A stretch of DNA of 32,000 nucleotides from Candidatus Methanoperedens sp. (GTDB lineage Archaea; Halobacteriota; Methanosarcinia; Methanosarcinales; Methanoperedenaceae). Positions 1 through 32,000 of the stretch are shown piece after piece. The stretch covers positions 150,001 to 182,000 of the forward strand of contig JBGQBI010000005.1 in assembly GCA_041494705.1 (NCBI GenBank), written 5' to 3'. The notes beneath the pieces are model-generated. The model worked only from the letters and a program-made list of their open reading frames with translations. It had not been told where the DNA came from and ran no database searches. The first letter of the stretch is position 1. The number at the start of each line of letters is the position of its first letter. A program made the position numbers and the translations under genes.

Positions 1-854
1 GCGCAGAACTCCCAGGGTATGCCGTCCATATCTTTTATATCACTTTCTTTCAGCACTTCAAACCCGATACTTTCCACCAATTTACGCAATTTTTCGCGCT
101 GCTCGCTTTTCATCGATTTCCTGTCAAAATAAGCAAAATCCGCTTTTGATTTCATAAACGCCTGGCGTACCATATCCTCATCCAGTACATCGAGTGCGTG
201 GGACGGGAATATATGCCCGAATGCGATATCGCAAGACTGGATGAGCGCTGTCTGCCTCGGGGCATAATGCGTTCCCCCGAAACCCACAGCTACCGGCGAG
301 TCGTCTTCTTTTAGCATCAGGATTGCATTTGCAACCAGCCTGCCTGCAATTTCATCGGTCCACTGGGATTCGCCGCTCCCTATTTCAATGAAGACTGAAG
401 GCACGTCGATATCCGTTGGGCCGTGGTGAGTGCATTCAAGAGTAACTTCATATTCCTCATTTTCAGCCAGTATTTTAAGGGAACGGAGTAAAGAGCGCAC
501 AGCCTGCGGCGCTGCAATTGCAAGTTCCTTCGGGCTTCCTCCGAAAACGGCTTCATTAACATTCCCTGTGGAATGGACTGTAAGAATAGCCCGCCCATCT
601 TTGCTCCTGTGTTTTGATGCAAAGATTATAAGGGATGCCGGAAAACCCCATGCAATTAATTTTTTATCAATCCCATTCTGGTGAATGAGGGATTCGCTTA
701 TTTCAACAATCCTGAAATCCTTGTACTCAAGGGCTGTACAATCAGAATCGGATATAGCCTGCCATTTCCTGCTATTCAGGAGATTGTTTTTAATATTCTG
801 GCTTGCCCTGTCCAGAGTTGAGCAAATTATTGTGACTTTTATTTCACCTTTCAA
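1..854 (-). CDS. dtdA: D-aminoacyl-tRNA deacylase, archaeal DtdA type; C-terminus runs off the window edge
   Basis: Absent from the ORF track because there is no stop codon inside the window. Hand translation of the minus frame (codon starts at positions = 2 mod 3) gives IIFASKHRSKDGRAILTVHSTGN, ECTHHGPTDIDVPSVFIEIGSGESQW and AVGFGGTHYAPRQT. These match the motif order I recall for archaeal DtdA. The only start candidate after the upstream in-frame TGA is TTG at 854-852. Confidence 0.8.
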   Translation of the reverse strand, partial: MKGEIKVTIICSTLDRASQNIKNNLLNSRKWQAISDSDCTALEYKDFRIVEISESLIHQNGIDKKLIAWGFPASLIIFASKHRSKDGRAILTVHSTGNVNEAVFGGSPKELAIAAPQAVRSLLRSLKILAENEEYEVTLECTHHGPTDIDVPSVFIEIGSGESQWTDEIAGRLVANAILMLKEDDSPVAVGFGGTHYAPRQTALIQSCDIAFGHIFPSHALDVLDEDMVRQAFMKSKADFAYFDRKSMKSEQREKLRKLVESIGFEVLKESDIKDMDGIPWEFC

Positions 855-892
855 AACATTGCCTTCTGATACCGCCCCTGATTTAAAAAAAT

Positions 893-1156
893 TTAATCAA
901 AATCGCTGCCTGTTATCAGCTTTTTATCAACGATAGCGTAATCCTTTGCAGCCCTTACAGCTTCAAACGGTATCAATACGTAACCATTCTGTGTTTTATA
1001 TTTTGAAGTTTCAACCATTGGTGTTGGTTTGACAACCAAATATATCAAAGCTCCACTCTGGGTATCTATAACCACGTTGCTGGCAAATCCTAATTCTGAC
1101 CCGTCAGTAAGCATTACCCTCTTATTAGCTAAATTTTTTGCAAGTATTTTTGCCAT
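893..1156 (-). CDS. PRC-barrel domain protein
   Basis: 87-aa ORF. The small beta-rich sequence (VMLTDGSELGFASNVVIDTQSGALIYLVV...YVLIPFEAV) is typical of archaeal stand-alone PRC-barrel proteins. Confidence 0.65.
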   Translation of the reverse strand: MAKILAKNLANKRVMLTDGSELGFASNVVIDTQSGALIYLVVKPTPMVETSKYKTQNGYVLIPFEAVRAAKDYAIVDKKLITGSDFD

Positions 1157-1175
1157 AGTAATCTCCTATCTTTTT

Positions 1176-3398
1176 TTATCTATAACCTATATAAGACTTC
1201 TGTTCCTGTTTTGTCCCGCCTTTGAATTGTTCCTGCAGCTTCTCATAATATTCCATCATATCTTCGGCAAGCGCCGGTCTTACTTTCTTCTGTGCATCAA
1301 GGAAATGTTTCATTTCAACCTTCTCGGTATCGAAATTCTCCCTGAGCGCCAACATCACCGCTTCCCTGCACAGTGATTCTATATCAGACCCTACATAATT
1401 TTCTGTAAGGTCAGCCAGTTCTTCTATATTCACGTCATCCGAGATAGGGATATTCTTCATGTGTATCCTGAATATCCCTATCCTTCCGTCCCTTGATGGC
1501 GGTCCTACGAAAACCAGCCTGTCAAACCTTCCTGAACGGATAAGAGCCGGATCGATTATCTCGGGCCTGTTTGTTGCCGCAATCACCACAACGCTCTTTA
1601 AAACTTCAATCCCGTCAAGCTCTGTGAGCAACTGGTTGATTACGCGTTCCGATGTCCTGGAACCGAATTCCGTGCCCCGGATAGGAGCTATTGCATCAAG
1701 TTCATCAAGGAATATTATAGACGGCGCCACCTGGCGCGCCTTCTTGAACACTTCGCGTATCGCTTTTTCCGATTCCCCTACCCATTTGGACAACAACTGC
1801 GGGCCCCGGACGCTTATGAAATTCGCCTCGCTCTCGGTCGCGACTGCTTTTGCAAGGAGTGTTTTCCCGGTTCCCGGAGGGCCGTATAGAAGTATTCCCC
1901 TCGGAGGACGGATGCTCATCTTTTCAAATTTCGATGGATGATTAAGAGGCCATTCAACAGCTTCTTTTATTTCCTGCTTTGCCTCATCAAGCCCGCCCAC
2001 GTCATCCCATGCAACCTTCGGGACTTCAATCATCACTTCCCTCATTGCCGAGGGTTCAACTTCCTTGAGAGCATCTTCAAAATCATTTGCAGTGACCTGC
2101 ATGCTTTCAAGCACCTCATTCGGAACGGCTTCATCCTGTTTAATTCTGGGAAGATATCTGCGAAGTGCTTTCATTGCCGCTTCTTTTGCGAGGGCTGATA
2201 TGTCCGCTCCTACAAAACCATGCGTCCTGTCTGAGATATATTCAATCCTTACCTCATCCGAAAGCGGCATGCCCCTCGTATGTATCTGGAATATCTCCAT
2301 TCTCTCATGCCTGTCCGGCACTCCTATCTCTATCTCGCGGTCAAACCTGCCCGGGCGCCGCAGTGCCGGGTCAATGGCATCAATCCTGTTTGTGGCGCCT
2401 ATTACCACTACCTGCCCCCTCTCTTCAAGCCCGTCCATCATCGTAAGAAGCTGCGCCACAACGCGCCTTTCCACTTCTCCTGTCACTTCTTCCCTTTTTG
2501 GGGCAATAGAGTCCAGTTCATCTATGAATATAATCGACGGCGCCTCTTTATTTGCCTGCTCGAATATTTCGCGAAGCCGCTGTTCGCTTTCACCGTAATA
2601 CTTGCTCATTATCTCTGGACCCGCGATAGAGAAGAAATTCGCCCCGGATTCGTTTGCGACCGCCCTTGCGATAAGCGTTTTTCCTGTCCCAGGCGGGCCG
2701 TACATCAAAACACCTTTGGGCGGCTCTATTCCCAGTCGTTCAAATACTTCAGGGTGTTTCATGGGAAGTTCTATCATCTCACGCAAGCGCTGGATTTCAT
2801 CGGTCAGGCCGCCAATGTCCTCATAGGTTATTCCTGTCCCCGTGACCTCCAACACCACCGGTTTTTCCCTGAGTTTTATTTCAGTATTATCGGTAATTAG
2901 TATAACTCCGTCGGGTTCCGCTTCTGTCACGATAAGAGGTATCGCCTGCCCGGTTACCACCTTTCCCAGGAAAGGATGCGCCATTGTGCTCATTACAGGT
3001 ATTATATCCCCTTTAGTGACGGGGCGCTTCATTATCTGGCGTTTGACCATCTCGTCGGCTTCACCTTTGAACTGGATGGACGTGCCTTCCGAGGGTGCAA
3101 GAACTACCATCTCAGCCGGTTTTACCTCGGCTTTCTTTATTTTAATAGAGTCACCGATGCCGACTCCCGCATTTTGCCTGATAAACCCGTCAATCCGGAT
3201 AATATTCTGTTCCCAATCATTCCGGTCTGCGCGCCAGACTTTTGCAGACGTTCTTTTTTTCCCTTCGATTTCTATGATATCTCCGGGCACAAGGGATAAT
3301 ACCATTAATGTATGCGGGTCAAGACGCGCTATTCCTCTTCCTGCATCGTTCGGATATGCTTTTGCAACTGTGAGCTGGTTGTTATGCTTTTCGTCCAT
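1176..3398 (-). CDS. cdc48: CDC48/VCP-like AAA+ ATPase (N-domain plus two AAA modules)
   Basis: 740 aa. Two Walker A motifs (GPPGTGKT twice), two Walker B motifs ([16 protein letters not shown]), and an N-terminal double-psi-barrel-like region ([23 protein letters not shown]). Confidence 0.95.
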
Positions 3399-3507
3399 TG
3401 TTATATCCCCTCAGATATTTTGTTTTTCTTTCAATGTGTGCATTTAAATATATGCTTGGCTACTTAATTGTATCACATGGATAAAACTGTTTGCAGGATA
3501 ACAAAGA

Positions 3508-3551
3508 ATCGGCAGACAGATTGGAATTGTAACACCCCTCAACCTGCCGAT
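3508..3551 (-). terminator. possible hairpin terminator between the YHS gene and cdc48
   Basis: Perfect 8-bp inverted repeat: ATCGGCAG (3508-3515) and CTGCCGAT (3544-3551). It lies about 60 nt downstream of the YHS stop on the minus strand and is followed there by a T-rich run. An A/T-rich TATA-like box (tttaaatatat, about 3443-3453) for cdc48 follows. Confidence 0.3.
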
Positions 3552-3612
3552 ATACCACAAAATAAATATGGTATAAATTATAAAAGGTGCAAAAATTACA
3601 ATGGCATTATAA

Positions 3613-3804
3613 CTACCAGAATTTCCACCAGGGTTTTTCCCCGCCCATACCCACAGGCCCGCTCTTTAAGTATTTTTCAGGCTCGGACTCAAACGCTTTC
3701 TTGCATCCCGGGGCGCAGAAATAATAAGTCCTGCCCTTATATTCGGTCTTATACTGTGCGGTTTTCTCATCAACCTGCATTCCACAAATCGGGTCTATCT
3801 TCAT
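3613..3804 (-). CDS. YHS/TRASH-type metal-binding domain protein
   Basis: 63 aa. DPICGMQVD...YYFCAPGCKKAFESEPEKY is the YHS-domain cysteine pattern. Confidence 0.7.
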   Translation of the reverse strand: MKIDPICGMQVDEKTAQYKTEYKGRTYYFCAPGCKKAFESEPEKYLKSGPVGMGGEKPWWKFW

Positions 3805-3984
3805 ATTATCTTCTCCTTAATTTATTTACTTGAATTACCGTGGTTTCAAAATGGACATATCAATTTATGTACTTTACGGTTAATGTAAAGTTATATCCTC
3901 AACCTGTGCAGCAATTCCGTTATCAAATGCGCAAACTAATTAAATAAGGAGATACAAAAAAGAAAATGGATAGAGAAGTGAACG

Positions 3985-4233
3985 ATGTTTATAAATGAAT
4001 TGTCTATAAATGAATTGATGCTTGTAGTATTCATAATCAACCTGCCATTTGGTTATTTGAGAAGCAATGCAGCCAGGTTCTCAAAGCAATGGATGATGGC
4101 AGTGCATATCCCGGTGCCGTTTGTGTTCTTGTTAAGGATTTTTTCAGGTTTGGGCCTGGCTGCTATACCATTGCTGGTGTTATCAGACATTGCCGGGCAA
4201 ATAGCAGGCGGAAAGCTCAGGAAGCGCATGTGA
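3985..4233 (+). CDS. small hydrophobic membrane protein, unknown function
   Basis: 82-aa ORF with two or three hydrophobic segments. No recognisable family. Confidence 0.4.
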   Translation: MFINELSINELMLVVFIINLPFGYLRSNAARFSKQWMMAVHIPVPFVFLLRIFSGLGLAAIPLLVLSDIAGQIAGGKLRKRM

Positions 4234-4326
4234 AAAGGGTTTATTAGGGCAGTTTTGAATCCATAGCAATTTAGGCTCATATTTAAATAAAACCCCTACC
4301 TAAAAGCAGAACAACAAACATCTGCG

Positions 4327-4406
4327 TCATGCTCGCCGCGAAGCATAGATACGTATGCCTGCGGGCATACGTGGACACGCCATCCAGAGGTGTGACTCGG
4401 GGCGTT
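4327..4406. repeat. GC-rich structured intergenic block with a 9-bp-stem hairpin
   Basis: ACGTATGCC (4351-4359), loop tgcg, GGCATACGT (4364-4372). The block is much more GC-rich than the surrounding intergenic DNA and is bracketed by CATCTGCG at 4319-4326 and 4407-4414. Confidence 0.4.
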
Positions 4407-4439
4407 CATCTGCGGTTTAATACTAATTGTGAGAATATT

Positions 4440-6254
4440 ATGAGCAAAATCTTCGAAATAACCCATCGCGACACAGCAGCCAAGATAGGCAAACTGGTTC
4501 TGGAAAGAGAACTTTCAACTCCTGCAATTATCCGGATTAATAAAAAAGATTGCCCCATAATCGATTCCGGCTCTCTCTGGAAAAGGACTGCGCCTCCTGA
4601 ACCTGATGCCGAAAAAATATTCATCCTCCCCCATAAATCACTGCCCCTCTATACAAGAGAGGAAATCATAAAAGAGCTTCAGGATTCGCTTGCGCAGGCG
4701 CCGCCATTTGCTCATACGGGCACCGTCATCCATCCCTTCATCCGCGAATACCCGGCATCTGACCTCTACGTCCTCGGCGCCGCAAAGCAGCTTGAAAACA
4801 GGGCGCGCGAACTCGTGGAAGCCATAATCAGGCTCAAGGAAAACACCCGCGCCGATTCGCTTCTCTATGCGCCAGCGCTTGCCACGCCCGAAAACCTTGC
4901 CATGCTTGTGTACATGGGTGTAGATATCGTTGATGAAACTTTGCCACTAATTAAAGCATACCAGGATATTTATTTGACAAACTCTGGCGAACATCACCTT
5001 GACAGGCTGCATGAATTCCCCTGCGCCTGTTCCGTATGTCTTGCGAATAACCCTGCGGAACTTCTTAAAATGCCCAAAAAAGAGCGCGCTGAATTGCTGT
5101 CTTCACATAACTCATTAAAACTTGGCGAGGAACTACGCGCTGTCCGCGAGCACATAAGGTCAGGGCATCTTCGCGAATACGTAGAGCGCCAGTGCAGAGC
5201 GCGCCCGTGGCTTACTGCGGCGCTTCGCTTAATTGATGTGCAATACGAACTTCTTGAAAAAAGAACGCCGATATTCAGGGCGGGTACGCTATATGCCAAT
5301 ACATCAGAATCGTTAAACCGGGTGGAAATCAGAAGGTTTGCAGAGCGTGTAATAGAGCGCTACTCAGCGCCTGAGCTTGATACCCTCGTGCTTCTCCCGT
5401 GTTCAGCAAAAAAACCGTATTCGATATCCCTTTCCCACCAGAAATTTCTCAATGCCCTGGGAAAGTACCGAAAATTTGTCCATGAAGTGATAATCACCTC
5501 TCCGATGGGTGTTGTCCCGCGCGAGCTTGAATTAATGTACCCTGCTGCGCATTATGATACTCCGGTAACAGGACACTGGGACCTTGAGGAAAGAGCATGG
5601 GTAGGGGGCTGCCTGCGCTCGTATCTTGAGAAGAACAAATATAAAAATATTATCGCGCATGTGCACGGCGCATACAGGGAAATATGCGAATCAGTGGAAA
5701 GCGAGCTCGGGCTTGGGTTTATCTATACAGCCGATGAAGGTGTCACTTCAAACACATCCCTTGACAAACTGAGAAATACTGTTTCAGAGCTTGAACATAC
5801 AAAAAAACGGGGAAGCGAGAAAGCAAACCTTGACATTATGCGCGCAACAGTGGATTACCAGTTCGGGTGCGGCTCCGGGGATATGCTTGTCACGGATGGC
5901 GCAAATGTCCGGGCTCCGTATCCCAAGTTCCAGTTATTCGAAGGAAAACAGCAGCTTGCAACTTTAATCCCGCAGTACGGGACGGTTGCCCTGACCGTAG
6001 AAGGTGGAATGCGGCTTCGCGGCTATCCCTTCTATAAGGTGAAAATAGGCGATTTCACTCCGCACAGCAGTATCCTTGCGCCGGGTGTGCTTGATGCTGA
6101 CCCGCAGATTCGTCCCAATGATGAGGTGATTGTTGAAGGTGAAAAGTTTTTCGGCGTGGGGCGCGCACTCATGAGCGGTTGGGAGATGAAAGGGTGCGGG
6201 AAGGGTGTTGCTGTGGAGCTGCGGCATTCAACGAAGATTGACGCTAAACATTAG
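4440..6254 (+). CDS. arcS: archaeosine synthase ArcS (TGT-like N-domain, ArcS signature motif, C-terminal PUA)
   Basis: Contains LLPCSAKKPYSISLSH, which equals the published ArcS motif PC-X3-KPY-X2-S-X2-H. The C-terminus is PUA-like (IRPNDEVIVEGEKFFGVGRALMSG). I chose the ATG at 4440 (MSKIFEITHRD) over the track start at 4329, because the 4329 extension crosses the GC-rich hairpin block. Confidence 0.85.
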   Translation: MSKIFEITHRDTAAKIGKLVLERELSTPAIIRINKKDCPIIDSGSLWKRTAPPEPDAEKIFILPHKSLPLYTREEIIKELQDSLAQAPPFAHTGTVIHPFIREYPASDLYVLGAAKQLENRARELVEAIIRLKENTRADSLLYAPALATPENLAMLVYMGVDIVDETLPLIKAYQDIYLTNSGEHHLDRLHEFPCACSVCLANNPAELLKMPKKERAELLSSHNSLKLGEELRAVREHIRSGHLREYVERQCRARPWLTAALRLIDVQYELLEKRTPIFRAGTLYANTSESLNRVEIRRFAERVIERYSAPELDTLVLLPCSAKKPYSISLSHQKFLNALGKYRKFVHEVIITSPMGVVPRELELMYPAAHYDTPVTGHWDLEERAWVGGCLRSYLEKNKYKNIIAHVHGAYREICESVESELGLGFIYTADEGVTSNTSLDKLRNTVSELEHTKKRGSEKANLDIMRATVDYQFGCGSGDMLVTDGANVRAPYPKFQLFEGKQQLATLIPQYGTVALTVEGGMRLRGYPFYKVKIGDFTPHSSILAPGVLDADPQIRPNDEVIVEGEKFFGVGRALMSGWEMKGCGKGVAVELRHSTKIDAKH

Positions 6255-6297
6255 TATTAAGCCGCTGGCTAACAACTGATAAATAAAAAAAAGACTG

Positions 6298-6318
6298 CGG
6301 GCGCCATATCAGCGCCCG
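6298..6318. terminator. GC hairpin in the convergent gap between arcS and the zinc-ribbon gene
   Basis: CGGGCGC (6298-6304), loop catatca, GCGCCCG (6312-6318), followed by ttta. Confidence 0.35.
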
Positions 6319-6328
6319 TTTATGTTAT

Positions 6329-6529
6329 TTAAAATCTCTTTGGTCTATGGTTCTGGTAGCATTCCCTGCAGTATACCGGTCTGTCACCGGATGGTTTGAA
6401 GGGTACTTCAGTTTCCTGTTTGCAGTCAGCGCATGTTGCTTTGAACATTTCTCTTGGACCCATGTGCTGATCTCTCGGACCACTTGGTCTGAAACCGCCA
6501 CTGCGTTCGCCTTTTCTTTCAAAATTCAT
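6329..6529 (-). CDS. small basic CxxC-x17-CxxC zinc-ribbon protein
   Basis: 66 aa with CADCKQETEVPFKPSGDRPVYCRECY. Confidence 0.7.
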   Translation of the reverse strand: MNFERKGERSGGFRPSGPRDQHMGPREMFKATCADCKQETEVPFKPSGDRPVYCRECYQNHRPKRF

Positions 6530-6547
6530 GTATATATCTCCGTTGAT

Positions 6548-6757
6548 CTAATTCTTCTCAGCAAGGGCTGCAATTGCAAATTTTCGCATAACCCGCTCAA
6601 TCTTTATCGTTACCTGGTCTCCGACCTTCGTACCTGGCACGAAAATCACTAAACCCTGTATATGTGCTATACCATCTCCTTCCCTTGCAATGCCATCAAT
6701 AGTTACATCGTGGACATCACCTGTTGAGACAGGAGAATTACTATCTTGTTCTAACAA
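6548..6757 (-). CDS. TRAM domain protein
   Basis: 69 aa. VHDVTIDGIAREGDGIAHIQGLVIFVPGTKVGDQVTIKIERV is a typical stand-alone archaeal TRAM sequence. TTG start. It lies 18 nt upstream of the zinc-ribbon gene, so the two are a likely pair. Confidence 0.75.
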   Translation of the reverse strand: MLEQDSNSPVSTGDVHDVTIDGIAREGDGIAHIQGLVIFVPGTKVGDQVTIKIERVMRKFAIAALAEKN

Positions 6758-6887
6758 ATTTTTACCTCTGTTTATTTATTCAATATATCTAAAAAAGCAC
6801 AAACAGATGGTCAATTCCGAAATCTATAAGTTACTAATTAGCTAACTGACAGTGAGTTAATGCACCCTGTTCATATATAAACTCTTT

Positions 6888-6896
6888 GTAAGCTGT
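6888..6896. repeat. target-site duplication, left copy (GTAAGCTGT)
   Basis: An identical 9-mer in direct orientation at 12111-12119. Each copy directly abuts a terminal inverted repeat. Confidence 0.8.
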
Positions 6897-6916
6897 GGCT
6901 TTGTTTAATAAGTGCC
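6897..6916 (+). repeat. left terminal inverted repeat (IR-L)
   Basis: See the mobile element entry. Read directly from the sequence. Confidence 0.85.
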
Positions 6917-6951
6917 TCTTGTTTAAAAAGTCGGAATTTTGTTTAAAAAGT
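6902..6951 (+). repeat. three direct copies of the 12-mer TGTTTAAwAAGT at the left end
   Basis: TGTTTAATAAGT at 6902-6913 (inside IR-L). TGTTTAAAAAGT at 6920-6931 and 6940-6951. All three are in + orientation, spaced 18 and 20 bp. Confidence 0.7.
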
Positions 6952-7027
6952 AAAAAGGTGAGTGGTTAGAATCTCTGTTAAGTGCTAAGTGGTAAATCCA
7001 ATAAATCAGGAGTTCAAAATTTTAAGG

Positions 7028-8104
7028 TTACTCAATGGAAATATTGCATTTTAAGAGTGTTTCAAGCTTTTCAGATAATTCTCGCTTTATTTGGTCTATT
7101 TTCTCATATTTCCGAGCTATTTCTTTCTGTTTTAGAACATCAAACTCTCCCTTTGGTGTAATGGGAATTTTAACGTTAATTTTGCCTACTTTTTCTTTCC
7201 CTGCGGTTTTACTCCATCTAAATCCTTGTTTTAAAAGAACATCTTGAATGGCATATCTCATATAAGATAAATCAATCTGGTCTTCATATTCGGGTTTTAA
7301 CGTCGTTGGTCTGTGATGGTCGTTAGTTGTAAATCTCGACTTATGCCAAAAAACATATCCTACAGAACCTTCCCTATTCCAAGCCAAACAATTCTCAAAA
7401 TATTTTACGTTTTTTAGATTGTCCTTAACATAACCTATTGGAATTTCCTCTTGTTTGCCACCATAAACGGGGACATCTCCTGAATGTGATTCGATAAAAC
7501 GTTTCGTTAATCCTTTAATTGAAGGCAAACAAAAAATCTCACCTATTGGGACTTCTTTGTTGTGCGTATCGCCAACATCAAAACCAACTCGTGCATTTTC
7601 AATTTCACCTTTCAACAATGTTACTTGCTCTTTAATTGAGCTGAACGCCCTATTTCGTTGGACTATTTGTTGTTGTGCTTCCCTATCAAAATCTCCATTT
7701 TTGTCTACTGGTAGTTCAATTGTTACGGTGCGCATATTTTTCAAGGAAGACCTAAGCGTCCTATCAAAGCCTAATAAGCCACTTTTTAATCTAAGTATGT
7801 ACAAAAGATACTCAGTTACTATTTTATCATTTAGAATCTTTATGACTCCGCAGTGGTCTGTTGTTGCGAATTTTTCTCCTTTTCGCATTATGTTGAACTC
7901 AAAATTCCCATCAATACCCCACATCAAATAATCATGCGAAAAATCAGTTATGTTTGATTTTTCTACATATCCGAACGGCTCAAAAACATTTGCGCTATAT
8001 GCTGGAATTTCAGCGATTGAATTAAACACTTCTTCTTTCAATATCCTTTTTCCTATTGAAAGTTCAAATAACTCTTTATCATTCAACGAGACTTCTTTTT
8101 TCAT
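7028..8104 (-). CDS. R-M specificity subunit (HsdS/BcgIB-like, two target-recognition domains)
   Basis: 358 aa with two half-repeats (...FATTDHCGVIKI... and ...FTTNDHHRPTTL...). The halves are separated and followed by helical coiled-coil spacers (QQQIVQRNRAFSSIKEQVTLLKGEIE; EIARKYEKIDQIKRELSEKLETLL). The ATGA start/stop overlap with the upstream methylase gene indicates translational coupling. Confidence 0.75.
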   Translation of the reverse strand: MKKEVSLNDKELFELSIGKRILKEEVFNSIAEIPAYSANVFEPFGYVEKSNITDFSHDYLMWGIDGNFEFNIMRKGEKFATTDHCGVIKILNDKIVTEYLLYILRLKSGLLGFDRTLRSSLKNMRTVTIELPVDKNGDFDREAQQQIVQRNRAFSSIKEQVTLLKGEIENARVGFDVGDTHNKEVPIGEIFCLPSIKGLTKRFIESHSGDVPVYGGKQEEIPIGYVKDNLKNVKYFENCLAWNREGSVGYVFWHKSRFTTNDHHRPTTLKPEYEDQIDLSYMRYAIQDVLLKQGFRWSKTAGKEKVGKINVKIPITPKGEFDVLKQKEIARKYEKIDQIKRELSEKLETLLKCNISIE

Positions 8105-10239
8105 AGCAACCCATCAAGTTCTTGATTTAAGGTACTGATTGTTTTAACAACATCCTCGAATTTTTCTTTAAACTCTTCAAGCGTCAATATGATTTCTTCT
8201 TCTTCAATTCCAAGTTTTATTTTCTCTTGTTTTGTCCACCATCTATCAATAGACCAATGTTCATCTGGATTAAATTTTTCAATAGGCTGTATCCTACATC
8301 TTGGGTCATCTATTGTAAAGTTATTTGGGCTTCCCTTATACTGGTTAAATAAATTTTTTGCTTTGTCCAAATCATTCTCTTCAATCTCAAATCTCTTTAT
8401 ATCCAGCGTTTCGCCAATGTTTGAAACCAAATAAGTAAATACTGGAAAATCTTGATTTTGATTTTCGTTCTCTTTTTTTGTTATACCTAAGATATAGGTC
8501 TTTTGTGGGGTGTTAAAGAAGGTCTTAACAGGCAAAGAGATAATGCAGTTAATAAAACATTTTTGTTTAATTTCTTTCCTTAATATATTATTGGCGGATA
8601 TATTGAATACGCCATCGGGTAGGATTACAAATGCTGACCCGCCTTTTTTAAGATTTGATATAATCCATTTCAAACAAAGACCTTGAACACCATGCCCGCT
8701 ATCTGCATAAAATTCGCTTAAACCCTCCTCTTCTATTTGTTTCCGTATCGTCGCAACGCCACTTGTAATATACGGAGGATTAGTCATGATTAAATCTGGT
8801 TTATCTTCTTCTTTTTCTAAAATAATTCTTAGTGAACCGAGATTAGAGTCTGATAGAAAATGGAATGTGTCATTTATAATTCTTTCAAATTCCTTGTTTA
8901 ACGTCGGATTCTTTTCAACTACATCTGAAAAATAAATGAGCATATTTGCCTTTGCCAAGATTATTGTTCTTCTTTGTTCATCATTATCTTCTCTTCCAGT
9001 ATCATATCCAAGCAACTTAACATTAGAATTTATCTTACCATTTTTGGGAATAAATCTGTTCTTTAAATTTGTGGATATTTGAAATGGCTCTAAAATGAAA
9101 CCACCGACACCGCAAAAAGGGTCACAGATAAAACTTACTTTATCAATGTCCGCCATTTCTACTATTGCTTTAACAACTTTTCTCGGTGTAAAGAACTGTC
9201 CCAATTTACTTTTATCTTTGCTTTGTTTTAGGAAGGTCTCAAATAACTTTGTTTTGAATTCCTTTTTTATATTTCTCAGGTCTCCAAATTTAGCATATTT
9301 TTCAATTGTATCCCTGAATAGGGTTGCTTGCGATAAAACTGGCGTTCCATCACGATTTACAAAAATAGTTCCGTTGATAATTCCAGTTCCGTCGTCTCCT
9401 GCGTTAAATAATTCTTTTATCTTTTTCCTGCCTTTTGTGGCGTAGTGTTCCAAAACCTCTTTGTTGGGATACCCTTCTTCATACATTTTAATTAAATGGT
9501 CAAAGCTATAATCCCTCTTCAGAACGCCCAAATCACTCAAAAACTTGAAGATAAATATTTCAACTACATTGTATAAACAAGCGGTAGGGTTGTCTTTTGT
9601 GCTGATATAAATGCTTTGCCAAACGCTTTTAGCAAGGGGCGTAGGGTCTGTTTTTTCAGTTGCTTTTAATATAGAATTAGAAGGGTTTGTCTCACTCAGA
9701 ATCCTTTCTATTAGCTGATATGTTTCTTTCGTTTCGTCGTCAAATTTATCAATATCTGTCTGATTTATTTCACTGATGTGAAACTTCTTTTGAAGTTTTT
9801 GTTTATCATCATTGAGAATAAATGAGTAACTTCTTTTTGTGTTGTTTGTTCTATCTGTGTATTCGTTCTTCTGTTCTAAATTATTTGGATTAATCCAATG
9901 TGTTACAATACCGTCTGTTATAATACCTATTTTTGCTTCTAACACCTGGCATAGGTCATTACACTGCTCCACAGCCTCTTTTTTTTGCTTATCTGTTTGA
10001 AACTCTTTCGGTTTTTTATATTCTAATAAAGCAATCACTTGTGGACTTGTTTTATTCCTTCTATCGACTAATAATCCGTCCGGTCTCCTGTCTTCATAAT
10101 CTCCATAACCTTTGTTTTGAATTATCTTTGCATGTTTGTATTGTTTTATTGTCGTTGAATGTAGCGGAAATAATTCGTATTCACCAATGGATATTCCTTT
10201 ATCAGTCAAGTTTCTTGATATTTGTTCTTCACTTGCCAT
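8101..10239 (-). CDS. fused PD-(D/E)xK nuclease / HsdM-like N6-adenine DNA methyltransferase (Type IIB BcgIA-like)
   Basis: 712 aa. The N-terminus has RPDGLLVD-x17-LLEYKKP, a PD...ExK pattern. The middle has an HsdM_N-like helical region. The MTase motifs are FFTPRKVV, motif I DPFCGVGGF and motif IV NPPY (LIMTNPPYITSG). Confidence 0.8.
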   Translation of the reverse strand: MASEEQISRNLTDKGISIGEYELFPLHSTTIKQYKHAKIIQNKGYGDYEDRRPDGLLVDRRNKTSPQVIALLEYKKPKEFQTDKQKKEAVEQCNDLCQVLEAKIGIITDGIVTHWINPNNLEQKNEYTDRTNNTKRSYSFILNDDKQKLQKKFHISEINQTDIDKFDDETKETYQLIERILSETNPSNSILKATEKTDPTPLAKSVWQSIYISTKDNPTACLYNVVEIFIFKFLSDLGVLKRDYSFDHLIKMYEEGYPNKEVLEHYATKGRKKIKELFNAGDDGTGIINGTIFVNRDGTPVLSQATLFRDTIEKYAKFGDLRNIKKEFKTKLFETFLKQSKDKSKLGQFFTPRKVVKAIVEMADIDKVSFICDPFCGVGGFILEPFQISTNLKNRFIPKNGKINSNVKLLGYDTGREDNDEQRRTIILAKANMLIYFSDVVEKNPTLNKEFERIINDTFHFLSDSNLGSLRIILEKEEDKPDLIMTNPPYITSGVATIRKQIEEEGLSEFYADSGHGVQGLCLKWIISNLKKGGSAFVILPDGVFNISANNILRKEIKQKCFINCIISLPVKTFFNTPQKTYILGITKKENENQNQDFPVFTYLVSNIGETLDIKRFEIEENDLDKAKNLFNQYKGSPNNFTIDDPRCRIQPIEKFNPDEHWSIDRWWTKQEKIKLGIEEEEIILTLEEFKEKFEDVVKTISTLNQELDGLL

Positions 10240-10242
10240 TTT

Positions 10243-10470
10243 TCATCTACCCCTATCCGCTTCCCAATATATCCGTGTTCCTCTTTTCCTTTTAATAACC
10301 CATCCCTTTGATTTAAACTCATCGAGATACTTTTCTGCCGTATTCCAAGAAACATTGGCTATATGGGATATTTGGGTTGTGTTGAGAGAATAATTGTGTT
10401 CAAGTAAAGCCTTTAAGATTCTTGATTCGGCAGGTTTCAACTGTGGTCTTGGTTTCGGCATTTTAATCAA
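10243..10470 (-). CDS. small winged-helix DNA-binding protein
   Basis: 75 aa. SRILKALLEHNYSLNTTQISHIANVSWNTAEKYLDEFKSKGWVIKRK is a wHTH pattern. Its stop lies 3 nt before the methylase ATG. Confidence 0.6.
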   Translation of the reverse strand: MIKMPKPRPQLKPAESRILKALLEHNYSLNTTQISHIANVSWNTAEKYLDEFKSKGWVIKRKRGTRIYWEADRGR

Positions 10471-10472
10471 TC

Positions 10473-10682
10473 TTATTCTTTTGTTAATTTCAAACTTTCA
10501 TTTTCAATCTTAATCTCTATCATATCCCCTGCCTTCCATTTGACTTTCTCAATAAATCCGGCAGGAATCCTTAGAGTATATTGCTTTGTGTGTTTTGCAT
10601 CGTAAATCAGCTTTACGGTTTTTTTAAGAGATGTCGGCTCTTTCAGTCCGATTTCTTCAACAACATCGTCTGGAATTGGCAT
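10473..10682 (-). CDS. SpoVT/AbrB-type (swapped-hairpin) DNA-binding protein
   Basis: 69 aa. YTLRIPAGFIEKVKWKAGDMIEIKIENESLKL resembles the AbrB/MazE-fold core. It is the first gene of the four-gene operon. Confidence 0.55.
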   Translation of the reverse strand: MPIPDDVVEEIGLKEPTSLKKTVKLIYDAKHTKQYTLRIPAGFIEKVKWKAGDMIEIKIENESLKLTKE

Positions 10683-10693
10683 ATTATAACTAA

Positions 10694-10736
10694 TAGTCTA
10701 TTTTCATATATAAATATATGTTTTTAGTCTATTTTC
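10694..10736. promoter_or_regulatory. divergent promoter with two perfect 12-bp direct repeats flanking a TATA-like box
   Basis: TAGTCTATTTTC at 10694-10705 and 10725-10736 brackets atatataaatatat (10706-10720). That box lies 24-38 bp upstream of the AbrB-like ATG, which suggests a leaderless or near-leaderless transcript. A partial third copy (GGTCTA) is at 10746-10751. TTTTAAATA at 10763-10771 is a plausible TATA box for the transposase. Confidence 0.5.
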
Positions 10737-10826
10737 TGTAAATATGGTCTAAAAACACATAGTTTTAAATACTATCGAGTGTAATTATGAATTATAAGAC
10801 TATAAACACATAATAAGGTGATTAAA

Positions 10827-12074
10827 ATGGATATGCGAAAGCTCAAAGGTGAACAAATAGCAAAAACGGGCAGGATTGTAAAGCTTGAAGATGGGTGGCA
10901 TGTGCCGTCACAGTCTGGAAAAGGGACATACATTGTATCGACAGCATCCTTGTTGTCAAAACCAAAATGCACCTGTCCTGACTATGAAACAAGGGGTTTA
11001 GTATGTAAACACATGTATGCAGTTGAAATTACCTTAAAAAAGGAATTTGAGGTTGATGAACATGGTAATACAACCATAACCGAGACTAAGAAAATCACCT
11101 ATTCCCAAAACTGGACTGCATACAATAAAGCCCAATGTAATGAAAAAGACATCTTCCAAAAACTTCTCTATGACTTATGCCAGCATATCCCACAACCTGA
11201 TTATGATTTTGGAAGACCGACATTACCTTTGAGTGACATGGTATTTTCATCTGCCCTGAAAGTCTATTCCACTTTCTCATTGAGGAGATTTGAAAGCGAT
11301 ATGAGACACGCAAATGGAAATGGGTATGTCAATAAAGCATGTTCTTATTCATCCGTGAGCAATTACATGAGAAAAACCGAATTAATCCCAATACTCCAAG
11401 ACCTTATCAAAATAAGCAGTTTGCCTCTTGCATCGGTTGAAACGGATTTTGCGGTTGATAGTTCGGGTTTTTCAACATCACGGTTTGCACGATATTTCAG
11501 TTTCAAGCACGGTAGGGATATGAAATACAGGACATGGATAAAGGCCCATATCGGTATCGGTGTTAAAACTAATATCGTGACAGGCGTTGAGATTACAGAA
11601 GAAAGTGAAAATGACAGCCCCCAGTTTAAGCCGTTGGTTGAAAAGACTGCCGAGAATTTCATAATCAATGAAGTATCTGCGGATAAAGCCTATTCAAGCA
11701 GGGATAACCTTGAAGTCGTGGAATCACTTGGCGGTACTGCGTTTATACCGTTTAAGAGCAATACAACAGGCAAACAGAGAGGTTCGTCAGTATGGGCTAA
11801 GATGTATCATTATTTCTTATACAATAAAGAGGAGTTTTTAGACCACTACCATAAGAGAAGTAATGTGGAAACAACATTCCACATGATAAAATCGAAGTTC
11901 AGGGATAACCTGAGAAGCAAGGATAAAGTAGCTCAGATTAATGAGTTGTTGTTAAAAATACTGTGCCATAATATCTGTGTGCTTATTCAGGAAACATTTG
12001 AGTTGGGGATTGAACCCCAATTCAATTTATCTATTCAACCACAGTCATGTTTAAAAAGTGCTGATTCTGTTTAA
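10827..12074 (+). CDS. transposase: N-terminal SWIM zinc finger plus IS4/IS5-type DDE domain
   Basis: SWIM pattern CTCPDYETRGLVCKH (CxC-x10-CxH). DDE region: FAVDSSGF, VSADKAYSS and YHKRSNVETTFHMIK (the Y-x2-R-x3-E-x6-K signature). I chose the ATG at 10827 because AGGTGAT (10816-10822) is a Shine-Dalgarno-like site 4 nt upstream. The track start is the GTG at 10818. Confidence 0.85.
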   Translation: MDMRKLKGEQIAKTGRIVKLEDGWHVPSQSGKGTYIVSTASLLSKPKCTCPDYETRGLVCKHMYAVEITLKKEFEVDEHGNTTITETKKITYSQNWTAYNKAQCNEKDIFQKLLYDLCQHIPQPDYDFGRPTLPLSDMVFSSALKVYSTFSLRRFESDMRHANGNGYVNKACSYSSVSNYMRKTELIPILQDLIKISSLPLASVETDFAVDSSGFSTSRFARYFSFKHGRDMKYRTWIKAHIGIGVKTNIVTGVEITEESENDSPQFKPLVEKTAENFIINEVSADKAYSSRDNLEVVESLGGTAFIPFKSNTTGKQRGSSVWAKMYHYFLYNKEEFLDHYHKRSNVETTFHMIKSKFRDNLRSKDKVAQINELLLKILCHNICVLIQETFELGIEPQFNLSIQPQSCLKSADSV

Positions 12075-12105
12075 AAAGTGAGATGGTTTTGGGACTTATT
12101 AAACA
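12048..12105 (+). repeat. right-end 12-mer array: two + copies plus one inverted terminal copy
   Basis: TGTTTAAAAAGT at 12048-12059 and 12068-12079, in + orientation, inside the last 9 codons of the transposase. ACTTATTAAACA at 12094-12105 is the inverted copy inside IR-R. Confidence 0.7.
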
Positions 12106-12110
12106 AAGCC
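12091..12110 (-). repeat. right terminal inverted repeat (IR-R)
   Basis: Its reverse complement matches IR-L at 19 of 20 positions, with the outer 17 perfect. Confidence 0.85.
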
Positions 12111-12119
12111 GTAAGCTGT
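12111..12119. repeat. target-site duplication, right copy (GTAAGCTGT)
   Basis: Identical to 6888-6896. It lies 10 nt from the kae1-bud32 stop codon. Confidence 0.8.
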
Positions 12120-12129
12120 CCTACCTTTG

Positions 12130-13752
12130 TCAAGCGTATCTTCCCCTGGATTCGATTTCCGCCACTCGCTCAAAGACTTTTCCTGCATCCTGGAAAGTCA
12201 TCGCGTATCCTTTCTTGAATGATTCTATGAGTTCTTCATGGTTCTCATGCGTGCTCTCAAACGTCTGGAAAAGCACATGTATATCCACGCCCCTTGATTC
12301 CAGCGTCTTATCAAGATATGCAAGACCAAAATCTATCAGGAATAGCTTTCCATCCTTATACAAAATGTTGGACGTGGTAAGGTCGCCATGAATAATCCCG
12401 CATGTATGAAGGCGCCCGATAAGCTTTCCTGTTTCTTCGGAAAGCGAGGGGTTCACTATATTTTTAAGCGCCGTTCCCTCGATATACTCCATCCGGATTT
12501 CAAAATCTGTAACGTCCCTGATTATCGGCGTGGGAACGCCGCATCTTCGCGCTTCGGAAATAAGCCTTGCCTCGGTTTTTGTCCTCTCCCTCCGGATACT
12601 CTCATCTATTTCTTTCAACCTGTAGCGCTTCTCTATCCTTGTCTTGATTATCGTATTTCCTTCAAGCGCTATCACCGCCTCGGCGCCGCTTGCGATTATC
12701 CCGGCGTGTTGGGGTATGCTTTGCATACCCCTCGACTTTGCTAAAGGTTTCAAACCTTTTTGATAAACCTTTCCCAAAGGTTTCCATGTCACAACCGCAT
12801 CGTCAGGTCTAAAGTTCGGATTAACCTTAGAATCCTCAATAGCTGTCCTGTATCCTGATTTATACATCAAGAGACCAAGATACGCTATCATGGCGCCGTT
12901 ATCCCCCATGAACCTTTTTTCCGGCACATAGAACTCGATACCCCGTTCCTCGCACATTATTTTAAGCATCTCGCGAAGACGCGAATTTGCGCCAACGCCG
13001 CCTGCAAGTAGAACCTCCCGCTTCCCGGTATGCGCCACCGCGCGTTCTGTCACTTCGACCAGCATCGCAAAAGCTGTTTCCTGGAATGAATGGCAGACAT
13101 CGGGCAATGAAGCGACTTTTACTGATTCCTGGGCTGCGGTAGTGAGACCTGAGAACGAAAAATCCATACCCTTTACGGTGTAGGGCAGCGGGATGTATTT
13201 TGTTGCTTTTTTGGCAAGCTCCTCGACTTTTGGTCCTCCAGGATGCGGCAATCCTACCGAGCGTGCGAATTTGTCAAGGGCATTCCCAATCCCGATATCA
13301 AGCGTCTCCCCGAATACCCTGTAATGACCTTTCCTGTACGCCAGCACCTGCGAATTTGCGCCGCTGACATAAAGAGTTACAGGGTCTAAAGCTTGCGTTT
13401 TCCACCTTCCCACCTCGATATGCGCGATGCAGTGATTGACTCCGATGAGAGGAACGCCAAGTGATAATGCAAGCGCCCTTGCAGCCGTAGCGACCGTGCG
13501 AAGACACGGCCCAAGCCCAGGTCCCTGTGAAAATGCCACCGCGCTTATCTCACCATTGCCTTTTTTCAGGGTTTCCCTTACTACTTCAGCGATGTGGTTT
13601 GCATGATGCTGCGCAGCTTCACGTGGATGGATGCCGCCTGTCTTTGGCATGTATGTGGCCGTGGTTTCCGCAATCACATCATCCTCATCAACAATCGCAG
13701 CGCTCAGATTCCATGCAGTTCCCTCAATTCCCAAGATAGAAATTTTTGACAT
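12130..13752 (-). CDS. kae1-bud32: fused Kae1 (tRNA t6A threonylcarbamoyltransferase) / Bud32 kinase
   Basis: 540 aa. The N-terminal half is ASKHA-fold Kae1 (LGIEGTAWNLSAAIV, GVNHCIAHIE, GGVGANSRLREM). The C-terminal half is Bud32-like (GAEAVI..., IIHGDLTTSNIL, LIDFGLA). Confidence 0.95.
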   Translation of the reverse strand: MSKISILGIEGTAWNLSAAIVDEDDVIAETTATYMPKTGGIHPREAAQHHANHIAEVVRETLKKGNGEISAVAFSQGPGLGPCLRTVATAARALALSLGVPLIGVNHCIAHIEVGRWKTQALDPVTLYVSGANSQVLAYRKGHYRVFGETLDIGIGNALDKFARSVGLPHPGGPKVEELAKKATKYIPLPYTVKGMDFSFSGLTTAAQESVKVASLPDVCHSFQETAFAMLVEVTERAVAHTGKREVLLAGGVGANSRLREMLKIMCEERGIEFYVPEKRFMGDNGAMIAYLGLLMYKSGYRTAIEDSKVNPNFRPDDAVVTWKPLGKVYQKGLKPLAKSRGMQSIPQHAGIIASGAEAVIALEGNTIIKTRIEKRYRLKEIDESIRRERTKTEARLISEARRCGVPTPIIRDVTDFEIRMEYIEGTALKNIVNPSLSEETGKLIGRLHTCGIIHGDLTTSNILYKDGKLFLIDFGLAYLDKTLESRGVDIHVLFQTFESTHENHEELIESFKKGYAMTFQDAGKVFERVAEIESRGRYA

Positions 13753-13790
13753 AAAGTTAAGAACCTAATTTTGTTAACATAAATATGAGC

Positions 13791-13854
13791 CTTCGCGTTC
13801 TCTGCGGCTTTGCGGTGTGCGTTTTTTCACCGCAAAGGCGCAAAGGTCGCAAAG
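13791..13854. repeat. long imperfect hairpin built from heptamer triplets (CGCAAAG x3)
   Basis: The right arm is cac-CGCAAAG-g-CGCAAAG-gt-CGCAAAG (13828-13854). The left arm is CTTCGCG-tt-CTCTGCG-g-CTTTGCG-gtg (13791-13817). The loop is tgcgtttttt. The inner 10 bp pair perfectly and I count about 22 of 27 positions pairable. Confidence 0.75.
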
Positions 13855-14008
13855 ATAGTTTAAGTTGTTTAGTTTTTGACATGATGTTTGCAAATGACTT
13901 CATTAAATTGATTTCTAAAATAAGTATCGCATAATTTTAAAAAAATTTTTTGATTTTATTATATCAGTAACCTTTACATAGAACGGAAACAATAAAGAGG
14001 AATGATGA

Positions 14009-14332
14009 GGTGTTATACTGAAGAAGCGAGAAAGTAGTAGCCAGCAGCCTGAAGAATTTACCAGGGTTCGCATTCCGCAAAAAAAGGCGAACGAACTACT
14101 GGGCACTGTAGAAAGTTTGCTGGGCGCCAATAAGCTCAGGGTCAGGTGCATGGATGGGGTTGTAAGACTCGCTCGAATTCCGGGGAAAATGAAAAAAAAT
14201 GTGTGGATCAGTGAAGGGGATGTCGTTATTCTGGTCCCATGGTCTTTCCAGAATGAAAAAGCCGATATCATCTGGAAATATAGCGGCCCTCAGGTAAACT
14301 GGCTTGAGCGAAAGGGATTTTTGAAAAGTTAA
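14009..14332 (+). CDS. eif1a: translation initiation factor aIF-1A (open frame; start codon unresolved)
   Basis: The track ORF starts at TTG 14117 (71 aa). The same frame is open back to 14009 and encodes EEFTRVRIPQKKANELLGTVESLLGANKLRVRCMDG, the conserved N-terminal part of the aIF-1A OB fold. No ATG, GTG or TTG lies in frame between 14009 and 14117. Confidence 0.8.
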   Translation, partial: GVILKKRESSSQQPEEFTRVRIPQKKANELLGTVESLLGANKLRVRCMDGVVRLARIPGKMKKNVWISEGDVVILVPWSFQNEKADIIWKYSGPQVNWLERKGFLKS

Positions 14333-14341
14333 GTTAATAGT

Positions 14342-15142
14342 ATGTCCAGGGATAAGCAGATTCAACGGATGGATGACAAAATCGATGAATTCCGTACGCG
14401 TATCAAGGATTCTGACCTGAGACAGGTTTTTGACGATGTTTTTGATAATGCCACGTTGATGGCTCTTTATGAACTTGCAAGAAAAGGTTACATCGACGCG
14501 ATAGGCGGGTCATTCAGCACTGGAAAAGAAGCAAATCTTTTCCATGCAGTTTCGAAAAAAGATGATACTTCTGAGATTGCCATAAAAATATACCTTATTT
14601 CCACTGCAAATTTTAATGCAATGAAAGATTATATCCTGGGAGACCCGAGGTTTGTCGGGATTAAACATAGCAGGAAAGATATAATTCTTGCATGGACTAA
14701 AAAAGAATATAAGAATCTCAAGCGGGCGGAAGAAGCGGGCGTGCGGGTTCCAAAACCATATATTACTAAAAGGAATATCCTGTTGATGGAGTTCATCGGA
14801 AAGGATGGCGTCCCGATGCCGCAATTAAAGGATGTAAAACTGACCATGGAGGAAGCGGAACATATTTTTAAAAAGATTGTCGAATATATGGGCCTCCTTT
14901 ATTCCAAAGCAAAACTTGTTCATGCCGACCTTAGCGAATATAATATTCTGGTTGACATGAATACTATGGAGCCTGTGATAATAGATATGGGACAGTCGGT
15001 TACAACCGACCATTACCATGCGGATATGTATTTGCGGCGCGATGTAACCAATATTGCAAGGTTTTTTAAAAAATTGAAGATTCAGGTAAATGAAGATGAG
15101 ATGATTTCGATAATAAAAAGTAATAAAGAGGAGAAAAAATGA
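14342..15142 (+). CDS. rio1: RIO-type serine protein kinase (Rio1; no N-terminal wHTH)
   Basis: 266 aa with STGKEANLFHA, LVHADLSEYNILV and IIDMGQSV. Confidence 0.9.
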   Translation: MSRDKQIQRMDDKIDEFRTRIKDSDLRQVFDDVFDNATLMALYELARKGYIDAIGGSFSTGKEANLFHAVSKKDDTSEIAIKIYLISTANFNAMKDYILGDPRFVGIKHSRKDIILAWTKKEYKNLKRAEEAGVRVPKPYITKRNILLMEFIGKDGVPMPQLKDVKLTMEEAEHIFKKIVEYMGLLYSKAKLVHADLSEYNILVDMNTMEPVIIDMGQSVTTDHYHADMYLRRDVTNIARFFKKLKIQVNEDEMISIIKSNKEEKK

Positions 15143-15675
15143 CAGAGCATATTAAAATTCCACTTGAGAGGGTGGCGGTTCTTGTTGGCCCGAAAGGGAC
15201 TATTAAACAACTGATTGAAGAAAAATCAACGGCAGCGCTAAATATTGATAGCCAGAGCGGGGATGTCGAGATAGGTGATCCCAAGGACGCTATCAAAGGA
15301 TTGCGGACAAAAGAAGTAGTCCACGCTATAGCGCGCGGTTTCAGCCCTGAAAAAGCCCTTAAGCTGTTCGATGAAGAGCTTCTGCTGTTCGAAACAATGG
15401 ACCTGTCAAATATTGCAAGAACAGAAAAAGACCTGCAGCGTATCAAAGGAAGAATCATAGGTAAAGGTGGTAAATCACGCGAGGTTTTTGAGAGCCTTAC
15501 CAACGTGCATATCTCGGTTTATGGAAAAACAGTGAGCATAATAGGATATCCTGAACAAAATGCGGTGGCAAGAGCAGGCATTGATATGCTCCTTGCAGGC
15601 TCAGCCCATGGACCTGTTTATAGTTTCCTTGAGAAGAAGAAAAGCGAATTGAAACGCGCTGAGCTTGGGTTATAG
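15139..15675 (+). CDS. KH-domain RNA-binding protein (Dim2/Pno1-like)
   Basis: 178 aa with two KH-like GxxG segments (GPKGTIKQL; GKGGKSREV). The ATGA overlap with rio1 and the aIF-1A/Rio/KH gene order fit a known conserved archaeal arrangement. Confidence 0.8.
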   Translation: MTEHIKIPLERVAVLVGPKGTIKQLIEEKSTAALNIDSQSGDVEIGDPKDAIKGLRTKEVVHAIARGFSPEKALKLFDEELLLFETMDLSNIARTEKDLQRIKGRIIGKGGKSREVFESLTNVHISVYGKTVSIIGYPEQNAVARAGIDMLLAGSAHGPVYSFLEKKKSELKRAELGL

Positions 15676-15695
15676 CTTTTGTGCAGGCAAAAAAT

Positions 15696-15830
15696 AACGG
15701 AATAGAGGATTTTCGGGGGATGGACAATTTCCCGCAGGGGATAAAGGATTTCTCTTATGTACAGAGCAATATCCCCAATGGGACAGAGGATTTCCCTTAT
15801 GGAAAAACGGTGAACCCTTCTGCCGGGCAG
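15696..15830 (+). repeat. degenerate tandem repeat, units of 39, 42 and 45 nt
   Basis: The unit core is GGA-n-yA-rAGGATTTyyC. AGGATT starts at 15706, 15745 and 15787. The region is bracketed by TTGTGCAGGC at 15679-15688 and 15869-15878. Confidence 0.6.
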
Positions 15831-16138
15831 GGCTGGGAAGTAGTGGAGAAGTACATTTCATCGCAGAATTGTGCAGGCGGTGAGAAGGGTTTATAGGCAA
15901 AAAACGATAGCAAGCTCATGTACGGGGTATAGAGTGACTGTGGACGATAGGCGTTCTCGTGCATCCATAAGAACGAGTAAAACCAACGTAACCATTGTTG
16001 AACTGAATATGGGCACGGTATGGCTCTATGGTATTTGTTGATTGTCTATGAGAACATAAAAATACGAAGATAAAATGTAGCGAAAGGTTTAATTAATGCA
16101 ATACCTATTTTCATAAGTTTACGCTGGTTGGTGATTAG

Positions 16139-17221
16139 ATGGAAGCAGGTATTGAACAGCTTATAGTGAGTATAGTATCTTTATTAATTGGCATTAGTGC
16201 GAGTCTCATAGCAGCAGTATATTTGAGAAGTAGAAGACCTTTAAAAGTTGTTCTCATTATAGCTCTTTTACTTTTTATAGTGGGTACGCTTATACCATAT
16301 ATATCAATTTCTAGCAAAATCGCTGATGTCCCATATCTAAAGGAATTGTCGGTAGCTGATGCCACTTCCAGACTAGCTGAAAGGGAGCTTAAAGCTGATT
16401 TCTCAGAGCAATATAATGGTGCTGTGGAAAAAGGCAGAGTTATCAATCAGGATACTTCCCCTGGGCTTTCTGTTTGGAAAGGTACAGTAGTACATTTTAT
16501 TGTTAGTAAAGGGCCTCCCATTGGTGTTATTGTAGTAGAATCTATACCATCTGGTGCAGATGTGTATCTTGATGAGACCAGTCAAGGAATCACACCTATA
16601 AATGTTAGTAGTTTATCTGGCAAACATACAGTGAAAATTCAAAAATCAGATTGTATAGATTGGTCGCAGTCATTAACTGTTATAGGTGATAGCACTTCGT
16701 CTGTATATGCACAATTAAATTGTCCTCCTTCTAATAACAAAACAGAAAACACATCAGGCGATGTATATCTTGCAAGTGTCCGAAAATTAAGCTCTGGATA
16801 TGATATAGGAGTAGACGATTCTCAACATATTAGAAACTGGCTCACGGATATGGGGGACTACATGAGAATGACTTATCCTAATGGTTTAGAATGGGGGGCA
16901 GTTTTCATTACTGTAGGAAAACCAAGAGACCCGCCCAGACCATTCAAGGACTTTTCAACATTTAGTACGCTGTCTATGGATTTGAGAGGCGAAAAGGGTG
17001 GAGAGAGTATAGAAATTGGTATCAAGGACAACACAGACCCCGATGATGGTTCTGAAACAAAGTCACCAGTTTATTTAACTACCGAATGGAAGACGTATAC
17101 ATTTCCAATTTCTAAGTTTTATACTGCTGAACCCACAAGACTTTATGTGGTAGCGGAATTTGTCTTCAGTGGATCAAATGCAAAAACCATCTACTTTAGA
17201 AATATCAAATATTTACCCTAA
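16139..17221 (+). CDS. membrane-anchored surface protein: two TM helices, PASTA-like, PEGA-like and a C-terminal CBM/galactose-binding-like beta-sandwich
   Basis: PASTA-like: VPYLKELSVADATSRLAERELKADFSEQYNGAVEKGRVINQDTSPGLSVWKGTVVHFIVSKG. PEGA-like: IVVESIPSGADVYLDETSQGITPINVSSLSGKHTVKIQKSDCIDW. GGTGAT (16130-16135) is a Shine-Dalgarno-like site before the ATG. Confidence 0.7.
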   Translation: MEAGIEQLIVSIVSLLIGISASLIAAVYLRSRRPLKVVLIIALLLFIVGTLIPYISISSKIADVPYLKELSVADATSRLAERELKADFSEQYNGAVEKGRVINQDTSPGLSVWKGTVVHFIVSKGPPIGVIVVESIPSGADVYLDETSQGITPINVSSLSGKHTVKIQKSDCIDWSQSLTVIGDSTSSVYAQLNCPPSNNKTENTSGDVYLASVRKLSSGYDIGVDDSQHIRNWLTDMGDYMRMTYPNGLEWGAVFITVGKPRDPPRPFKDFSTFSTLSMDLRGEKGGESIEIGIKDNTDPDDGSETKSPVYLTTEWKTYTFPISKFYTAEPTRLYVVAEFVFSGSNAKTIYFRNIKYLP

Positions 17222-17279
17222 AAGGATTCTGATTATGCTCGGAACATTGTAGTAATTGGTTGCATGAGGAGGTGTGAAG

Positions 17280-18398
17280 ATGGGAATATTTGATAAGGTG
17301 TTTGGAAAAAAGATAAAAGTGCCTCAGGTAAACGAACAAAGCACTGCAGTCAGTATTCGCACCACGACCGATGAAAAGCCTGACCAAGGGTTGACCGAGC
17401 AATTCGCAAAATTAGAGAAAATGATAGCAGAAATGCAGGAGAGTAAACGCTCACTAAGACATGAACTGGCCACTGTTAACTTCGTCATTGCATCACTCCA
17501 ACCGAAAGCGCAGGAACTAGGGGATGCCCCTTCGCCAGTGAGAGAAGCACTGAAACACTATGTGACTACAAAAGAAAGCCTTAGTGACTCACTTGACGCA
17601 GTGAATGACACTCTGCGAAATTTGTCGGAAGTGGAAGCAATGGTCGTTGATGCTATCAAACATCTGCCCGGCGGTTGGAAATGGGAAAAAAAACCTTTTA
17701 ATTACTCTGAGACGTATTTGTTTTGCTGGAACGAAATTCCAGGAAACGATAATGGCGCGAGCTGCGCTCATCCGGATGCGTGGGTGTGCACTGGGATGGA
17801 AATGGATATTATAAGGCTCAAAGAATTTCTATCACAGAAATATGGTATTGATTGGGTGAAAACTGCAAAAATTGAAAAAATCGATGATGGTAAGACTATC
17901 CAACTATCTAACGAACAAAATTCTATTTCACTAAAACTTAATACTGAAAAAACTGAAGTAAATTTAAAAATCGATAATGGTAGAAATGATAAATTCATAG
18001 CAGAGATAAGAAATGGTAAGCTAAACATAAGCTATGAGAATTATGAGAAATATACATCTCGGAAAGATGAAAAAGGGAATGATAGAGTGAATGCAATAGT
18101 GGCTCTTGGAAAGATTGGGGAACCAGCAGTAGAACCTCTTATCAGGGCTTTGAAAGATGAAAACGATGATGTTAGAGCGCATGCAGCATATGCTCTTGGA
18201 AAGATAGGGAAACCTGCAATAGAACCTCTTATCAGGGCTTTGAAAGATGAAAATGAGGATGTTCGAAGGATGGCGGTAGTGGCCCTTGGAGAGATGGGAG
18301 ATGCTCGAGCAAGAGAATATCTTAGCCAAGCTATGACCGATGAATCTGAAACTGTTAGGGAAATTGCAAAAGCAGCTTTAGAGAGGATAAAGGGATAA
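17280..18398 (+). CDS. coiled-coil / beta-rich module / HEAT (PBS-lyase type) repeat protein
   Basis: The C-terminus has at least three 30-aa repeats ([30 protein letters not shown] and similar). I chose the ATG at 17280, which is preceded by GAGGAGGTG (17266-17274). The track start is the GTG at 17274. Confidence 0.7.
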
Positions 18399-18494
18399 AG
18401 GCGGAGAAAAGCTGAATCTGATCATTTTCGTGCCCCTTCTGTCGAAAAAAAACCAAAATAACAAACAGCCAATAGAAACCTCATGCACCCGCGC

Positions 18495-18600
18495 CGATGC
18501 CCTCCGAATTCATTCGGGGGTCGGTTACTTCGTTCGGGTCGGACAACTGGCGGTTATGCGGTTCGCTCCCTTCGGTCGCAACTTCGCATTACCCACCAAG
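18495..18600. repeat. GC-rich structured block in a convergent intergenic gap
   Basis: Hairpin CCTCCGAA/TTCGGGGG (18501-18520). Outer stem GGTTATGCG (18552-18560) pairs with CGCATTACC (18585-18593). GCGAA/TTCGG motifs recur at about 7-nt spacing. GC content is much higher than in the AT-rich flanks. Confidence 0.45.
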
Positions 18601-18642
18601 CCGTTATATGAAAATTCTGTCCTTCACCTAATTTAATAGATT

Positions 18643-19734
18643 TCAATACTCTTTTATTATCTCATAATTCGTAGTCCTTTCTATCGGAACCCTGCCTGCA
18701 TTTCTTATTAATCGGATCAGCCTCTCTTTTGGCATATACTCCGGCGTTGCGCCGCCGGCAGCATGTGTGATGCGTTCCTCCATCACAGTGCCGTCGATAT
18801 CGTTTGCGCCATAATGCAGCGCTACCTGCGCAAGTTTCTCGCCCACCATGACCCAGTATGTTTTGATATTGTTTATATAGCCGTTTAATAAAAGACGTGA
18901 GACTGCAATTATTTTAAGGTCGTCAAAACCTGTTGGACCGTATCGCACGAGCCCATTTTTTTGTAGCTCTGTATTATCAGGGTGAAATTTCAGGGGAATG
19001 AACGCCTGGAATCCGCCGGTTTTTTCCTGCAATTTTCTTATCCTGAGAATATGGTCTACAATATCGGAATGCGTCTCGATATGCCCGTAAAGCATCGTAG
19101 CATTGCTTTTTATTCCGAGGCTGTGGGCGGTTTCCATTACCTTGAGCCATTGCTCACCCGTTATTTTATCGGGGCAGACTTTTTTCCGCGTTTCTTCGTT
19201 GAATATCTCGCCGCCGCCGCCGGGAAGACCCGTAAGTCCCGCTTTCTTAAGACGCAGGAGTACTTCCCTGACACTCATACCCGAAGTCTTCGCAAGGTGG
19301 GCAATTTCAACAGCCGTGTATGCTTTGAGGGACATATCAGGATACTTTTGATGAAGCCGGCTGAGTATTTCTTCGTAATATTCAAAAGGGAGTTTGGGAT
19401 TTAGCGAACCCACGATGTGCAATTCAGTCGCCCCCATATTCGAGGCTTTTTCCGCTTTTTCCATTATTTCATCGGTAGTTAGAGTGAAGGCTCCATTCTG
19501 CCCCTCCTCTCTGAAATAAGCACAGAACCTGCATTTCGAGGTGCAGACGTTGGTATAGTTTATGTGGCAGTTGGTCACGAACATGACACCATCGCCAGCG
19601 GTTTTTTGCCTTACATAATCCGCAAGCGCTCCGATGAGAGGGAGGTTTTTTGACTCCATGAGGAGCATCCCGTCTTCGAAATCCAGTTCTTCAGAAGCCT
19701 GTATTTTTTCTATTATTCCAGAGAGTTCTTCCAT
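18643..19734 (-). CDS. radical SAM enzyme of the CofH/MqnC/MqnE family, closest to the futalosine-pathway (Mqn) type
   Basis: CTSKCRFC cluster motif in NYTNVCTSKCRFCAYF. LPGGGGEIF and GGFQAFIPLKFHPDNT resemble my recollection of MqnC/MqnE more than CofH (which has TEFVPL). I chose the ATG at 19734 (MEELSG). The track start is a TTG at 19797. Confidence 0.7.
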   Translation of the reverse strand: MEELSGIIEKIQASEELDFEDGMLLMESKNLPLIGALADYVRQKTAGDGVMFVTNCHINYTNVCTSKCRFCAYFREEGQNGAFTLTTDEIMEKAEKASNMGATELHIVGSLNPKLPFEYYEEILSRLHQKYPDMSLKAYTAVEIAHLAKTSGMSVREVLLRLKKAGLTGLPGGGGEIFNEETRKKVCPDKITGEQWLKVMETAHSLGIKSNATMLYGHIETHSDIVDHILRIRKLQEKTGGFQAFIPLKFHPDNTELQKNGLVRYGPTGFDDLKIIAVSRLLLNGYINNIKTYWVMVGEKLAQVALHYGANDIDGTVMEERITHAAGGATPEYMPKERLIRLIRNAGRVPIERTTNYEIIKEY

Positions 19735-19861
19735 TGAATTGTCTTTTATATGCAGATGGTAAATAAGAGCATCGTTTAATGTTATAGTCCTCCGCAAAAA
19801 TTAATAGAGTAACATCAAAAATTTTGTCAGCTTATTAAAATGTGCCCCAACAAGGATAATC

Positions 19862-19931
19862 AACCACGGAGGACACAGAGAGCACAGAGAGTTGTGGTTT
19901 TTGCTCTGTGTCCTCTGTGAACTCTGTGGTT
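19862..19931. repeat. long hairpin built from heptamer triplets (CACAGAG x3)
   Basis: The left arm is aac-CACGGAG-ga-CACAGAG-ag-CACAGAG (19862-19889). The loop is agttgtggtttttg. The right arm is CTCTGTG-tc-CTCTGTG-aa-CTCTGTG-gtt (19904-19931). Confidence 0.75.
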
Positions 19932-19960
19932 TATACCATTATCAGAGGTTATGTGGGGGA

Positions 19961-20791
19961 CTATATTTTTTTTATCCTGTCATATTCTTTTTTCAGCGCC
20001 ATCGCATCAGTTTCAAGATTCGGGCTTTCACTGATAACCATCCCCCGAATGTCAAAATCCGAAAAAGCCTGCGCAAGCTCCTTATATTTGAAATCCGATT
20101 CAGAAAATACAAGATGTTTTTTCTCGCCTTTATCCGAGTATTCTATCCCTGAAACGTGTATATGCATATTGTCAAGCCCAAAACGCCCAAGTTTGTCTTC
20201 CACTCTCGAAAAAACCGTGTCAAATTCCTCTCTTGAATTATATTTCCCGGTCAATGCATGAAGATGGGAGAAATCAACACATGGCAAAACCCCTTCCACT
20301 TCAGTAATTTCAAGCACTTCATCCAGCGTTCCGAATTGGGAATACCGTCCCATTGTTTCAATCCGCAATATGATGTCTATATCTTCTTTTTCTAATTGTT
20401 CCCAGATATCAATAAGCTCTTTTTTTATTTTTTCATAAACTGCCCGCCTTCCGCCGCCCTGGATAAAACCCGCATGGATTACCACGCTTTTTGCTCCGCA
20501 TACGCTTCCGATTCTTGCTGAATTCAGGATTCTTTCCTTGCTTTTGATTAGCGTTTCACCTTCAGCATTGAGGTTGATATAATAAGGGGCATGCACACTC
20601 AATCTTACCTCCAGCTTCTTTGCAACTTCCCTCACACTGCGCGCCGTCTTCTCTCCCATCTTAACGCCGCGGACAAATTCAAGTTCCATGCACCCAAGAC
20701 CCAATTCGTGCACTCGCCCGATGCCCGATATACTGTCATTTCCTTTTGAGCTTAATGGTGTGCCTGCCGTGCCAAAGAGCAGGTGTTCCAT
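19961..20791 (-). CDS. nfo: endonuclease IV family AP endonuclease (xylose-isomerase-like TIM barrel)
   Basis: 276 aa with SVHAPYYINL, VVIHAGF, RIETMG, VDFSHLHA and HIHVSG, a series of metal-ligand-like motifs in family order. Confidence 0.7.
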   Translation of the reverse strand: MEHLLFGTAGTPLSSKGNDSISGIGRVHELGLGCMELEFVRGVKMGEKTARSVREVAKKLEVRLSVHAPYYINLNAEGETLIKSKERILNSARIGSVCGAKSVVIHAGFIQGGGRRAVYEKIKKELIDIWEQLEKEDIDIILRIETMGRYSQFGTLDEVLEITEVEGVLPCVDFSHLHALTGKYNSREEFDTVFSRVEDKLGRFGLDNMHIHVSGIEYSDKGEKKHLVFSESDFKYKELAQAFSDFDIRGMVISESPNLETDAMALKKEYDRIKKI

Positions 20792-20797
20792 TCAGGT

Positions 20798-21313
20798 TCA
20801 ACCCTCTATCGTGGGAGGGGAATAACCATACCAGGAGCCTTCCTGCTCAAGGTAATATAAAGCATCCTCAAGGGTCTTTTTATGTTCCTCCTCGAAATGC
20901 ACGAGTTTTAAGAACAATTCTTTACTTGACTTAATATCAATCTTTTGTGCGCCGGTTGAATATAGCTCAATAGACCTCTTCTCTGTCCGTATCCCGAGCG
21001 TCAAAACATCTTTTGTCTCGGAGATGCCCAAAGGTTCAAGAGATTCGGGGAAAATCCGCTTTGCTTTTTCCCTGTTCTCTTCATCAAGCTCTGCGATATC
21101 AACAGGCTTCCCTGATACTTTTTTATATTCTTTCTCAAGAAGCGCCTTATGTTCTCCCTCGTCCCTTGCAAGTCCTTTGAAAATAGACTTTGCATTATCA
21201 TCTTCGACAAGTTCGCTGAATATCGAATAGTATTCCGTGCCATAAATCTCAATCGATATCGCCTCTTTTAAAATTTCAAGAAGCATCCTGTTCTGGTCGT
21301 TCGTAATGTTCAC
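20798..21313 (-). CDS. ferritin-like / rubrerythrin-type diiron four-helix-bundle protein
   Basis: Two E...ExxH pairs: IEIYGTEYY...DEGEHKAL and SIELYS...EEEHKKTL. It lies 6 nt upstream of nfo on the same strand. Confidence 0.65.
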   Translation of the reverse strand: MNITNDQNRMLLEILKEAISIEIYGTEYYSIFSELVEDDNAKSIFKGLARDEGEHKALLEKEYKKVSGKPVDIAELDEENREKAKRIFPESLEPLGISETKDVLTLGIRTEKRSIELYSTGAQKIDIKSSKELFLKLVHFEEEHKKTLEDALYYLEQEGSWYGYSPPTIEG

Positions 21314-21425
21314 CCATTAAAAGTTGAATGCAATAGGTAATAAAGATTGGTATATACCGATAACTTGACAGAGCCGTATATACAATACTTTTAAAAAGGG
21401 AAAAGCCCATACCTATCAAAATAAC

Positions 21426-22241
21426 ATGACCGACCATCCAAAAGTCAAGAATTACATGACACAGGACGTAGATACCGTTTCCCCGGAGAATACAGTCAAG
21501 GATGTCATAAATATGATTCGAAAGACGGGGCACGATGGTTTTCCCGTGGTAGAGGATAGCAAAGTCACAGGATACGTATCGGCTTCAAATTTGCTTGAAA
21601 AATCACTGGATGAGAAAATCTCCAATGTCATGACACGGGACATACTTGTCGCTGATACCGAGATGGAGATGAGCGATGTGGCGCGCGTCATATTTAGGTC
21701 GGGTAAATCAAAACTGCCTGTAGTAGACCAGAACATGCACCTGCGGGGCATTATTACGAATTCCGATGTCATCCGTTCGCATATCGAACGAACAAGCCCG
21801 CAAAAAGTCTGGACGCTCAAGAAAACGCTTGAAGCAATCCACAATATACATGTGGATGTAGTTCGCGAAACGGTCAACATTGATGAACTTGTGCCCACGC
21901 AGCCCAAAGTCTATGCAGACGAGCTTGATGGAAGGATATACGAACTTAAGAAGGGGCTTGCCGAACCGATAGTTGTGATTAAAAAAACCAATAAACTCAT
22001 TCTCGTGGACGGCCATCACAGGGTAATAGCTGCAAAAAAACTCGGAATAAAAACTATGGATGCATACGTCATTCCGCTGGGGGATGAAATCCATCTCGGG
22101 ATGGAAAAGACAGCTGCCACATCAGGGCTTCATTCATTATCGGACATCAAAATTCTTGATTATGCAAAACATCCTCTAATAGAGATAACAAAGAGACTTA
22201 AAAAAGATGATGAAAACGGTCTTGCAAAATTCTCTCAATGA
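21426..22241 (+). CDS. CBS-pair plus ParB/sulfiredoxin-like domain protein
   Basis: The N-terminus is a CBS pair (VKNYMTQDVDTVSPENTV...; VMTRDILVADTEMEMSDV...). The C-terminus is ParB-N-like (LVPTQPKVY...LILVDGHHRVIAAKKLG). Confidence 0.7.
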   Translation: MTDHPKVKNYMTQDVDTVSPENTVKDVINMIRKTGHDGFPVVEDSKVTGYVSASNLLEKSLDEKISNVMTRDILVADTEMEMSDVARVIFRSGKSKLPVVDQNMHLRGIITNSDVIRSHIERTSPQKVWTLKKTLEAIHNIHVDVVRETVNIDELVPTQPKVYADELDGRIYELKKGLAEPIVVIKKTNKLILVDGHHRVIAAKKLGIKTMDAYVIPLGDEIHLGMEKTAATSGLHSLSDIKILDYAKHPLIEITKRLKKDDENGLAKFSQ

Positions 22242-22259
22242 TTGCCAACGCCCGTATTC

Positions 22260-23135
22260 TTAATAAAAAGCAAGCCTGCTTAAGATATCTGTTTTTGAGA
22301 TAAGCCCGACCAGTTCCCCGTTAACCCTAATCATTAGCCTTCCCACTCTTTCTTTATTGAATATCTTTACAACTTCATAAAGAGGTGTTTCACCATCAAC
22401 AGAGATTATTTCTTTTGTCATTATGTCCTTTATTTTCAGGCTGGTCTTACCTTCTGCAAGTGTTTTTCCAATATCTGTAAGGGTGACTATTCCTACAATC
22501 CCGTCCTTATCTTTTACAGGAGCGCCATGGATTTTGTTATTAACGAGTATCCTTGAAGCTTCCTGTATTGTTGCTGTCGCAGGGATTGTTATCGGATTTT
22601 CCTTGATATAGTTTTTAATGGGTTTTTTTGGAAGGGATATCATTTCCTGAATTACGAATAATATTGAATTCTGGGTATCATCCCTGCCAATGACCGAGCC
22701 GCGTATTATAAGTTTATTTACAGGGGTGGGTCCTATTAGAATATTGTCCCCAACATCGAATTTTCGTATATCCCCGATAACATGGACGGTAGCATTGCAA
22801 AGGTCAGGATGCCTGACGGTGGTAAAACTGATTTCCGACGCAGTGGCATTTTCAATCAGTTCATCATTCCGTCTTATGGGCACGTTTGTTTCTTTGTCCA
22901 TTTCGGATAGGCTCAATACCCTGTATGTTGCGCCTGTTGCTTTATATCCGCCTTTGGGTCCGGGCACTCCTTCAACCAATCCAAGCGCTTTTAGTGATTG
23001 CATCTGATTACGGACCGTTCCAGGGTTCCGTTTTATGATCTCTGCAATGTCTTCTCCTTTGATTGCCTGTTTTCTTGTTCTGTATAGATTAATTAAGGCT
23101 ATTAAAATCTCTTTCTGGATTGGCGTTAGTTCCAT
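22260..23135 (-). CDS. transcriptional regulator: N-terminal wHTH, middle domain, C-terminal CBS pair (COG2524-like)
   Basis: LTPIQKEILIALINLY...GEDIAEIIKRNPGTVRNQMQSLKALGLVEG, followed by a CBS pair (ITIPATATIQEASRILVNNKIHGAPV...; IMTKEIISVDGETPLYEVV...). Confidence 0.7.
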   Translation of the reverse strand: MELTPIQKEILIALINLYRTRKQAIKGEDIAEIIKRNPGTVRNQMQSLKALGLVEGVPGPKGGYKATGATYRVLSLSEMDKETNVPIRRNDELIENATASEISFTTVRHPDLCNATVHVIGDIRKFDVGDNILIGPTPVNKLIIRGSVIGRDDTQNSILFVIQEMISLPKKPIKNYIKENPITIPATATIQEASRILVNNKIHGAPVKDKDGIVGIVTLTDIGKTLAEGKTSLKIKDIMTKEIISVDGETPLYEVVKIFNKERVGRLMIRVNGELVGLISKTDILSRLAFY

Positions 23136-23250
23136 AAATCTTAGACTCTCCCTTTTTGATAGTATATTGGAGTGGTATATATATATTTATTGATGATGAC
23201 AATTAAGACAGTATCATCTTCACTTCTATCCTATAAAAGTATAAATAGTG

Positions 23251-23291
23251 TTCATTAATAATGAATGTTACCTATTGAATAATTCAACAGG
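23251..23291. promoter_or_regulatory. two adjacent palindromes in the divergent regulator/uvrA intergenic region
   Basis: TTCATTA-A-TAATGAA (23251-23265, perfect). CCTATTGAATAATTCAACAGG (23271-23291), whose core TTGAAT-A-ATTCAA (23275-23287) is perfect. Confidence 0.4.
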
Positions 23292-23428
23292 TTAAGCAAA
23301 TATTAATAAGACAGTTTGAAAAGATATATAAATTCCCGATTCTTATAGAAGAGAAACTTTCTCAATCCTGTTATTCATCAATAATATTTTAGCCATCCTC
23401 CGCCAATATAACAACATCTATCCTTTTC

Positions 23429-26245
23429 ATGGCAACAGATAAAATCATAATCAAAGGCGCTCGCGTCCACAACCTGAAGAATATCGACCTTGAGCTTCCA
23501 AGGGACAAGCTGATAGTGATAACAGGACTATCAGGTTCAGGAAAATCCTCCCTAGCATTCGACACGCTTTATGCAGAGGGACAGCGGCGGTATGTTGAGT
23601 CATTATCAGCTTATGCGCGCCAGTTCCTGGGGCAGATGGATAAACCCGATGTAGAGTACATAGAAGGCCTCTCGCCTGCCATCTCAATCGAACAGAAATC
23701 CACGAGCAAGAATCCCCGCTCAACGGTCGGTACCGTCACCGAGATTTACGACTACCTGCGCCTGCTGTATGCAAGGATAGGCAGGCAGCATTGCCCAAAC
23801 TGCGGCAGCGAAATAACCCCGCAGACCGTGGAGCAGATAGTAGAAAGGTTGACGGAGCTTCCCGAAAGCACGAAAATACATGTGCTTGCCCCGCTTGCCA
23901 GGCAGAGGAAAGGGGAATACAAACAGATGTTTGAGGAACTCTCAGGCAAAGGTTTCAGCAGGGTCCGTATTGATGGCAAAATGCATGAGCTAGCCGAAGA
24001 TATAACACTCAACAAGCAGCAGAAACACGATATTGATGTCATTGTGGACAGGCTGGTAATAAAACAGGGAATAGAAGAGCGGCTTGCGGATTCGGTTGCT
24101 ACTGCCCTGAAAGAAGGAAACGGGATTGTGGTTGTGGACGTGCTTGACGGTAAGGAGCTTCTTTTCAGCGAACATGCCGCCTGTACGAAGTGCGGGATAA
24201 GCTTTGAACCGCTTGAGCCCAACATGTTCTCTTTCAACAGCCCGAGAGGCGCATGCCCGGCCTGCCAGGGGCTCGGCAGCACGATGGAATTTGACCCGGA
24301 CCAGATAATCCCCGATAAGAGTAAATCAATAAGCCAGGGAGCTATCGAACCGTGGGGATATGAGCACGGGTATTACCACCAGATGCTCGCTTCCGTGGCC
24401 AAGCATTACGGTTTCTCACTCGATACCCCGTTCTCTGAACTCAAACCTGAAGATGTGCATATAATACTGCACGGGGGAACTGAAGAAATCCATTTCAGGT
24501 ATGTTCCCCGCGAACGCGAGGGGCTGTGGGAACACACGAGCACTTTTCAAGGAGTTATACCGAACCTGGCAAGAAAGTACAGGGAATCCCAGTCCGAAGA
24601 AGCGCGCGAGAAAATCCAGCAATATATGAGCATCAAGCCGTGCACCGTCTGCAATGGCGAGCGGCTCAAACCTTCAAGCCTTGCTGTCACTGTCGGGGAT
24701 AAATCCATTATCGCTGCAACCCGCTTTTCTGTTAAAAATGCACTTATCTTCCTGGAAAGCCTCGTCTTTTCCGAAAAAGAAGCAATCATTTCAAAGCCTA
24801 TTATGAAAGAACTCAGGGCAAGGCTAGGGTTCCTGATGGATGTCGGGCTTGATTACCTCACAATTGACAGGGCTGCTGGCACGCTTTCGGGGGGAGAAGG
24901 CCAGAGAATCCGCCTTGCCACGCAGATTGGCTCAAGCCTTGTGGGCGTGCTGTACATCCTCGATGAACCCAGCATCGGTCTTCACCAGCGGGATAACGGC
25001 AGGCTGATACACATGCTGACACAGCTCCGTGACCTTGGAAACACGGTGATAGTCGTGGAACATGATGAAGAAATGATACGCAGCGCTGATTTTATCGTTG
25101 ATATGGGACCCGGTGCGGGTGTTCACGGCGGCGAAGTGGTTGTAACCGGGACACTCGATGATGTTATTAATTGCGAAAATTGCCTTACAGGCGAGTATCT
25201 CAGCCATAAGAAAATGATAGCTATCCCGCACCGGCGAAGAAAACCAAAAGGTAAAATTACTATTGTCGGGGCAAGCGAGAATAACCTGAAACAGATAGAC
25301 GTCAATATACCGCTCGGGGTGATGACCTGTATTACCGGAGTTTCTGGCTCTGGAAAGAGCACTCTTGTCAATGATATTCTTTACAGGGCTCTTGCCAGGA
25401 GGTTCTATCATGCAAGAGAAAAGCCAGGCAAACACAGGGGGATAATCGGGCTTGAGAACATCGATAAAATAATTATAATAGACCAGTCGCCGATAGGAAG
25501 GACGCCGCGCTCAAATCCTGCGACTTACACCGGGCTTTTTACACCCATAAGGGACATATTCGCTCAACTCCAGTCCTCAAAAGCGCGGGGCTACCAGCCG
25601 GGACGCTTCAGTTTCAATGTCAAGGGCGGGCGGTGTGAAGCTTGTAAGGGAGATGGAATCATCACGATAGAGATGCACTTCTTGCCTGATGTTTACGTGC
25701 CGTGTGAGGTCTGCCACGGTAAGCGCTTCAACAGCGAGACGCTTGAAATAACCTATAAAGGCAAGAATATCGCACAGGTGCTTGACATGACAGTCGAGGA
25801 AGCGCTTACCTTTTTTGAAAATATCCCGAAAATAAAACGACAGCTTCAGACGCTTTTTGATGTTGGGCTCGGGTATATCAGGCTCGGCCAGCCTGCCACT
25901 ACCCTTTCAGGCGGTGAGGCGCAGCGCATCAAGCTTTCCTCGGAACTCAGTAAAAGGAGTACGGGCAGGACGCTTTATATCCTTGATGAACCCACGACAG
26001 GGCTTCATTTTGCAGACATTCAGAAATTGCTCGATATGCTCTCCCTGCTCGTGGATGCGGGGAACAGCGTGGTGGTTATAGAACATAATCTTGATGTGAT
26101 AAAAGTGGCTGACCACATAATAGACCTGGGCCCCGAAGGGGGAGATAACGGCGGGCGAATCGTTGCCGAGGGGACGCCTGAAAAGGTCGCAAAGACATCG
26201 GGGTCTTACACGGGTCACTACCTCAAAAAGGTTCTAAACGTTTAA
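23429..26245 (+). CDS. uvrA: excinuclease ABC subunit A
   Basis: 938 aa. Two ABC ATPase modules (GLSGSGKSS; GVSGSGKST; LSGGEGQR / LSGGEAQR) and zinc-finger cysteine pairs (CPNCG, CTKCG...[12 protein letters not shown]...CEVCHG). Confidence 0.97.
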
Positions 26246-26254
26246 CCGATGCTG

Positions 26255-27304
26255 CTAAATCGTTTTGATTTCAAATCCTTCAAACATCTTCCTCATTAAA
26301 GTGTCCTGGCACGTACCAAAACCCGGTGTGGCAATCTTAAGCCCGTCCATGTCATCTATTGACGTGATATCCGAATCCGCTCTCACAACAAGCGATGTTC
26401 CGCCGGTATTAACTCCATTGACAATGCGTATCCTGCCGTTATCGTTTATCCTGAACCTTAAAAGAACTGTGCTGCCGAGAGTCGCCGCATCAACCTCGCG
26501 ATGCTTGAACGCATCTGTTATTGCCCTGCCGCTGCGGTAAGCTGTGAATTGGACATTTTTCCCAGGAATAAGACCCGCCTTTTCGAAATAACCTTCCTTC
26601 TGGGCTATGTACATCGACAGATAATGTATATTTCCTTCAATATATCCGAATTTGATACTTTCATTAACATTGACAACCGGCGGCGTCCAATTCGGATTTT
26701 CGTCCAATCTTTTTTTGACCTCGTTGTAATATTTATCAATAAAGAGGCTTGAAAGAAAGTCGTCAGTGCCATTATACCCAAGCGCTGTTATCGTATTTGT
26801 AAAAGTCCCGGCTTTAGCCTGTATATCAATGGCTTTTTTTACCTGGCTTACATCCGGGTATTCGATGTAAACCGTGTTATCAATAGCCGAAGAGACCTCA
26901 TTTTTATCAAGCCCTGAAAATTCCTGCCCGTATTTTAAGACCTTTTCACGGTTTGAGGGATTGTTGATAAACCTTGCGCCCTTCACCTCAGCCCATACGA
27001 GAGCTCTTATCATGTCTTCATCCTTCAGGTCTTCGGAGATTGCCAGGACGCACGACGGATGGTTCTCCCAGATGTCACTGGAATTAACAAGATACCTGCC
27101 GTAACCCTCATCTACCGCTTTTGCAGGATATGGTTCCCAGGAAATAAAACCTGCAATCGTCCCGTTTGCAAGATTTGCCGACATCTCATCGGCCGTCATG
27201 GAAACCACGGTTATTGACTTTTGGGTATGGGATTTTTCGTAAACCACAAAGCCTGCCGAGAATACTATCAATCCGATTATGATAATGTAAATATAACTTT
27301 TCAT
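26255..27304 (-). CDS. membrane-anchored NMT1/SsuA-like substrate-binding protein, apparently circularly permuted
   Basis: I chose the start at 27304 (MKSYIYIIIIGLIVF, a signal anchor), which forms an ATGA overlap with the kinase stop. The first half has motifs of the C-terminal lobe (MTADEMSANLANGTIAGFISWEPYPAKA). The second half has motifs of the N-terminal lobe (IKFGYIEG...YRSGRAITDAFKHREVDAA...MDGLKIATPGFG). Confidence 0.6.
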   Translation of the reverse strand: MKSYIYIIIIGLIVFSAGFVVYEKSHTQKSITVVSMTADEMSANLANGTIAGFISWEPYPAKAVDEGYGRYLVNSSDIWENHPSCVLAISEDLKDEDMIRALVWAEVKGARFINNPSNREKVLKYGQEFSGLDKNEVSSAIDNTVYIEYPDVSQVKKAIDIQAKAGTFTNTITALGYNGTDDFLSSLFIDKYYNEVKKRLDENPNWTPPVVNVNESIKFGYIEGNIHYLSMYIAQKEGYFEKAGLIPGKNVQFTAYRSGRAITDAFKHREVDAATLGSTVLLRFRINDNGRIRIVNGVNTGGTSLVVRADSDITSIDDMDGLKIATPGFGTCQDTLMRKMFEGFEIKTI

Positions 27305-29130
27305 TTTTCCGCCTTCTTTAACCTGAAACTGAAAGTGCTGCCGCATCCAATCTCGCTCTCCACATGTATTTCGCTTCCATGTGCCCGGATAATCCCGCCG
27401 GCTATTGAAAGACCAAGTCCCAGGCCTCCGAATTTTCTTCTTGAAGTGCTGTCGGCCTGGTAGAATTTGTCAAATATCTTTTCAAATTTCTCTTTTTCTA
27501 TCCCTATGCCTGTATCTTTCATTCTGACCTCAATATTATCCGTATCGTCTTTTGCAGACAAAACGATGCTTCCGCCATCAGGGGTGAACTTCAGGGCGTT
27601 TTCAAGGAGATTATTCATAACAATAATAAGCTTTTCCCTATCCGCAAGAACCGGCGATATATTATCGGGGATGTCCGCTGTTATTGATATGTTCTTTTTC
27701 ATGGAAAGAAGTTTGTTATTTTCAATCGCGGTATTCACTACATCGCCGATATCCACACGCTCTAGTTGGAGTTCCATCTTTCCTGTGTCAATCTTTGAGA
27801 GGTCAAGGATATCGTTAATCAACCGTGTCAGCCTGTCTATATTCCTTATTATTATTTCGAGCATCTCTTTTCGGACTTCAGGTTCGTTTTTGGCTTCGGA
27901 TTCGAGAAACTCGGCTGAAATCCTGATAGACGAAAGAGGCGTTTTCAGCTCATGAGAAACAAGAGAAATGATATCAGATTTCAATTCATCCAGTTTTTTT
28001 AATTCTTCATTCGCTGCAATAAGTTCTTTGTTTTTTTGCTCCATGTCTTTGTTTGCAACATCGATTTTAGCTTCAAGTTTTTTCCTGATTTCCAACAATT
28101 CGAGGGCTGTATCATCGAATATTTTTGTAAGTTTTCCAATCTCATTGCTTGAAGAAACCGGTATGGGTTTAAAATTCCCGGAAAGCAAGCCGGTTGCCCC
28201 TTCTTCAAGGGATTTTATGGGCCCGGTGATTCTTCTTGAAATAATGATTGCCGCGAGAATAACGGCGATAACTGCAAAAGTCGAGATGCATACCATCCGG
28301 CTTTCAAGGTTCAAGACTCCGGAATATGCCTCATCAGTATTTTTTTCAACTACCAGCCCCCATCTGTATAATGGCAGCCAGTAATAAGAACCGAGTACTT
28401 TTTCACCTTTATAATTCACATATTCGTTTATGCCATTCTTTTCGTAAGTTACTTCTTTTACAGCGAAATTATTGTTTATATTTTTGTGCAAAATCCGAGA
28501 GCGGTTATTATGAAATATGATGTCCCCGTCTTTATTGACAATAAATATTTCGCCTGATTTCCCGATATCAATATTTTCAAGTATCCTGTACAGGTTTTCC
28601 ATGCTCACTCTTGCCGCCAAAACTCCTGCGATAGTCCCATTTTTCATGACAGGGTTGGTCAATATTATCTCAGGGTATCCGCTAATTTCGGAAAGAGTAA
28701 CATCCGAAATATACAGTTTCCCTTTTGAAGCCTCTGTGAAATAAGGTACATTAGCGGCATTTCCTGTGCGATTAAGAGTCGAGAATATAATATTTCCATC
28801 AAGGTCAAGCAAAAAGAATTCCTCATAAACCCCCTCATATTCACGTTCATAAGTAGCAAAGTAATCCTTTAATTCGTCTTTTTCCGTATTAATTTCCATT
28901 GACCTGGATATCACGCGGATGTCATCTTTTCTCACATCCATCCAGTTATCTATCGCATTACCGCTATTTTCAGTTGCCCCGAGCAGGTTTGTCATCACCG
29001 TATCGCGTATGGCTTCCTTACTGTAATCGTATGACATGTAAACGACTGCAAACAGGGGTACCACGGATATAATAAGGAAAAAAATGATAAGTTCAGTCCG
29101 TATCCTCACAAATCCCCACTTTCGAATCAC
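27301..29130 (-). CDS. sensor histidine kinase (TM, double-Cache-like extracellular domain, TM, HAMP, HisKA, HATPase_c)
   Basis: 609 aa. H-box SLVSHELKTPLSSI, N-box NLLENALKFT, G1 MKDTGIGI, G2 GGLGLGLS. GTG start with a GTGA overlap on the response-regulator stop. Confidence 0.9.
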   Translation of the reverse strand: MIRKWGFVRIRTELIIFFLIISVVPLFAVVYMSYDYSKEAIRDTVMTNLLGATENSGNAIDNWMDVRKDDIRVISRSMEINTEKDELKDYFATYEREYEGVYEEFFLLDLDGNIIFSTLNRTGNAANVPYFTEASKGKLYISDVTLSEISGYPEIILTNPVMKNGTIAGVLAARVSMENLYRILENIDIGKSGEIFIVNKDGDIIFHNNRSRILHKNINNNFAVKEVTYEKNGINEYVNYKGEKVLGSYYWLPLYRWGLVVEKNTDEAYSGVLNLESRMVCISTFAVIAVILAAIIISRRITGPIKSLEEGATGLLSGNFKPIPVSSSNEIGKLTKIFDDTALELLEIRKKLEAKIDVANKDMEQKNKELIAANEELKKLDELKSDIISLVSHELKTPLSSIRISAEFLESEAKNEPEVRKEMLEIIIRNIDRLTRLINDILDLSKIDTGKMELQLERVDIGDVVNTAIENNKLLSMKKNISITADIPDNISPVLADREKLIIVMNNLLENALKFTPDGGSIVLSAKDDTDNIEVRMKDTGIGIEKEKFEKIFDKFYQADSTSRRKFGGLGLGLSIAGGIIRAHGSEIHVESEIGCGSTFSFRLKKAEK

Positions 29131-29657
29131 ATATTTCTTGAACGCCGCAGCACACTTTTTATCCTGGCTTTCAGTTCATGGAGATTGAAAGGTTTGGCTA
29201 CATAATCATCGGCGCCCGTTTCAAGACCTTTCACCCTGTCTTTGACATCATCCCTTGCTGTGAGCATGATTATCGGGATATTCTTTGTGAGAGCATTATT
29301 TTTTAACCGGGAGCATATCTCATAACCATCCATTCCCGGAAGCATGAGGTCAAGGAGTATTATATCAGGAATTTCGTTCTTCACTATGTTCAGTGCCTCC
29401 TGTCCATTTAAGGCTTCAACTACAATATAATCCTCGACTTCAAGAGACCTTTTTAAAGGAAGAAGCGTATCCATTTCGTCATCGATTATCAGCACTTTTG
29501 GCCTTGTTTCTGATAAATTCCCGATTCTCGTTTTAACATCTTCCTCGGATATCCCGAGTTTTTTTGAAATCTCCAGATTCGATGTCGTTCCATCATGCTT
29601 TAATAATTCAATGATTTTATCATCAATGGGATCTTTATTCATGTTTTTTACCACCAT
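29127..29657 (-). CDS. response regulator with N-terminal AsnC-type HTH and C-terminal receiver domain
   Basis: HTH: DDKIIELLKHDGTTSNLEISKKLGISEEDVKTRI. REC: VLIIDDE, ILLDLMLPGMDG, IIMLTA, YVAKPF. An alternative ATG is at 29642. Confidence 0.85.
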   Translation of the reverse strand: MVVKNMNKDPIDDKIIELLKHDGTTSNLEISKKLGISEEDVKTRIGNLSETRPKVLIIDDEMDTLLPLKRSLEVEDYIVVEALNGQEALNIVKNEIPDIILLDLMLPGMDGYEICSRLKNNALTKNIPIIMLTARDDVKDRVKGLETGADDYVAKPFNLHELKARIKSVLRRSRNM

Positions 29658-29940
29658 TCATCATATTTTTTAAATCATTATTGAACTTAAGCAGGTATTT
29701 TGTGAGTTCATTATCATTGTTTAATCTAAAAACCCTTATCTGTTTGCCAAGAGGCGTCTCTTTTATGATTTTCAAGTCCAGAAGAGGCTCGATAACCCTT
29801 GATACCGTCGAATGCGAAAGGCCTGTTTCCGCGGCAATCCCTGACAGGTAAGTATCATTGTCCTTATTATTGAGCAAATATTCAAGGACAATTAATTGAG
29901 CTGTATTACCAAAGATTTTATCAAGAAAACTATCAGGCAT
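29635..29940 (-). CDS. small winged-helix transcriptional regulator
   Basis: 101 aa with AQLIVLEYLLNNKDNDTYLSGIAAETGLSHSTVSRVIEPLLDLKIIKE. It is the first gene of the four-gene minus-strand operon and overlaps the RR start. Confidence 0.65.
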   Translation of the reverse strand: MPDSFLDKIFGNTAQLIVLEYLLNNKDNDTYLSGIAAETGLSHSTVSRVIEPLLDLKIIKETPLGKQIRVFRLNNDNELTKYLLKFNNDLKNMMNGGKKHE

Positions 29941-30043
29941 AGGCCATAATTATCATTTCAATGTTATATAAGATTATCTTTTTTTTTGAACGCCTGGATT
30001 TAAAAACTGAAGCTTGACCGCAAATATTAAATACTATCAAATT

Positions 30044-30128
30044 TATGTATAAACTTGTCTATTTATAGACAGGTTGGGCGGGTTGGGGAGTGGTGGTTTT
30101 TTCAATTCTGTCAGCCTATGTATAAACT
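30044..30128. promoter_or_regulatory. repeat/palindrome cluster in the divergent wHTH-operon/uvrC intergenic region
   Basis: TATGTATAAACT at 30044-30055 and 30117-30128 (perfect direct repeat). Palindrome TGTCTAT-tt-ATAGACA (30056-30071). G-rich tract GGttGGGcGGGttGGGGagtGGtGG (30072-30096) followed by T6. Confidence 0.4.
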
Positions 30129-30223
30129 CCTCCTCACCCAAAGCCTGAATCTTGTCCTTTGCGAGTTTTCGGTTTTCAATACGAAAAAATTATTGTACAG
30201 GCGTCTATTAATCAAATAGGGAA

Positions 30224-31984
30224 ATGACAACTATTGAAGATGCCAAAAAACTTCCGGATTCTCCCGGCGTTTACCTGATGAAAGATAAGGAGGAGCGTGT
30301 CATCTATGTGGGAAAAGCTGCATCGCTAAGGGACAGGGTGAGCCAGTATTTCAGGGAGCAGGTATCGCCTAAAACAAGAATGCTCGTGCAGAATATCGAA
30401 GGGCTTGACTATATCGTTACCGGGAATGAGGTCGAGGCGCTTGTTCTTGAGTCAAACCTCATAAAGGAACACATGCCGCGCTATAATGTGCGCCTCCGGG
30501 ATGACAAGGCATACCCTTTTATCAAGATTACAAATGAGGATTTCCCCCGGATATGCATTGCGCGAAGAAGGGAGCAGGACGGGGCGCAGTATTTTGGTCC
30601 TTATCCGAGTTCAAAGGCCGTGCGAGAACTGATAAGAATGGCATCAAGTTTCGGTATCAGGCGGTGCAAGAAGAAACTGCCCTGCCTCCCATGCCTTAAC
30701 TATTATATAAAACAATGCGCAGCCCCGTGTCTTGGCGAGGTGACAAAAGAGGAATATCTGGATATAATCAGGAATGTTACCGATTTCCTGAAAGGGAAGG
30801 GAAACCAGTTAATACGGTCTCTCAAAGATGAGATGGCAAGGCTCTCGGAAGTTCAGGAATACGAGGCTGCTGCCCGCATCAGGGACCAGGTTAATGCGCT
30901 GGAGGAACTGTCGGAGAGACAGCGTGTGAATGCGCCCGGTAAAAAAGAGCAGGATGTGATTGCTTACGCCATATCGGGCAGCATTGGCAGCATCCAGGTA
31001 TTCCACATAAGCGAAGGTAAGCTCCGAGGAAGGGAAACATTTTCACTGAACACGGCAGGCTCGGATGAGGCAGAAGTGCTGTCAAGCTTTATCAAACAAC
31101 ACTATCAGGACATCGAGCCGCCGCAAGAAATCGTAATACAGATTGAGATTGAAGACGAGGCGATATTGCGCTGGCTCAAGGAGAAGGAGACAAAGCTCAA
31201 AACTCCAAAAAACAAAGTCGAAAAAGGGTTGATGAACCTTGCGCAGGAAAATGCCAGGCTGCTCCTGAATATGAAAGTGGCCGCGGAAAGCAAAGACAAA
31301 AATCAAGCGCTCCTTGACCTCCAGAAAGCTCTTGGCCTTCCTGCTGCGCCCACTTTAATAGAAGCATTTGATATTTCAAACATCAGCGGCACCAATGCCA
31401 CAGGTTCCCTCGTTGCATTTACTAATGGCGAACCTGACAAGAAAAATTACCGCAGGTTCAGGATAAAAACAATTGAAGGCGCGGATGATTTTGCGATGAT
31501 GGGGGAGGTCGTGGGACGCGCATACTCGCGAAGGAAAGAGGAAGGAAAAAGGATGCCTGACCTTGTTTTGGTTGACGGGGGAAAAGGGCAGTTAAACGCA
31601 GCTCTTTCTGCCATTTCCCGAATTGGTTTGAAGCTCAACACAGCGGCGCTTGCTAAGGAGTTTGAGTATATTTTTCTTCCTGAAAGAGAGGCGCCGGTCA
31701 TTTTGCCGAAGGATTCGCCTGCGCTTAAATTATTGCAGAGGATAAGGGATGAAGCCCACAGGTTCGCCATCGGATACCACAGGAAATTGCGGGGAAAGAA
31801 GCTCCGGGAGTCGGCGCTGGACAGGATAACGGGGATTGGGGAGAAGAAAAAACAGGCGCTTCTGCGGCATTTTGGGTCTGTTGAGGGGTTGAAGAAGGCT
31901 GAGGTTTCGGAGATTGGGAAAGTGCCGGGGATTACGAAGAAGGATGCAGATGCTGTTTATGGGTATTTTCATAAATCTGATTAG
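30224..31984 (+). CDS. uvrC: excinuclease ABC subunit C
   Basis: 586 aa. N-terminal GIY-YIG (GVYLMKDKEERVIYVGKA...), a UVR motif (YEAAARIRDQVNALE), an Endo V-like domain, and a C-terminal (HhH)2 (ITGIGEKKKQALLRHFGSVEGLKKA). Confidence 0.97.
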   Translation: MTTIEDAKKLPDSPGVYLMKDKEERVIYVGKAASLRDRVSQYFREQVSPKTRMLVQNIEGLDYIVTGNEVEALVLESNLIKEHMPRYNVRLRDDKAYPFIKITNEDFPRICIARRREQDGAQYFGPYPSSKAVRELIRMASSFGIRRCKKKLPCLPCLNYYIKQCAAPCLGEVTKEEYLDIIRNVTDFLKGKGNQLIRSLKDEMARLSEVQEYEAAARIRDQVNALEELSERQRVNAPGKKEQDVIAYAISGSIGSIQVFHISEGKLRGRETFSLNTAGSDEAEVLSSFIKQHYQDIEPPQEIVIQIEIEDEAILRWLKEKETKLKTPKNKVEKGLMNLAQENARLLLNMKVAAESKDKNQALLDLQKALGLPAAPTLIEAFDISNISGTNATGSLVAFTNGEPDKKNYRRFRIKTIEGADDFAMMGEVVGRAYSRRKEEGKRMPDLVLVDGGKGQLNAALSAISRIGLKLNTAALAKEFEYIFLPEREAPVILPKDSPALKLLQRIRDEAHRFAIGYHRKLRGKKLRESALDRITGIGEKKKQALLRHFGSVEGLKKAEVSEIGKVPGITKKDADAVYGYFHKSD

Positions 31985-32000
31985 AACTCCAGTCTCGCGG

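What the first reader, a model, noticed from the sequence alone, without database searches (positions are those of the whole stretch)
6888..12119. Complete transposon with TIRs and a 9-bp target-site duplication carrying a whole R-M-type operon as cargo
Seen directly: GGCTTTGTTTAATAAGT (6897-6913) and its exact reverse complement (12094-12110) bound a 5,214-bp segment. The identical 9-mer GTAAGCTGT abuts both ends on the outside in direct orientation (6888-6896, 12111-12119). That is the signature of a recent single transposition event. Inside are one DDE transposase gene and a tightly coupled four-gene operon (AbrB-like, wHTH, nuclease-methylase fusion, specificity subunit). The insertion sits between housekeeping genes: 10 nt after the kae1-bud32 stop and about 130 bp upstream of the TRAM gene start. 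The sampled interior is AT-rich, with 21/60 and 16/60 G+C in the 60-nt lines starting at 8101 and 9001. Flanking lines at 5161 and 13021 give 39/60 and 35/60. A single-transposase, IS-like element that mobilises a full restriction-modification module with its own regulators would be a self-contained mobile defence/addiction unit. I am not aware of this being described for archaea.
Basis: seen in the sequence. Interest (0 to 1): 0.85.

Follow-up and report, generated by a model that had tools for sequence, protein, structure and literature searches.

The report
IS903-like transposon carrying restriction-modification cargo
A 5.2-kb jumping gene related to the bacterial insertion sequence IS903 recently landed between two housekeeping genes of a methane-oxidising archaeon, carrying a complete DNA-restriction defence system, and it belongs to a large, apparently undescribed family of such defence-carrying transposons.

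Summary
Window 6897-12110 is bounded by exact 17-bp inverted repeats and a perfect 9-bp direct repeat. A sister Candidatus Methanoperedens genome has the same flanks joined across a single GTAAGCTGT, which is an empty site.

The element is an IS5-family, IS903-group transposon. Its IR matches the IS903 IR at 15 of 17 positions, it makes a 9-bp TSD, and it has the DDE and YREK motifs. The transposase also has an extra N-terminal SWIM zinc finger.

Each end carries two further 12-13-bp sites that co-vary with the IR core across the family.

The cargo is a BcgI-like restriction-modification pair: a PD-ExK/N6A-methylase fusion plus a two-TRD specificity subunit.

The AbrB-like and wHTH genes belong to the transposon backbone, not to the R-M module. 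Close relatives (transposase 91-93% identical) keep them and swap the cargo.

Of 80 metagenomic relatives, 50 had an IR pair and 40 of those a perfect 9-bp TSD. The 40 non-redundant elements analysed (38 of them, plus the window and L008) are 2.7-10.5 kb, and none of the 80 is a bare IS. Their cargo is dominated by R-M and other defence-type genes.

R-M units with TIRs and TSDs are known in bacteria, so this is a new variant of a known kind. I found no description of this family.

The parts
6888..6896 (.). Left copy of the 9-bp target-site duplication GTAAGCTGT
   Evidence: A single copy is present at the empty site in L083.
6897..6916 (+). Left terminal inverted repeat (17/17 exact, 19/20 extended). 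It is IS903-like: GGC tip plus a TGTTTAATAAGT core.
   Evidence: It matches the IS903 IR at 15/17 positions.
6919..6951 (+). Two subterminal copies of the motif (C/T)TTGTTTAAAAAGT. The 12-mers lie at 6920-6931 and 6940-6951 with a 20-bp period, in the same orientation as the IR core. They are putative accessory transposase-binding sites.
   Evidence: They are conserved and co-vary with the IR core in 40 elements.
7028..8104 (-). Specificity (S) subunit, 358 aa, with two target-recognition domains
   Evidence: Pfam Methylase_S, 2 stretches. PADLOC Specificity_I/II and the C-terminal region of type IIG enzymes.
8101..10239 (-). 712-aa fusion protein: an N-terminal putative PD-(D/E)XK nuclease (E22, P53-D54, E73-x-K75), a helical linker and a gamma-class N6-adenine methyltransferase (NPPY). 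It has no fused TRD.
10243..10461 (-). Winged-helix (TrmB/HTH_45-like) DNA-binding protein, 72 aa. It is a backbone gene.
   Evidence: It is 93-96% identical in L005 and L008, which carry different cargo.
10473..10682 (-). AbrB/MazE-fold (SpoVT-AbrB) DNA-binding protein, 69 aa. It is the first gene of the leftward operon and a backbone gene.
   Evidence: It is 91-93% identical in L005 and L008. A homologue sits in the same position in 15 of 40 family elements.
10683..10826 (.). Divergent control region. It holds TAGTCTATTTTC x2, (G/A)(T/A)CTA(A/T)AAACACATA x2 and an imperfect palindrome at 10706-10770. The transposase Shine-Dalgarno sequence GGTGA lies at 10815-10820.
   Evidence: It is 93% conserved with L005 and L008. 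Relatives carry analogous element-specific iterated motifs.
10827..12074 (+). Transposase, 415 aa: an N-terminal SWIM zinc finger plus an IS5/IS903-type DDE domain (D211, D286, E348; Y341-R344-E348-K355)
12048..12079 (+). Two subterminal copies of TGTTTAAAAAGT (12048-12059 and 12068-12079). They have the same absolute orientation as at the left end, so they are inverted relative to the right IR. They overlap the 3' end of the transposase gene.
12091..12110 (-). Right terminal inverted repeat
12111..12119 (.). Right copy of the 9-bp target-site duplication
6548..6757 (-). Flanking host gene encoding a TRAM-domain protein. It is not part of the element.
   Evidence: It is adjacent to Kae1-Bud32 at the empty site in L083.
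12130..13752 (-). Flanking host gene encoding the Kae1-Bud32 fusion. It is not part of the element.
   Evidence: It is 96% identical to the L083 orthologue.

Best explanation
Window 6897-12110 is an autonomous unit transposon, a 'transporter IS' of the IS5 family, IS903 group. It inserted once into the Kae1-Bud32/TRAM intergenic spacer of a Candidatus Methanoperedens chromosome and duplicated 9 bp.

Shown here: the ends, the TSD, the empty site, the IS903-type DDE transposase, the modular backbone and cargo slot, and membership of a large family of cargo-carrying relatives.

Inferred mechanism:
- The SWIM-plus-DDE transposase binds the IR core and the two reiterated 12-13-bp subterminal sites at each end. 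Their arrangement differs between the ends, so left and right are distinguishable. It then carries out IS903-type staggered 9-bp target cleavage and insertion.
- The backbone AbrB-like and wHTH proteins bind the iterated motifs in the 144-bp divergent control region. They set the expression of both the transposase and the leftward cargo operon.
- The cargo is a BcgI-like (type IIB/IIG-with-separate-S) restriction-modification enzyme. It methylates host DNA and cuts unmodified invaders. This benefits the host and penalises loss of the element.
- Cargo is exchanged en bloc between related backbones in the slot between the left-end sites and the regulator genes.
- Copies on virus or plasmid-like contigs provide the route between cells.
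For: Ends and TSD.

Empty site: L083 (Ca. Methanoperedens sp. MFD03797_ilm_asm_bin16; Kae1-Bud32 96% identical) has one GTAAGCTGT between the same flanks (357/409 and 370/401 nt identical), with TRAM immediately after it.

IS903 relationship:
- IS903 in phage HK022 has the IR GGCTTTGTTGAATAAATC and a 9-bp TSD, and the window IR matches it at 15/17 positions.
- The transposase aligns with the IS903 transposase through DSSG, ADKAY and Y-2-R-3-E-6-K.
- Pfam gives DDE_Tnp_1 at 2.7e-24 and SWIM at 1.7e-6.

Backbone versus cargo:
- L005-L007 (transposase 93% identical) and L008 (91%) keep AbrB, wHTH, the control region and the left end at 91-96% identity.
- They carry a PLD-nuclease plus double N6_N4 methylase, or a TRD-fused RM enzyme, instead.

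Family:
- Among 80 metagenomic relatives, 50 have an IR pair around the transposase gene, and 40 of those have a perfect 9-bp TSD.
- Forty non-redundant elements were analysed: 38 of these, plus the window and L008. They measure 2,724-10,456 bp (median 4,425), and none of the 80 loci is a bare IS.
- Of 102 cargo proteins, 21 match DNA-methylase families. Others match Methylase_S, HSDR_N_2, MvaI/BcnI, BglII, GmrSD, EVE, AbiEii-type ATPase, RT and more.

End sites: they are present in all 40 elements, and the site core co-varies with the IR core.

Regulator: an AbrB-like gene lies 88-147 bp divergently upstream of the transposase gene in the 14 elements measured (15 of 40 carry one; 7 more have a Zn-ribbon gene there), each with element-specific iterated motifs.

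Nuclease:
- D54, E73 and K75 are invariant in 42 homologues.
- Pfam HSDR_N_2 gives a sub-threshold hit on residues 52-123, and the hit is significant in the relatives L148, L152, L178 and L166.
- The AF2 model (pLDDT 84) places D54 at the start and E73/K75 at the end of adjacent strands.
- The top Foldseek hits are BpuSI, an HsdR fragment and DrdV.
Against: - No activity has been demonstrated. The element is single-copy in this genome: all 7 contigs that encode the identical transposase show the same locus.
- The Foldseek matches for the nuclease domain are not significant (best E = 0.075), and the Pfam nuclease hit is below threshold. Restriction activity therefore rests on motif conservation and on relatives.
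- L008 has both IRs but no TSD.
- Which protein binds the subterminal sites, and what the AbrB-like and wHTH proteins regulate, are inferences from position, conservation and co-variation only.
- The transposase scores below NCBIfam's IS5 cut-off (122.5 against 140 bits).
- ISfinder could not be queried.
Confidence: 0.85

Rival explanations
1. The cargo is a methylation-only system (M+S) rather than a restriction-modification system. It might act as an epigenetic or anti-restriction 'self-protection' module that lets the transposon or its viral vectors escape host restriction.
For: All significant database hits are to methyltransferases: HsdM in the PDB, MTase_I in PADLOC and N6_Mtase in Pfam. 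Sources name the protein 'type I restriction enzyme M protein'. The nuclease-fold search gave no significant match. ParB-methylase and other solitary methylases occur in related elements.
Against: A 300-residue N-terminal extension is conserved in more than 100 homologues. In it, E22, P53-D54 and E73-x-K75 are invariant or nearly invariant, which is the canonical PD-(D/E)XK signature. Relatives in the same BLAST cluster have significant HSDR_N_2 nuclease domains. The top-ranked structural neighbours are all restriction nucleases. The 710/900/1090-aa length classes with 0, 1 or 2 fused TRDs mirror the known type IIG/IIB families.
Confidence: 0.15
2. The R-M operon was already in the chromosome and an ordinary IS inserted beside it. 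On this reading the left IR is a solo or surrogate end, or the structure is a composite or one-ended capture rather than a dedicated cargo transposon.
For: The transposase gene sits at one extremity, 36 bp from the right tip. There is only one copy in the genome.
Against: The empty site lacks the whole 5.2 kb and has a single 9-mer. No IR-like sequence lies between the regulators and the transposase gene, even with up to 3 mismatches. The left end has the family-specific IR plus 6 nt plus two-site architecture. Forty relatives show the same layout, most with their own TSDs. There is only one transposase gene and no second IS copy.
Confidence: 0.03
3. The AbrB-like and wHTH pair is an addiction (toxin-antitoxin-like) module or the controller of the R-M cargo, analogous to C proteins, rather than a regulator belonging to the transposon backbone.
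For: The AbrB/MazE fold is typical of antitoxins (Pfam MazE_antitoxin). The two genes head the R-M operon with 3-11 nt gaps, which is the position C proteins usually hold.
Against: Neither protein has a toxin domain. Both stay 91-96% identical while the cargo is replaced by unrelated systems. AbrB-like genes hold the same position in elements whose cargo is not R-M, such as L119, L127, L130 and L191. The shared divergent control region also drives the transposase.
Confidence: 0.15
4. The element is an immobile relic: it arrived once by transposition and can no longer move.
For: It is single-copy. The same insertion is seen in every assembly that carries this transposase.
Against: The IRs are identical and the TSD is perfect. 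The ORF is intact, with all DDE/YREK residues. The four cargo and regulator ORFs are intact too. Near-identical backbones sit at other loci and on other replicons.
Confidence: 0.2

Closest known systems
IS903 (IS5 family, IS903 group)
   Same: The terminal IRs match at 15/17 positions (GGCTTTGTT-AATAA-T). Both make a 9-bp TSD. The transposase shares the DDE_Tnp_1 core with the DSxG, ADxxY and Y-2-R-3-E-6-K motifs.
   Different: IS903 is 1,057 bp with one gene. This element is 5,214 bp with four passenger or backbone genes. Its transposase is only about 22% identical to that of IS903 and has an extra ~90-aa N-terminal SWIM zinc finger. Each end carries two extra subterminal sites, arranged differently at the two ends. 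It also has a divergent regulator gene.
Transporter IS (tIS) / unit transposons with passenger genes (ISfinder concept; Siguier et al. 2009 as cited in PMC2853133)
   Same: A single IS-type transposase and a single pair of IRs bound passenger genes that are not needed for transposition.
   Different: In this clade cargo carriage appears to be the rule rather than the exception: none of the 80 relatives is bare. The cargo is defence-type, and there is a defined cargo slot and a dedicated regulator.
Transposon-like R-M units in bacteria (Furuta, Abe & Kobayashi 2010, PMC2853133), especially the Neisseria gonorrhoeae unit
   Same: R-M genes bounded by TIRs (26 bp) and a short TSD (8 bp), with an empty site in a relative. 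The N. gonorrhoeae unit holds a type IIG RM homologue, a type I-like S homologue and a gene with a transposase motif.
   Different: The hosts are bacteria and the TSD is 8 bp. No family context, end architecture or regulators were described, and the RM gene there is truncated. That survey found no archaeal case.
BcgI-type (type IIB) restriction-modification enzymes
   Same: A two-gene system: a nuclease-methylase fusion subunit (PD-ExK plus gamma-class N6A NPPY) and a separate ~340-360-aa specificity subunit with two TRDs. PADLOC Specificity_II hits the S subunit. The BcgI organisation is as described in PMC2853133.
   Different: Cleavage on both sides of the site is untested, and the nuclease fold was only weakly supported.
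Tn7-like transposons with defence cargo
   Same: Transposons whose variable cargo is dominated by defence systems. They have multiple transposase-binding sites at structurally different left and right ends, and some members insert site-specifically and in tandem (compare the hotspot).
   Different: Tn7 uses a heteromeric TnsA/B/C(D/E) machinery and a 5-bp TSD. This element has one IS5-type transposase and a 9-bp TSD, with no TnsC-like ATPase and no target selector.
C-protein-controlled type II R-M systems
   Same: A small DNA-binding protein is encoded at the head of the R-M operon, with repeated operator-like motifs upstream.
   Different: C proteins are Xre-type HTH proteins that belong to the R-M module. 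Here the proteins are AbrB-fold and winged-helix and belong to the transposon backbone.

Membership tests
IS5 family, IS903 group | DDE_Tnp_1 transposase with a D, D, E triad and the Y-(2)-R-(3)-E-(6)-K signature | tested here: met
   Pfam PF01609, 2.7e-24. D211 (DSSG), D286 (ADKAY) and Y341/R344/E348/K355 align with the IS903 transposase.
IS5 family, IS903 group | ~18-bp terminal IRs of the GGCTTTGTTGAATAAATC type | tested here: met
   15/17 identity to the IS903 IRs read from phage HK022.
IS5 family, IS903 group | 9-bp target-site duplication | tested here: met
   GTAAGCTGT x2, with a single copy at the empty site. 40 of 50 relatives have a perfect 9-bp TSD. IS903 in HK022 has the 9-bp TSD tcattccaa.
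IS5 family, IS903 group | Score above the curated family threshold for an IS5 transposase model | tested here: not met
   The best NCBIfam match is NF033579 transpos_IS5_2 at 122.5 bits, against a cut-off of 140. Identity to IS903-group transposases on plasmids and phages is 22-28%.
IS5 family, IS903 group | Simple IS: about 1 kb, a transposase gene only, and no accessory sites beyond the IR | tested here: not met
   The element is 5,214 bp with five genes. It has two subterminal sites per end and an N-terminal SWIM extension.
Transporter IS / unit transposon | One transposase gene and one pair of IRs enclosing passenger genes, moved as a unit with a TSD | tested here: met
Composite transposon | Two IS copies flanking the cargo | tested here: not met
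   There is one transposase gene. The IR occurs only at the two tips.
Type IIB (BcgI-like) R-M | A single polypeptide with an N-terminal PD-(D/E)XK nuclease and an N6-adenine methyltransferase | tested here: inconclusive
   The methyltransferase is clear (NPPY). For the nuclease: the E22/PD54/E73xK75 motif is invariant or nearly invariant; Pfam HSDR_N_2 gives E = 0.031, below threshold; the best Foldseek hit is BpuSI at E = 0.075, not significant.
Type IIB (BcgI-like) R-M | A separate specificity subunit with two TRDs | tested here: met
   358 aa, with two Methylase_S stretches. PADLOC Specificity_I/II. It overlaps the RM gene by 4 nt.
Type IIB (BcgI-like) R-M | Cleavage on both sides of a bipartite recognition site | not testable with these tools
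   This needs an enzyme assay.
Type I R-M | An HsdR subunit with an SF2 translocase | tested here: not met
   No helicase or translocase gene lies in or next to the element.
Tn7-like transposons | TnsA/TnsB/TnsC machinery and a 5-bp TSD | tested here: not met
   There is a single IS5-type transposase and a 9-bp TSD.
C-protein-controlled R-M | An Xre-type HTH controller that belongs to the R-M module, with a C-box operator | tested here: not met
   The regulators are AbrB-fold and winged-helix. They segregate with the transposase, not with the cargo.

The most novel reading that the evidence does not exclude
The window element may be one member of a large, so far undescribed clade of IS903-related 'defence shuttle' transposons. 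The clade is found in archaea (Methanoperedens, DPANN lineages), in some bacteria and in their viruses. Its proposed features are:
- Cargo carriage is obligatory.
- There is a defined cargo slot into which R-M, type IV, Abi/TA, protease and RT modules are swapped.
- Each end carries three co-evolving transposase sites in a left/right-asymmetric arrangement.
- Each element has its own small AbrB-fold or Zn-ribbon regulator with co-evolving operators.
- Some members insert repeatedly at one chromosomal 9-mer and stack in tandem, building a defence island by transposition alone.
Probability: 0.45. Interest if true: 0.75.

Novelty: new variant of a known kind. Interest (0 to 1): 0.62.

Why it matters
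Restriction-modification systems are regarded as semi-selfish mobile units, but how they actually move is rarely visible.

This window gives a clean case in an archaeon, with ends, TSD and empty site all in hand. It leads to a whole family in which a simple IS903-type transposase has become a dedicated carrier of interchangeable defence modules.

If the family is confirmed, it offers three things:
- A route by which defence genes spread and defence islands form in archaea and their viruses. Cargo-carrying DNA transposons were said not to have been detected in archaea (PMC6563490).
- A natural co-variation dataset linking a SWIM-plus-DDE transposase to its binding sites.
- A compact, single-protein, cargo-tolerant transposon from methane-oxidising archaea, for which few genetic tools exist.

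Tried and rejected
- **Exact-protein look-ups for an empty site.** I searched with the TRAM and Kae1-Bud32 proteins. They returned only the occupied locus. The empty site came from the genome-contig scan instead.
- **Look-up of the 418-aa GTG-start transposase ORF.** It found nothing. The recorded gene starts at the ATG at 10827.
- **Scan of viral contigs with the bare 17-mer IR.** Most of the 21 hits were chance matches without the subterminal motif. Only L014, L027 and L030 looked related, and L013 possibly (it lacks the subterminal motif).
- **Plasmid (PLSDB) and phage (INPHARED) collections.** They hold no close relative. The nearest are IS903-group transposases at 22-28% identity.
- **Foldseek on the N-terminal domain model.** No significant match.
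- **Literature searches.** Searches found no description of the family. ISfinder cannot be queried here.
- **Alternative structures rejected.** A composite transposon, a resident R-M beside a simple IS, a longer pre-existing repeat as the source of the 9-mer, and Tn7, casposon or integrase-type elements. The reasons are given under the rivals and the membership test.
- **Hotspot wHTH gene.** I checked whether the 86-aa wHTH gene next to the peat hotspot is related to the element's wHTH. It is not significantly related (19% identity, E = 0.008 pairwise).


Full report
**1. Observation**

The 17-mer GGCTTTGTTTAATAAGT lies at 6897-6913 on the + strand and at 12094-12110 on the - strand. The match extends to 19/20. 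With up to three mismatches it occurs nowhere else in the 32-kb window, where 0.16 matches are expected by chance.

GTAAGCTGT directly abuts both ends on the outside, at 6888-6896 and 12111-12119. G+C is 0.31-0.39 inside the element and 0.43-0.53 in the flanks.

- transposase, 10827-12074 (+), with SWIM and DDE_Tnp_1 domains
- AbrB/MazE-fold protein, 10473-10682 (-)
- winged-helix protein, 10243-10461 (-)
- 712-aa N6_Mtase protein, 8101-10239 (-)
- 358-aa Methylase_S protein, 7028-8104 (-)

The flanking genes are TRAM (6548-6757, -) and Kae1-Bud32 (12130-13752, -). They lie 130 nt and 10 nt from the direct repeats.

**2. Proof of insertion**

A scan of one genome per species with Kae1-Bud32 placed the window in Candidatus Methanoperedens. 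It also gave a sister genome, L083 (JBAVMS010000050.1; Kae1-Bud32 96% identical).

In L083 the two flanks of the window are contiguous across a single GTAAGCTGT. The left 400 nt are 357/409 identical and the right 400 nt are 370/401 identical. TRAM follows immediately.

The 9-mer is therefore a target-site duplication and not part of an older repeat. The whole 5,214 bp arrived in one event after these lineages split.

All seven contigs on record that encode the identical transposase show this same occupied locus. The element is therefore single-copy and fixed in the sampled population.

**3. What kind of transposon**

The nearest annotated relatives in plasmid and phage collections are IS903-group IS5-family transposases, at 22-28% identity.

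I read IS903 itself from phage HK022. Its IRs are GGCTTTGTTGAATAAATC and its TSD is 9 bp. The window IR matches it at 15 of 17 positions.

The transposase aligns with the IS903 transposase through the catalytic motifs:
- D211 in DSSG
- D286 in ADKAY
- Y341-x2-R344-x3-E348-x6-K355

It also has about 90 extra N-terminal residues that contain a SWIM zinc finger. It scores below NCBIfam's IS5 threshold, at 122.5 against 140 bits.

The element is therefore IS903-like in chemistry and ends. It is not a simple IS.

**4. End architecture**

Beyond the IR, each end carries two copies of (C/T)TGTTTAAAAAGT at a 20-bp period. This motif resembles the IR core TGTTTAATAAGT.

- At the left end the IR core and both sites point the same way.
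- At the right end the two sites are inverted relative to the IR.

The two ends are therefore structurally different.

I compared 40 delimited family members. The same layout recurs in all of them, and the site core co-varies with the IR core within each element. Examples are TTGCA, CCCAA, GTGTA and GTAGA in place of TTTAA.

This co-variation is strong comparative evidence that the sites are bound by an element-encoded protein. The transposase N-terminus is the most likely candidate, but that is an inference.

From established work on IS903, positions 6-16 of the IR form the transposase-binding part. That fits the reiteration of exactly this part of the IR.

**5. Backbone versus cargo**

Two close relatives were found by exact-protein look-up.

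L005-L007 come from a Methanoperedens MAG and have a transposase 93% identical to the window's. Their cargo is a PLD-family nuclease plus a 958-aa double N6_N4 methylase.

L008 has a transposase 91% identical. It lies next to Cdc6- and YopX-like genes, which suggests an extrachromosomal element or a virus. Its cargo is an 890-aa RM enzyme with a fused TRD.

BLASTN comparison gives these breakpoints:

| Comparison | Window region | Identity |
|---|---|---|
| Window vs L005 | 6897-6951 (left end) | 95% |
| Window vs L005 | 6952-10251 (cargo) | none |
| Window vs L005 | 10252-12057 (wHTH 3' end, AbrB, control region, transposase) | 91.6% |
| Window vs L008 | left end | 96% |
| Window vs L008 | 8297-12040 | 78% |

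The L008 RM gene shares the N-terminal ~650 codons with the window gene and then diverges into its fused TRD.

The wHTH proteins are 93-96% identical and the AbrB-like proteins 91-93% identical across the three elements. The 144-bp control region is 93% conserved.

So the two small DNA-binding proteins belong to the transposon. The segment between the left-end sites and the wHTH stop codon is an exchangeable cargo slot.

Conversely, L167 and L174 carry an RM gene 72-73% identical in nucleotide sequence to the window's, on much more divergent backbones.

**6. The family**

*Size and TSDs.* A metagenome scan with the transposase returned 80 loci at 54-63% identity.
- In 50 loci an IR pair flanks the transposase gene.
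- 40 of those have a perfect 9-bp TSD, and 3 more have one mismatch.
- After removing identical copies, 38 of these were analysed together with the window and L008, giving 40 elements.
- These 40 measure 2,724-10,456 bp, with a median of 4,425.
- No locus, including the short contigs, is compatible with a bare ~1.4-kb IS.

*Cargo census.* I scanned 102 cargo proteins of at least 110 aa against Pfam. The matches by family were:

| Pfam family | Proteins |
|---|---|
| N6_Mtase | 10 |
| N6_N4_Mtase | 9 |
| Eco57I | 7 |
| EVE | 6 |
| Methylase_S | 5 |
| Proteasome-like | 5 |
| HSDR_N_2 | 4 |
| MmeI_Mtase | 4 |
| EcoRI methylase | 1 |
| C5 methylase | 1 |
| MvaI/BcnI | 1 |
| BglII | 1 |
| GmrSD_N | 1 |
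| AAA_21 (AbiEii) | 1 |
| AAA_15 | 1 |
| RVT_1 | 1 |
| DUF4411 | 1 |
| ParB_N | 1 |
| DUF488 | 1 |

Individual scans added SocA/Panacea, ClpP/SDH protease and IrrE-HTH.

*A complete relative in a viral collection.* The IMG/VR contig L030 (the same contig as L193) carries a 3,925-bp member with the TSD TACAGAAAG. Its cargo is a C5 methylase plus an HNH nuclease plus a Zn-ribbon protein.

*Presence in viruses.* L014, and possibly L013, show element ends inside contigs that encode a terminase and a portal protein.

*Regulator position.*
- 15 of the 40 elements have an AbrB-like gene placed divergently upstream of the transposase gene. The spacer is 88-147 bp in the 14 measured.
- 7 more have a Zn-ribbon gene in the same place.
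- Each intergenic region carries its own iterated short motifs.

*Extent.* The N-terminal 200 residues of the transposase match 1,144 clusters (50% identity representatives) at E <= 1e-10. Source names for full-length relatives include Woesearchaeota, Nanoarchaeota, Aenigmarchaeota, Halobacteriota and one Fusobacteriaceae bacterium.

**7. The cargo in the window**

The C-terminal two-thirds of the 712-aa protein is an HsdM-like gamma-class N6-adenine methyltransferase:
- PDB 2okc, 2.4e-16
- PADLOC MTase_I, 2.3e-35
- NPPY motif

The N-terminal 300 residues have no significant family hit. The evidence that they form a nuclease is indirect:
- Residues 52-123 give a sub-threshold match to HSDR_N_2, the PD-(D/E)XK nuclease domain of type I R and type IIG enzymes. 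That domain is significant in the related cargo proteins of L148, L152, L178 and L166.
- In an alignment with 41 homologues, D54, E73 and K75 are invariant, and E22 and P53 are nearly invariant.
- An AlphaFold2 model (mean pLDDT 84) puts D54 at the start and E73/K75 at the end of adjacent beta-strands.
- Foldseek against the PDB gives no significant match. The top-ranked hits are nevertheless the type IIG enzyme BpuSI (E = 0.075), an HsdR fragment and DrdV.

Homologues fall into ~710-, ~900- and ~1,090-aa classes, with 0, 1 or 2 fused TRDs. The window has the 710-aa form plus a separate two-TRD S subunit that overlaps it by 4 nt. This is the BcgI-type (type IIB) organisation.

I rate an active restriction function at about 0.65-0.7. 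A methylation-only system is the main alternative.

**8. Mechanism proposed**

Shown:
- one-step insertion with a 9-bp duplication
- IS903-type catalytic core and ends
- conserved multi-site asymmetric ends
- a conserved divergent regulator and control region
- en-bloc cargo exchange
- presence on chromosomes, on a plasmid or virus-like contig, and on viral contigs

Inferred:
- The transposase recognises three sites per end through its N-terminal SWIM region.
- The AbrB-like and wHTH proteins bind the control-region repeats and tune both the transposase and the cargo operon. This would be useful when an RM enzyme enters an unmethylated genome.
- The RM enzyme gives defence and post-segregational stabilisation.
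- Cargo swaps arise by recombination between co-resident backbones.

**9. Comparison with what is known**

R-M gene complexes bounded by TIRs and a short TSD, with empty sites, were reported in bacteria. One case in N. gonorrhoeae combines a type IIG homologue, an S homologue and a transposase-motif gene. No archaeal case survived that screen (PMC2853133).

Krupovic et al. 2019 stated that cargo-carrying DNA transposons had not been detected in archaea (PMC6563490).

A 2026 archaeal IS survey and a 2026 Methanoperedens extrachromosomal-element paper do not mention such elements.

Defence cargo on Tn7-like transposons is known, but I cite that from memory and did not check it here.

The concept is therefore established. 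The IS903-derived family, its architecture and its presence in archaea appear to be new, so I file it as a new variant of a known kind.

**10. Caveats**

- There is no functional data.
- The family census rests on the 80 best-scoring metagenomic loci and on my own IR/TSD delimitation.
- L008 lacks a TSD.
- The nuclease assignment is not statistically secured.

Noticed in passing
L129, L130, L138, L140, L143, L152, L153, L179 (for example L130 100-6010; L143 5500-11200); variants in L123, L148, L160; a second site in L144, L145: Family members with different cargo and different IR specificities all sit at one chromosomal position in peat and wetland metagenomes. The TSD is CCAAATCGA or CCAAATCAA, 57 nt upstream of a conserved 86-aa wHTH gene and near Amt and PII genes. 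To their left lies the right end of yet another element, so the elements stack in tandem. This looks like site-preferring insertion that regenerates its own target and builds a defence island.
   Followed up: partly
L130 113-207; L143 11088-11182; also spacings of 95 bp between IR hits in L128, L131, L152, L170: 95-bp MITE-like mini-elements consisting of IR, one or two subterminal sites and an inverted IR. They are flanked by the same 9-mer as the full elements at the hotspot.
   Followed up: partly
All 40 elements; window 6897-6951 and 12048-12110: The subterminal 12-13-mers co-vary with the IR core from element to element. Their orientation is direct to the IR at the left end and inverted to the IR at the right end. 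This asymmetry is conserved across the family and is unlike IS903.
   Followed up: yes
L008 5290-5298 versus 10531-10539; L008 9978-10409: The L008 element has both IRs but different flanking 9-mers (cgttttacc / aaacaaatc), so it has no TSD. It also has an extra 143-aa ORF of unknown function between the transposase gene and the right end. Possible causes are recombination between two copies, an adjacent deletion or an assembly chimera.
   Followed up: no
L005 11246-11935: In the PLD-nuclease/methylase element, a hydrophobic ORF of at least 229 aa follows the transposase gene. A remnant of the subterminal motif (ctgtttaaaaaaa) lies at the transposase stop codon. The right IR lies beyond the contig end.
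   Followed up: no
L119 2767-4018; L126 4072-5389; L179 2519-3725; also L123 9552-10301 and L145 3875-4693: A recurrent two-gene cargo module: a SocA/Panacea-domain protein next to a proteasome/HslV-like protein. It may be a toxin-antitoxin or defence pair that I could not assign to a known system.
   Followed up: partly
L014 1-5700; L013 1-4500; L027 2557-4564; L030 128-4052: Element ends or whole elements lie on IMG/VR contigs. L014 and L013 encode a terminase large subunit and L014 also a portal protein. L027 has a C5 methylase and an endonuclease-like gene next to an IR. Viruses may act as vectors for these transposons.
   Followed up: partly
Homologues P0121-P0240 of window 8101-10239: The RM protein family occurs in three length classes (~710, ~900 and ~1,090 aa), matching 0, 1 or 2 fused TRDs. 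It is found in both bacteria (Planctomycetota, Saccharimonadales) and archaea (Thorarchaeota).
   Followed up: partly
L131, L142, L160, L179: about 55-75 nt inside the left end: A conserved sequence, GCAA(A/C)GGTTAGCA(T/C)GGTT, follows the left-end sites in several elements whose cargo is otherwise different. Its function is unknown.
   Followed up: no
window 26537-26545: A third copy of GTAAGCTGT, with no IR nearby. It is consistent with chance.
   Followed up: yes
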